Below are positions 1-53,371 of a stretch of 53,371 nt of DNA, one piece after another. The number at the start of each line of letters is the position of its first letter. Within the stretch, counting starts at the first letter, position 1. The translations under genes were made by a program, and so were the position numbers. This stretch comes from an uncultured archaeon (GTDB lineage Archaea > Asgardarchaeota > Thorarchaeia > Thorarchaeales > Thorarchaeaceae), in the NCBI GenBank assembly GCA_964558645.1, contig CAZLEV010000004.1, forward strand, positions 1-53,371, read 5' to 3'. The notes beneath the pieces are model-generated. The model did not search any database, was not told the origin of the DNA, and was given only the letters and a program-made list of their open reading frames with translations.

Positions 1-2
1 CG

Positions 3-893
3 GAATCACTCAGGGACGAGATTGGCTCTATATGGAATTCGTGCGGAATCAACTCAGAATGGAACGAGTTGAAGACCGTCTTGTTGCATCGACCGGGTGG
101 GGAACTCGACGACATCATAGACCCTGATACCGTCCAGATGATCGATATACCGGACAGGAACCTGCTCAAGGAGCAACACAATGCCATGGCGCAGGCGTAC
201 CGAGATGCAGGTGTGGATGTGCTATACCTGGAACCAGCAGAGATTCCTCCACCAAACCTGATGTTTGTGGCGGACCTCGTGTTCATGACACCCGAGGGGG
301 CAATTCTGTCGCGACCGGCCTCTACCGTGCGTGCGGGAGAGGAGAGAGTTGTTGCTGAAGGGCTGGCCGCGCGGGGCATTCCAATCATCAGGAGTGTCTC
401 AGGAAACGGGACGTTTGAGGGGGCCGATGCAGCGTGGATCGACCCTGATACGGTCATGATAGGACTTGGACTGCGGACCAACGCCGAGGGGGCGTCGCAG
501 GTGGCAACCGTTCTGAACGAGATGGGTGTTGATGTGATTCCAGTAGATCTCCCTCATGGTTCGATGCATCTGATGGGGGACCTGAGGTTCGTGGATGAGG
601 ATGTGGCTGTGTGCAGAGAGGGGAGAACCTCCTATGGGGCCATCATGGAACTCCGGGATCGCGGCTTCTCGTTGATCTTTGTCCCGAACAGCCGCGAGGT
701 CTCGGAGAACATGGCCATGAACTTCGTCACATTGGGGTCGAACAAGATCCTGATGCCCAAGGGGGTTCCGGCGACGCGGTCACTCCTTGAAGATTATGGT
801 GTGGAGTGTCGGGTCACAGACATCGACGAACTGACAAAGGCAGCAGGCGGGATTGGGTGTATGAGCGGAGTGCTCGAACGCAAGCTCGTCTAG
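3..893 (+). CDS. Amidinotransferase / arginine deiminase / DDAH-family protein, 5'-truncated by the window edge
   Basis: Frame is open from position 3 (ESLRDEIGSIWNSCGINSEWNELKTVLLHRPG, matching the ADI-like N-terminal SE..L..VLLHRPG motif). FEGAD, MHL and GGIGCMS supply the acidic/His/Cys catalytic motifs. Confidence 0.85.
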   Translation, partial: ESLRDEIGSIWNSCGINSEWNELKTVLLHRPGGELDDIIDPDTVQMIDIPDRNLLKEQHNAMAQAYRDAGVDVLYLEPAEIPPPNLMFVADLVFMTPEGAILSRPASTVRAGEERVVAEGLAARGIPIIRSVSGNGTFEGADAAWIDPDTVMIGLGLRTNAEGASQVATVLNEMGVDVIPVDLPHGSMHLMGDLRFVDEDVAVCREGRTSYGAIMELRDRGFSLIFVPNSREVSENMAMNFVTLGSNKILMPKGVPATRSLLEDYGVECRVTDIDELTKAAGGIGCMSGVLERKLV

Positions 894-1071
894 GTTGAAT
901 CTGACTGTTGATAGCCCCTGCAGAGATAGCCCGCATCTGTTAGACTCGGGCTGTTCAGTCGGGGGTGCACATGGAAAGGAACCGCTGCCCTCACAGAGTC
1001 AGTCATAGAATGAACAGTACCGTGTGTCTTCAGAGGGATAAATACCATTGCAGACAGAACATGGTGGCTAC

Positions 1072-1464
1072 TCACGGATTCTTAGACCAGTCCTTCAGCT
1101 CCCAGGCGCCATGGGAGACGTGCTGAAAGTGGTCGTCGAACCATTTCCTGGCGGCTGACCTCTTCAGGAGAAGACGAAGCCTTCGTTTGAATACCACGCG
1201 TTCTGTGAGCATAGTTTCAAGCTGGTTCAGGAGTTTCAGACTGCGCTTTGTCATTGCAGTTGACCTATTGGCTTGGTCCATATTTTTCAAATGCTCAAAG
1301 AACTCACTCCAATCATCAAGACTCATGACCTTCTTAGGTTGCCTGTCGGTGTATCGCAGTCTGTACGTGCAAAACCGGAAGGCGTCGTCCAATACAGGAA
1401 CCAAGTCCGGCTCCCCCTTTGCTCGGTCTATTGCCCTGTTGATAAAATCATATATCTTGGTCAT
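1072..1464 (-). CDS. Hypothetical protein (~130 aa), possible winged-HTH-like C-terminus
   Basis: ORF 1072..1548 with a more plausible ATG at 1464 (MTKIYDF). C-terminal FQHVSHGAWELKDW resembles the F..v..G.W.L..W end of HARE-HTH/RpoE-delta domains. Confidence 0.5.
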   Translation of the reverse strand: MTKIYDFINRAIDRAKGEPDLVPVLDDAFRFCTYRLRYTDRQPKKVMSLDDWSEFFEHLKNMDQANRSTAMTKRSLKLLNQLETMLTERVVFKRRLRLLLKRSAARKWFDDHFQHVSHGAWELKDWSKNP

Positions 1465-1632
1465 TGTTGCATCCTCGGCAGCATGGTTGCTTGGCTCTCT
1501 CTTAATACTGTCCATCATGAGAAAGACACAGTTGAAACGAGATCGCAATATCCCACGATGCGTCTTGAAAAGTCAAAACAGGCATCCCATCATCAAATGA
1601 AGGGATACTAATGACACACGGACTACGATGCT

Positions 1633-1668
1633 CTTCTGCAGCAACTTCTGCAGCAACTCCTGCAGCTG
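1633..1668. repeat. 12-bp tandem repeat x3 (CTTCTGCAGCAA, third copy degenerate)
   Basis: cttctgcagcaa cttctgcagcaa ctcctgcagctg read directly. Confidence 0.8.
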
Positions 1669-1950
1669 GAGGATGCTGTGACGCATCTCCTCAAACACGA
1701 GATGAAGTGAACTCCAGGCGGTTTCCCCGAAGCAGTGGTGCTTCCTGAGCGGCCTGAAACTTGCTTCAGATGTGATTCAGCCAGATATCGTTTGTGTGCG
1801 AGATGGCCGATTGTTAAGGTACGGACTCGTTCAGTGTCAGCAAAGCAGGCGTAACTGAAACCCAAGGCGAATTCGATCGGACACTGCTGACAGAAATCGG
1901 ATAGAGGGCGTTGGTTTCACTGTCTGTGAGAGGGGCAATTCTCGAGGAAC

Positions 1951-1960
1951 GCATATATAA
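1951..1960 (+). promoter_or_regulatory. Putative archaeal TATA box for the 2032/3017 gene pair
   Basis: GCATATATAA about 70-80 bp upstream of the ATG at 2032. Confidence 0.45.
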
Positions 1961-2031
1961 TCTCGAAGCGAAGGGGTCATGAGATTAGGAGAAGGACAGG
2001 AGTAATCATAGATATTAAGAAGAGAAGCAGT

Positions 2032-2988
2032 ATGAAGATTGTCACATTCTACTTAGTCCTCCCAGTGATAATCGTTGCAGCATTCATATTGCCATTTGCC
2101 AACTATCCGCAGTCTTCCAGTCATAGGCAGGATATGGTGGCCCCTAGAGGCTACAACTACCTGAAGTACATCCCGACAATTCCGCTGGGGCTGATGACTC
2201 CCGAATACAGTGGAGTACTGCGAGATGAGGTAGATGTTGTAACGGATGTTCTGCTAGGGCTGAATGAAGGGTATGGGAACCTCATCGAGCTGCATCTCAA
2301 GATAGGCTCGACTGCGACTGAGTACGGCTTAAAGACCCTACTGCGGGTAACGGAGCGAACACATGTTTCATCTCATGGACAGTACAGCTCATCAATGGGA
2401 TCATCAGGGGTTCAACTCTACGACGGATATGTGTATGCTAGTGATGTGTCGGCATGGTCGATCAGTAACCCCATGTCTGATCTTCTGTTCCTAAGTGCAT
2501 GTAATAGAATGGGATATGATGGCCATACAGAGTCAACTCTTGCCATGGAGATTAAACGTGTTACTTCAGTGGACATGGTGATAGGTTACAACAACGTTGT
2601 TGACTCGTATTCCTCAGTATACATTGCACACAAGTTCTGGTGGTATCTGACACGAGCCGCCGAGCCATACGGCGGGTTTGATGGGCACACATCGTTTGAC
2701 ATGGCAAAGGACGCCTGTCAGAATCACATCTACGCAATGGAAGCTGTTGCAGTGGGGGGTGCGGTTGTGCTTATAGCATGGATATGGAATTATTTTGCAG
2801 CCGAGAGCATCCTTGCCGCTATTCTAGGTGAAATAGCCGAGAATGCCCTCATGTTAATGACCATAGGGACTTGGTTGAATCTACAGCAGCAGACTTGTGA
2901 CGCTCTGGAATACTATGGAGAAACTGAAGTGCCGCCCCTCGTATGGACTGGTGGAGGCGATCCCTGGGGCGATGATCTGCCATTTTGA
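2032..2988 (+). CDS. Putatively exported CHAT/caspase-hemoglobinase-fold protein with a hydrophobic insertion
   Basis: N-terminal signal/TM segment. THVSSHG...GVQLYDGYVYASDV...DLLFLSAC gives the His-Gly and LSAC Cys dyad. VIGYNNVVD...KFWWYL and ALEYYG match downstream CHAT elements. Confidence 0.65.
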   Translation: MKIVTFYLVLPVIIVAAFILPFANYPQSSSHRQDMVAPRGYNYLKYIPTIPLGLMTPEYSGVLRDEVDVVTDVLLGLNEGYGNLIELHLKIGSTATEYGLKTLLRVTERTHVSSHGQYSSSMGSSGVQLYDGYVYASDVSAWSISNPMSDLLFLSACNRMGYDGHTESTLAMEIKRVTSVDMVIGYNNVVDSYSSVYIAHKFWWYLTRAAEPYGGFDGHTSFDMAKDACQNHIYAMEAVAVGGAVVLIAWIWNYFAAESILAAILGEIAENALMLMTIGTWLNLQQQTCDALEYYGETEVPPLVWTGGGDPWGDDLPF

Positions 2989-3016
2989 ACTATGACAGAA
3001 CGAGAGAGGGGATACA

Positions 3017-4357
3017 ATGTTAGAAGTAGCCTACTCCGAACGAACACTCGTACTGAGTATTGTTCTGAGTGTGATGCTCGCCACCGCATACCATCCGGTT
3101 ATCTCTCCTCAAGTGGGTTCACAGTTCGACCAATCTAGTGATGCTTGTGCTAGTACTCAGCTAGCCCCGGCGACCCACACAGTCACCAGAAAACAGGCTG
3201 TGATAGACTACACTGTTGCTCTGTACAGTGATGACGGCTATTTTCATGGCTATTTGAACGAGCCACCATGCGATGGTTTATTGGGTCTCCACCCGGGAGT
3301 CTATAGTGTCTATCGTGGACATGCTTCGCTGAAGGCACTGAATGCAACCCATCATGTTGATTGGAACGCACCAAGAGAACTGCTTTTGGGTCTAGTCAAC
3401 GGAGAGTCAGCTGCCCCAGAGTATCAAGGGTTGATAAACTTCACCCAACACATCAGTCCAGACATGTCGGCTCAGGCCACAGGTATGGCACTCATGCAAG
3501 ACCTCGGTTGTGTTGACCACATGGACACTGATCTAGTCATGGCGTGGGTGGCAGACCAGCAACTAGATGATGGAGGGTTTCAGACATGTGAGGATCTACC
3601 CCCGCGGACTAAACTCACGTATACATACTTCGCTGTTTCCGTTCTCGCTATGTTTGAATACCTTGATCTGATTGACCGTGATGCAGCCGAAAACTACGTA
3701 TTGAACTGCTGGAATGAGGATGGTGGATTCGGGCTCAGTCCCGGTCGTGAGTCCGATTCTGGCCTCACACCACTTGCTCTCATGACACTGCAGGCCCTTG
3801 GCAGAATGAGCGACCTTAATCACACCAAAGTGCTGCAATATGAACTCCAAGACTGGGATAATGAGACAGGATGTGACAGTGGGGGGATTGTCGGAACAGA
3901 GAGAGCCCTCTGGTCGTTTGATCTGCTTGGAGCATTAGACATCATGGACACAGAGAAGACGGTGGAGTGGATCCTCTCTTGCCAATCTCACATCGAGGGC
4001 GCATTCAGGGTCATTCCCGGGGATGACAGTGATAGACTGGAATTCTGCAGGGCGGCCATTCATGCACTTGAGATACTGGATTCGCTCTCGTCTCTAGAAT
4101 CCATGTTCACTGTTCAGAAGACGCCTGTTTGGGAGGTTCCCCAATGGTATCCAGATAAGATATCAGAAATCGGGACCACATCGGGGTCATCTCCGGCCTG
4201 GATGATTGTATTCCCTGATCTTAGCATGGTCATCGACAGTATTGTGGTAATCGCACCTCTATCGGTCTGTCTGGTTCCCTTGGCGTATGTCCTATACACG
4301 GACCGTCGTGAAAGAATCGAACGCAGACGAATCAAGAAGATGCGCAGCAAGGGATAG
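3017..4357 (+). CDS. Prenyltransferase/squalene-oxidase-repeat (GGTase beta-like alpha/alpha barrel) protein with signal peptide and C-terminal TM anchor
   Basis: Repeats QQLDDGGF, CWNEDGGFGLSPGRES and CQSHIEGAF; hydrophobic N-terminus; C-terminal TM followed by a basic tail (RRERIERRRIKKMRSKG). Confidence 0.8.
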   Translation: MLEVAYSERTLVLSIVLSVMLATAYHPVISPQVGSQFDQSSDACASTQLAPATHTVTRKQAVIDYTVALYSDDGYFHGYLNEPPCDGLLGLHPGVYSVYRGHASLKALNATHHVDWNAPRELLLGLVNGESAAPEYQGLINFTQHISPDMSAQATGMALMQDLGCVDHMDTDLVMAWVADQQLDDGGFQTCEDLPPRTKLTYTYFAVSVLAMFEYLDLIDRDAAENYVLNCWNEDGGFGLSPGRESDSGLTPLALMTLQALGRMSDLNHTKVLQYELQDWDNETGCDSGGIVGTERALWSFDLLGALDIMDTEKTVEWILSCQSHIEGAFRVIPGDDSDRLEFCRAAIHALEILDSLSSLESMFTVQKTPVWEVPQWYPDKISEIGTTSGSSPAWMIVFPDLSMVIDSIVVIAPLSVCLVPLAYVLYTDRRERIERRRIKKMRSKG

Positions 4358-4911
4358 GCTCGCTGTCCAGAACGGCCTACGCCAGTTTCGACATCGGCTC
4401 TGAGGACCAACAGGTACACTCTTCGTAGCGTGCCAGCTCACAAGTAGGTCTCATACCATTCATTGTAAGCTCTACATCGCTAGGCGACTGAGGGAAACAC
4501 CTCCAGAAACGACACTAAAGCAGCTCTAGAAGACCGCAGCATCTGTCAGCTCAATCTCAGTTTCGGATACTCGGGCAAAGGCTGCACGGACATATCACTT
4601 CCCTCGGATGATTGGTTACTTAATGTCGAGCTTCGTCCAAGTTTCCTGAAGCTATCTGTTAACCGCCTCTGATAACCTGAAAAATAGTGAATCGGATGGA
4701 CCCAGATCCTGTTCAGAAATCTGTAAATGCGGGACACTTCAGCGTGATGAGTCGCACATCATGAATCATGCATCGTATACCGGCTGACCCCCATCATCGG
4801 CAAATTGCTTCTATCTTGTCAGAAGAAGAATGATGAATCCCTGCTTGTCCTCCCGATTGGCTTGCTGTATGGATGTCAATCTAGTTCAACAGCACAATGG
4901 GTGATGCAAAT

Positions 4912-5310
4912 CTATCCGATTTCAAGTATGTCTTTCAGGACAAGGCGTATCTTCGTCAGCGGTCGCGAACTGATTCTTCCAGTTATGGACTCGATTCTGT
5001 CAGTGGACACTGCACGAATATTGTGATATAGTGCATATGAGTCGTTTCTCAGTCCGCCGTTCCTGTTCAGGGGTACTACCGTCCAGTAGTTTCTTGCAGT
5101 AGTGGTTAGTGGTACTGCTATGGCGATGGCCAGGCCGGAGCTTCCTCCCCTGTATTTGGTGGGCACTGAAACCACTACGTTCGGCCTCCTTCCACCTTGT
5201 TCATGTCCCACCGTAGGCTCTAAGTCCATGACGGCGATATCTCCGGGACTGACCGACTGCACTAGAACGTCACTCCAAGCCATCGTCATGAATTCGAATA
5301 TTGACTTCAT
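4912..5310 (-). CDS. mazF: PemK/MazF family endoribonuclease toxin (true start probably the GTG of VQSVSPGD, ~5262)
   Basis: GDI...LEPTVGHEQGGRRP.VVVS, VPLTT, DSYA...IRAVS..RI motifs; a GGAGTGA RBS lies just upstream of the GTG. Confidence 0.9.
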   Translation of the reverse strand: MKSIFEFMTMAWSDVLVQSVSPGDIAVMDLEPTVGHEQGGRRPNVVVSVPTKYRGGSSGLAIAIAVPLTTTARNYWTVVPLNRNGGLRNDSYALYHNIRAVSTDRIESITGRISSRPLTKIRLVLKDILEIG

Positions 5311-5416
5311 CGACTATCTCGAAATCTTCAGCGTTGGGTATAATCCCTCGGAGTTTCACTAGGCCTGTTCCCTGATAGTTCTGTTCAGCTAGGATTGCCA
5401 ACTGCGTTCTTATAAT
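5270..5416 (-). pseudogene. 3' remnant of a paralog of the 263-aa protein (5973..6764), directly upstream of mazF
   Basis: Translates IIRTQLAILAEQNYQGTGLVKLRGIIPNAEDFEIVDEVNIRIHDDGLE*, aligning to EILTQLVLLAEENQVSVRPVQIRGIVPDDEDFEINRESHLDT*. No ATG in frame before an upstream stop. Not in the ORF track. Confidence 0.75.
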
Positions 5417-5823
5417 CTGTTTCTTACAGTTTGGTGAGTGAACGTCACCTGTAAGAGACTTCTGCGTTCCACCCCTCCCCTGCCAGCGTCACCGCCCCCA
5501 GATATCCAGAGGACATCTGAGTCAGCAGGGGCATCGTCCGCAATCATGGGGATGGTATCCCTCCCACGGACCGGGTTTCCTTCCTCCTGTGCTTGCACCG
5601 GGGCATCACTCCCGGTCACAGTGAGGGTCTCTGCAGTACTTCCCACGGCGGGATCATCATCACTCATCTCGACCCCGTCGCCGACGTCGAGAAGGCTCGA
5701 TTGAGCATGGTGAACAGCCGCGGACTCTCCGGGACCTGATGGGATCCCCCGTATGGAGAGTACGGACCTCCGTCGAGAAGAAGAGATCTTCCCTCGGGTC
5801 TTCAGCCGCGAGCTCCGTGCCAC
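5410..5823 (-). CDS. Low-complexity hypothetical protein, possibly truncated
   Basis: 137-aa ORF with a basic N-terminus and acidic middle, preceded by an AGGTGAG RBS-like motif and a TTATATA box (~5870, minus strand). Confidence 0.35.
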   Translation of the reverse strand: MARSSRLKTRGKISSSRRRSVLSIRGIPSGPGESAAVHHAQSSLLDVGDGVEMSDDDPAVGSTAETLTVTGSDAPVQAQEEGNPVRGRDTIPMIADDAPADSDVLWISGGGDAGRGGVERRSLLQVTFTHQTVRNRL

Positions 5824-5972
5824 TGCACTGGCTCACTCACCTAGTCCGGTATGCTAGTCGTGACGGTGGTATATAATCTCCTCTCAGTATGGTTTCTTCA
5901 GGGAAAAACAAGCAAAAATCGGCCACATTTCTTACATGTGGGAACTTGGTTCTTTTGGAGAAATGTAAGATT

Positions 5973-6764
5973 CTAGGTATCTAGATGTGATTCTCTGTTG
6001 ATTTCAAAATCCTCATCATCAGGAACAATGCCTCGAATCTGTACCGGACGTACTGAAACTTGGTTCTCTTCAGCTAGCAGGACTAGCTGTGTCAATATCT
6101 CCTGAGTCCAGTCCCTCAGAAGCAATTCGAAATCCTCCATCGTTGAAGTGCTCAGTCGCAATCTGCTTCTGATTACGAAACCCACAAACACGACCATTGT
6201 CACGAAAAGTGAGATATTGAAAAGGAGAAAGGTCATCCCGGCATCCCCGTTCTGTTCCTTTGCCGCTGAAACAGCATCCGGCATATCTTCGGCGTCCGAA
6301 ACATCCAGCTCCATGAAGACGGTCTTCATTTTCTCGATGCTATTCTTCTTCATGTTGTCGGGTATCTGTGGCCACTGCTTGATTCCAGCAGAAAAGAGAC
6401 TGAGAAGGATAGCAAGGCTTCGAAGAGCATAGGCCATGTTCGCAGCTAGCACAGGGCTGTAGAGTCCTTCAGCTGCATCAAGAAAACTCTCTCTTCTGAA
6501 ATCTTCGATGGATGCTTTCAGTTTCGAAAGGGATTTCTCAGCCTGTCTGTGCGCCTCATCCAAATCAGCCAAGACTGTGTCGAATGAATCACGCAATTCC
6601 TTCTGAACTAGCTGCTTCAGTGCATGGCCTATCTGACCATCTCGCACCTCTTCAAGCAACTTGCGAAAGTCCTCATTTCCTTCGGGGTAGTCGGTGACGA
6701 CGATCGGGGGAACAAACATGGGAATTGACACTCTCTTTTCCCTCCGTTCACTAATAAGCGACAC
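5973..6764 (-). CDS. Helical hypothetical protein (263 aa), candidate MazF-associated antitoxin/partner
   Basis: Long ORF with coiled-coil-like and hydrophobic helices and an acidic C-terminal tail shared with the remnant upstream of mazF. Confidence 0.7.
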   Translation of the reverse strand: MSLISERREKRVSIPMFVPPIVVTDYPEGNEDFRKLLEEVRDGQIGHALKQLVQKELRDSFDTVLADLDEAHRQAEKSLSKLKASIEDFRRESFLDAAEGLYSPVLAANMAYALRSLAILLSLFSAGIKQWPQIPDNMKKNSIEKMKTVFMELDVSDAEDMPDAVSAAKEQNGDAGMTFLLFNISLFVTMVVFVGFVIRSRLRLSTSTMEDFELLLRDWTQEILTQLVLLAEENQVSVRPVQIRGIVPDDEDFEINRESHLDT

Positions 6765-7454
6765 TGGGAACTCACAGCGGCAGTGAAATCAGTATTCTCT
6801 CTGTATAAAGCATTATGGTTTGTGTATTGGCTGATATTCCCCGCGAAGCGATGGATAGACGAAATCCGGATGATATCTGTTCGTGAGAAACCTCCTATGA
6901 AATGGCTGATTTGCAGAATTTACTCCTGCAAGGGAGCCAGGATAGGTCTGCCCCCCACATAGATCGGGATATCGCATCCCATATACTATCTCCTGTGTCC
7001 ATTGCGGAGGGGCATTCTCACTGGAATTGCACAAGAGGTGTTCAGTTCTCTCAAACAATGATTTCGTTTATCACTTGGGCTCAGCTGGCAGTCTGCGAGA
7101 AGCAGGTGTGTGGCGGAGTCATACTTGACGAGTCGAGGTCACTCACAGGGAGAAACCACCCTGAAGTGTTGAGATATGAACGCTAGTATGAGCACTCATA
7201 AACTCAGTGACTCCGACCAGCCCAAAGAAGGAGTTCTCTCAGAAGTTGGCTGAACAAGCAGCTCTTTGCCTCCCTCAAACCTGTGAGAGATGACTCGAAC
7301 CCAAAAGAGTGCCAGATGATCTTGCACAGATTAGAGGCGCTCCAGCCAGAGCTCAGGGCATCCACCCGAAGAAATGCGTGCCGCGGTGACGAGTCTCTGG
7401 TCAGAGAAGTCGCACAATTTATATGATTCTGGGCGAAAGAAGGAATGAGGGTGC

Positions 7455-7676
7455 GTGAATATGTCATCTGATTCGAATGGCGCAATTAAACTAACGCCAT
7501 TGCAGTTAGGTTTCCTGATGATAGGATGGGTCTTGTTCATCATCGGTTGGGTCATCCCAGACCTTCCAAGTATACTCCTTCAACTCTCTGTCATACTCAC
7601 CGCTACGATCTTGCTTGTTATAGGAGTGATTCTTGGATTGGGATGGGTGTTCAAGAAGATGAGCCAGGAAGAATGA
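7455..7676 (+). CDS. Small two-TM membrane protein
   Basis: 73 aa with two hydrophobic helices and a KK tail. Confidence 0.55.
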   Translation: MNMSSDSNGAIKLTPLQLGFLMIGWVLFIIGWVIPDLPSILLQLSVILTATILLVIGVILGLGWVFKKMSQEE

Positions 7677-7937
7677 TGCGGTCGGGAAAGATACTAAGAC
7701 GAACAATCTCATCCTCGCGTCCTTTGGACGTGCGGCATTCCGGGGTCGAAGATAGCACAATCAACAATGAACAGTAGGTTCCAATCACTCCGGGCGAAGA
7801 AGAATGCCTGAAGCCAGAATCAAGGGCGGTGATGGAGAACCTTCATTTCAAGTCTGCGGATTGGATTCATATGGACAGTGGTTAGCTTGCATTCACTCAG
7901 ATATGTCCGTCGGCTCGCCAGATGTGCATACTTCACC

Positions 7938-8117
7938 TTACGGTGGCACGATTGCTTTGCCCTTTGCGTAACTCGGGATAGACAGGTCCATGAATCTGAG
8001 AATGGAGTGGAAGATGTCCAGTATGCTTCGCCGTTCGGGTCTGGATTCCGACTGGCCGGGAAAATAGGTGAGATACATTCCATCCCAGTCGTGGACTGCG
8101 TCGTCGGCCTCAGTCAC
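7938..8117 (-). pseudogene. C-terminal remnant of an alkaline-phosphatase-superfamily (type I phosphodiesterase/nucleotide pyrophosphatase-like) gene
   Basis: Translates VTEADDAVHDWDGMYLTYFPG...SILDIFHSILRFMDLSIPSYAKGKAIVPP* (59 aa), matching the DDA.H...G.f and I.D..PTIL...G..IP..m.G..I C-terminal signature. Confidence 0.65.
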
Positions 8118-8123
8118 CTGTAA

Positions 8124-8891
8124 TCAAATCCCGACGCTGAAGAGCACCCACAGTAATGTTAAGATTCCTACCGCAAGAGTAGATATACCAACCAGAGTGC
8201 GCACCTGATGCTGTTCCAGCCTTGCTGTGGTCAGTGCAGAGAGTGGCGCCGCCAGTATCGCTCCGATGGTGATAGTGGCAAAGAGGTGCAGATTCGTGAT
8301 TCCGTTGATAAAGAAGTGCAGAAGGAATCCCACGATGCAGATTAGTCCCTCCACGAAGACCGTGATAGCCACGGCAGCACGGGGGGCTATGTCGCTTAGA
8401 ATCTGTCCGCTCACGGTCACAGGGCCATAGCCACCGCCAGATATTCCCTTATTGAAGGCCGCGACTGAGCCCACGAGAACGAGCTGTCTGCGAGAATGGA
8501 CCCTGCGCCCACCCCCACCTACCAAGATCCAGACACCCATGACACTGACAATAAGGGCGATGTAAATCTTCACGAAGAGCTCAGGGAGCGCAATGACCAA
8601 GAGTGTTGAGATTATGACACCCACCAGTCCAGTAGTGACTAAGATGGTGAATGAGTCCCGCTCGCTGTCGCTCTCAATGAGATTGAAGTTTTCGAACTTG
8701 TGGTGGAAGAGCGAACACAGCAGACCTGCCGCGAATTGACTGAACAGGAGAACAGGGAGGAACTCGATGGGAGCGAAACCAAGGATCAGGAGTACAGGGG
8801 ATAGAATCGTGCCAAAGCCCATCCCGAGGGTGGCGTCGATATACTCGCAGATGAAGGCAAGAACAATGAGAAAAATGGCAGTCTCAAACAT
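8124..8891 (-). CDS. Sulfite exporter TauE/SafE family membrane protein
   Basis: EYIDATLGMGFGTILSPVLL and FNKGISGGGYGP motifs; about 8 TM segments. Confidence 0.9.
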   Translation of the reverse strand: MFETAIFLIVLAFICEYIDATLGMGFGTILSPVLLILGFAPIEFLPVLLFSQFAAGLLCSLFHHKFENFNLIESDSERDSFTILVTTGLVGVIISTLLVIALPELFVKIYIALIVSVMGVWILVGGGGRRVHSRRQLVLVGSVAAFNKGISGGGYGPVTVSGQILSDIAPRAAVAITVFVEGLICIVGFLLHFFINGITNLHLFATITIGAILAAPLSALTTARLEQHQVRTLVGISTLAVGILTLLWVLFSVGI

Positions 8892-9021
8892 TGCATTGAT
8901 ACCTCCGCTCTGTTACATCGATACTCGAACACCTGGTTCCATGGCTGCGATTGATGCAGCTCTCTCACGACCAGCGTGATAGCCATTCATGATCTCTGCT
9001 ACAATTGGTTGTGCAGTCTTC

Positions 9022-9135
9022 TCAGTCCAAGTTACCCAGTGCCTTGAGGCGTTCCTTGACCTTCCTCTCATCCTCTTCCGTGAAGGGATTGGTCGCCTCG
9101 TAGATTCTCAACCAGCTCTGTGCCGCGATGCCCAT
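9022..9135 (-). pseudogene. C-terminal remnant with an 'EE...VKERLKALG.L' tail typical of sulfatase/phosphodiesterase/APS-kinase-associated proteins
   Basis: Translates MGIAAQSWLRIYEATNPFTEEDERKVKERLKALGNLD* (37 aa). Confidence 0.6.
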
Positions 9136-9554
9136 CGTGAAAAGAACCTACACGCATTTAATGATTTCTTCCAATTCAGTATGGCTGTATAGACCACAAT
9201 GAGTTGTCAGATGACATCAACACTTGAAGCGTTGAGAGAGTTTCGGGGATGACGCCTTCGCCGTAGCATATGCCCTGCATCCTCCAGTTTGTTCTTCGCG
9301 GGATTCCTCCCTTGGATTGAGTATAACGTGGGCATCCTACAGTCGATGAAAGCCTTGGTGATCTGGAAACGAAAAGCCGCATCATTGACCTGCAGAAATG
9401 CTATAACATACGAATGTAGAAGCAAGAATGGAGCTGAACGTTCATTGAGGTGCATTTGCCCATACTACTCTCCCTGGTCTTTAGTTGTGTTCGTCTTTCG
9501 GATTTTTGATAGCATGAGAGAGTTGTGCAAAAGGCTTCATCTGGGGGAATGTAG

Positions 9555-10259
9555 ATGCCGTTAGATGACTACTCTGGCAAAACCTTTGTTGCATACTTAG
9601 ATATATCAGGATTCAAGAAACTAATGGATGATGGTGATAGAGCTGAAACCGCCCTAGATACCTTATATCAAAAAGGATATGAAATCCTAAGAAATCAAGA
9701 TGATGGATGCAGAGTTGAGGGTCTGTTTATCTCTGACTGCGGTGTGCTGTTTGCTCGGAGAGATGGCAAAGACAGGACAAATGCTACAGAATGCCTGAAA
9801 GCACTTCTGAGGATAATACAGACAGTCAACAAGAGAATGCTAGAGAATGGCTTCATGTTGACCACATCGATTGCTTTCGGGAAATTCAGATATCAAGGGA
9901 AAGAGGAGTTCAAAGGAATCAATAAGACACCGCTTTACGGTCATGCATATGTTTCTGCCTTTCTGGACAATGAATCCGGAAGGCCAAAGATCAAACCCGG
10001 ACAATGTCGCATTATGAAAAGGGGACTTCCTAAAGAAGTAAAGGATATAATTGGACAGAATGAATGTGAAAATGACTTCAAGACTGTTAGAGAAGAAGAC
10101 AATCATTATTACTATTACTGGATGTGCGACAATCCAAATCAAATTAGGGAAATAAACCGGAAGTATGAAGAAGCGTATAACTCGAAATATGAGAGAATTC
10201 TCGAGGCTCTCGAAGGGAGTGTCAATCATCAGCATTCTCAAAGCAGCCCAGGATTATGA
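9555..10259 (+). CDS. Stand-alone class III nucleotidyl (adenylate/guanylate) cyclase-like protein
   Basis: FVAYLDISGFK (first metal-binding Asp), FISDCGVL (second Asp), TTSIAFG and LYGHAYVSAF motifs; visibly AT-richer than its flanks. Confidence 0.7.
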   Translation: MPLDDYSGKTFVAYLDISGFKKLMDDGDRAETALDTLYQKGYEILRNQDDGCRVEGLFISDCGVLFARRDGKDRTNATECLKALLRIIQTVNKRMLENGFMLTTSIAFGKFRYQGKEEFKGINKTPLYGHAYVSAFLDNESGRPKIKPGQCRIMKRGLPKEVKDIIGQNECENDFKTVREEDNHYYYYWMCDNPNQIREINRKYEEAYNSKYERILEALEGSVNHQHSQSSPGL

Positions 10260-11058
10260 TAATCTGCAATCCTCTGATGAGGATTATCAACACCTCAATC
10301 GAAACAATAGGAGTCTTTCCTACTTCCTCGTTGTCCTGGTCACGTATGAAGATGTCAATCTTGTTTGCTAAGCCCTCCACCAGATACTCGCCTATCTCAG
10401 GAATCTCCGTTGCGCGACTAACAAGTTCATATCCTTGGCTTTATTCAGGCCCTCCAATCATGGCTACCTAGCTTGCGTGAGCAGCGGGAGTCCAAGGAAT
10501 GCACCGAGAGAAGGCATCTCTTAGGAAACAAATGTCAACTCTAGTAAGTGTAGAGGTGTTAGAAATGAAAGTCACATGCATCGCAAATGATGGCCTGCAT
10601 ACTAGAAAATGGGTGAATTGTGCATGTAAGAAACGTCTGCAGGTAGTATGGGTAATACCAGCCGGATTACAAGGTAGAATTCATTGAGGCCCAGGAGGAC
10701 GAAGAGAGCGGGGAGGGGACAGTCAGGAGGTGCCCCTAGGGTGTTGGATCGGGTGGGGACCATAGTACGAAGCTTCATAAGCTCATGGAGCAAGAACTGA
10801 AGACGATGAAACCTGGCTGCGTCATATGATGCGTAGTAGTTCATGAATCATGTGAACCAGCCGGTCTGGTCACATATCTTTGTATTACTCTCCCGACTTT
10901 TCACACAGAGCTGACAACTGGAGAAATCCATGGTAGACCAGATGCACTTGTGTCAGAGCGCATCCAGGACTTCTTCACGAGCAAGAGAGAAGGAGAGTTC
11001 CCGATAATCCCGAAGGATTTCACAACCTCTTTTCTTACGGTTAGCATGTAAGGTTGTT

Positions 11059-12438
11059 GTGTTTCAGAGCAGAATGCTTAAACGAAGATCCCCTCACAGA
11101 TTGCTTATGCCGCCTCTTAGTCGAGCCATATTCATCTTAGCACATGAACTCATGAGTCCCGGGTTCTATTCGATGTATAGAGGTTTGCTACAAAACCAGT
11201 GGAAACCGCCTGCTCATCTCCAAAAGGCACAAGACATGTCCTTACGCAGGATGATTAGGTACTGCTATGAACGTATCCCGTTCTACAAGAGGCACCTAGA
11301 TAAGGCAAATGTAGAACCAAGTCAAATCCATGGATTTGAGGATCTTGAAAGGATTCCACCAATAACGAAGGAAGACATTAGAAGGAACAAAGAATCATTC
11401 TGGCCTCAAGAACACAGCCCGAGTTACTACATTCGCAATACGGGTGGCACGACCGGCACGCCTCTTAGGTATAAGATATCTCGTCGTGAAAGATTTCTTG
11501 GTGCATCAATTCTCTACAGAGGTTGGTCAGCAGGCGGATACAGATTGGGGGATCCAATCCTGTTCCTCGCGGGCTCATCATTGTTGCCAAATGTTGAATC
11601 CCGAGTTATGAAGCGGCTCAATGAAATCTCTAGAAACACGAAATTCCTGTCAGCCTTTAGCATGGATGACGAACAACTCGAATGTTACGCAGACGTCTTG
11701 CAGTCTTGGAAACCAAGATTCCTACGGGGATATCCATCTGCACTTTCCGAATTCGTTGACTTTCTGGAGGAAGGAGGCTTTGATAATCCCCCCATCAAGG
11801 CCATATTCACAACCTCAGAGAAGCTGTTCCCAAAGGTAAGAGGAAAGCTAGGAAGCTTCTTCGAAGCGAGAGTATTCGATGGTTATGGAGCCAACGACGG
11901 AGGCATTAGTACCTTCGAGTGTGAAGAAGGACATATCCATATAGACATGGAGCGCAGCATCCTTGAGGTTGTTGATAAAGACAACCATCAGATTGAGGAA
12001 GGGGAGGGAGAAGTCTTGGCAACAAGTCTTCACAATTATGCAATGCCATTCATCCGATACAAGATTGGTGATAGGGCGGTAATTACCTCTGAGATGTGTA
12101 GTTGTGGCCGTGGACTCCCACTCCTGCAAGAGATTATTGGTAGAAGCGTTTCCATCTTTGTTACTCCAGACGGTTCAACAGTCCATGGATGGTTTTTCCT
12201 GTATATCTTCTGGGAAATAGGTGAAGAAGTCGCGAGATATAGGGTCACTCAAAAGACAAGGGAAGATGTATCCATTCAGGTTGTCCCGGGACCTAGTTTC
12301 TCTCCTTCGACGACTAAACGCATTAGCAAGCTGGTCAAATCAAAGTGTGCTGACTGGACTGTTGATATTCAAGTTGTGGATTCAATACCAGAATCGCCTT
12401 CAGGAAAACGAATCTTCGTTGAGAGTGAAGTAATATAG
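11059..12438 (+). CDS. Phenylacetate-CoA ligase family / CapK-like adenylate-forming enzyme
   Basis: TGGTTGTP, LRGYPS, DGYGAND, MPFIRYKIGD and SPSGK motifs; polysaccharide-cluster context. Confidence 0.9.
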   Translation: MFQSRMLKRRSPHRLLMPPLSRAIFILAHELMSPGFYSMYRGLLQNQWKPPAHLQKAQDMSLRRMIRYCYERIPFYKRHLDKANVEPSQIHGFEDLERIPPITKEDIRRNKESFWPQEHSPSYYIRNTGGTTGTPLRYKISRRERFLGASILYRGWSAGGYRLGDPILFLAGSSLLPNVESRVMKRLNEISRNTKFLSAFSMDDEQLECYADVLQSWKPRFLRGYPSALSEFVDFLEEGGFDNPPIKAIFTTSEKLFPKVRGKLGSFFEARVFDGYGANDGGISTFECEEGHIHIDMERSILEVVDKDNHQIEEGEGEVLATSLHNYAMPFIRYKIGDRAVITSEMCSCGRGLPLLQEIIGRSVSIFVTPDGSTVHGWFFLYIFWEIGEEVARYRVTQKTREDVSIQVVPGPSFSPSTTKRISKLVKSKCADWTVDIQVVDSIPESPSGKRIFVESEVI

Positions 12439-12849
12439 GTGGCATCTGTCCTGATTAGAGTTATCCTGTGATGTACCATAAGGACCGATAATCTTGAGAG
12501 GCAGAAAAGGGAGGGGTAAAATAACACACAGACCATCATGTCTACAGAATGCATTAGTTAAGACCGACAGCCATGAAACATCCTAATCAGCTGGAAATGT
12601 AACGGGTTGTCTGCTCGCAACGATGCGCTAGCTAATCATCTGATACTAGTACTGCAAGAAAATGTAAGTAGGTGATATTCTCAATGAAGTAGTCTAAGTA
12701 TTTGATCCTTGAGCAAATCAAGACTCAAACTATCTGCAGGCACTTCATCGGAGCGAGAGATGCGGTTTCCAAATGAGAGCCGCGTAACTATTATATCAGA
12801 AGAATTGCTCGACTGAAATCAGAGTATACGCGATTCGGAAGGATTTGCA

Positions 12850-13947
12850 TTGCGACTGCTGATAGTATGTGGAATGTCTGATAGAGGAGAAGCAGAATTC
12901 AGCCACATATGGGCAAGTATTGAAGGTATTGATGACATTCTCGTAGTAAGAGAAAAGGAGGGCATTCCTTACAAGAAAGTGCGCTACTATGCATTACCTC
13001 GAATTCTCAAAAGATTCTCCATGATCAAGTCGATTATTCAGCTGCTCGCAGCAGTCATACTATCACTTACTACTAGACCCGACATAATTTGTTCTGTGCA
13101 GATGAACCCTCACGGTTACTATGGGTATCTAATCTCAAGAGTTGTTAGAAAACCATTGATCCTACATCTTGTCAGCGAGTCACAAGGCGGGTTGAAGGGC
13201 TTCGGTGGAGGGGACAGTCGTTTCAGCATCCTCAGAAGCCGCGTTGCACTTCAGGCGGCAAAACACGCGTCGGCCATAACCACTACTGGAGAAAGGACGA
13301 AGAAGCATTTGATAGGGTTGGGCATTGATGCAGACAAGGTCATCACCGCACCTTCCACAACGGGTTCCACCTCGTTCTTCGCTCTGGACACTCCCAAGAT
13401 TTACGACATGATTATGGTTACAAGGTTCCATCCGGTCAAGAGAGTAGATATCTTCCTAAAGGTCTTAGAAACCGTTTCAGAACAACGAGATGTGGTCGCA
13501 GCAATAGCTGGCACCGGACCGCTACAAGCATCCATGATGGATTTGTCTCGAAGACTTGGTATTTCGAAAAGACTGAGATTCTTAGGCCAGTTATCCAAGG
13601 CAGAAATAAACTTGACACTGAACCAGTCAAAGGTCTTTCTGCTAACATCAGAAACCGAGGGTTTTCCAAAGGTTGTCGCGGAATCTCTCTGCGCAGGAAC
13701 GCCTGTTGTTTCTGCTGACGTCGGGGACATCGGGGCTCTTCTGACTGATGGAAAAGATGGGTTTCTTATCTCCCCATTCGATGATATTGAGCATTACGCA
13801 TCACACGTAGTTGAGCTAATTGCTGATGAAGAACTCAGGGAGAGAATCAGCCGCCAAGGTCAATGCCTATGCAAGACAACACTCAGTGAGTCACACAGGG
13901 TATCAATCTTCCGGAACCTGCTTGGCATTGTTAGTATCAAGTTGTAG
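12850..13947 (+). CDS. Glycosyltransferase family 4
   Basis: RFHPVKR and TSETEGFPKVVAESLCAGTPVVSADVG motifs. Confidence 0.9.
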   Translation: MRLLIVCGMSDRGEAEFSHIWASIEGIDDILVVREKEGIPYKKVRYYALPRILKRFSMIKSIIQLLAAVILSLTTRPDIICSVQMNPHGYYGYLISRVVRKPLILHLVSESQGGLKGFGGGDSRFSILRSRVALQAAKHASAITTTGERTKKHLIGLGIDADKVITAPSTTGSTSFFALDTPKIYDMIMVTRFHPVKRVDIFLKVLETVSEQRDVVAAIAGTGPLQASMMDLSRRLGISKRLRFLGQLSKAEINLTLNQSKVFLLTSETEGFPKVVAESLCAGTPVVSADVGDIGALLTDGKDGFLISPFDDIEHYASHVVELIADEELRERISRQGQCLCKTTLSESHRVSIFRNLLGIVSIKL

Positions 13948-14255
13948 CGTTTTCAGGAACTTGTTAGATAGAACAGTGACTGACACAATGCATTTGTATT
14001 AAGGGGGTCAAGAGCATGTGGGCCGCACCAGTTGATGCTATCCCGAATATACTTATGTCTTGAACAGAACTGGCGCGGCATGAACAGTGATTATATGGTG
14101 TCTGTACAGTTCTAGTTTCGGAGGTGCTATCCTGGCCGAAACCAAGAGGATAATAGAGGAGAGATTGTTGGTTTTGGGTGATAGGCATGATTCTTTTGTG
14201 GGCCCGAGAAAAACCAGAATAAATATCGAATTGAATTGATGGGAGTATTCTAACT

Positions 14256-15362
14256 ATGGACGGTCATGACCACTTCAGAGTGATTAGTGTTGGCGACTTG
14301 ATGATTGGTGAACACCCTTTATCTATTGGTCGAGGTGTTCTGACCTCTTGGCTAGACCATGGAAGAGAACCTTTCGCGCTTATCAGCAAGCAACTACTTG
14401 AAGGAAACATAGTGCTTGGAAACCTAGAATCAGTCATATCAGATGTGAGTGAAAAGCAAGGATATGCAGGTCGAAGCTTGAGGGCTCCGCCAATCGCTGC
14501 ATCGCTTCTAAAGGCGGCCGGTTTTTCCGTTCTCTCCATAGCGAACAACCATGCATTGGACCACGGTCCGAGTGCTTTCGACAGAACCTGTCAGGCTCTG
14601 CAAACAAACGGAATAGAACCATGTGGTCTTTATTCCGACCCCGTAGTCAAGACACTCCACTCTGAAGATGGTGACATAACGCTTCGAGTTGCCATTTTCG
14701 GGGCCTCGTTCAGACCCAATCACATGGCCTCTAAACCCCCGTACCGGCTTATCTCAAACAGTAATCTTCAGAGGAAGTTTGTAGGTGGTGTGCGTGATGC
14801 CTCAAGAGAGAACGACATTGTGATTCTCCAATGTCACTGGGGTGATGAATTCATTCACATCCCTAGTCCTCTTCAACGTAAGTGGGCGACCGAGCTTATT
14901 GACGCGGGAGCAGATATCATCATCGGGCATCATCCACACGTATATCAAGGAATGGAAGTCATTCGGGGGAAGCCCGTCTATTACTCATTGGGTAATTTCT
15001 TGTCTGACATGACTCAGCCCTATCTTAGGCTTTCAGCGATGGGGCAGATCGATATCGACTCTGAGAAACAAATTAGGTCAACCCGAAAGCCGGTTAGGCT
15101 AGATCATCATCATAGACCCAGATTATCAGAGGATGTGTCAGACAGAGGATTCCTTGACCATGTCGATGAACTAGTTAGTTCATTTTGGGACACTAATAGC
15201 AGTCGCGACTATCAGAAGCTAGCGAAACGCGCTAGAGCTAGGTACAGGAGAGACATTCGCCGCGAGTTCTTGTTTGGCCATGACAAGCCGATGAAGAAAA
15301 TCTGGTTGGCTCTAGACCACATTGGAAGGTTGTTAATGAGAATACCGGGCTTTCCTGATTGA
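14256..15362 (+). CDS. CapA/PgsA family (poly-gamma-glutamate synthesis-like) metallophosphoesterase
   Basis: VGDLM, GNLES, ANNHALDHG, HWGDE, GHHPHV and YSLGNF motifs. Confidence 0.9.
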   Translation: MDGHDHFRVISVGDLMIGEHPLSIGRGVLTSWLDHGREPFALISKQLLEGNIVLGNLESVISDVSEKQGYAGRSLRAPPIAASLLKAAGFSVLSIANNHALDHGPSAFDRTCQALQTNGIEPCGLYSDPVVKTLHSEDGDITLRVAIFGASFRPNHMASKPPYRLISNSNLQRKFVGGVRDASRENDIVILQCHWGDEFIHIPSPLQRKWATELIDAGADIIIGHHPHVYQGMEVIRGKPVYYSLGNFLSDMTQPYLRLSAMGQIDIDSEKQIRSTRKPVRLDHHHRPRLSEDVSDRGFLDHVDELVSSFWDTNSSRDYQKLAKRARARYRRDIRREFLFGHDKPMKKIWLALDHIGRLLMRIPGFPD

Positions 15363-16061
15363 ATCAAAGTAATGACGGATAGCAAGAATGTAACGACGTG
15401 ATATTATGGCAACGAAGTTCTCAGATCCGAACACTATGACGTGCGAGTGGGGAAACATCTGGTACTGAAACCAGTCGGAAATCTGTTGAAAAGAGCAGCA
15501 ATGTCATACGAGTCAAAGCAATCAGCCAGATTGATTCTGTTTGCTGATAGCTGTTCAGAAGGGCATTACGATAATACAAGGAATCAGATGCGGCATGACC
15601 AAATCAGATGATTCTTGCCTTTTGATATGTTAGGGAACATGACCAAGGCCTGCCATTCTTCCTCCTGCTTAATGAGCTTGTCAGACTGTGTCATACCCTT
15701 TCAGACACAGACTCCATCGTAATCAAACTGTGCATTTCTCCCTATGCTCTTATCCTCATTTTCGAAAGCATTATGAATGCTGATTCTTACAGAAACCGTA
15801 TTCGGCATTCTGAAGTTGCGGTCTGAGATGCTGAGTTCGAGAGAGTACAAAGAATAGAAACACGAATTGCTCATTATAAGCATCACATGCAATATCGGGA
15901 GGCTGATATTCTCAATGTGTGCCATGAGGATAGTCATGCTAGAGGGTATACTCTGGAGGAATCTTAGTAACGACTCTTTAGTCGAGTCAGCCTATCACCT
16001 CTACGATGTACTTGCCAGCTCCAGAGAGCAAGGAAGAGAATCGTGCTGAAAGATTGATAGC

Positions 16062-16445
16062 ATGGCTAGACGCATAGACTCCGTTAATCCGGAACCATTA
16101 GTCGTGCTCGTGGTCACTTCCATAATTGCGGTACCTCTGATTGGTGCCGAAGGGGCGGGCATTGCTTTGGCTCTGCGATCCCTAATGGCCCTGTTTCTAT
16201 TGGTTTCCCTAGGGCAGAAGTACCTGCCTCTCCGAATCAGTAGATCTTTCATTGCAAAGTGGATCTGTGCGGTTGTTGCACTAATGATGCTGAATGCCAC
16301 ATTGACTTCACTTGACATTTCGAGTCTGATGACAGGAACCATCCTGAGTTGTGTTTTTCTGGCCTTCATCAAGGCCACCTGTGCACACAGTCTTGAGGAT
16401 ATCAAACAAATGATTCGTCTGCTCCGGCCTGAACCTCGCGAGTGA
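16062..16445 (+). pseudogene. C-terminal remnant of a flippase paralogous to 19645..21261
   Basis: LVVLVVTSIIAVPLIGAEGA...GQKYLPLRISRSFIAKW...AHSLEDIKQMIRLL aligns with LVVLIISCVIAVPVFGVTGA...GQRYLRISIPRSFFGKW...AHRLDDIKQMVCLL. Confidence 0.75.
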
Positions 16446-17358
16446 CAATGCATTGGTGCAAATATCCAACAGCTCCATAGCTTTGGGAATGGGCTGTATT
16501 GTTGTGTCTCTGATAAGCCTTAGAAGAGAGGACGACCATTATCAATTCTTAAACTCAAGCCTGCCCGGGAGTAGCTGGTAAGCGTCAGCAAAGACAACAA
16601 TGTCAGTTTCGTTAAGGAGAATACTTGAAGTATGCACCATATCTTGTAATCAGATAGATTACAAGAACTCCACTTCAGGGAAACAAATATGATTGTGCTT
16701 CCATAATCCCCATCTTGCAAGAAGCATAAAAATACAATGAATGATATACTGACTGGTGTGAAAGAATCCTGATTTGCATTCGAGATTCTTGTCCCCTCCT
16801 CGAAAGGCAAATATGTGCCAGGCAAAGGAATATGATTCGCCCGGGTAAAGTATATCCCATGAACCAGAAGCTCCGAACCTTCGAGGAAAAGAACTATGTT
16901 AAATGGCGCAGAACTGCCTTACTCCAAGAGGATGGGAAGAGTGATTAAACAAATGATTGATTGTTGCATTGATAGAAAACTAAAAGAAGCCCCATTCATG
17001 ACATCTTGCTCATTCTGTTTGCAGCGAATTTCTCGTTGACAATGTATCCGCATATCTGTGAACTAGATCCATTCTAGCTAGTGTACAAGCCACATGCTGG
17101 AAAAGAGAAACTACGGAAGTAACACCTGTTGACGGAGGTGCGTGTGAATCTGACTTGTAATATACACACGCATGGAAATGTGTCCAAAGCCCATTTCGTT
17201 CGCATCCGCATCTTTTGGTTTCAGAGTACAGGCCGTTATGACTCAGGTGACCCATGAGCTGTCTGTCATTATTGCATCTAGAAATCCCGATCGAATGATG
17301 CTATCCGCAAGAAGAAACTATAACCCACTGCTGACAACGTCCAACTTCATTCATTATT

Positions 17359-19380
17359 CTATGTGTTGAATGAGTACACAATGAAATGCTCGGTTTCATA
17401 AATCGGGTCCATTGATATAGTCCTAGAGAGCACACATACAGCATCACGGGCTGCCCCAAAAGGTCCGAAACACTCATCTATATCCTTGAGTGCAACGAAA
17501 TGGCTTATTCTTAGGTCTGATATCAGAGCCTGTGTCTTGGATTCGGTCCAATTACTCCCCATAATCTCATACCATAGATCGACCGCTCTTACAGGGTGTT
17601 CATAGACGTGTGTATTCATAATACCTTCAAGCCCCTTGAGAGTAGAGTTCTTGAGAGCATCGTCCCGGCTGAGATATCCAACAGCTAGGAGACTGATGCC
17701 GTGTCCATCCGCAAGTGCGTAGGCCTGAGCATAAGCCGCAACTCTGAGTTCAACTAACACATGTTGGCTAATCACAATCGAGGGAGCAATCCGAGAGTCA
17801 AGGTCTTGGCGTATGAACTCAGCAACATCTATCTCTTCCTCTGTTGGTACTCTTGCAGGGAACTCGCCACCAGAAAGCGCAGTCCGCATGTCGATATACG
17901 ATATGGCCACAATGAGAACCATAAGGGCAATCATCAAAGCTCTGATCTGGAGCTGGTTGATACTCAAACCCCGTAATGAATCCAAGGTCTTTCTTCCCCG
18001 GGGGGCTAGAACATAAAGGATTGATAGTAGCACAGAGGAAACTGTCACAAGCTCCGCATAGGGGCCAATTGGCCGCCAGAAGAGGTTGTACAGGTTGAAG
18101 TATATCAAAGACGGCAGCACACAGAGTACGATCCCCACTAACGACTTGAGCAAAGAACCCTGAAGGTGTTTCATGCCCCTAACCGAAAGAGCAACCACAA
18201 AGATTGCAGCGAAATGACGGGTATATGCAGGGTAAGCTATAAAATAGGATAAGGGGAGAAACACGAATAGGAGCAGACCCCATTCATCTATTCTTGTACC
18301 CCATTCAGGCACAGAGTGCCACATGTCTAACAGCAATCCAAGAAGCCCTATTCCTGAAAGGACAAGCAAAGGCCCATAGAATAGAGAGTAGTCTAAGCAG
18401 ACACTGATGACCATCCTTGTGCTATCTGGAACCGAGCTTGGTAACATGTCTGCAGGAATTACATTCTTGGGATATATGCCGAAGGTCAAAAAGCCCAACA
18501 CAAGGATTAGAGCTGATGCCATGATAAATGCAAATACCATGAATTGACCAGTGGGGATATTCTTGGATTCCGGGAGTCTTCGGATTCTCTGCATTACATA
18601 GGGATAGAGAACAGCTACGGCGACGAGGCCGAACAAGGCGATAGAGGCTCGATGAAACAACAGTAACAGCAGAACAACGGCTATTGCCTGAGCAAGGGCC
18701 CTCCTGCTTCCTCGATTCCACTGAAGAAGCAGATACACGAAGAGAGGTAACAGCGCCAGCAATGGCATTCGCGCACTTGCAGTATTGTATGTAAACTCGT
18801 ATACGATAGGGACGAATTGATAGAGCACTGTCCCGAGCATCTGCAGAGTCCGGGATGGAAACAGATGGCGCATTAGGATGGAGGTTGAAATAACTGATAC
18901 TATGCAGAAGAGTGAGACAAAGAGCATAGTTGCCGTCTCAAGTGAAGAGCCAGTAAGAATCAGCATAGATGCGAATAAAGCGACTGATCCAATGGGATAT
19001 CCAGAAAATGCAAACATGCCTAGAAAAGAGAGTGGGTGAATCAGCCAAGAAACGGCATTACCATTGATGAGTGAAAAGGACTCAGTAGCAAGAACAAACA
19101 TGTCCCGGCCCTGAACGTATGGAACACGGGGAATCCTCACTGCGATTGCCACAATCAATATGAGCAGCAGGACACCACAAGATGGCGCCCGTTTCTTCAA
19201 TCCTTTCGCATATCTTAGGTAATCCTTCGTTCTGGAAGTGTCTTGCATAGATTCAATTCGCCCAGACATGAAACTAGGAGCGGTTGGAAGGATTATAAAG
19301 ATGTCCTGACCAAGACCAGCAATCTTCTGAGCATTGTATCGCGAAACGTGAGAGGAGGATCTAATAGGATACGCGATCAC
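17359..19380 (-). CDS. Multi-pass membrane protein, probable GT-C-fold glycosyltransferase/polymerase
   Basis: More than 10 TM segments, an N-terminal loop (GRDMF...HPLSFLG.F..SGYP) and a soluble C-terminal domain. The true start is probably downstream of the ORF start. Confidence 0.65.
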   Translation of the reverse strand: MIAYPIRSSSHVSRYNAQKIAGLGQDIFIILPTAPSFMSGRIESMQDTSRTKDYLRYAKGLKKRAPSCGVLLLILIVAIAVRIPRVPYVQGRDMFVLATESFSLINGNAVSWLIHPLSFLGMFAFSGYPIGSVALFASMLILTGSSLETATMLFVSLFCIVSVISTSILMRHLFPSRTLQMLGTVLYQFVPIVYEFTYNTASARMPLLALLPLFVYLLLQWNRGSRRALAQAIAVVLLLLLFHRASIALFGLVAVAVLYPYVMQRIRRLPESKNIPTGQFMVFAFIMASALILVLGFLTFGIYPKNVIPADMLPSSVPDSTRMVISVCLDYSLFYGPLLVLSGIGLLGLLLDMWHSVPEWGTRIDEWGLLLFVFLPLSYFIAYPAYTRHFAAIFVVALSVRGMKHLQGSLLKSLVGIVLCVLPSLIYFNLYNLFWRPIGPYAELVTVSSVLLSILYVLAPRGRKTLDSLRGLSINQLQIRALMIALMVLIVAISYIDMRTALSGGEFPARVPTEEEIDVAEFIRQDLDSRIAPSIVISQHVLVELRVAAYAQAYALADGHGISLLAVGYLSRDDALKNSTLKGLEGIMNTHVYEHPVRAVDLWYEIMGSNWTESKTQALISDLRISHFVALKDIDECFGPFGAARDAVCVLSRTISMDPIYETEHFIVYSFNT

Positions 19381-19644
19381 GGATAATTGGTCAGATTATC
19401 GCGCGCATGATAATCGATAGAATACATCATCATCACCCATCCCTTGAGTTTCATCTCTTTATGACCAATCCGTCAGATTTCAAACAGCGGGATGCGCATG
19501 ATTGGATCCAATGTGATACCTTTCAGAAACAGGTTTGCTCTGATGGTTCTGTGCCATCCAACGGTTTCAGACTGCACTCTATCGGGCATGTCAACTTCGG
19601 AAGAATGTTCATATAAGCAATAGAACCCCACAGATTCCAAATCA

Positions 19645-21261
19645 ATGAACCTGTCTATTGCTCGATTAGGGGCCATAGTCGAAAAGAGAGATGAGGATGT
19701 GCCAATAGACGAAGACAGCACGGAGTCAACCGAAGGCGAAAGTTCTGTTGCCACACAAGCGAGCAAATTGACCAAGAGGTTTGGAAAACACATCACATCC
19801 TCTCTCACTGCGGCTGTGATTGCAAGACTTATGTCACTATTGCTTCTCAAGATGCTTGCAGTGACCTTGACCAAGTCCGACTACGGTCGGTATAGCCTAT
19901 GGTTCTCACTCATGTTCCTTACTGCAACTCTCTCCACGAGTCCGTTCAGTGCGACTCTTTGGAGATTCCTTCAATCTGACCAATTTGAAAAAGCCAGTCG
20001 GAAAGCACGCCTTCTCTCTACTGCGACAGTTGGGAGTCTTCTTATCTCGATGACCGTCCCAGCTCTACTCTACGCCATTCATGGGGCTACCGGACATGTG
20101 ATTGCAGAAGACCCATTCTATCTTCTGAGTCTTACAGCAGTGAGTTTTCTCACCGTTTCCTATATCTTCAAGGAGATAGTTCTAGTTGTATCAGGAACAG
20201 AGCAGAATTCCAAGGAAATCCTCGTTTTTGGTATCATGCTTTCCTCAGGTTCGTTTCTGGCAGCAGCTGCCTTTACTCTGCTGCTTGTCGATTTCAGAGC
20301 TACATTGATAGGCTCTTTTCTCGGAATGATAATCCCCGCCTTGATAATCTACCGTCACAAGCTTAGAGTCTACGGATACGCTCGTCCTAACCTAGACATA
20401 TTGAAGAAGTGCTTCTCCTACGGGGGACCACTCATAATTGTTGCCACAGTTAGCAGTGCATTGAGTTTCATTGTTAGCTTCTTCGTCGGAATGTATACTG
20501 GGCTGACACAAGTGGCGACATTGGGGGTTTCTCTAACAGTCGGAAGCATTGTGGGATTCATTGTCGGACCACCTCTGACTGCGTATAACGCATTTCTTGT
20601 GAACTCGTACGAGTCTGATTGTTTCGATAGTAGCGATAGAATATCTGCAAGGATAATCGAGATGTTTATCAGCTTCTCTACGGTTGCTCTTGTTCTGATC
20701 TTTTCTGCGGCCCCAATAGTTGTCACATTAATCGCCAGTGAGGCATACTTAGATGCTGTTCCACTACTCCCCTTCATTGTATTCTCAACGCTAGTGCTCT
20801 CGTTTTCTCAATTCTGGAAGCTTCGTCTAGACTTGGTGCAGAAGACACATATCGTCGGAATTGCCTACTTTCTATCACTGGTGGTGCTCATCATTTCCTG
20901 TGTTATCGCGGTGCCAGTATTTGGAGTTACTGGGGCTGCTCTTGCATTGGTTCTCCAGTCTTTGACTGTCCTTCTCCTTGTGGTTCCTGCGGGACAACGT
21001 TATCTGAGAATTTCTATTCCAAGGTCCTTCTTCGGTAAATGGTTCGTGGCAGTGGCCTGTCTCATAGCGGCCGAGAGGTTCTTATCGCCATTTGGTATTT
21101 TGATGCCAATCAGAGGGTTTCTAGCCGGCTGCGTATTTGTGGGGGTCATGTTAGTCACTCGAGCACATCGCCTTGATGATATCAAACAGATGGTCTGCTT
21201 GCTTCTTCCTTCAACACTAGAAACTGGACATGACAGCACGCACACAGATATTCGGTCATGA
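19645..21261 (+). CDS. Oligosaccharide flippase (Wzx/MATE-like)
   Basis: About 14 TM segments; LTKSDYGRYSL and SEAYLDAVPLLP motifs; a likely GTG start near 19699. Confidence 0.85.
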   Translation: MNLSIARLGAIVEKRDEDVPIDEDSTESTEGESSVATQASKLTKRFGKHITSSLTAAVIARLMSLLLLKMLAVTLTKSDYGRYSLWFSLMFLTATLSTSPFSATLWRFLQSDQFEKASRKARLLSTATVGSLLISMTVPALLYAIHGATGHVIAEDPFYLLSLTAVSFLTVSYIFKEIVLVVSGTEQNSKEILVFGIMLSSGSFLAAAAFTLLLVDFRATLIGSFLGMIIPALIIYRHKLRVYGYARPNLDILKKCFSYGGPLIIVATVSSALSFIVSFFVGMYTGLTQVATLGVSLTVGSIVGFIVGPPLTAYNAFLVNSYESDCFDSSDRISARIIEMFISFSTVALVLIFSAAPIVVTLIASEAYLDAVPLLPFIVFSTLVLSFSQFWKLRLDLVQKTHIVGIAYFLSLVVLIISCVIAVPVFGVTGAALALVLQSLTVLLLVVPAGQRYLRISIPRSFFGKWFVAVACLIAAERFLSPFGILMPIRGFLAGCVFVGVMLVTRAHRLDDIKQMVCLLLPSTLETGHDSTHTDIRS

Positions 21262-21589
21262 TACGACTCGAGTACTACAGGCTATAAGCTTGACATTCCT
21301 GTAAATGGTTTGGTCAGCGCTAGCTTGAAGATGACTGAACAACAAGAAGTTGCATATCGTCCTAGACAGATTGACCATATTCAGCTCTGCTAGAGGTTTC
21401 TGGGAGTTGATGTCATGGGTTTATCGTACTTCATTTCAAAACTCGGCTGTATAGGGATTGTCTTTGTCTGGACCTTCATCGTTCACAATCTGTTCTCATT
21501 CGGGTCTACATCAGACCCCTCAGAATCAGAGGTCATGGAGCAACGATGACGGGGGCTTAGATAATATGAAGAAGGAGATACTCACTGGA

Positions 21590-21775
21590 AACAATCCTAA
21601 ACAAGAGGATAGCAGAAACTGCATTGGGACGATTTCCCGATGAGGTCGTCGGTTTGCCTTAAATCACCTTCGGGGGTGTTATGGTCTGGGCATCAAGGGT
21701 CTTCAAGGTATCGATATCAATACCATTGTAGAGTTGACAGAACTGTCCTCTATGAGTCTTCCGGAGCCGTTCCCA
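21590..21775 (-). pseudogene. Possible GT4 fragment
   Basis: Minus-strand frame reads ERLRKTHRGQFCQLYNGIDIDTLKTL, containing the GT4 'yNGiD' motif, and is bounded by stops. Boundaries are approximate. Confidence 0.3.
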
Positions 21776-22741
21776 GTGCCATTATCGGGGAAAACAGAGT
21801 TCAGGTGTCGAAATTCACTCGGCTTGCGATAGATGGAGAGTGACATTTCTCATAATTCTGACCGTCCCAGATTCCCCAAGGTTCTTCTTTGTTCTTTCTA
21901 TCATGCTTACTGTTACGGTTTTGCGTATCATAGGAATGTTTCCTGGATCGGTGCGGTTGTCAAAAATGATGGGTCAGGAATCATCACGTGATTGGGCAAG
22001 ATACTAAAACGACCGACTCTGCCCTCGTTTCTGTTTGTCTTCATTCTCAGGTGATACCGCTGAATTACATTGAGATGGAGCAGGCCCTACTATCTGGCGC
22101 GTTTGTGTTTCGATACTTACGCCGAAAGAAATCTCAGTTTCAATATGGAGCTTGCCTAGAGCTGCATGGAGATTGCATCGAAGATGCGATGTCAATGCAG
22201 AGAAGATGGAATAGCTCAGCCTCTATGAACTCGACATCCTAATGAGAAAAACTCTCTGTGGGCCGAGAAGAGGCTGTGTAAGTGGCTTGTTCCGTCATCT
22301 TGACTCATGGGGGGCTGTCTGATGTACCCATAGAGATGACAGACTTGACTTGGCTTTGCACACTGGAGATGCAAATACCTTCGCGACATCTGGAAGGTCT
22401 GTATGCGACGCTCAGATTGGTAGTGTGCTGAAGAACCGTGGTTCTTGGGGACGAGAATTGGTCACTAGGTAAGGTATGGCTGTGAAAAGAAGACCATCAC
22501 TAGAGAAGTAACCTCCTCCAAATAGAAAACCAATCGACCGCGTTTAACACGGAAAGGAAAATCCCAGAACAGATGAGTGGTGAAGATGCATTGTATCCCC
22601 CGTTTTCGGAATGCAGAAGATGGATGAGATGATAAACCACAATTACATAGAGAGAGCTTTGAAAATGATGCCCATCAGCTGCAAAATAATGCTTTTAACT
22701 CTGAGCCCAAGCCGAATGCAAGAGCGTAGAGGTAGTATCAG

Positions 22742-24097
22742 ATGGTAACTAAGATTGTTGTCATTGGCATGGGTTATGTGGGCATCCCAATTGCAGCACT
22801 GCTGGCAGACGTTGATGATTTTGATGTCACAGGACTGCAGAGAAGATCGAAGAGGTCAGGCTGGAAGATTGATGTTCTCAACAGAGGAGAATCACCCTTC
22901 ACAGGAGAAGAGCCAGGACTGGAAGAAATCCTTGCCAGAGTTGTGGCCAAGAAGTCCTTCAGAGTCACTGACGATCAGGAGGTCCTGCGTGATGCAGATA
23001 TCATCTTGATTGACGTTCAGACGCCTACCGACCAAATGCATATGCCCAGGTACATGTCGCTCAAAGAGGTCAGTACCAGCATTGGCCAGAGAATCAAGCG
23101 CGGGGCACTGGTCATCGTCGAGTCAACCGTCGCGCCCGGAACCACACAGCACATCGTCCAGAAACTCATCGAGCAACAATCGAACTATGTATGCGGAGAG
23201 GACTTTGATCTCGCCTTTTCCTACGAGAGAGTCATGCCGGGCAAGCTGATAAGGAACATTGTGCATCTGCCACGAGTCATAGGCGGGGTCACACCAAGAG
23301 CTGCAGAGCGGGCCAAGGAGATGTACTCCCGAATAGTACAGGCACCGATTCGCATGACTAGGGTCTTGACTGCTGAACTGGCAAAGACTATCGAGAATGC
23401 CTATAGGGATGTGAATATTGCTTTTGCAAATGAGATGGCATTGGTGTGCGAAAGCCTCGACGTGGACGTCTATGAGGTACGGAAACTCGTAAACGAACTT
23501 GATAGCCGCAATATGCATTTTCCCGGCGCCGGTGTGGGTGGACACTGCCTGCCAAAAGATCCATGGCTCTTGAGGCATGGCCTGTATGAGTACGGTAGCT
23601 GGCGAGTGGAACCCGAGATAATCTCGCTTGCAAGACGGATAAACGACCAGATGCCGATTCATATGTCACTGCTGGTCGAGGATGCTCTGAGAGCTAGAGG
23701 AAAGGAGGTTCTGAACTCTGTGGTCACCATACTCGGCGCAGCATATCTTGAGAACTCGGACGACACACGAAACACTCCCGCAGCACCACTCGTCGCGGCG
23801 CTGACGGCGAAAGGAGCAGATGTGCGAATTCACGACCCCTTCGTCCGGGAATGGGAGTTCGGGCTACATGACATACTTGAGGACTTCGATACTGCTATTC
23901 AGGGATCAGACTGCCTTGCGCTTGTGACAAAGCACAACGAATACCTGTCACTTGATTTCGCTAGGGTGAAGTCGCTGATGAGGACACCTGCGGTAGTTGA
24001 TGGAAGGAATGCTCTGGATCGGAAAGATCTCGAAGCGATGGGCTTCGAGTACAGGGCAGTTGGAAAGGCTGGCGTGAGAAGGTCGGGCAGAAGCTGA
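22742..24097 (+). CDS. UDP-N-acetylhexosamine 6-dehydrogenase (WecC/WbpA-like)
   Basis: GMGYVG, VQTP, ESTVAPGTT, ERVMPG, KTIENAYRDVNIAFANE and GVGGHCLPKDP motifs. Confidence 0.9.
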   Translation: MVTKIVVIGMGYVGIPIAALLADVDDFDVTGLQRRSKRSGWKIDVLNRGESPFTGEEPGLEEILARVVAKKSFRVTDDQEVLRDADIILIDVQTPTDQMHMPRYMSLKEVSTSIGQRIKRGALVIVESTVAPGTTQHIVQKLIEQQSNYVCGEDFDLAFSYERVMPGKLIRNIVHLPRVIGGVTPRAAERAKEMYSRIVQAPIRMTRVLTAELAKTIENAYRDVNIAFANEMALVCESLDVDVYEVRKLVNELDSRNMHFPGAGVGGHCLPKDPWLLRHGLYEYGSWRVEPEIISLARRINDQMPIHMSLLVEDALRARGKEVLNSVVTILGAAYLENSDDTRNTPAAPLVAALTAKGADVRIHDPFVREWEFGLHDILEDFDTAIQGSDCLALVTKHNEYLSLDFARVKSLMRTPAVVDGRNALDRKDLEAMGFEYRAVGKAGVRRSGRS

Positions 24098-24199
24098 TGG
24101 ATATGCCCGAAACGATGTAGCAGAAGTCTTAGACTGCAATCCAGATTGAGAAGTTCCATCCTTGATAACCCCCAGACTGAACTCCTATAGGTTATAAGC

Positions 24200-24360
24200 T
24201 CCTGAATGTGGCTGTGGACGCCGCCGAATCATCTCACTCCCTGAAGGGGAGTGGCGGGCTGTGCGCTTCAAAAAGAAGGGGAGACTTTTCATAGAGTTTC
24301 AGGGTAGAAAGTAGATATTCAAAGGCGGGAAGGCCCCTTTCACGGGGCGCGAACCCGGTC
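24200..24360. mobile_element. Possible non-autonomous IS200/IS605-like remnant (two hairpins)
   Basis: CACTCCC-TGAAG-GGGAGTG (24235-24253) and GCCCC-TTTCAC-GGGGC (24333-24348); no transposase ORF. Confidence 0.3.
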
Positions 24361-24953
24361 TTGATGATATTGTGGCCGACTCTTATAAGAAGCCATCAAG
24401 AACGGTATATGATACTCATTTTCTGAAGAGCAGTATGGCAATCCTCCCAGATGGCCAGAGTCTAAGACATTCTTAGAGCATTCTTAGTTATCTATCAATC
24501 AAGGAAATGAGTTGTGAAATTAGGAAATTGATGCACAAAAGAGCTTGAACTATAGTTGAATCTGCTATTGCCGTCACAACCGCAGAGGATATTGTGGATT
24601 GTAAAGTCAAAGATGAATCGGGATTTTCTGGAATATCCGACTACGACTAACATTTCCAACATGAAGGATGCGAAACGAGCTCGTAGCAACGTGAGCACTT
24701 AGAGAGCTGTAGCCATGCGCTTTCTCAGATAGTAGAACAAACAAAGGTGAATCTAACAAAGCATCGACAAGGTGTCATTGAAACTACGACTCTCATTACA
24801 GCGGAAACATCTAAGACGGTTAAGAAAGGTTTTTGAGATGTGACCATAACATCTGCTGATGGAATCGCCTTGGCATGCGAGGGTTTCGGCCTCAATCTGT
24901 GGAATCTGAGAAAACTCAAAGGCATTGATCACAAGATCAACGAGAGATGAAAG

Positions 24954-26057
24954 ATGAAAAAAATATGCATTGTCACTGGCACACGGCCCCAGATAATCAA
25001 GACTGCCCCTGTAATCAAGGCAATTCAGAGAGAAGGCATTGAGTTCTTCTTTGTTCACACAGGTCAACACTACGATTTCGAGATGGCGAAGCAATTCTTT
25101 GATGAATTTGCACTTCCACAGCCTAACTGCAACTTGGGTGTGGGAAGCGGCGATGGCACATATCAGATTTACACAATCATCAGATTATTGGCCGAGATAG
25201 CTAAAAAGCACTCGTTTGACTCAATGCTTGTCCCTGGAGACACTCATTCTGCCTTCGCAGCAGCCATAACTGCAATCAAATCGGACATTCCCCTCGTACA
25301 TCTAGAAGCAGGGCTTCGCAGCTATGATATGATAATGCAAGAAGAAACAAACAGAAGACTAATCGACCATGGAGCTTCCATATTGCTGGCACCAACTGAT
25401 ACCGCGGTATCTAATCTAGAATCAGAGAACGTACTAGGTCGAATCTATCTTACAGGGGACACAATGTACGACCTCCTTAAAGTCATGATACCTCAATTTA
25501 GGAGCATCGATATCAGAGAGCACTTTGGAGATACTCGGATTGCAGACGATTTCGCGGTTCTCACTTTTCATCGTCGTGAAAATGTGGAGAATGAAGCCAG
25601 ACTAAGAGAAGTGATGAAATCCCTGAATTCGATGGATTTTCAGGTATTATTTCCGGCTCATCCAAGAACGAAGAAACGGATAGACAAACTTGGGATAAAG
25701 CTTCCCACCAATGTCCTAGTACTGGATCCATTGCCCTACACAACAATGATGGCTCTTGTCATTAATGCATCTTTGGTGATTACTGATTCGGGGGGTTTAC
25801 AGAAGGAGGCATATCTTCTGAACACGCCGTGCGTTACTGTCCGGAACAATACGGAGTGGATAGAAACCATTGACGCTGGCGCCAATGTTCTGGCATATGC
25901 CAGCAAAGGAGATCTGGTGGCTAAGGCTCTGACCATGTGGGGGAAGAAATTGAATAACGACTCTAATGTCTATGGTGATGGTAATTCGTGCAAGAGAATT
26001 GCTCAGCTCCTGAGATCTGATAAAGGAAGAATACCAACAAGCAATATGGTTGACTAA
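24954..26057 (+). CDS. wecB: UDP-N-acetylglucosamine 2-epimerase, non-hydrolysing (WecB/WbpI-like)
   Basis: GTRPQIIK, HTGQHYD, HLEAGLRSYD, EETNR and TDSGGLQKEAY motifs. Confidence 0.92.
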   Translation: MKKICIVTGTRPQIIKTAPVIKAIQREGIEFFFVHTGQHYDFEMAKQFFDEFALPQPNCNLGVGSGDGTYQIYTIIRLLAEIAKKHSFDSMLVPGDTHSAFAAAITAIKSDIPLVHLEAGLRSYDMIMQEETNRRLIDHGASILLAPTDTAVSNLESENVLGRIYLTGDTMYDLLKVMIPQFRSIDIREHFGDTRIADDFAVLTFHRRENVENEARLREVMKSLNSMDFQVLFPAHPRTKKRIDKLGIKLPTNVLVLDPLPYTTMMALVINASLVITDSGGLQKEAYLLNTPCVTVRNNTEWIETIDAGANVLAYASKGDLVAKALTMWGKKLNNDSNVYGDGNSCKRIAQLLRSDKGRIPTSNMVD

Positions 26058-26301
26058 CTAAATAGACAGCTTCGATCCTGATTCAGCATCGTCAGTCTAT
26101 CAGAAGGTTTGAGATAATCATAGAGGATACAACCTTACAGATTATTGATTAAGCTAATCGTTAATGAAGGATGTTTTGGTTCATACCCTCATTGTACGCA
26201 GAACATAACGGTACTCGGTACCACTGTGTCTTCGGCCCCTGAATACGTGTCTGGTTTCAGAGAGAATTCATGACACACCAGAAAACCAATTATCCTTTTT
26301 T

Positions 26302-27462
26302 CTAGGTAAACTCGATTTGCAGCTCATCGTAGATAGAGATAAGATTCTTTGAAGCTTCACTCCAGTTGAACACGCTTTTCACCATATTAGGCGCCAGTCG
26401 GGCGATTCTAGATCTTCTCGCAAAATCATGTCTGAGTGTTTCAATTGCGTTCACGATGTCTTGGGGTGTATATGGGTTCCTTATGACATACGCTCCCACT
26501 TTTTCAAGAATAGGCATTGTTTGAGATAAATCGGTATATATGAAAGGTATACCAATTGCCATATATTCAAATAGTTTATTGGAGAGACCAGCATTATTAT
26601 TGCGGGTACTCTCATAAAGGGCTAAAGCAATATCGCAGTTTGAAGTAAGCTCAAGAAGATCTTCGTAGTTTACTGTGCCAGTAAAATGAAAACAATCATC
26701 TACTCCGTTTACTTGTGTCAACTCGACCAGTGCCTGCAGAAAGGGGCCACCCCCTATTATGTAGAACAGAAAAGGTTCGACTTTCATGTCTTTCATCAAG
26801 ATAGCCGCTTCGACAATCTCTTCGTAGCCGCGTTGCTTAAGCACCTGTCCCGAATAGGCAATTCGTATATTTGCGCCAAGACCACCTTTCCAGAGGGGGA
26901 TAGGTCCGAGTTTTGACTCGATTTCCTCAACATCCGGCACGTTCATCACAAGATTGCGGGGTGCAGAAATCCGCTTGCTCAGAGCATTCAAGATTATCGG
27001 ACTAACGGATATTATGTGGTCAACAAAAAGTCCACATAATAGCTCTAGACAGAGGAAGAAGACATAGTGAAAATACGTGAGCTTATCTAGAGCTGCTTCT
27101 GGAAACAATTCATGTGAGTCATAGACTAGCTTTGTGGAACGATTGCGGAGAACGTAGGCACAAGCAGGCGGAAGAGCTGTTAAGTCATGTGCGTGCACTA
27201 CGTCAATCCTTTTTCTGCTTCTCACAAGATAATGCAATGCTGAAATCCAGAAACTAAGCATTGGAATCAGAGCATTACGCCTTTGAGGAGAAACCTGTAG
27301 TAGGGATACTCTCTCCACACCGTCAACACGACTTTGCTGGTCGTTACCCGAATCTAGGTCTACAACCGTGACATCGTGTCCTTCTTGAGCCAATGTCTTC
27401 GCCTCTCTCTTGACTCGACTATCGATTGGAAAGTACTTGTAAAGCAGCATGACTATATTCAT
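26302..27462 (-). CDS. Glycosyltransferase family 4
   Basis: DSRVKREA, HAHD, YDSHE and NKLFEYMAIGIP motifs; start taken at MNIVMLL. Confidence 0.9.
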   Translation of the reverse strand: MNIVMLLYKYFPIDSRVKREAKTLAQEGHDVTVVDLDSGNDQQSRVDGVERVSLLQVSPQRRNALIPMLSFWISALHYLVRSRKRIDVVHAHDLTALPPACAYVLRNRSTKLVYDSHELFPEAALDKLTYFHYVFFLCLELLCGLFVDHIISVSPIILNALSKRISAPRNLVMNVPDVEEIESKLGPIPLWKGGLGANIRIAYSGQVLKQRGYEEIVEAAILMKDMKVEPFLFYIIGGGPFLQALVELTQVNGVDDCFHFTGTVNYEDLLELTSNCDIALALYESTRNNNAGLSNKLFEYMAIGIPFIYTDLSQTMPILEKVGAYVIRNPYTPQDIVNAIETLRHDFARRSRIARLAPNMVKSVFNWSEASKNLISIYDELQIEFT

Positions 27463-28202
27463 GTCACAAACTCCTCTTGTCTTCGTCTTATCTTGGAACA
27501 GGCAGTAAGACAAACGATGTTGATATATACTTCATGCTTGATAAAATGACGGAGTGAACATAGCTACACCCAAAGGTATTCATGCTAACAGAAGGTGAGC
27601 AAAGAACCTGCAGAAGCATCACTATTACCTTATTCAGGAATGGTTTGATTCGAAATTTCGCAATCTTTATGATGGCTGAGGAAACTCCTGTGCGACCCCA
27701 GGAGGCTGCATCTCAGAGTAGGAGAGTTCCATCCTAAGGCTTACCGTATCTTTTGTTGCCCAGCTGCTAACTCCTACGGATTGTGTTCTTGTGAGGAAGG
27801 ATTCTGGGATAGACGCCCTCAAGAGGGAGGCCGTATAGCAAAGTCACCACGAACGTATTCGACTGACCTGATTTGACTCTAGCATTAGTTCTTCAGACAC
27901 GCTGAACGCCGGAGTACATCTGATAGTCTAATCTCAGATTCATGTCTATGATTCTCATTGTGTTTCTGGATGTCGGGGTCTATCCAAACACCTCCTGAAA
28001 GCACATTGGAGAATTTGCCAGTATCCAGAGGATAGCACGGTCATCACAGTCAAGGCCGTATTATTGAACAGCTGCTTTCAAGGCCTGAAATCAACGAAGT
28101 CTGGCTTGCAAGAAGAAACAGGCTCCTCCAAGAGAAGGATGATGTCGTGGAATTTGCAGTTGGTTACATCAAAGGAATCATATCGAGCATAGAAGGAAAG
28201 CA

Positions 28203-28997
28203 TTAGACGAGTTGCATCCATATCTCCCTTCGTCTAGTAGCGAATTGCTGTGTTGCTATATTAATCTTCGAGTAGTTCTGAGATATGCGTCCCACTAGGG
28301 CTCTTAACCACAGAGGAAAGAATCGCTTCATGTATTTCCCAATTTTGATTTGGCTCTGTCTCACCCCTTCCAGATAGATAGAGCGGCGTGGAACATCCGC
28401 GATTCGAATGTCGAAAGCCTTCATTCTGATGATAAAGTCGGAAACATATCCATAGCCTTCACAGAAATCGCTCCAGTCAATCCGACCCACTGCTGTCCGA
28501 GAGATGGAGGTATAGCCATCTTGCGTGTCGAAGATCGACCAGTAACCCGAAAACAGAACGGTCATCACTGACAGAGAGATATTGCCCAGCAGTCTTCGCC
28601 AGGGCATTACCTCGAATGCATCAACCAAGAATCTGTTACCCTTGCAGTAGTCCGCCTCGTCTTTGGCAATCGGTTTGATGAATCTCCACATCTCAGACTG
28701 ATCCATCTGATTGTCGCCCCCAACAACAACGGCAACATCTCCACCGTTGAGATAGAACCACATGTAACCAGATATGATGGCCCCTCCCGGCCCACGATTT
28801 TCTTTGTGACGTATGAAGTTTATTCTCGGGTCTGCCTTAGCTTTCTCCTCCACAATCATTGGCGTTGAGTCTGTACTTGCATCATCAACAACCAGAACTG
28901 TATCAACGTACTCAGGAACAGCATCGAGAGTATCTCCTATGAGCTTCTCTTCATTATAAGCGATGGAAATTAGAGTTATTCTTTGGTTGTAGAGCAT
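28203..28997 (-). CDS. Glycosyltransferase family 2
   Basis: AYNEE, VVDDASTD, GDNQMD, KGNRF and DTQDGYT motifs. Confidence 0.9.
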   Translation of the reverse strand: MLYNQRITLISIAYNEEKLIGDTLDAVPEYVDTVLVVDDASTDSTPMIVEEKAKADPRINFIRHKENRGPGGAIISGYMWFYLNGGDVAVVVGGDNQMDQSEMWRFIKPIAKDEADYCKGNRFLVDAFEVMPWRRLLGNISLSVMTVLFSGYWSIFDTQDGYTSISRTAVGRIDWSDFCEGYGYVSDFIIRMKAFDIRIADVPRRSIYLEGVRQSQIKIGKYMKRFFPLWLRALVGRISQNYSKINIATQQFATRRREIWMQLV

Positions 28998-29231
28998 CTA
29001 GAATCATTCCCTGGACCTCTGGGGCCTCATTTCATCCGCGTATCCCAGCAGCAGTCTATTACATTAAATAAGTTACTCAACGGGCCCCTAGTTGGTATTC
29101 AATAATGGATTCTGAGCAGTCATGAGAAACGGACAAAGTATATGAGTGCCAATCTGGGCAAGGTGCGAAAGGCTCGGATTTAAAAAGACAGCCAAGAAAA
29201 TCGCTTACTGGAAATCAAGAGGAAGACGACT

Positions 29232-30266
29232 ATGGCTAAGGTGAGGGCAATATTACCTGTTGCTGGCAATGCCACGAGACTGCGCCCTATTACGAATCAT
29301 AAGGCCAAGGCTTTGGTCGAAGTCGCAGGGAAACCCGTTGTAGAACATATTCTGCTTAATCTGGCACGAAACGGTGTTGAGGATTTGGTCCTTGTAGTTG
29401 GCCACATGAAAGACAGCATCATTGACTGGGTCCAGAAGCATTTCGGGAACCGCTTTGTTTTGTCCTTCGTTGAGCAGAAAGAATTGCTTGGGCTAGGCCA
29501 TGCCATTCATGCTGCAAGAGACTACCTCAAAGACGAGATTCTCATAATGTTGGGAGATGAGATTCTCTCACGCAACTACACGCAGATGATCAAAAACTGT
29601 AGTATCAATCAAGAGATTGACGCCGCTGTGGGAACGATGATTGTAGACAATCCGTCCCATTATGGAATGCTCGAAGTCGATAGTGAGGGCTTCGTCACTA
29701 GGATGGTAGAGAAACCCAAGCACTTCGATGGGAACCTCGCAATTGCAGGGGTGTACTACTTCAAGAGAGGAGAAGACCTCGCCGATGCTCTGCAAATTCT
29801 CCTCCGGAGGAAACTACAGGGAGAGGAGTACCAGTTGACAGACGCCCTCCAACTGATGGTTGAAGATGGCTATAAGTTCACAACCTTCTCGGTGGGGGAA
29901 GGCTATGACTGTGGTCGCCCCGAATCGCTTCTCAAAAGTAATATTCGCATGCTCATAAATAATCACTATGTGGATTCCGAGGCGAAGCTCGTTGATTCAA
30001 CAGTGATTCCTCCTTGTCATATTGGCAAGAATGCTCGAATTGTGAACTCGATTCTCGGCCCCTTTGTTTCTGTCGGCGCTGATGCCTTGGTCGAGTCCTC
30101 ATCGCTATCAAACGCTATAGTGGAGGCTAGATCGCGGGTAGAATTCAAAGAGAGCAAATATAGCATATTCTCAGAGTCGGCATCAATCGAACTGGATGAC
30201 CGAAAAGCCGTACAAATAGCCGCTCTGAGTGCCAAGCTTCAGCAATCAGGGGCCAACCCGCGATAG
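29232..30266 (+). CDS. Sugar-1-phosphate nucleotidyltransferase (glucose-1-phosphate thymidylyltransferase-like)
   Basis: AGNATRLRPIT..KAK, LGLGHA, VEKP and YQLTDAL motifs; C-terminal beta-helix. Confidence 0.9.
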   Translation: MAKVRAILPVAGNATRLRPITNHKAKALVEVAGKPVVEHILLNLARNGVEDLVLVVGHMKDSIIDWVQKHFGNRFVLSFVEQKELLGLGHAIHAARDYLKDEILIMLGDEILSRNYTQMIKNCSINQEIDAAVGTMIVDNPSHYGMLEVDSEGFVTRMVEKPKHFDGNLAIAGVYYFKRGEDLADALQILLRRKLQGEEYQLTDALQLMVEDGYKFTTFSVGEGYDCGRPESLLKSNIRMLINNHYVDSEAKLVDSTVIPPCHIGKNARIVNSILGPFVSVGADALVESSSLSNAIVEARSRVEFKESKYSIFSESASIELDDRKAVQIAALSAKLQQSGANPR

Positions 30267-30439
30267 TCGTCGACGATTGTATGCAAGTATAGGCCCCGAC
30301 TCATTAATATAGAACAGTCAACTGTATCACGGAACGTGCAATCTGCAAGTATCGCGACCAAACAAAGGCTGCTCTGCAGGGTATAGAGCGTATGCAGTTC
30401 AAAATTCATTTCAAGCCTCATGGACGGGAAGAATGAGAA

Positions 30440-33025
30440 ATGTCTGTGATTCAAAAGGGGAGATTCTCTATCCCAAGAGAGATTGGTGAACGTCAGCTCG
30501 GTCTACCGCTGTTGTACTTGACCGCGCTGATACTCCACGCATCTTTCTTCCCCTTCAGTACCTACCCGATAGCTGGAGTGTTAAGTTTCATATCAGGAAC
30601 GACGTGGTCAATCCTTATACCTGGATTCGCAATACTATCTGTCATCTTGCCAGATGAGAAACCGTCCTTGGCGACGGTGGTTCTAGCTGGATTGGCACTG
30701 GACATGTTCATAATTCATCTCTCCTATCTCCTAGCACTCTTTGCGGAAGTGTTTGTGCATCCCCTAGTATTCATGTTGGTCTTGCACTCAATCCTCGTGC
30801 TTGTCCTGATGAGAAGGGCTGTGAGTTTCGATGTGCCCAGCCTAGATGATGTACGACTTTGTCTGCACCAGCAGAAAATGGTGGTATTCCTGATTATCGT
30901 TGGTGTAGCGCTAAGGTTAATTGTTGCAGCTATGGCATCGGAATCGATTGCTCCAGATGCATGCATGTATTCAAATTATGCGAGGAATCTGCTTACAGGG
31001 AATTTCGAAACAGATGTGCTGCAAGATGCAAGAATCTATGACCTTAGAAACGGGATGCAGTATTCATTCCATCAGGGGTATATCTATCTTGCATCGCTGT
31101 CCTTCGTCCTAGTCCAACCAGTAATTTCAGGACCAGTCCCAATCCTGATTCTTGCAGGACTTGCACTAGCTGGGATGGTATACAATCTCGGCAAGAATCT
31201 CTTTTCTGATAGAGCCGGTACCGCAGCAGCTGCAATTATACTAACACATCCAACCTTCGTTTTTCATTCGTCAGTAGCATATGGACCGGAGATTACAAGC
31301 CTCCTAGCAATACTCGGTTGCCTAGTCATACTCACCCACAGAGGCCCGCTCCATAAGATGCACTATTTCATGGCGGGCATTCTTCTTGCGATTGGAGATT
31401 TGATCTGGTATCCGAACTTCCTTCTCTTTACAGCTGCTCTGCCAGTCTTCTTGTATTTTGTGAATCGGTTGACGAAGAGAGAACTAGTTAGTGTTGCACT
31501 CATCTCGTGGTCCTTACTTGCGATGAGAATCTTCTTTGTATATATTGACCTTTACTTCATTTCCGTCTTTGTTACCCTTGCGACATCAGCTGTTGTGGGA
31601 AGCAGACGAAACCAAGTAAGTGAATACGGATTCCTCGCAGTGGCCGTCATTGTCACAGAGGCTATATGGCGAGGGACAATTCAGCTGTTTTCGTCAACTG
31701 TCGGGTACTACTTCCAACCCCAAATGCTCAACTCGTTAGCCCAAGCTCCAAATCCACAACTGGCAATCTTCCTCAGAGAGATTACTTCGGAGCTGATTAT
31801 CAAGTACGTGAGCTTTCTTACTATGCATGTTACTCCAGTAATCCTAGTTGGGTCAATAGCAGGTCTGTTTCTTCCGAAAACGCGGAGAAACATCGCGGGT
31901 TGCCTCAGTGTCCTTGTTGTTGGAAGCATAGGGACGTTGTTTCTCTTTGCATCATTTTCTGGCTTCAAAGAGGTTCTCACTATGCAATACATCCTCTCAG
32001 ACTCGCGGTTTTTCCTGTCATTGGCGAGCGTGGCAATCATAGCTGGGTCCAAGGCGCTATGTGATATCCTCGAGGCTATCGGTTCGTATGTCGAACAAAA
32101 AGATGGACTACTCCCTAGCTGGGGCTCGAATAAGACACAGGGGGTATTGCTGCTTATAGTGAGCACCTGCTACCTTCCCTTATACATATCTATTCCCAGC
32201 GGGCTTGGCCTCATCAATCACGAAACCAGGTTTGGATGGGTAGGTCTCCCTGACATCATCTTACGCGAAACTGAGCCCGACAGCATTATCCTCACCCAAA
32301 GGGCTACTGAGATGGCTTGGCTTACGGGGAGAACGTCGGCCAGTCCAAGATTCCGTACTGGTGCATCCCTAACTAGCTCCTTGATCGCGCTTCGGGCCCT
32401 AATGCAGACAAGAGATGCCTCTTGGTTCGTCATGGATGCATACACAGCTGCAAGCTTCAAAACGCTTGATGAGATACTGAGAATCCCGATGGCAATAGGA
32501 AACTCGGTGCCTCTTGGCCTGCAAGACCTCCTTGATGCTGAGAATACTGTTTCTTGTCAGTCGATTACGCTGAGGGCTCAGACTGAACCGAACATCAATG
32601 GTGACTACACGCGTCTCTTCCACCTTGAGAATGTCACCTATTCTTTCGACTCCTCGGTGAACCTCCTGTCATCAGGGTGGGCAGCAAGCAATGGCGGGCA
32701 TATCGAGAATAGCAGTGGAGTAGCATCTCTTCTTATTGGTGAGAACGCCAACTACACGAATACCTGGCGGCCCGATGGCTACGATCTAGGCCTGACTGGA
32801 TCCTCAAGCTTCATCCTTATCGATGTACAATCACAGGGCGCCTCTCTGGCCCGCATCGAGTTCTATGATGAAACGGGTACCTACTACGGGAAAGCATCCA
32901 GTCTTGGACAAGGGAACTACTTCTTCTATATCGGCAGTTCCACTATTGGGGACATCAGATTCGTGATTGAGGGAGAACCGGGAAACTCGCTCCTTGTTGA
33001 GTCCATACAGGTCTGGGGAAGATAG
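30440..33025 (+). CDS. Large GT-C (PMT_2/ArnT-like) membrane glycosyltransferase with extracytoplasmic C-terminal domain
   Basis: LRL...APDACMYSNYARN loop, many TM segments, and a beta-rich C-terminal domain. Confidence 0.7.
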   Translation: MSVIQKGRFSIPREIGERQLGLPLLYLTALILHASFFPFSTYPIAGVLSFISGTTWSILIPGFAILSVILPDEKPSLATVVLAGLALDMFIIHLSYLLALFAEVFVHPLVFMLVLHSILVLVLMRRAVSFDVPSLDDVRLCLHQQKMVVFLIIVGVALRLIVAAMASESIAPDACMYSNYARNLLTGNFETDVLQDARIYDLRNGMQYSFHQGYIYLASLSFVLVQPVISGPVPILILAGLALAGMVYNLGKNLFSDRAGTAAAAIILTHPTFVFHSSVAYGPEITSLLAILGCLVILTHRGPLHKMHYFMAGILLAIGDLIWYPNFLLFTAALPVFLYFVNRLTKRELVSVALISWSLLAMRIFFVYIDLYFISVFVTLATSAVVGSRRNQVSEYGFLAVAVIVTEAIWRGTIQLFSSTVGYYFQPQMLNSLAQAPNPQLAIFLREITSELIIKYVSFLTMHVTPVILVGSIAGLFLPKTRRNIAGCLSVLVVGSIGTLFLFASFSGFKEVLTMQYILSDSRFFLSLASVAIIAGSKALCDILEAIGSYVEQKDGLLPSWGSNKTQGVLLLIVSTCYLPLYISIPSGLGLINHETRFGWVGLPDIILRETEPDSIILTQRATEMAWLTGRTSASPRFRTGASLTSSLIALRALMQTRDASWFVMDAYTAASFKTLDEILRIPMAIGNSVPLGLQDLLDAENTVSCQSITLRAQTEPNINGDYTRLFHLENVTYSFDSSVNLLSSGWAASNGGHIENSSGVASLLIGENANYTNTWRPDGYDLGLTGSSSFILIDVQSQGASLARIEFYDETGTYYGKASSLGQGNYFFYIGSSTIGDIRFVIEGEPGNSLLVESIQVWGR

Positions 33026-33160
33026 CTTCTGACGGAAACAGGCGTCGGAGAGAAGTGAGATGCCGTACCTGAAAACAGAGGGGTCGTGTGTTCCGAATAA
33101 TCACATTTTTAATGCAGGCTCAGACGTCGAAGGACGATAATTGTGAGGTAGTGAATCTGA

Positions 33161-34165
33161 TTGGTTAGAGGAATCGCACTCGTCGGCGCAGGTCATTGGG
33201 GAAAGAATCACCTGAACGCTTTGAGCAAACTTGCTCGCAAGGGAATCATAGACAGGCTGGTTCTCTGTGATGCGGACCCAGCCGCTGAGAAGCGAATAGA
33301 TGAGGGTAGCGAAATCCAGTTCACCACAGACATAGAGGACGTTCTGTCAGACAACGAGATTGTCGCAGTTGACCTTGCCACACCAACGTCAACTCATTTC
33401 GAGCTAGGAAAGCGGATTTTGGCGGCTGGTAAGGATGCATTCATCGAAAAGCCCCTGGCGTATACCACCGAGCAATGCGACGAGCTAATCACCCTTGCAG
33501 AAGAGAACGAGCGAATCCTAATGACCGGGCATATCTTCCGTTACCATCCTGCGGTTCAGATGCTGGTGGATGAAATAGCTAAGGGCAGGTTTGGAGAGAT
33601 TCGCAGCATCGATATAGCACGACTGGCACTCAGGCCCCCTCGGAGAGACATGGGAGTACTCCACGCCTTAGCAATCCATGACATAGACTTGGCGTGCTAT
33701 CTGTACGGCGTTGATTCGCCGAGAACTGTCTTCACCATGGCGCAGTCATTCTATACCGAGCACCCAGATGAGATGGCAATCCTGCTGCTTGATTTCGGAG
33801 AGGAGCGCATGGCCAAGGTCGAGTCCAGCTGGCTCAATCCTGTGGCCCACAAGACCCGCACTCTTGAACTGATAGGCTCCCAGGCAAGTGCGTTTCTTGA
33901 CTTCTTGGAACCGCAGGTCTTGAAGGTGTTTGAGCAGGGTATTGTTCAGCAAGGCGACAACGGAGAGCTCTCTCTGTCTAATGGCGAGACTCTCACAATG
34001 ACGACGGATGCAGATATGCCGCTTGATATTGAACTGAAGCACTTCATAGATTGCGTTGTTGGGAGGAAAAAGCCAAGGACCGATGGATATGTTGGGCGCA
34101 ATGCAGTCCGCATGATCGAGTGCGCCTTCGAGTCCTTGGAAAAGGGCGTTCCAGTGGAATTCTGA
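33161..34165 (+). CDS. Gfo/Idh/MocA oxidoreductase (WbpB/WlbA-like)
   Basis: GAGHWG, FIEKPLA, GHIFRYHP and IHDID motifs. Confidence 0.88.
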   Translation: MVRGIALVGAGHWGKNHLNALSKLARKGIIDRLVLCDADPAAEKRIDEGSEIQFTTDIEDVLSDNEIVAVDLATPTSTHFELGKRILAAGKDAFIEKPLAYTTEQCDELITLAEENERILMTGHIFRYHPAVQMLVDEIAKGRFGEIRSIDIARLALRPPRRDMGVLHALAIHDIDLACYLYGVDSPRTVFTMAQSFYTEHPDEMAILLLDFGEERMAKVESSWLNPVAHKTRTLELIGSQASAFLDFLEPQVLKVFEQGIVQQGDNGELSLSNGETLTMTTDADMPLDIELKHFIDCVVGRKKPRTDGYVGRNAVRMIECAFESLEKGVPVEF

Positions 34166-34177
34166 GGAGATGATAAG

Positions 34178-34846
34178 TTGGCTGACTTCAAGAATTGCAT
34201 GATACATCCCACGGCAATAATCCACGAAAACGTGCAGCTCGGGGATGGAACGGTAGTCGGGCCATACGCCATCATCGGAGAACCTCCGCGAGGAACTGAA
34301 CCCGGCGATCTCAAAACGACAATTGGTGCCGACTCCGTCATCCGTTCCCATTCGGTAATATATGCTGGAAACATCATTGGCGACAACTTCCAGACTGGCC
34401 ACAAGGCCAATATCAGGGAACTCAACAACATAGGCAGTAACGTGACAATTGGTACGCACTCCATCGTTGAGCACCATGTTGGGATAGCTAATGGCGTCAG
34501 AATCCACTCCAATGCGTTCATCCCAGAGTTCTCGGTCCTCGAAGAGGGATCTTGGGTTGGACCGAACGTGGTATTCACAAACGCAAAACACCCCCTCTGT
34601 CCTGACGCGAAAGAGTGTCTGAAGGGACCGACCATCAAGAAAGGAGCAAAGATTGGAGCAAATGCGACCCTCGCACCAGGAGTGATCATCGGCGAGATGG
34701 CATTGGTGGGAGCGGGGGCGCTCGTTGTGCATGATGTGGCCCCGCGGGCAGTGGTTGTGGGGAACCCCGCAAAGACAATCAAGACAATCGACGACCTCGA
34801 GTGTGACTATGGCGTTCGCAATCAACCGTATGATGAGAGTGATTGA
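34178..34846 (+). CDS. Hexapeptide-repeat N-acetyltransferase (WbpD/WlbB-like)
   Basis: Left-handed beta-helix hexapeptide repeats; GPNVVFTN and VVVGNPA motifs. Confidence 0.88.
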   Translation: MADFKNCMIHPTAIIHENVQLGDGTVVGPYAIIGEPPRGTEPGDLKTTIGADSVIRSHSVIYAGNIIGDNFQTGHKANIRELNNIGSNVTIGTHSIVEHHVGIANGVRIHSNAFIPEFSVLEEGSWVGPNVVFTNAKHPLCPDAKECLKGPTIKKGAKIGANATLAPGVIIGEMALVGAGALVVHDVAPRAVVVGNPAKTIKTIDDLECDYGVRNQPYDESD

Positions 34847-35955
34847 ACATGGACTTACCAATACCCAGAACCAAAGTTGAAGTGGACAAACGTGGAAAGG
34901 ATGCCCTTCTGGACATCATTGACAGTGGTCGGTTCATCAAGGGACCACATGCTGAGGCACTTGGAGAAGAGTTTGCAGCGTATTGCGGAACTAAGCACGG
35001 AGTGTGCACGAGCTCAGGCTCAACTGCGCTGTTCGCAGCACTGAAGACCGCCGGCATCGGACCCGGTGACGAAGTCGTTACCGTGCCCAATACGTTCATC
35101 GCCACAGTCAATGCGATAATCCTTGCTGGTGCCCGTCCGGTATTTGCTGATGTTGACGAGAATACCTACAATATGAGTGTAGAATCGCTCGAAACCGTAC
35201 TCAATCCGAGAACCAAAGCAATCATTCCGGTGCACCTCTACGGACTGATGGCACCAATGCCAGAGATCATGGATTTGGCTGAGGATAGGGACCTTGTCGT
35301 TATTGAGGATGCATGTCAGGCCCATGGAGCAGACATCAACGGGAAGAGAGCTGGTTCTTTCGGCCACATGACGGCCTTCTCATTCTATCCGTCCAAGCTA
35401 CTAAATACCGCTGGCGATGGAGGAATCATTGTCACCGATAATGAAGAAGCTGCGGAAAAGGTATCGAGATTCATCAATCACGGTCGGAAGAGCCAATACG
35501 AGTATTCTGAATTTGGATTTAATTTCCGGTTGAGTGAACTGCAAGCAGCCATCGTCAGGATTCATCTGGAGCACTTGGACAAGGAGATTGCAGACCGGAG
35601 GAGGATTGCGCGATTCTATGATGACGAACTCGTAGAGATTGATGGAATTGAGCCTCCCTATATTCCGAAGAGCTACGGACACGTCTACTACCTTTACACT
35701 GCTCTGGCAACAGCCAGGGATGCATTGCTGGATAAGCTAGACGAGAAGCAGATAGGAGCGTCGGTGGAGTATCCAGTGGTTCTGCATCAGCTGGACTATG
35801 TTCAATCACTCAACCCAGTGCTCCCACCGCAGGGCCTAGGGAACTCCGAACGGTGTCTAGAGAAGATATGTGCCTTACCCATGTACAGCAGTATCGCACA
35901 AGACGAGATGCAGTATGTGGTTGGCGCAATAACTGAATTCTACGAGGGAATGTGA
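34843..35955 (+). CDS. DegT/DnrJ/EryC1/StrS aminotransferase (WbpE/WlbC-like)
   Basis: PVHLYG, IEDACQAHGA, SFYPSK (PLP-binding Lys) and GFNFRL motifs. Confidence 0.92.
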   Translation: MNMDLPIPRTKVEVDKRGKDALLDIIDSGRFIKGPHAEALGEEFAAYCGTKHGVCTSSGSTALFAALKTAGIGPGDEVVTVPNTFIATVNAIILAGARPVFADVDENTYNMSVESLETVLNPRTKAIIPVHLYGLMAPMPEIMDLAEDRDLVVIEDACQAHGADINGKRAGSFGHMTAFSFYPSKLLNTAGDGGIIVTDNEEAAEKVSRFINHGRKSQYEYSEFGFNFRLSELQAAIVRIHLEHLDKEIADRRRIARFYDDELVEIDGIEPPYIPKSYGHVYYLYTALATARDALLDKLDEKQIGASVEYPVVLHQLDYVQSLNPVLPPQGLGNSERCLEKICALPMYSSIAQDEMQYVVGAITEFYEGM

Positions 35956-35964
35956 AGTTTAAAA

Positions 35965-37296
35965 ATGAAGATTCTAATCATCGGTGCCGGCTACGTCGGG
36001 CTCTCTACAGGTGTGGTCCTTTCCGAATCTCACGAGGTTCGCTTGCTGGAGATAGACCGAGCGAGGGTCGAGGCGATAAATCGAGGCGAATCGCCCATAT
36101 ATGAGCGTGGACTTGACACTCTTCTGAAGGAACGCCTAGCAGAGGGAAAGCTTAGAGCACTTCATACCAGCGACGAGATTGGCCCTATGGATGCTGTCTT
36201 CATCTGTGTTGGCACACCATCCGGTTCTGACGGATCAGTAGACCTCTCACAGGTGGAGAGTGCGGCCGACTTCATCATGAATCATCTCGATGAACTGCTC
36301 AAGGACTATCTGGTCATCATTATGAAAAGCACGGTTCCTCCAGGAACCACACGAAGGTATCTCGTTGACCGTATCGAAGACCAGCATCTTCTGGACAGAG
36401 CTGGGGTTGTGTTCAACCCGGAGTTCCTGCGGGAAGGTACAGCCCTTGATGACTCGAAGAACCCGGACAGAACAGTCATAGGATGCACGACCTCGAAGGA
36501 GTTCGAAGTGGTACGGAGCATTTACGAGCCAATCATCGACAAAGACTCAGGGCCCTACTTGCATACAAACATCGAATCCGCGGAGCTATGTAAGTATGCG
36601 AGCAATAGCTTCCTCGCCACCAAGATATCATTCTCCAACGAGATTGCAAACATAGCTGAACAGATTCCCGGAGCGGATATTGGTGAGGTGATGAAGTGCG
36701 TTGGACTTGATAGCAGGATATCCCCCAGATTCTTTGGCTCCGGTGCGGGATACGGTGGGTCTTGCTTCCCAAAGGATACACTCGGACTCATGCGAGTTGC
36801 AGAGGACTTAGGCATCAGTACTCCCATCCTGAGTGCGGTGGACACCGTGAATAAGCAACGGCCGCTTAGGCTTGTGAACATGCTTGAGAGCCTACTTGGA
36901 AATCTATCCATGCAGAGGGTTACAGTCCTGGGACTCGCATTCAAGCCCAATACGGACGATACGAGATACTCGCCGGCGCTCAGAGTAATTGAACTCCTGC
37001 AGAACAGAGGGTCAATCGTCAGGGTACACGATCCTCTAGCCCCTAGGATAGTGCAGAAGCTCGAGCTGCCGAACGGCGTGGAAGCGACTAACGACCTAGA
37101 GGAAAGCCTCACCGATGCGGATGCTGCAGTCCTTGTGACAGACTGGCCAGTGTACAAGGAAACAGGTCTCTCTGGACTGACCAGATTCATGAAGAGTGCT
37201 GTTCTGGTCGACGGCAGGAGGGTCTTCTCGGAAGAGGAGGTTCCGTCCTCAATCCAGTACATCACTGTGGGCAGAACAAAGAAGTCTGAAACGTAG
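35965..37296 (+). CDS. ugd: UDP-glucose/GDP-mannose 6-dehydrogenase
   Basis: GAGYVG, VGTP, KSTVPPGT, NPEFLREG, GYGGSCFPKD and AFKPNTDD motifs. Confidence 0.92.
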   Translation: MKILIIGAGYVGLSTGVVLSESHEVRLLEIDRARVEAINRGESPIYERGLDTLLKERLAEGKLRALHTSDEIGPMDAVFICVGTPSGSDGSVDLSQVESAADFIMNHLDELLKDYLVIIMKSTVPPGTTRRYLVDRIEDQHLLDRAGVVFNPEFLREGTALDDSKNPDRTVIGCTTSKEFEVVRSIYEPIIDKDSGPYLHTNIESAELCKYASNSFLATKISFSNEIANIAEQIPGADIGEVMKCVGLDSRISPRFFGSGAGYGGSCFPKDTLGLMRVAEDLGISTPILSAVDTVNKQRPLRLVNMLESLLGNLSMQRVTVLGLAFKPNTDDTRYSPALRVIELLQNRGSIVRVHDPLAPRIVQKLELPNGVEATNDLEESLTDADAAVLVTDWPVYKETGLSGLTRFMKSAVLVDGRRVFSEEEVPSSIQYITVGRTKKSET

Positions 37297-37354
37297 TAGA
37301 AAAGCACGCTTTGGTGAGTGCTAAAGAGGGCGGATCGTTCTAGTAGACGCTATA

Positions 37355-37858
37355 TCAAGCATCCGTGGGTGAATATTCTCTCTGGAATAGTGCTGGAACA
37401 TATCGTATGGTCGTAGCAGCGAGAAGAAATACTGCCCCATACAGAGGATACCACCAGTAGTCTGACCAGAAAAGGCCAAATGAGAAGGGAATCCCAAGAG
37501 GATAGAATAGACGGAGTCCCATTTCGATCCATGGGTGCATTGTTAAGTCCATGAAGAGGTGACTTGCACAACCAATCGAGATGAGTTGGAATCGCTTCAG
37601 GAAAGAGGTCCGCTCCATTTGGAAGCACGCTGCGGCAAAGTACGCTAAGACTACAGCTCCTAGAATTGAATGTGTGGCTCGTACCAGGTTCAGCCAGTAG
37701 AGCTCGGTCGCGGCCAGCAACCACGTTATAGGCCGCTCAATATCTATGATGACAGCACCGAGAACAATCAACATCTGTTCGGGTCTATTGTCATCTCTTC
37801 GAATCAGCATCGCAAGCGATACGCCAAACAGAAGATGGGTGAGTACGTCGGGCATCAT
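37355..37858 (-). CDS. Membrane-bound metal-dependent hydrolase (YdjM-like)
   Basis: MPD..TH, IDIE, THS and SHLFMD motifs; a GGAGGT RBS precedes the ATG at 37858. Confidence 0.8.
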   Translation of the reverse strand: MMPDVLTHLLFGVSLAMLIRRDDNRPEQMLIVLGAVIIDIERPITWLLAATELYWLNLVRATHSILGAVVLAYFAAACFQMERTSFLKRFQLISIGCASHLFMDLTMHPWIEMGLRLFYPLGIPFSFGLFWSDYWWYPLYGAVFLLAATTIRYVPALFQREYSPTDA

Positions 37859-37859
37859 C

Positions 37860-38336
37860 CTACCTCCGCACCACGAATGCCACTCTCTTCCAATCCACAG
37901 TGAAGACTGCAAAGAAGAGTGCAACAAATAAGACGATTCCAGGGATGGACCGTATTATGGAGCTGTATGATTGGTGGATGTAGACCTCCTCCACGACTAT
38001 CGAGTTGTTTGATGACACCCACGATATGCCGCGGAACAGCACATGATCTCCCTTCTCTGGAACACCTGCTGACTGCGAGAAGACCAGAAGGACTCCTTCA
38101 GCAGTGTGTGCTATAGAGTAAGAACCCTGGGCATCTGTGTCTATGATACCTGCACTCGAAGATATCCGATGTCCCTCTAAGGGAAGGGGGTTGTCTGCCA
38201 GTGTCCCGATATCCACAAGTGTATATCCGGGCTGGGAAACGGAGTAGGGAGTCAACAGATTCACAGTCACAATCAAGACAAGAAAGATACCTAGCAGGCC
38301 TACACCCTTGGCCAACTCTGAGCGAAACCACTTCAT
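37860..38336 (-). CDS. Hypothetical membrane protein (N- and C-terminal TM, central OB-fold-like domain)
   Basis: Two terminal hydrophobic helices and a GDHVLFRG beta-rich core; tightly packed with the hydrolase gene. Confidence 0.6.
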   Translation of the reverse strand: MKWFRSELAKGVGLLGIFLVLIVTVNLLTPYSVSQPGYTLVDIGTLADNPLPLEGHRISSSAGIIDTDAQGSYSIAHTAEGVLLVFSQSAGVPEKGDHVLFRGISWVSSNNSIVVEEVYIHQSYSSIIRSIPGIVLFVALFFAVFTVDWKRVAFVVRR

Positions 38337-38501
38337 GGCTCAACACTCATTGAGCTCTCCAATTAACCATTTCGTAGGGCGTGTTCCATCCGGCATTGTT
38401 CCTCCTGCGGCAGAGATAGCGCCAAGAAGACTGACGCCTATTTCAAAGGACGACCAATATGCTCAATAGCAGACAGGGGCCAAACATCTTCAGGGTCAGC
38501 C

Positions 38502-39548
38502 GTGGACCAGAGAAAGCATGTTCTGATGTTGGTGGAGAGATACCGGCCTGCAGTTGGAGGTGTTGAGAAACATCTGGAGAATCTATTCAAGACCCTCGGT
38601 AGCCAACACTACAGATTCACAGTTCTAACGGCCAGCCATAGAAAGGGACTTCGACCTTTCGAAGAGAGAGACGAGTGTACCATCATACGGATACCCCACG
38701 GTCAGGAGAGAAGCCCCATCGCGGTCTGGCGCTACATCCGTTCAGTGGCGCACCAAATCACTCCCTGCGACATTCTCCATGTCCACGATGTCACCCCTCT
38801 GGTGTTCTGGTGGATTCCCCTCGTTTCACTCATCCCAAAGCGCCCATTCATGACATTCCACGGTTACGAGCAAGACCCGGTACCCCTCGTCTGGAAGCTG
38901 ATAAGACATCTAGCCGACAGAATAGCAGAGGACTCGCTCTGCATCGGGAGGTTTATCGAGGACATCTACGGTATCAGCTGCGGACATATGTCTCTGGGTG
39001 CAGTACACGAGCGCGATGGCAGCTCCTCAGAGTCCAAAGGCCTTGTCTATGTGGGAAGGCTGGAGTCCGACACTGGAATCATGACCTATATCCAGGCACT
39101 CCGATATCTCAGAGAGAAATACAACCTCAAGATACCACTGACAGTCTGTGGAGGTGGCAGTCTGATGGATGAGATAGATCGGATATCCAGGCGGGAAGAC
39201 CTCGATATTGTCCTGACGGGTGTGGTTGACGACCCAGCCGGAAGTATCGATGGAAGACTCGCATCTCTCTCACCCGGATACCTCTCAATCCTTGAGTCGA
39301 TGATGATGGGTGTCCCTGTCATCGGTGTGGCAACAACATACCTTCGACATCGCTATCTCCTTGCAGTGCGCCGCGCTGGGGGTCCTATCTCGATACAGAC
39401 CAGCGCCCAGGGAGTCGCAGAAGAGATCCGAAGGCTCTATGAAGACAGTGGGCTGCGGACAAGACTAGCGAAGAGAGCCAGGGACTTCTCTAAGCAATAC
39501 ACATGGGAGAGACTGGCTGACGAGTACATCACAATGTGGAAAAGATGA
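38502..39548 (+). CDS. Glycosyltransferase family 4
   Basis: PAVGGVE, YVGRLE, ILESMMMGVP and YTWERLA motifs. Confidence 0.88.
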   Translation: MDQRKHVLMLVERYRPAVGGVEKHLENLFKTLGSQHYRFTVLTASHRKGLRPFEERDECTIIRIPHGQERSPIAVWRYIRSVAHQITPCDILHVHDVTPLVFWWIPLVSLIPKRPFMTFHGYEQDPVPLVWKLIRHLADRIAEDSLCIGRFIEDIYGISCGHMSLGAVHERDGSSSESKGLVYVGRLESDTGIMTYIQALRYLREKYNLKIPLTVCGGGSLMDEIDRISRREDLDIVLTGVVDDPAGSIDGRLASLSPGYLSILESMMMGVPVIGVATTYLRHRYLLAVRRAGGPISIQTSAQGVAEEIRRLYEDSGLRTRLAKRARDFSKQYTWERLADEYITMWKR

Positions 39549-39558
39549 CTCATCCATA

Positions 39559-41082
39559 CTAAGACGAGAAGTGCCGCTCCAGCCTCTCCACGAATGGATG
39601 AAGAGTAGTAGGCAGGATTGATCTGGCCACTCTGAAATCGAATCTGGTGGGCTCACGTAGCAGCAGTAGAAGAAGGAGATAGAGCACAAGTGAAAGGATG
39701 CCCCAGATGGCCAACTGAGCAAGCCCTTCGAATCCAATGAGTCGAAGTGTCAAACCTGCGATGATTGAAGAGATGAGAATGCGGAGGGCTGTTTGTCTGC
39801 TTGGACCCACTCCGACAACACCGAGTTGCCTGAGTCGTAAGAGGGATGCCCCAAAGAGCGCAATCACATACAAACATCGGATGAGGGCAGCACCGAAAAC
39901 ACCAAGCAATGCAGTCAGATACCAGCACCCAATTATCTCGAAGATGATGATGGCGAGGCCCACAACTATGAAGAACTTTGATTCCCCCACTGACCTCAAC
40001 ACTGTGTGAATGCAATAGGTAAGGCCCCACAGGCAATAGGCAAAGACGAGGAGTGAGAGGGAGAGAGGCGCATCTGGAAATCCTGCATAAGAGGCACCAT
40101 AGACCTCCTTAAGGATTCCATTGGAGTTCAAAGACACAACCATTGCCAGAGGGAAGAGGAGCATCAATACGTAACGTAGTAGGGTTGCGGTGCCTCTGCT
40201 CATGGCGGACTCGGCCCCACCGACCTCTGACGCGTCAACCCTGAGGCGTGTGAGCACCGGGTAGAGAGAGGTAGATATCGACAGAGATACGAAACTCATG
40301 AGAAACAGCATCCCCAGAATCACGTCATAAACTCCGAGGCTTGCCAGGTCGGTGTGGTACAGCAGTATGACTCTGTCCGTGTTTTGCATCGTCACATCCA
40401 CTGTCTGGAAGGCCAGATTCGGGAGGGCAAAGGCGAGAATCGGTCTCATCTCAATGGGATCAGATTCTGTTGGTAGTCCCCTCACAGCTGATAGACCGAA
40501 TCCCAGACAGGCCACAAGTTCGCCAAGGAGCCAACCGACAACAACGCCGAGGACACCAAATCCTGCCATGACAAGTCCTACTGTAGCGAGTACACGAGAG
40601 ATATCAAATGCAAGTCTACCACCGGCCAACGAACGGACCTTGTACCGTGCCAGCAGAAACGAGTCTAGAAATGCTTCCAGGGCTGAGAATGGAGCCACTA
40701 GCAGTGCGAAGAGCAACAGGTCACTACTCAGAACGCCAGTGGCGATAAGCCAGGGGCCCATCAGTCCGACCACGACGACTAGTGAGAAGGATGTGGCCAG
40801 CACGATTCCCAAGGAGTGTTTGAGAAAGCTACGGACTCGAGAGAGCCGACCCAACCGTACATCCTCACTGACAACGAGGGGTGCAGCATGGTTAAGCCCT
40901 GCTGTTCCAAGGAACTGCAGAAAGCCGTAGATGATGGACAAAACAGCCACCTGCCCCATCTCTGCTTGAAGGAGGAGACGGGTCAGAATCATGATATTGA
41001 TGACTCTGAAGAGCCCTGAGAAGACCGACTGGCCCAGAAGGGCGGTGGTCCCTCGTGCTGAATCAACTGGCGCCTCAGTCAT
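39559..41082 (-). CDS. Oligosaccharide flippase (Wzx-like)
   Basis: About 14 TM segments; LTRLL..EMG and TDRVIL...LGVY motifs. Confidence 0.88.
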   Translation of the reverse strand: MTEAPVDSARGTTALLGQSVFSGLFRVINIMILTRLLLQAEMGQVAVLSIIYGFLQFLGTAGLNHAAPLVVSEDVRLGRLSRVRSFLKHSLGIVLATSFSLVVVVGLMGPWLIATGVLSSDLLLFALLVAPFSALEAFLDSFLLARYKVRSLAGGRLAFDISRVLATVGLVMAGFGVLGVVVGWLLGELVACLGFGLSAVRGLPTESDPIEMRPILAFALPNLAFQTVDVTMQNTDRVILLYHTDLASLGVYDVILGMLFLMSFVSLSISTSLYPVLTRLRVDASEVGGAESAMSRGTATLLRYVLMLLFPLAMVVSLNSNGILKEVYGASYAGFPDAPLSLSLLVFAYCLWGLTYCIHTVLRSVGESKFFIVVGLAIIIFEIIGCWYLTALLGVFGAALIRCLYVIALFGASLLRLRQLGVVGVGPSRQTALRILISSIIAGLTLRLIGFEGLAQLAIWGILSLVLYLLLLLLLREPTRFDFRVARSILPTTLHPFVERLERHFSS

Positions 41083-42368
41083 GTGATCAGATCCGATTCT
41101 TGGATATGGGCAATTCTTTTGAATGTGTCCGGTATGGTGATATGAGCATCATGTTGCGCGTGGTCATCATATCTACATTGCCCCCGATCCAGACAGGTGA
41201 ATCGCCGTATACTGCGTCCCTCATCCGGGAACTCGAGCAGCACAAGGACATAGAGATTCACGCGATAAGCACCCCAGAGGCGGACGTCCTGGACTCGAAG
41301 AGCAATCGCGTCCATACGCATCTCATCTGGAACCCTCATGACCCATTTTACCCATTCCAGCTCTGCAGACAAATCCGCAACCTAAGACCACACATTGTTC
41401 ATGTCCAGTTCGGGCCCGACAGGGAGGTCTTTGGGGGGCTCTTCGGAGAGCCGATGCTGCTTCTACTCCTGCTTCTCAAGCTATCGGGAATCAGCACAAC
41501 GGTGACACTACATAGTACTTGGATGCCATATCAGGTGAAGGAGAGAGTACAGACCTATGGACTTCTGAGGAGATTTACCTTCTTGGCAAGCTCGATGTTT
41601 AGGCTATATAACAGGCTCCTAGACTCCGGAACGACAACAGTACAGTTGAGCACGGCAGCGATTGGCTCCGCACTCCGAACCCACTATCTGATCAACTACG
41701 ATGTCAATCCGGACGAGATTCTTGAGATTCCACATCCTTGCCAGGCTGTGAGAAGAGTCCCAGATACAGACAATGCCAAGTCTGAGCTAGATCTCGAGGG
41801 CAAGACGGTCATTCTAGTCTTTGGATTCATACGAAGAGGTAAGGGAATCGAAACGGCAATCAAGGCCATGAGGAGAGTCAGGTCAGAAACAAAGGATGCT
41901 CTGCTTCTGATTGCAGGTCGCCCTCTTGATGCAGATGGCAGGAGGTACCTGAAGGAACTCAGAGCACTACGGACAGAACTGCATCTGGAAGACTGCGTTG
42001 AGTTCAGGAGCGAGTATATCGAAGAAGAGCTCGTTCCGCTGTATTTCGCCGCCGCAGCCGTCATCGTTCTACCGTACGGAGAGAGTGTGGGAGCGAGCGG
42101 ACCGGCACACAACTACGCAAGGTACGGAGTACCAATCGTAGCATCTGACGTAGGCCTCCATATGAGGGATACTCTTGGAGGGAATCTCGTCCTCTTCAGA
42201 GGTGGAGACTCGGATGACCTTGCAACAACGCTCATCGGCCTTCTGAGAAACCCCGAGTTAAGAGAACGTATTGGTCGTCGAATAAGCGAATATGCTTCGA
42301 CAGAGACCTGGGAACTTGCAGGAAAGAGGACTCTCCGGAACTACGCACAGACATTATCACTTGAATAA
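41055..42368 (+). CDS. Glycosyltransferase family 4
   Basis: FGFIRRGKGIE, VLPY..SG and PIVASDVG motifs; true start probably near 41142-41151. Confidence 0.88.
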   Translation: MLNQLAPQSCDQIRFLDMGNSFECVRYGDMSIMLRVVIISTLPPIQTGESPYTASLIRELEQHKDIEIHAISTPEADVLDSKSNRVHTHLIWNPHDPFYPFQLCRQIRNLRPHIVHVQFGPDREVFGGLFGEPMLLLLLLLKLSGISTTVTLHSTWMPYQVKERVQTYGLLRRFTFLASSMFRLYNRLLDSGTTTVQLSTAAIGSALRTHYLINYDVNPDEILEIPHPCQAVRRVPDTDNAKSELDLEGKTVILVFGFIRRGKGIETAIKAMRRVRSETKDALLLIAGRPLDADGRRYLKELRALRTELHLEDCVEFRSEYIEEELVPLYFAAAAVIVLPYGESVGASGPAHNYARYGVPIVASDVGLHMRDTLGGNLVLFRGGDSDDLATTLIGLLRNPELRERIGRRISEYASTETWELAGKRTLRNYAQTLSLE

Positions 42369-42399
42369 TTCTCAATGGCATGACCACCATCCAGAGCCA

Positions 42400-43704
42400 T
42401 CAGATAGCGCTGTGCCGAACTCTGGGCAAAGGGACAACCGGCCCTCGAGAGACCTTCTCGCATTCGGAGAGAAACACCTCAGACAAGTCCCACCAGGAGT
42501 ACTTCTTCTCGACGCACTTCCGCGCCTGTCTTCCTAACCGCTTCCTCTTCTCTTCATCCCTGCACAGGTCCACCACCGCATCACAGATTTGATCCACTGC
42601 CCCAGGCTTGACCAATACCCCAGTGGACTCATCAAGGACTTCTGCAGTACCTGCCACGCGAGTTGCAACAACTGCATTGGCTGCGGCCATGTACTCGAAT
42701 AGCTTTAGCGGAGATGCAGCATGGGACACAGGGCTATCGGGAAATATGCAGAGGGCTATGTCGGCCGCAGCAGTGAACATCGGCATATCCTCGAAGGGAT
42801 GAAGCCCTGCGTGGACGAACATGTGCCCCAGATTGTCGCGGATCATCTTCTTCAGAAGACCCGTAGATGGATCCCCGGAGCCAACAAGAAGAATCAGAGA
42901 ACCGCGAAAGTCTTCGTCAAGACGTTTTGCCAAGTCGTAGACCGCTGACACTCCTGCCCATTCCTCGAGATGACCTGTGAAGAGAATGATGCACCGGTCA
43001 CCAAGGCGATACTTCTCATCAATCGCATCCGTTGCCACATCTGGACGAAAGTTGGTGACATCAACACCATTTGGAATGACTACTATCTTCTCGGATGGAA
43101 TGCCATAACCGACAAGCAGACGTTCTAGGAAATGAGTCGCGGCAAAGACACGGTTCGATAGCCGATAGAGAAGGTTCTCTGCGAGCTGCAACAATACGGG
43201 TCCAAGACTTGAGATGCTCTCATCGACCAGACTTGCAGCATACGCCGCCATCCAGTCGGGGCACCCCATCATGATAGGTCTCAGAGACATCCTAGCAGAG
43301 AGGAGTGCCACCACGCCTACGATGGGAGAGGCATGGGCGGACACGACAAGATCGGCCTGATGTTTGAGAATGGCACGAATGCCGCTGAGTGTAAAGAGGG
43401 CAATGGTGATGAGATAGGCAATGGGAGGAAACTTACGCCACATCACCTCAAGATACCTGTTCAGTAGCAGATACTCGCCCGTCACATTCGGATGGATGTC
43501 CGGGGGCGGACCGCTCCAGTTCTCCTTATATGCCCAATCATCTGGCCGCTGACCAACGAGATACCTCAATGGCTGTGTGGCAACAAAGTGCACCTTCACC
43601 CCTCTCTGAGCGACCCGTGTTGCGAGCTCGTAGACGGTCCTATCGGAGCCTAAGAAGGGCGGAAAATGCTCCACGAAGACTGCGATACGTTCCACCTTCG
43701 GCAC
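42400..43704 (-). CDS. Glycosyltransferase family 4
   Basis: VIPNGVD, SPLKLFEYMAA and YSW motifs. Confidence 0.9.
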   Translation of the reverse strand: MPKVERIAVFVEHFPPFLGSDRTVYELATRVAQRGVKVHFVATQPLRYLVGQRPDDWAYKENWSGPPPDIHPNVTGEYLLLNRYLEVMWRKFPPIAYLITIALFTLSGIRAILKHQADLVVSAHASPIVGVVALLSARMSLRPIMMGCPDWMAAYAASLVDESISSLGPVLLQLAENLLYRLSNRVFAATHFLERLLVGYGIPSEKIVVIPNGVDVTNFRPDVATDAIDEKYRLGDRCIILFTGHLEEWAGVSAVYDLAKRLDEDFRGSLILLVGSGDPSTGLLKKMIRDNLGHMFVHAGLHPFEDMPMFTAAADIALCIFPDSPVSHAASPLKLFEYMAAANAVVATRVAGTAEVLDESTGVLVKPGAVDQICDAVVDLCRDEEKRKRLGRQARKCVEKKYSWWDLSEVFLSECEKVSRGPVVPLPRVRHSAI

Positions 43705-43761
43705 TGGGTCGGTCCTCTCCTGAACAGGGTACTAGGGCTACTACCTTCTTCTACATATAGA

Positions 43762-45840
43762 TTATGACTCTCTCAATGCCGTGCCCTGCGGGTCTTCTCG
43801 TGTCAGCTCACGGTCCAGTATGACGTACGACAACAGGGCAAGGGCTACGAGAACGGGAGTTATGGCGAAGTAGAGGGGATCGAACGGCCCACCATACGTG
43901 GTATAGAAGTAGTCAACATAGTATGCAGACCGAACCGCTCTCTGCGGGTGGACAGTAAGGGTGATGTTGTAGATGGCGCCGGCGTCAACTCCCTCGTGCC
44001 ACAACGCCAACGAGTGACGCCACAGCACAGATGTGAGGTTCGTGAAGATACTTGTCTGAGGAATTATCGTTCCATTGATGAAAGTATGGTCCTGGTCGAT
44101 GCCAACATAGCTGAGAGAGAGGTCACTGTGCCTGCCGAAGGTTGGGTCCCATGTTGCCTTGATCCGCGTCACAAACTCGGTGCTCTCATCGAACAGCACA
44201 TAGATGCTCTTAGAGTACTCGATACTGACATTCTCCAGCAGGGTCTCATCATCTACCTCAGTGGTGTCAAACCAGAAACGACCTCGCTCACCCACAGTGT
44301 AGACTCCTGCACGTATCGAGCTTTGCGGAATCCCTGTGTCCGAGGTATTCACATAGACGCTCCAGCCACGAACATCCATCATCTCATCACTCCAGATGCG
44401 TTCCTCCTGATACCCGAGAGATGCAAAGTTATCGTGGGTGTACGACGGATAGATGAGAAGGATGCAGAGCAGGAGGGTCAGGCCCATCTTCTTGTTCTTG
44501 AGGAGGAGCACAAAGGGAACAGCCCAGAGCAAGTACCATCCGTAGAACACATCGCGCGATAGCGATGCGAAGAGCAGGATTGTAGCGGCAACCAGCATGA
44601 AGAGGGACTGCACTGTCACAGAATGCTTGCTCTCCCTCCTCATCTCCTTGTAGCCGAGCCGCACAACTGAGAGGCCTATTCCACCGGCCGTGAGACCCCT
44701 GACTATGCCCACATCTACGGGATACCGCCAGTAGAGCATTCTAGCGGCAGGCAAGAGGGGATAGGTGCCAGCAATCACACCCATGACGATGAGTACGATA
44801 CCCAGAGTGATGGCCACAAGATTGTACGATGTGTCTCTTGCTTCGCGTTCCCCTGAGAGGAGCTCCCTGACAACGATGACTGAACCGACTGCAATACCGA
44901 CCATTGCAAAGACTGTCACTGCAAGGTCTTGAGGGTGGAGGCTGAACAGTGAGCCTAAGAGAGCAAGGAAGGGGTTAAGCGAACCGCCCTGAACTGGACC
45001 GTCCGAGCCCCCGCCGGATCCTAACAGAGGGGGTAGGACAAAGGGAAGGAACGTCAATGCCCCTGTCAGAACCGTCACCACAAGGAAACGGAGCCTCCCA
45101 GTCCATCCTTTGAAGTAGAAGAACATGATTGGAAAGAGAAGTATGGGATAGATCTTCGTGGCCGCAGCCAGGCCGAGAAAGGCACCAGCAGGCACCTCTC
45201 TTCGCGCAAGCATGAACCAGATTGCCAGAAGAAGAAGCAGATTGGTCAGCGGTTCGAAATGTCCGTTCCAACCTGACTCGATGATGGCGATAGGAAGAAG
45301 CGCATAGGCGAGTGCAACAAGAGAGGCTGCTTCCGGGCCATTCAGTCGGTTGGCAATCTTCCAGAGAACCAGAAGCACAGCTGCGTCCATGATGATTGCG
45401 AGAACCCTGAAGCTGTCAACGGTTGGCGCAAACCAAGATATCGCACCGATGAAGTAGGCGAAGACAGGCGGATACGGGAAGTAGAACCCAGTGTACGGCA
45501 GCTCTCCCATCTGCATGAACCGCCCGAAGTTCAGGTACCAGTGAGCATCAAGTGAGATGTGGTCCTGAAAGCCCAGAAACAACAGGCGGATCGAGATGGC
45601 CATGATAGTGCATATTGCCAGGGCGTGGCGGCTGTCGAGAAGAGGTGCATCTGACACCCTCTGCTTGTACAGCACTGCTGCCAGATACAGTGCGTAGACC
45701 GCTATCCAGGCGTATATGATGATGAAGAACGGGTACATCTGGCTGCCCAGACTCCGCAGAGCCACCACCATGAAGGCGTTCAACGCCACAGAAACGACAA
45801 ACAGGACATCCACCTTGAGGGTCGCGGATATCTCTCTCAT
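43762..45840 (-). CDS. GT-C membrane glycosyltransferase (GT87/PIG-M-like)
   Basis: D..WY...G..PY...FPYPP, GHFEP, KIYP and WYLLW motifs; many TM segments. Confidence 0.8.
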   Translation of the reverse strand: MREISATLKVDVLFVVSVALNAFMVVALRSLGSQMYPFFIIIYAWIAVYALYLAAVLYKQRVSDAPLLDSRHALAICTIMAISIRLLFLGFQDHISLDAHWYLNFGRFMQMGELPYTGFYFPYPPVFAYFIGAISWFAPTVDSFRVLAIIMDAAVLLVLWKIANRLNGPEAASLVALAYALLPIAIIESGWNGHFEPLTNLLLLLAIWFMLARREVPAGAFLGLAAATKIYPILLFPIMFFYFKGWTGRLRFLVVTVLTGALTFLPFVLPPLLGSGGGSDGPVQGGSLNPFLALLGSLFSLHPQDLAVTVFAMVGIAVGSVIVVRELLSGEREARDTSYNLVAITLGIVLIVMGVIAGTYPLLPAARMLYWRYPVDVGIVRGLTAGGIGLSVVRLGYKEMRRESKHSVTVQSLFMLVAATILLFASLSRDVFYGWYLLWAVPFVLLLKNKKMGLTLLLCILLIYPSYTHDNFASLGYQEERIWSDEMMDVRGWSVYVNTSDTGIPQSSIRAGVYTVGERGRFWFDTTEVDDETLLENVSIEYSKSIYVLFDESTEFVTRIKATWDPTFGRHSDLSLSYVGIDQDHTFINGTIIPQTSIFTNLTSVLWRHSLALWHEGVDAGAIYNITLTVHPQRAVRSAYYVDYFYTTYGGPFDPLYFAITPVLVALALLSYVILDRELTREDPQGTALRES

Positions 45841-46568
45841 CTATTCTCGGTTCCCCCTCGTGTGAAGATGGCAGCACTTCGCTCGATACCGACACCGAAG
45901 AACAGGCGGGCCACAAGCAGCAGGTATTGCACGATGGTGCCGCTGCCGAGCTTGCTCTCACCGTAGGCCCGGTCCCGAAAGACGATGGGAACCTCAGCGA
46001 CGCGAAGACGGGGATTCCTCGCAACGAGCTCAAGCACAAACTTGTAGTCAGCATAATCGAACCCGCCCACAAGAAGACGTGGCGACCTAACGCAGACGAA
46101 GCCACTCATTGGATCCTTCAAAGGAACTCCAAGAGAGAGCCGCGCAATCATCGTGGCGCCCTTGCTCACTGCCTTGCGACTGCCCGGCCATCCCACAATC
46201 TCTCCGCCGGGAACATATCGCGACCCCACCACAACATCGTAGCCTGCCTTGACTCGTTCGATCATGTCCGGAATGAAGCGCGGGTGATGGGAAAAGTCCG
46301 CATCCATGACGACCGTGATTCCCTCGTCAGCAGCCTCCGCCCCGCATCTCACCGCACTCCCTAGCCCCCGCTCGTGGGTCCTCACAATCAGACCAAGGTT
46401 TGGAAACTCCTCAGTCTTTCTCTGCACCACTTGCTGGGTGCCATCGGAGCTGTTATCATCGACCACAATGATCGCGGTGTCAGAGGGGTCAACGAAAGAG
46501 TAGATAGCGTCAATGAGTCGCCCGATATTCTCTTCTTCGTTAAGTGTGGGTATAATCACGCTCTTCAT
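45837..46568 (-). CDS. Polyprenol/dolichol-phosphate mannose synthase (DPM1-like GT2)
   Basis: PTLNEEENI, VDDNSSDGT, MDADFSHHP, GSRYVPGG, DPMSGF and DRAYGESKL motifs. Confidence 0.9.
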   Translation of the reverse strand: MKSVIIPTLNEEENIGRLIDAIYSFVDPSDTAIIVVDDNSSDGTQQVVQRKTEEFPNLGLIVRTHERGLGSAVRCGAEAADEGITVVMDADFSHHPRFIPDMIERVKAGYDVVVGSRYVPGGEIVGWPGSRKAVSKGATMIARLSLGVPLKDPMSGFVCVRSPRLLVGGFDYADYKFVLELVARNPRLRVAEVPIVFRDRAYGESKLGSGTIVQYLLLVARLFFGVGIERSAAIFTRGGTENR

Positions 46569-46641
46569 CGTTGCTCATCACTCCAGATCTCTTGGCGCTC
46601 CATCGAAGCAATCGGTTCTTCAGGGAGACAGTCCATTCCGA

Positions 46642-47496
46642 TCAGTCTGACTGCAGTTCAGACCTTGCCTTCTCAAGACCCTTAAGGTTGTTCACCGGTA
46701 TCCATGTGCCTGCGGGGATGTTGATTGCGAACAGCCGCTCCTCGCTCGCGATGACCGGGGCAACCACGTTCTCGAAGGAGGACTCCACCTCCAGTGAGAC
46801 CAGGTCCCTGAAATACTCATAGACCTCAGGGTCGAAGACCGTTATCCCTGTATGAGCGGGGATGGCCACAGGGGGATACTTTGTGATATCTCGTACCTTC
46901 CCCTTCTCGATGATCATGCCAGAGTACTGGAAGGGGGTCTCAGGGACCACCACAAATGTGGCAATGCACCCGTTCTTGCGCGCCTTGACCTGTCCCTCAA
47001 GAAACACCTCGCCGTAGGGGCGGTCCATGCCAACAATGACATCGTCAGGATTGTGGATGATGGAGGTCATCGAGTCGTCTATGCTCCCGTTGTTCAGGGC
47101 ATTGAGGATGGCGCCTGCGTTCCCGACCTTCCTTCCATCGGGGTCCTCCGAGTACTGGATTTGCACACCCCATCGCGACCCGTTGCCAAGGTGCTCCTCA
47201 ACCACGTGAGCAAGAAAGCCGGTCAGCACCACGAACTTCTTGATGCCAATCGCTGCATATTCGCGAATGCACTTCTCAATCATGCTCTCCTTGCCGTCAA
47301 GGCTGATCATGACCTTGTTGATCTCATCGCTCTGGGTCTCAGCGCGTATCCGCGTGCCCTTACCCCCTGCGGGCATGACGACCACGGTGTTGGAGATGAG
47401 TTCCTGAACCTCGTTGTCCGAGACCTCGGTCTCAGTATCGGGAGTGTTCACTCGCTCTCGTAGCTCGGCCATGATGCTCTCTAGGGTATCGGTCAT
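46642..47496 (-). CDS. Sugar-phosphate nucleotidyltransferase
   Basis: AGGKGTR, GNGSRWGVQIQYS and GNAGAI motifs. Confidence 0.8.
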   Translation of the reverse strand: MTDTLESIMAELRERVNTPDTETEVSDNEVQELISNTVVVMPAGGKGTRIRAETQSDEINKVMISLDGKESMIEKCIREYAAIGIKKFVVLTGFLAHVVEEHLGNGSRWGVQIQYSEDPDGRKVGNAGAILNALNNGSIDDSMTSIIHNPDDVIVGMDRPYGEVFLEGQVKARKNGCIATFVVVPETPFQYSGMIIEKGKVRDITKYPPVAIPAHTGITVFDPEVYEYFRDLVSLEVESSFENVVAPVIASEERLFAINIPAGTWIPVNNLKGLEKARSELQSD

Positions 47497-47540
47497 GGAA
47501 TATCACGAGAAAGAGGCGGGTGTGTGCTTGAAAAATCTGT

Positions 47541-47774
47541 TTACTGCTTCATGCCAGAGGCCAGTTCAGCCATCTCCTCGAACAGTGCAAGGGTCTTCTT
47601 GGCCTCTTCAGGCTTGAGCTTCTCGATGGCGTAACCTGTGTGGACGATGACGTACTCACCCTCGGTGAGATCAGGGAGAAGACTGACACAGACCTGCTTC
47701 TTCACGCCCCCGAAGTCTACAGAAGCGTAGTCACCATCAATGCTCAGGACAAGACCCGGTACTGCAAGACACAT
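47541..47774 (-). CDS. hypC: Hydrogenase maturation chaperone HypC
   Basis: MCLAVPG...VDFGGV...YVIVHTGYAI signature. Confidence 0.95.
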   Translation of the reverse strand: MCLAVPGLVLSIDGDYASVDFGGVKKQVCVSLLPDLTEGEYVIVHTGYAIEKLKPEEAKKTLALFEEMAELASGMKQ

Positions 47775-48017
47775 AGCTGTTCATCCTTCGGCTCGGTAAC
47801 TTCCCTTTAGAATATTATGACATGGCAACGTCCCGAAAGCGTACCACAATCTTGCTTCTGCATCGACTCTCACTGTCGATACCCCGTGAGAACGTTTATC
47901 AGAAGGTCTGCCGCTTCACAGTCCGGCCATCCACACGGCAACAATCTAGCAATTGAGAGCATGGAGAAGCAAATAAGCTTGGCAATACTCTCACCGTAAC
48001 TCTGGAGAATATCAACC

Positions 48018-48686
48018 GTGAGCTTCATCCGCCATCGTTACAAACGTTGGCTTCTGCATAGGCACAGATTTGTACGTCATTCTGTTCGAGGTCATGAGAT
48101 GATTCTGGACATGGACTCGGGAGCCTCTCTGAACATGTACTATCATGGCGTTTATGAACCTGAAACGACCGCGTTCTTGGCGAGTCATGTTCGGGAGGGG
48201 GATGTCTTCATAGATGTCGGGGCCAACATTGGCTATCACTCTCTGATTGCTGGAGAAAGAGGCGCCAAGATTCATGCCTTTGAGCCTGTATCCTGGGTCG
48301 CTCGGATTCTTGAAGAGAATCTCTCAAGAAACAACATCGAAGCAGAGGTCCATCAGATGGCTGTGAGTAACCAGGATGGAGAGGCAACGTTCTTTGAAAC
48401 AAGAATCTCCACTCGTTCATCACTCTACCCGCAAGGAGGGACGCGAAGCATACGGAAGGTCCCCACTGTTCGGCTCGACTCCATCTTCGACCACATCGAT
48501 ATTCTCAAGGTGGATGTGGAGGGCGCTGAGCACAGGGTGCTCGAGGGCCTGGGTGACTTGATTCATGATTTCAGATGGTTGATTGTCGAGTTCCGGCCGC
48601 AACACGGCTCCACATCACGGATAGTTGAGATGCTTCATGATTGGAATGCTAGAGGGCTCGACCAAAACATGCTCTTCTGGAGATAA
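48018..48686 (+). CDS. FkbM family methyltransferase (copy 1)
   Basis: YEPET, DVGANIGY, AFEP and LKVDVEGAE motifs. Confidence 0.92.
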   Translation: MSFIRHRYKRWLLHRHRFVRHSVRGHEMILDMDSGASLNMYYHGVYEPETTAFLASHVREGDVFIDVGANIGYHSLIAGERGAKIHAFEPVSWVARILEENLSRNNIEAEVHQMAVSNQDGEATFFETRISTRSSLYPQGGTRSIRKVPTVRLDSIFDHIDILKVDVEGAEHRVLEGLGDLIHDFRWLIVEFRPQHGSTSRIVEMLHDWNARGLDQNMLFWR

Positions 48687-48689
48687 ACA

Positions 48690-48774
48690 CACGACAGACA
48701 ATACGCGCACCAGAGCCAACAGATGTGTAGTTTCCGTGGATGCTCAGGATGAGACCCGGTACTGCAAGACATAT
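48690..48774 (-). pseudogene. hypC: Degenerate hypC 5' fragment (start codon is ATA)
   Basis: Translates ICLAVPGLILSIHGNYTSVGSGARIVCR. Confidence 0.7.
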
Positions 48775-49017
48775 AGCTGGTCATCCTTCGGCTCGGTAAC
48801 TTCCCCTTAGAATATTATGACATGGCAACGTCCCGAAAGCGTACCACAATCTTGCTTCTGCATCGACTCTCACTGTCGATACCCCGTGAGAACGTTTATC
48901 AGAAGGTCTGCCGCTTCACAGTCCGGCCATCCACACGGCAACAATCTAGCAATTGAGAGCATGGAGAAGCAAATAAGCTTGGCAATACTCTCACCGTAAC
49001 TCTGGAGAATATCAACC

Positions 49018-49686
49018 GTGAGCTTCATCCGCCATCGTTACAAACGTTGGCTTCTGCATAGGCACAGATTTGTACGTCATTCTGTTCGAGGTCATGAGAT
49101 GATTCTGGACATGGACTCGGGAGCCTCTCTGAACATGTACTATCATGGCGTTTATGAACCTGAAACGACCGCGTTCTTGGCGAGTCATGTTCGGGAGGGG
49201 GATGTCTTCATAGATGTCGGGGCCAACATTGGCTATCACTCTCTGATTGCTGGAGAAAGAGGCGCCAAGATTCATGCCTTTGAGCCTGTATCCTGGGTCG
49301 CTCGGATTCTTGAAGAGAATCTCTCAAGAAACAACATCGAAGCAGAGGTCCATCAGATGGCTGTGAGTAACCAGGATGGAGAGGCAACGTTCTTTGAAAC
49401 AAGAATCTCCACTCGTTCATCACTCTACCCGCAAGGAGGGACGCGAAGCATACGGAAGGTCCCCACTGTTCGGCTCGACTCCATCTTCGACCACATCGAT
49501 ATTCTCAAGGTGGATGTGGAGGGCGCTGAGCAGAAGGTGCTCGAGGGCCTAGGTGAATTGATCCATGACCTCCGATGGTTGATCGTGGAGTTCCGGCCGG
49601 AACACGGCTCCACATCACGGATAGTTGAGATGCTTCATGATTGGAACGCTAGAGGGCTCGACCAAAACATGCTCTTCTGGAGATAA
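49018..49686 (+). CDS. FkbM family methyltransferase (copy 2)
   Basis: Same as copy 1 except five C-terminal substitutions (H>Q, R>K, D>E, F>L, Q>E). Confidence 0.92.
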   Translation: MSFIRHRYKRWLLHRHRFVRHSVRGHEMILDMDSGASLNMYYHGVYEPETTAFLASHVREGDVFIDVGANIGYHSLIAGERGAKIHAFEPVSWVARILEENLSRNNIEAEVHQMAVSNQDGEATFFETRISTRSSLYPQGGTRSIRKVPTVRLDSIFDHIDILKVDVEGAEQKVLEGLGELIHDLRWLIVEFRPEHGSTSRIVEMLHDWNARGLDQNMLFWR

Positions 49687-49689
49687 CCA

Positions 49690-49774
49690 CACGATAAACA
49701 ATACGCCCACCAGAGCCAACAGATGTGTAGTTTCCGTGGATGCTTAGGACAACACCTGGTACCACCAGACACAT
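49690..49774 (-). pseudogene. hypC: Degenerate hypC 5' fragment
   Basis: Translates MCLVVPGVVLSIHGNYTSVGSGGRIVYR. Confidence 0.7.
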
Positions 49775-49789
49775 AGCCGTTCAGGGATG

Positions 49790-49975
49790 AGCTTCGCAGT
49801 TCTGCTTCAGAACCTTGTGACGCAGCAAAACTCGGTAGAATGCAAGGATCTGAGATTAACCATCGCGAGTTGGGGCTCCTTATAAAGGACCATGCAGAAT
49901 GACGACCCCCGCCGCGCTCTGCCGAGAGAAGGTTTATGAGGCCTTTTCTCCCTAAAAGGGGCGAAGAACCTGCGG
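49790..49975 (+). promoter_or_regulatory. CRISPR leader
   Basis: Non-coding region immediately 5' of the first repeat, with TATA-like CTTATAAA (~49879) and GGTTTATGA (~49931). Confidence 0.65.
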
Positions 49976-52900
49976 GTCGCAGAAGGAAATCCCAGATTGA
50001 GGGAATTGAAAGATCAGAGAGAAGCATCCGCCTTACCGTACTCAATCTGCCGTCGCAGAAGGAAATCCCAGATTGAGGGAATTGAAAGGTACATTTGACA
50101 CATTTTGGAGTAGCAATCACGATATTCCCAGTCGCAGAAGGAAATCCCAGATTGAGGGAATTGAAAGCGATTCCGATGCGCATGAGATTCGACGGGGGGC
50201 ATCCGAGTCGCAGAAGGAAATCCCAGATTGAGGGAATTGAAAGGCTATTGCGGGCTCACACCCGGCAGTTTGCGAAACACATGTCGCAGAAGGAAATCCC
50301 AGATTGAGGGAATTGAAAGAGAGGACATTTCGAGCGAGTCGGCCTCTTCAGGGTGTGGTCGCAGAAGGAAATCCCAGATTGAGGGAATTGAAAGTTGGTG
50401 GTGGCAGTGGAGGAACGAACAGTACCGCTCCAGGGTCGCAGAAGGAAATCCCAGATTGAGGGAATTGAAAGCTCTTTGATGCCCTGGCACTCCATGAGGT
50501 GACAGAGCATGGTCGCAGAAGGAAATCCCAGATTGAGGGAATTGAAAGTTGTTCTTCGACTTCTTTGCCGATTTGAAACCCGACTCCGTCGCAGAAGGAA
50601 ATCCCAGATTGAGGGAATTGAAAGACCACGTAAGGCGGGTTGGGTGTTTGATTAAGCCTTAGAGTCGCAGAAGGAAATCCCAGATTGAGGGAATTGAAAG
50701 GATATGGGTGAAATCGGTTGTCATTTCGTGTATCACTCCGTCGCAGAAGGAAATCCCAGATTGAGGGAATTGAAAGTTGATATGACCGAATAGATGCTGA
50801 TCAGCGGACGAATCCTGTCGCAGAAGGAAATCCCAGATTGAGGGAATTGAAAGTATCTGCTTAGGAACGCACTCAAACTGCCAAGGTTTAATTTCGTCGC
50901 AGAAGGAAATCCCAGATTGAGGGAATTGAAAGTGGATAGTATTTTTCATAGTATTTTGACCTACAGGTAGGTCGCAGAAGGAAATCCCAGATTGAGGGAA
51001 TTGAAAGATATCGTAAACGACCTGAAGCCTTGGGAGCAACGACTAGTCGCAGAAGGAAATCCCAGATTGAGGGAATTGAAAGCAGTAGGGTCTTCGATAA
51101 CCACCTTCGCAGCTGACAGAGTCGCAGAAGGAAATCCCAGATTGAGGGAATTGAAAGGGGACATGGCACTCACCGAGCCCACGTGCATGATCGTCGAGTC
51201 GCAGAAGGAAATCCCAGATTGAGGGAATTGAAAGATGCTCCGTGCCCGCTATGCTGCCAGGGACAGACGGAGGTCGCAGAAGGAAATCCCAGATTGAGGG
51301 AATTGAAAGTGGGTGTCGAGGCTCCACTTGGCGGACACTGCGGTGTACTCGTCGCAGAAGGAAATCCCAGATTGAGGGAATTGAAAGAAAGGGAATTGGC
51401 CTCTTATTCTTCTGATTCTCCACTTCGTCGCAGAAGGAAATCCCAGATTGAGGGAATTGAAAGCGTTCTGCCCAAGTATTGGGACGCCTACGAAAAGCAT
51501 CTGTCGCAGAAGGAAATCCCAGATTGAGGGAATTGAAAGGTGATTCACAGATTCACTGCTACCTTAACGATCTATTCATGTCGCAGAAGGAAATCCCAGA
51601 TTGAGGGAATTGAAAGGGCTAGCCACGGGAAGAGCCTATCATCCTGCGGGTCGAAGGTCGCAGAAGGAAATCCCAGATTGAGGGAATTGAAAGATCCAGT
51701 ACCCAAGGCGTTTTCGCTTTGCCCATAGAATGAGTCGCAGAAGGAAATCCCAGATTGAGGGAATTGAAAGGACACCTGGTCGGTCAGGGTGCCACCGTAG
51801 GTATCCTTGAGTCGCAGAAGGAAATCCCAGATTGAGGGAATTGAAAGGAAACATAATTTGCGATTCCCAGACCGTTAAATGCTGCACGTCGCAGAAGGAA
51901 ATCCCAGATTGAGGGAATTGAAAGATCTCTTCCTAGGAGGTCGCTTCAAATGATCAAGATTCCGTCGCAGAAGGAAATCCCAGATTGAGGGAATTGAAAG
52001 TACCCACTTGTCCTTGCCCTTCGCAAATATCGCCACTCCATGTCGCAGAAGGAAATCCCAGATTGAGGGAATTGAAAGACGAGGTCTACTTCGATGCCAT
52101 CACGTACCCCGCAGGATGTCGCAGAAGGAAATCCCAGATTGAGGGAATTGAAAGGCCAATGCTAGCTCCTCGACCCACTGCCCAGATGCGGGTGTCGCAG
52201 AAGGAAATCCCAGATTGAGGGAATTGAAAGTGAGTACATTCTCGCCGTGCCGCTGCACGAGGATGAAGAGTCGCAGAAGGAAATCCCAGATTGAGGGAAT
52301 TGAAAGTAGATGTGCCCGAGTCCTTGTGCCCGCAACAGATCGTGTCGCAGAAGGAAATCCCAGATTGAGGGAATTGAAAGGGACGATGGCAATCACGATG
52401 GGTAGTGCGTTGACTTTCAGTCGCAGAAGGAAATCCCAGATTGAGGGAATTGAAAGCAGCCTTGCACTCGAAGCAGAATATGACGATGAGGTAGTGTCGC
52501 AGAAGGAAATCCCAGATTGAGGGAATTGAAAGAGATGGAGGAGCAACTCCGCCTGACGAGTTCTCGGGGACGTCGCAGAAGGAAATCCCAGATTGAGGGA
52601 ATTGAAAGTAGCGGACGCGCTTCATGCGTCCGTATACTAGCTTCGGGTCGCAGAAGGAAATCCCAGATTGAGGGAATTGAAAGTTGAGGTCTTCCTCGAC
52701 TTTCAGCCTTGCCCTTTGTTCTGGTCGCAGAAGGAAATCCCAGATTGAGGGAATTGAAAGATCTTCATTTCCTCGACATATATAAAACCCTCAGTCCACA
52801 GGTCGCAGAAGGAAATCCCAGATTGAGGGAATTGAAAGTATATCTGTCTAGGTGACACAGTCAACTTCAGAACCTCCGTCGCAGAAGGAAATCCCAGATT

Positions 52901-53371
52901 GAGGGAATTGAAAGCAGGACGCTTGACCCTAACTGGGTTCATAGCCGAACGCAGTCGCAGAAGGAAATCCCAGATTGAGGGAATTGAAAGAGAATCCGAT
53001 TCACGAGGTCTTTCGCGTGATGGATCGGATGTCGCAGAAGGAAATCCCAGATTGAGGGAATTGAAAGGAATACACAGGCTATAGTATCTAATAGGTGGCC
53101 TATGCCGGTCGCAGAAGGAAATCCCAGATTGAGGGAATTGAAAGAGCATTATTTCAATGTCAACTTCATCATATCCAAGCGCGTCGCAGAAGGAAATCCC
53201 AGATTGAGGGAATTGAAAGCTAGCTGTGAAATCGCCATCTTCATCTGGAAAATAGAACAGTCGCAGAAGGAAATCCCAGATTGAGGGAATTGAAAGTCTG
53301 TGATCACTGGTTTCTTCAACCGATTGACCTCCCGGTCGCAGAAGGAAATCCCAGATTGAGGGAATTGAAAG
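49976..53371 (+). CRISPR. CRISPR array, repeat GTCGCAGAAGGAAATCCCAGATTGAGGGAATTGAAAG (37 bp); 45 repeats and 44 spacers of ~37-42 bp, running to the window end
   Basis: Invariant repeat read directly, with a TCCC/GGGA internal stem and an ATTGAAAG 3' handle that gives the orientation. Confidence 0.99.

What the first reader, a model, noticed from the sequence alone, without database searches (positions are those of the whole stretch)
4912..6764. MazF with an unrecognised large partner: hidden remnant upstream of the toxin matches the tail of the 263-aa gene
Seen in sequence: there is no classical small MazE/AbrB/RHH gene before mazF. Instead, an unannotated minus-strand frame (5270-5416) reads TQLAILAEQNYQGTGLVKLRGIIPNAEDFEI, clearly homologous to TQLVLLAEENQVSVRPVQIRGIVPDDEDFEI at the end of 5973..6764. 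Its TGA stop sits inside the GGAGTGA RBS of mazF, the usual antitoxin-toxin coupling geometry. Established knowledge: MazE-type antitoxins neutralise MazF through an acidic C-terminal tail. Inference: the ~260-aa helical protein family is a new, unusually large MazF antitoxin or sensor. The cognate copy was truncated, and the intact paralog (or a short peptide starting at the in-frame TTG) may neutralise the toxin in trans.
Basis: partly seen in the sequence, partly recalled or inferred. Interest (0 to 1): 0.75.

Follow-up and report, generated by a model that had tools for sequence, protein, structure and literature searches.

The report
MazF toxin with large split partner
In this Thorarchaeota (Asgard archaeon) genome, a MazF RNA-cutting toxin is paired with a ~255-aa helical protein instead of a small MazE antidote; that protein occurs only in this archaeal order, nearly always directly upstream of a MazF gene or its remains, and here a small transposon has cut its gene in two, which explains the 'hidden remnant'.

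Summary
The frame 5270-5416(-) matches residues 221-255 of the 263-aa ORF (tblastn E 2.6e-6). It is 45/48 identical to the tail of an intact 254-aa ortholog whose stop overlaps its mazF start by 14 nt.

The idea of a large MazF partner is strongly supported by gene neighbourhood. All 13 MazF loci found in related genomes have a ~245-290-aa (one 333-aa open frame) homolog, whole or split, directly upstream. Partner and MazF are the only genes conserved across 14 loci. The family has 22 cluster representatives among 1.84 billion. It was found in 18 of 77 genomes of the window's order and in none of 224 other Asgard genomes. It has no Pfam, PDB or fold match.

The 'truncated copy plus intact paralog' reading is wrong in detail. 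This is one gene, interrupted at ~5979-5412 by a ~570-bp tnpB-less derivative of a TnpB-type insertion sequence with more than 10 copies in the genome. The upstream piece is a recombinant: the 5' half is A-type and the 3' half B-type. The same element family has also split the partner gene, 9 nt away, in another genus.

Binding and neutralisation are untested. An unrelated haloarchaeal large MazF partner was noted before.

The parts
5973..6764 (-). Partner gene (263 aa from GTG 6764; conserved MFVPP start at ATG 6719). It is all-helical with one strongly hydrophobic TM-like helix (aa ~177-199), the family motif E..LLRDWTQE..TQ (aa 213-226) and an acidic tail. It is a mosaic: the 5' ~370 nt are A-type (85-98% to L007) and the rest is B-type (72-95% to L008). 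It lacks the last ~8 residues of the B-type tail; the final 1-2 codons and the TAG stop come from the inserted element.
5412..5979 (-). Non-autonomous (tnpB-less) derivative of an IS200/IS605-type TnpB element. The left end runs ~5979-5848. The GC-rich (62%) structured right end (omega-RNA-like region) runs 5847-5412. The right junction is ambiguous within 5413-5407 because of ATAAGAA microhomology.
   Evidence: At least 10 long copies (76-90% identity) and ~8 solo 71-bp ends in the same genome. Alignment of copies. In copy L010 the repeat directly follows a 558-aa ORF with the Cas12f1-like TNB domain (PF07282, 2.8e-12). RNA fold z = -4.0. Both junctions are seen independently in Logan assemblies (L005/L006 end at 5870/5854; L052 starts at 5441).
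5270..5411 (-). Detached A-type tail of the partner gene (codons ~221-end, plus the TGA stop). It is still an open frame. The first canonical start is TTG at 5401 (43 codons). It ends in the GGAGTGA that precedes or overlaps the mazF start.
4912..5283 (-). mazF (123 aa from ATG 5283, overlapping the remnant by 14 nt as in the intact ortholog). Alternative starts are GTG 5262, 10 nt after GGAG, and ATG 5310. The frame is intact and the Arg-Pro and Thr positions of solved MazFs are kept.
4740..6980 (-). Extent of the two-gene cassette. It is collinear with one contiguous block in the same-genus genome G001 (L032 2786-4334), apart from the extra 5414-6062 (B-type tail plus element). Beyond these limits the neighbourhoods differ.

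Best explanation
The locus is a two-gene, type II-like toxin-antitoxin cassette specific to Thorarchaeia. A ~255-aa all-helical protein of an undescribed family is translated just ahead of, and coupled to, a MazF endoribonuclease, and most likely acts as its antitoxin (inferred, not shown). In this genome a ~570-bp tnpB-less derivative of a TnpB-type insertion sequence sits between the body of the partner gene and its original (A-type) tail. The upstream piece is a recombinant that carries a B-type 3' half and tail, itself clipped by the left end of the element. The simplest history is two crossovers between two element-bearing alleles, one in the conserved mid-gene and one inside the element (inferred). 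The outcome is a nearly full-length partner protein, a detached tail ORF and an intact mazF separated from the partner's promoter by the element. MazF is then either neutralised in trans by the recapped partner or poorly expressed.
For: Linkage: 13 MazF loci in the window's genome and 11 of 24 related genomes (nine other genera) all have a partner homolog, whole or IS-split, immediately upstream. All 9 partner loci in reference genomes have a MazF or a MazF remnant immediately downstream. Five of ten further loci have an intact MazF directly downstream. The partner stop overlaps or lies 40 nt or less before the MazF start, often inside ..GGAGTGA. Only these two genes are conserved across 14 loci, whose flanks all differ. 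Decay is asymmetric, as expected for antitoxin/toxin: MazF is dead or missing beside an intact or near-intact partner in L008, L041, L026, L046 and L047. A broken partner with an intact MazF is seen only in the two IS cases, and both keep the tail ORF. MazF is a bona fide PemK/MazF with conserved catalytic positions. IS insertion. Mosaic. The intact A-type state (L007/L020) has the tail 92% identical in DNA to the remnant plus mazF.
Against: There is no direct evidence of binding or neutralisation. The partner has no DNA-binding or known antitoxin domain. The acidic tail is not universal: net charge is 0 or -1 in two subfamilies with intact MazF. In G013 the tail remnant has no usable start codon yet mazF is intact, so either the tail is dispensable or mazF is silent there. 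The related loci are kin, so the perfect linkage is not made of independent observations. The recombination history is inferred from three alleles only, and no B-type locus carrying the element was found.
Confidence: 0.65

Rival explanations
1. The partner is not a simple binding antitoxin. It is a membrane-associated sensor or regulator of a defence-type module: it tethers or gates MazF through its helical body and releases it on an envelope or infection signal.
For: A conserved, strongly hydrophobic helix is present (Kyte-Doolittle 19-mer mean 1.96-2.75 in 18 of 20 members). The protein is large, with a confident fold that matches nothing known (pLDDT 80). Body distances track MazF distances at least as well as tail distances do (partial r 0.77 against 0.31). 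The truncated 211-aa body coexists with an intact MazF in G013.
Against: There is no signal peptide, and flanking charges are inconsistent. AlphaFold packs the hydrophobic helix into a compact bundle. No hit to PADLOC defence models. The mirror-tree signal is confounded by shared ancestry.
Confidence: 0.2
2. In this genome the detached tail is itself the working antitoxin: a 43-aa peptide made from TTG 5401, or from read-out transcription from the element's right end. The recombinant 263-aa protein would be irrelevant to MazF control.
For: The remnant is still open and differs at only 3 of 45 residues from the intact ortholog's tail (dN/dS 0.16). It keeps the coupled GGAGTGA junction with mazF. 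TnpB-type elements are known to transcribe their guide RNA outward across the right end (general knowledge).
Against: Eight substitutions are too few to show constraint after the insertion. The equivalent remnant in G013 has no canonical start codon until its last ~10 codons (read from the DNA shown). No promoter or transcript data exist.
Confidence: 0.15
3. The arrangement is an assembly artefact: the MAG assembler joined two different loci through the repeated element.
For: Logan contigs from two samples break inside the element.
Against: Other copies of the element are 90% identical at most, so collapse is unlikely. Both junctions are reproduced at 100% identity in an independent assembly. 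Both flanks are collinear with one contiguous block in G001. G013 shows the same kind of split on one contig.
Confidence: 0.03
4. The roles are reversed: the hydrophobic helical protein is a membrane-active toxin and the MazF-like protein counteracts it.
For: The hydrophobic helix; weak structural similarity to alpha-pore-forming toxins and CAMP factor at noise level.
Against: MazF is the gene that decays while the partner stays intact, which is the opposite of the expectation. The upstream, coupled position is the usual antitoxin position. MazF keeps its catalytic residues.
Confidence: 0.03

Closest known systems
MazEF / PemIK / Kis-Kid type II toxin-antitoxin systems
   Same: The toxin is a PF02452 MazF/PemK with conserved Arg-Pro and Thr positions. 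The upstream gene is translationally coupled or overlapping. Most partners end in an acidic, disordered tail. It is a two-gene cassette in varying genomic contexts with frequent toxin pseudogenes.
   Different: The partner is ~255 aa and all-helical, with a TM-like hydrophobic helix and no AbrB/SpoVT or RHH DNA-binding domain. It has no sequence or fold similarity to MazE, PemI or Kis. It is restricted to one order of Asgard archaea.
Panacea-domain antitoxins (PanA, DUF4065; Kurata et al. 2022, PMC8832971)
   Same: This is a precedent for larger, non-classical antitoxin domains discovered from conserved two-gene neighbourhoods and acting by direct binding.
   Different: No PF13274 hit in any of 20 family members. 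PanA pairs with dozens of toxin folds, whereas this family was seen only with MazF.
IS200/IS605-family TnpB elements and their non-autonomous derivatives (PATE/MITE-like)
   Same: The insert is homologous to the region that follows a TnpB-like gene in the same genome. It is multi-copy, GC-rich and structured (omega-RNA-like), with short shared ends.
   Different: This copy has no tnpB. A 6-nt CAGGAG lies on both sides of the G013 copy; that could be a target/cleavage motif or a target-site duplication, and the latter would be atypical for IS200/IS605. No TnpA was sought.
Haloarchaeal MazF with large DUF8098 partner
   Same: An archaeal MazF coupled to a large uncharacterised upstream protein instead of MazE.
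   Different: No Pfam family of any kind reached significance for the 20 members scanned, and the scan's sequence look-up found no look-alike. The two therefore appear unrelated.

Membership tests
MazF/PemK toxin (PF02452) | Pfam model match above the gathering score | tested here: met
   60.1 bits against a cut-off of 23.1, covering model positions 2-108 of 109. Matches solved MazF9, E. coli MazF and B. subtilis EndoA at E 3e-7 to 5e-6.
MazF/PemK toxin (PF02452) | Catalytic Arg (in the Arg-Pro motif) and Thr of the active-site loop (E. coli R29/T52, from general knowledge) | tested here: met
   R33-P34 and T60 are invariant in the 12-sequence Thorarchaeial MazF alignment. They align to ..RPAVVVS.. 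and ..VPVTS.. of MazF9.
MazF/PemK toxin (PF02452) | Sequence-specific endoribonuclease activity and toxicity | not testable with these tools
   Needs expression and cleavage assays.
Type II toxin-antitoxin module | Two adjacent co-oriented genes, antitoxin first, tightly coupled and conserved as a pair | tested here: met
   13 of 13 MazF loci have the partner upstream. 9 of 9 partner loci in reference genomes have MazF or its remnant downstream. The overlap is 14 nt or the gap 40 nt or less. No other gene is conserved.
Type II toxin-antitoxin module | The antitoxin protein binds and neutralises the toxin | not testable with these tools
   Needs co-expression rescue and pull-down. No computational result obtained here bears on it.
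MazE/PemI/Kis antitoxins (AbrB/SpoVT-type or RHH) | N-terminal DNA-binding dimerisation domain of a known antitoxin family | tested here: not met
   No Pfam, NCBIfam or PDB-sequence match for the window protein or for the 20-member family. The predicted fold is all-helical.
Panacea (PanA, PF13274) | DUF4065/Panacea domain | tested here: not met
   Not among the families matched by any of 20 members at E up to 0.05.
IS200/IS605-type TnpB element (non-autonomous derivative) | Homology to the end region of an element that encodes TnpB | tested here: met
   Window 5847-5432 is 90% identical to the sequence following the TnpB-like ORF of L010. That ORF hits PF07282 at 2.8e-12, and PF01385 only weakly.
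IS200/IS605-type TnpB element (non-autonomous derivative) | Multiple dispersed copies in the genome | tested here: met
   24 matches in the genome, including at least 10 long copies.
IS200/IS605-type TnpB element (non-autonomous derivative) | Insertion 3' of a short target motif without target-site duplication | tested here: inconclusive
   The empty site (L041) compared with the filled site (L021) shows CAGGAG on both sides of a 556-bp insert. Several right ends are followed by ARGAR. This is compatible with a cleavage motif or with a 6-bp duplication.
IS200/IS605-type TnpB element (non-autonomous derivative) | A Y1 (TnpA) transposase available in the genome | not tested
   Not searched.

The most novel reading that the evidence does not exclude
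The Thorarchaeial partner is a membrane-anchored sensor antitoxin, built like an anti-sigma factor. Its helical body and conserved TM-like helix would hold MazF at the membrane through the LLRDWTQE helix and tail, and release it on an envelope or infection signal. The purine-rich codons just after that motif are a recurrent landing site for a TnpB-type element. Insertion there produces natural 'split antitoxin' alleles that are tolerated or repaired by recombination.
Probability: 0.2. Interest if true: 0.75.

Novelty: new variant of a known kind. Interest (0 to 1): 0.55.

Why it matters
MazF is among the best-studied toxins, but its control in archaea, and in Asgard archaea especially, is almost unexplored. 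This work defines an undescribed partner family restricted to one order. It has a confident fold that matches nothing known, a membrane-like helix and one sharp conserved motif, and it gives clear constructs to test: full-length protein, body 1-220, and tail. It also supplies natural experiments. A TnpB-type element has split the partner gene just before its tail on two separate occasions, and one recombinant allele has been 'recapped'. Together these can show which part of the protein is needed to keep MazF in check. For annotation, it removes an apparent orphan toxin and explains a pseudogene-like remnant.

Tried and rejected
(1) Complex prediction of two MazF copies with the 48-aa remnant, using own alignments A4 and A5, returned 'no answer' (score 0.00). 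It is not evidence either way.
(2) Foldseek against the PDB (best E 0.3) and VIA-align against 48,161 chains (best Z 8.0, within the helical-bundle noise stated by the tool) gave no fold assignment.
(3) Pfam, NCBIfam, PADLOC and PDB sequence profiles on the partner, its family and its tail gave nothing above threshold.
(4) Rfam at E up to 1 and ARAGORN on 4700-7000 found nothing, so the insert is not a known intron, riboswitch or tRNA-derived element.
(5) No tandem repeats of the type III antitoxin kind.
(6) Mirror-tree correlations cannot separate tail binding from body binding, because all parts share one phylogeny.
(7) Short family members (63-124 aa) were checked as possible natural mini-antitoxins. 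Those with DNA available lie at contig ends or in decayed loci.
(8) The idea that the insert is a self-splicing intron restoring the gene was considered and dropped. It has no Rfam intron match, and in the window its left flank is not the matching exon.
(9) A simple tandem duplication of the tail was rejected. The two tails belong to different alleles: A-type is 92% identical in DNA to L007, and B-type is about 80% identical to L008.

Full report
**What is at the coordinates**

On the minus strand the region holds four features.
- An ORF at 5973-6764 (263 aa).
- A 62% GC stretch with no credible gene.
- A short open frame ending at TGA 5272-5270.
- A PemK/MazF gene at 4912-5310 (PF02452, 60 bits). 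It is the only one in the 3.63-Mb, 93%-complete MAG.

The short frame matches residues 221-255 of the 263-aa ORF: tblastn gives E 2.6e-6, and the next hit in the window is E 1.2.

**What the remnant is**

The 263-aa protein has only three close relatives among 5.8 billion proteins. One of them, P0002 on Logan contig L007, is an intact 254-aa gene. Its last 14 nt overlap an intact mazF. Its C-terminus is 45/48 identical to the window's remnant. At the DNA level:
- L007 1024-1691 equals window 5413-4740 at 92% identity.
- L007 143-1059 equals window 6980-6063 at 80% identity.
- The same holds for the same-genus reference genome G001.

The remnant is thus the original 3' end of the gene. Window ~5414-6062 is extra DNA relative to the intact state.

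**What the extra DNA is**

Window ~5979-5412 is a repeat.
- The same genome holds at least 10 long copies (76-90% identity) and about eight solo 71-bp right ends.
- In copy L010 the repeat directly follows a 558-aa ORF with the Cas12f1-like TNB domain of TnpB (PF07282, 2.8e-12).
- Aligned copies share a ~130-bp left end and a ~435-bp GC-rich right part. The right part folds better than all 100 shuffles (z = -4.0).

I read it as a tnpB-less derivative of an IS200/IS605-type element, with the right part being the guide-RNA (omega-RNA) region. No Rfam family or tRNA matches it.

It is unlikely to be an assembly artefact.
- Logan contigs L005 and L006 reproduce the left junction.
- L052 reproduces the right junction, starting at 5441 and 100% identical over 3,530 nt.
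- Those contigs break only in the repeated core.

**Why there are two tails**

The rest of the extra DNA (6062-5980) is a second tail of a different allele.
- Over its first ~370 nt the window's partner gene is 85-98% identical to the A-type allele (L007).
- Over the remainder it is 72-95% identical to the B-type allele of L008.
- The B-type tail is cut about 8 residues short by the left end of the element, which supplies the last codon or two and the TAG stop.

The locus therefore reads: A(1-~140), B(~141-259), element, A(221-end), mazF-A. The simplest history is two crossovers between an A-type and a B-type allele that each carried the element, one in the conserved mid-gene and one inside the element. 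This is inference. A B-type allele carrying the element was not found.

**A second, independent case**

In genome G013 (a Thorarchaeota MAG of another genus, MazF 63% identical), the same element family is inserted after ..LLRDWAQE. That is 9 nt from the window's right junction. It leaves a 211-aa truncated partner, a 53-codon open tail remnant and an intact mazF. The matching empty site (L041) shows a 556-bp insert with CAGGAG on both sides. The purine-rich codons after the conserved motif seem to be a preferred target.

**Is the large protein MazF's partner?**

- Searching 40 related genomes with the window's MazF found 12 more loci in 11 of 24 genomes of the same family. Every one has a ~245-290-aa (one 333-aa open frame) homolog of the partner, whole or IS-split, directly upstream.
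- A search with the partner alignment found 9 loci in reference genomes titled Candidatus Thorarchaeota or Promethearchaeota. All have a MazF or a MazF remnant directly downstream.
- Of ten further loci, five have an intact MazF downstream, two have a degenerate one, and three have none (two intact orphan partners and one fragment).
- The partner's stop lies within mazF or 40 nt or less before its start. It often sits inside ..GGAGTGA, followed 7-13 nt later by ATG.
- Across 14 loci only these two genes are conserved, and the flanks differ.

**Distribution**

An exhaustive profile search of 1.84 billion cluster representatives found just 22 family members, none longer than 277 aa. In 301 Asgard genomes the family is present in 17 of 76 genomes of the window's family and 1 of 1 of a sister family. 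It was not found in 224 genomes of 28 other families.

**Direction of decay**

MazF carries nonsense codons, deletions, or is missing beside an intact or near-intact partner in L008, L041, L026, L046 and L047. In L031 it carries a TAG beside a partner with an aberrant tail. A disrupted partner with an intact MazF occurs only in the two insertion cases, and both keep the tail-coding DNA. This asymmetry is what a toxin/antitoxin pair predicts, and it argues against reversed roles.

**What the partner looks like**

- AlphaFold2 on a 20-sequence alignment gives a confident all-helical bundle over residues 30-236 (pLDDT 80, pTM 0.75) and a low-confidence tail.
- Nothing in the PDB resembles it beyond helical noise, and no Pfam, NCBIfam, PADLOC or PDB sequence profile matches.
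- Invariant or near-invariant residues are N109, P162 (in a ..PDA.. motif), N183 and the block E213-L216-R217-D218-W219-Q221-E222-Q226.
- One helix (~177-199) is as hydrophobic as a transmembrane segment: the 19-residue hydropathy mean there is 1.96-2.75 in 18 of 20 members. The flanking charges are inconsistent, so membrane anchoring is plausible but open.
- Tails are acidic (net -5 to -11) in nine of eleven intact pairs, but neutral in two.

**How it most likely works**

- Shown: a conserved, coupled two-gene cassette; an intact MazF with catalytic Arg-Pro and Thr; a split and recombinant partner gene.
- Inferred: the partner neutralises MazF by direct binding. The tail, the LLRDWTQE helix or the body could each carry that function.
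- Inferred for this genome: MazF is held in check by the recapped 263-aa protein in trans, by a tail peptide from TTG 5401, or simply by reduced expression behind the element.
- dN/dS between the window and G001 is 0.40 for mazF, 0.16 for the remnant and 0.10 for the A-type 5' part. The remnant value rests on only eight substitutions.

**Comparison with known systems**

The toxin is a member of MazF/PemK. The module works like a type II MazEF/PemIK system, but the partner is not a MazE, PemI, Kis or Panacea family member, since those tests were not met. Large non-classical antitoxins found from conserved neighbourhoods have a precedent in PanA (PMC8832971). A 2026 survey of Asgard defence systems reports MazEF only in Lokiarchaeales (PMC13700489). 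I did not find this Thorarchaeial family in the literature searches I ran or in earlier notes of this scan.

I rate it a new variant of a known kind and moderately interesting. It would become more interesting if the membrane-sensor reading proves true.

Noticed in passing
L010 (G000:C26:34054-37468), ORF 1613-3289(-); copies listed: The genome carries a family of TnpB-type elements. There is one copy with a 558-aa TnpB-like ORF (PF07282), at least 9 tnpB-less copies of 400-530 bp, and about eight solo 71-bp right ends at 93-97% identity. In each copy the two ends carry the same short repeat (TGTAAGAAA or TGTCAGAAA).
   Followed up: partly
L021/L033 (G013:C16, JAWOEX010000041.1), element at L021(reoriented) 805-1360: The same element family splits the MazF partner gene in another Thorarchaeota genus, 9 nt from the window's insertion point. 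CAGGAG lies on both sides, and the empty site is seen in L041.
   Followed up: yes
L026 (G012), L031 (G017:C178), L041 (Logan SRR29060563), L008 (Logan SRR7048218): MazF genes are inactivated by single nonsense codons at conserved W, Q or R positions, or by deletions, while the upstream partner gene stays open. This is the typical toxin-first decay pattern.
   Followed up: partly
window 7398-7723 and 4-982 versus L032 4471-4794 and 4921-5899: In the same-genus genome G001, sequences that lie upstream of the partner gene or ~4 kb beyond mazF in the window sit directly downstream of mazF. The neighbourhood of the cassette is therefore rearranged between close relatives.
   Followed up: no
window 8124-8891(-) and L041 1401-2315(+), also L021: A TauE/SafE-family gene lies within ~0.3-1.4 kb of the cassette in the window and in the G013-type loci, though on different sides. 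This may be coincidence or a shared variable region.
   Followed up: no
L046 (G021:C13) and L047 (G008:C63): These loci hold orphan partner genes (254 aa, intact or nearly so) with no MazF detectable downstream. G008 has a second, complete pair elsewhere in its genome.
   Followed up: partly
window 5414-5421(-), junction of the element's right end and the remnant: The junction creates ..GATTATAAG.., a TATA-box-like sequence about 100 nt upstream of the first in-frame ATG of the mazF frame (5310). It might act as a new archaeal promoter for mazF. This is pure speculation and untested.
   Followed up: no
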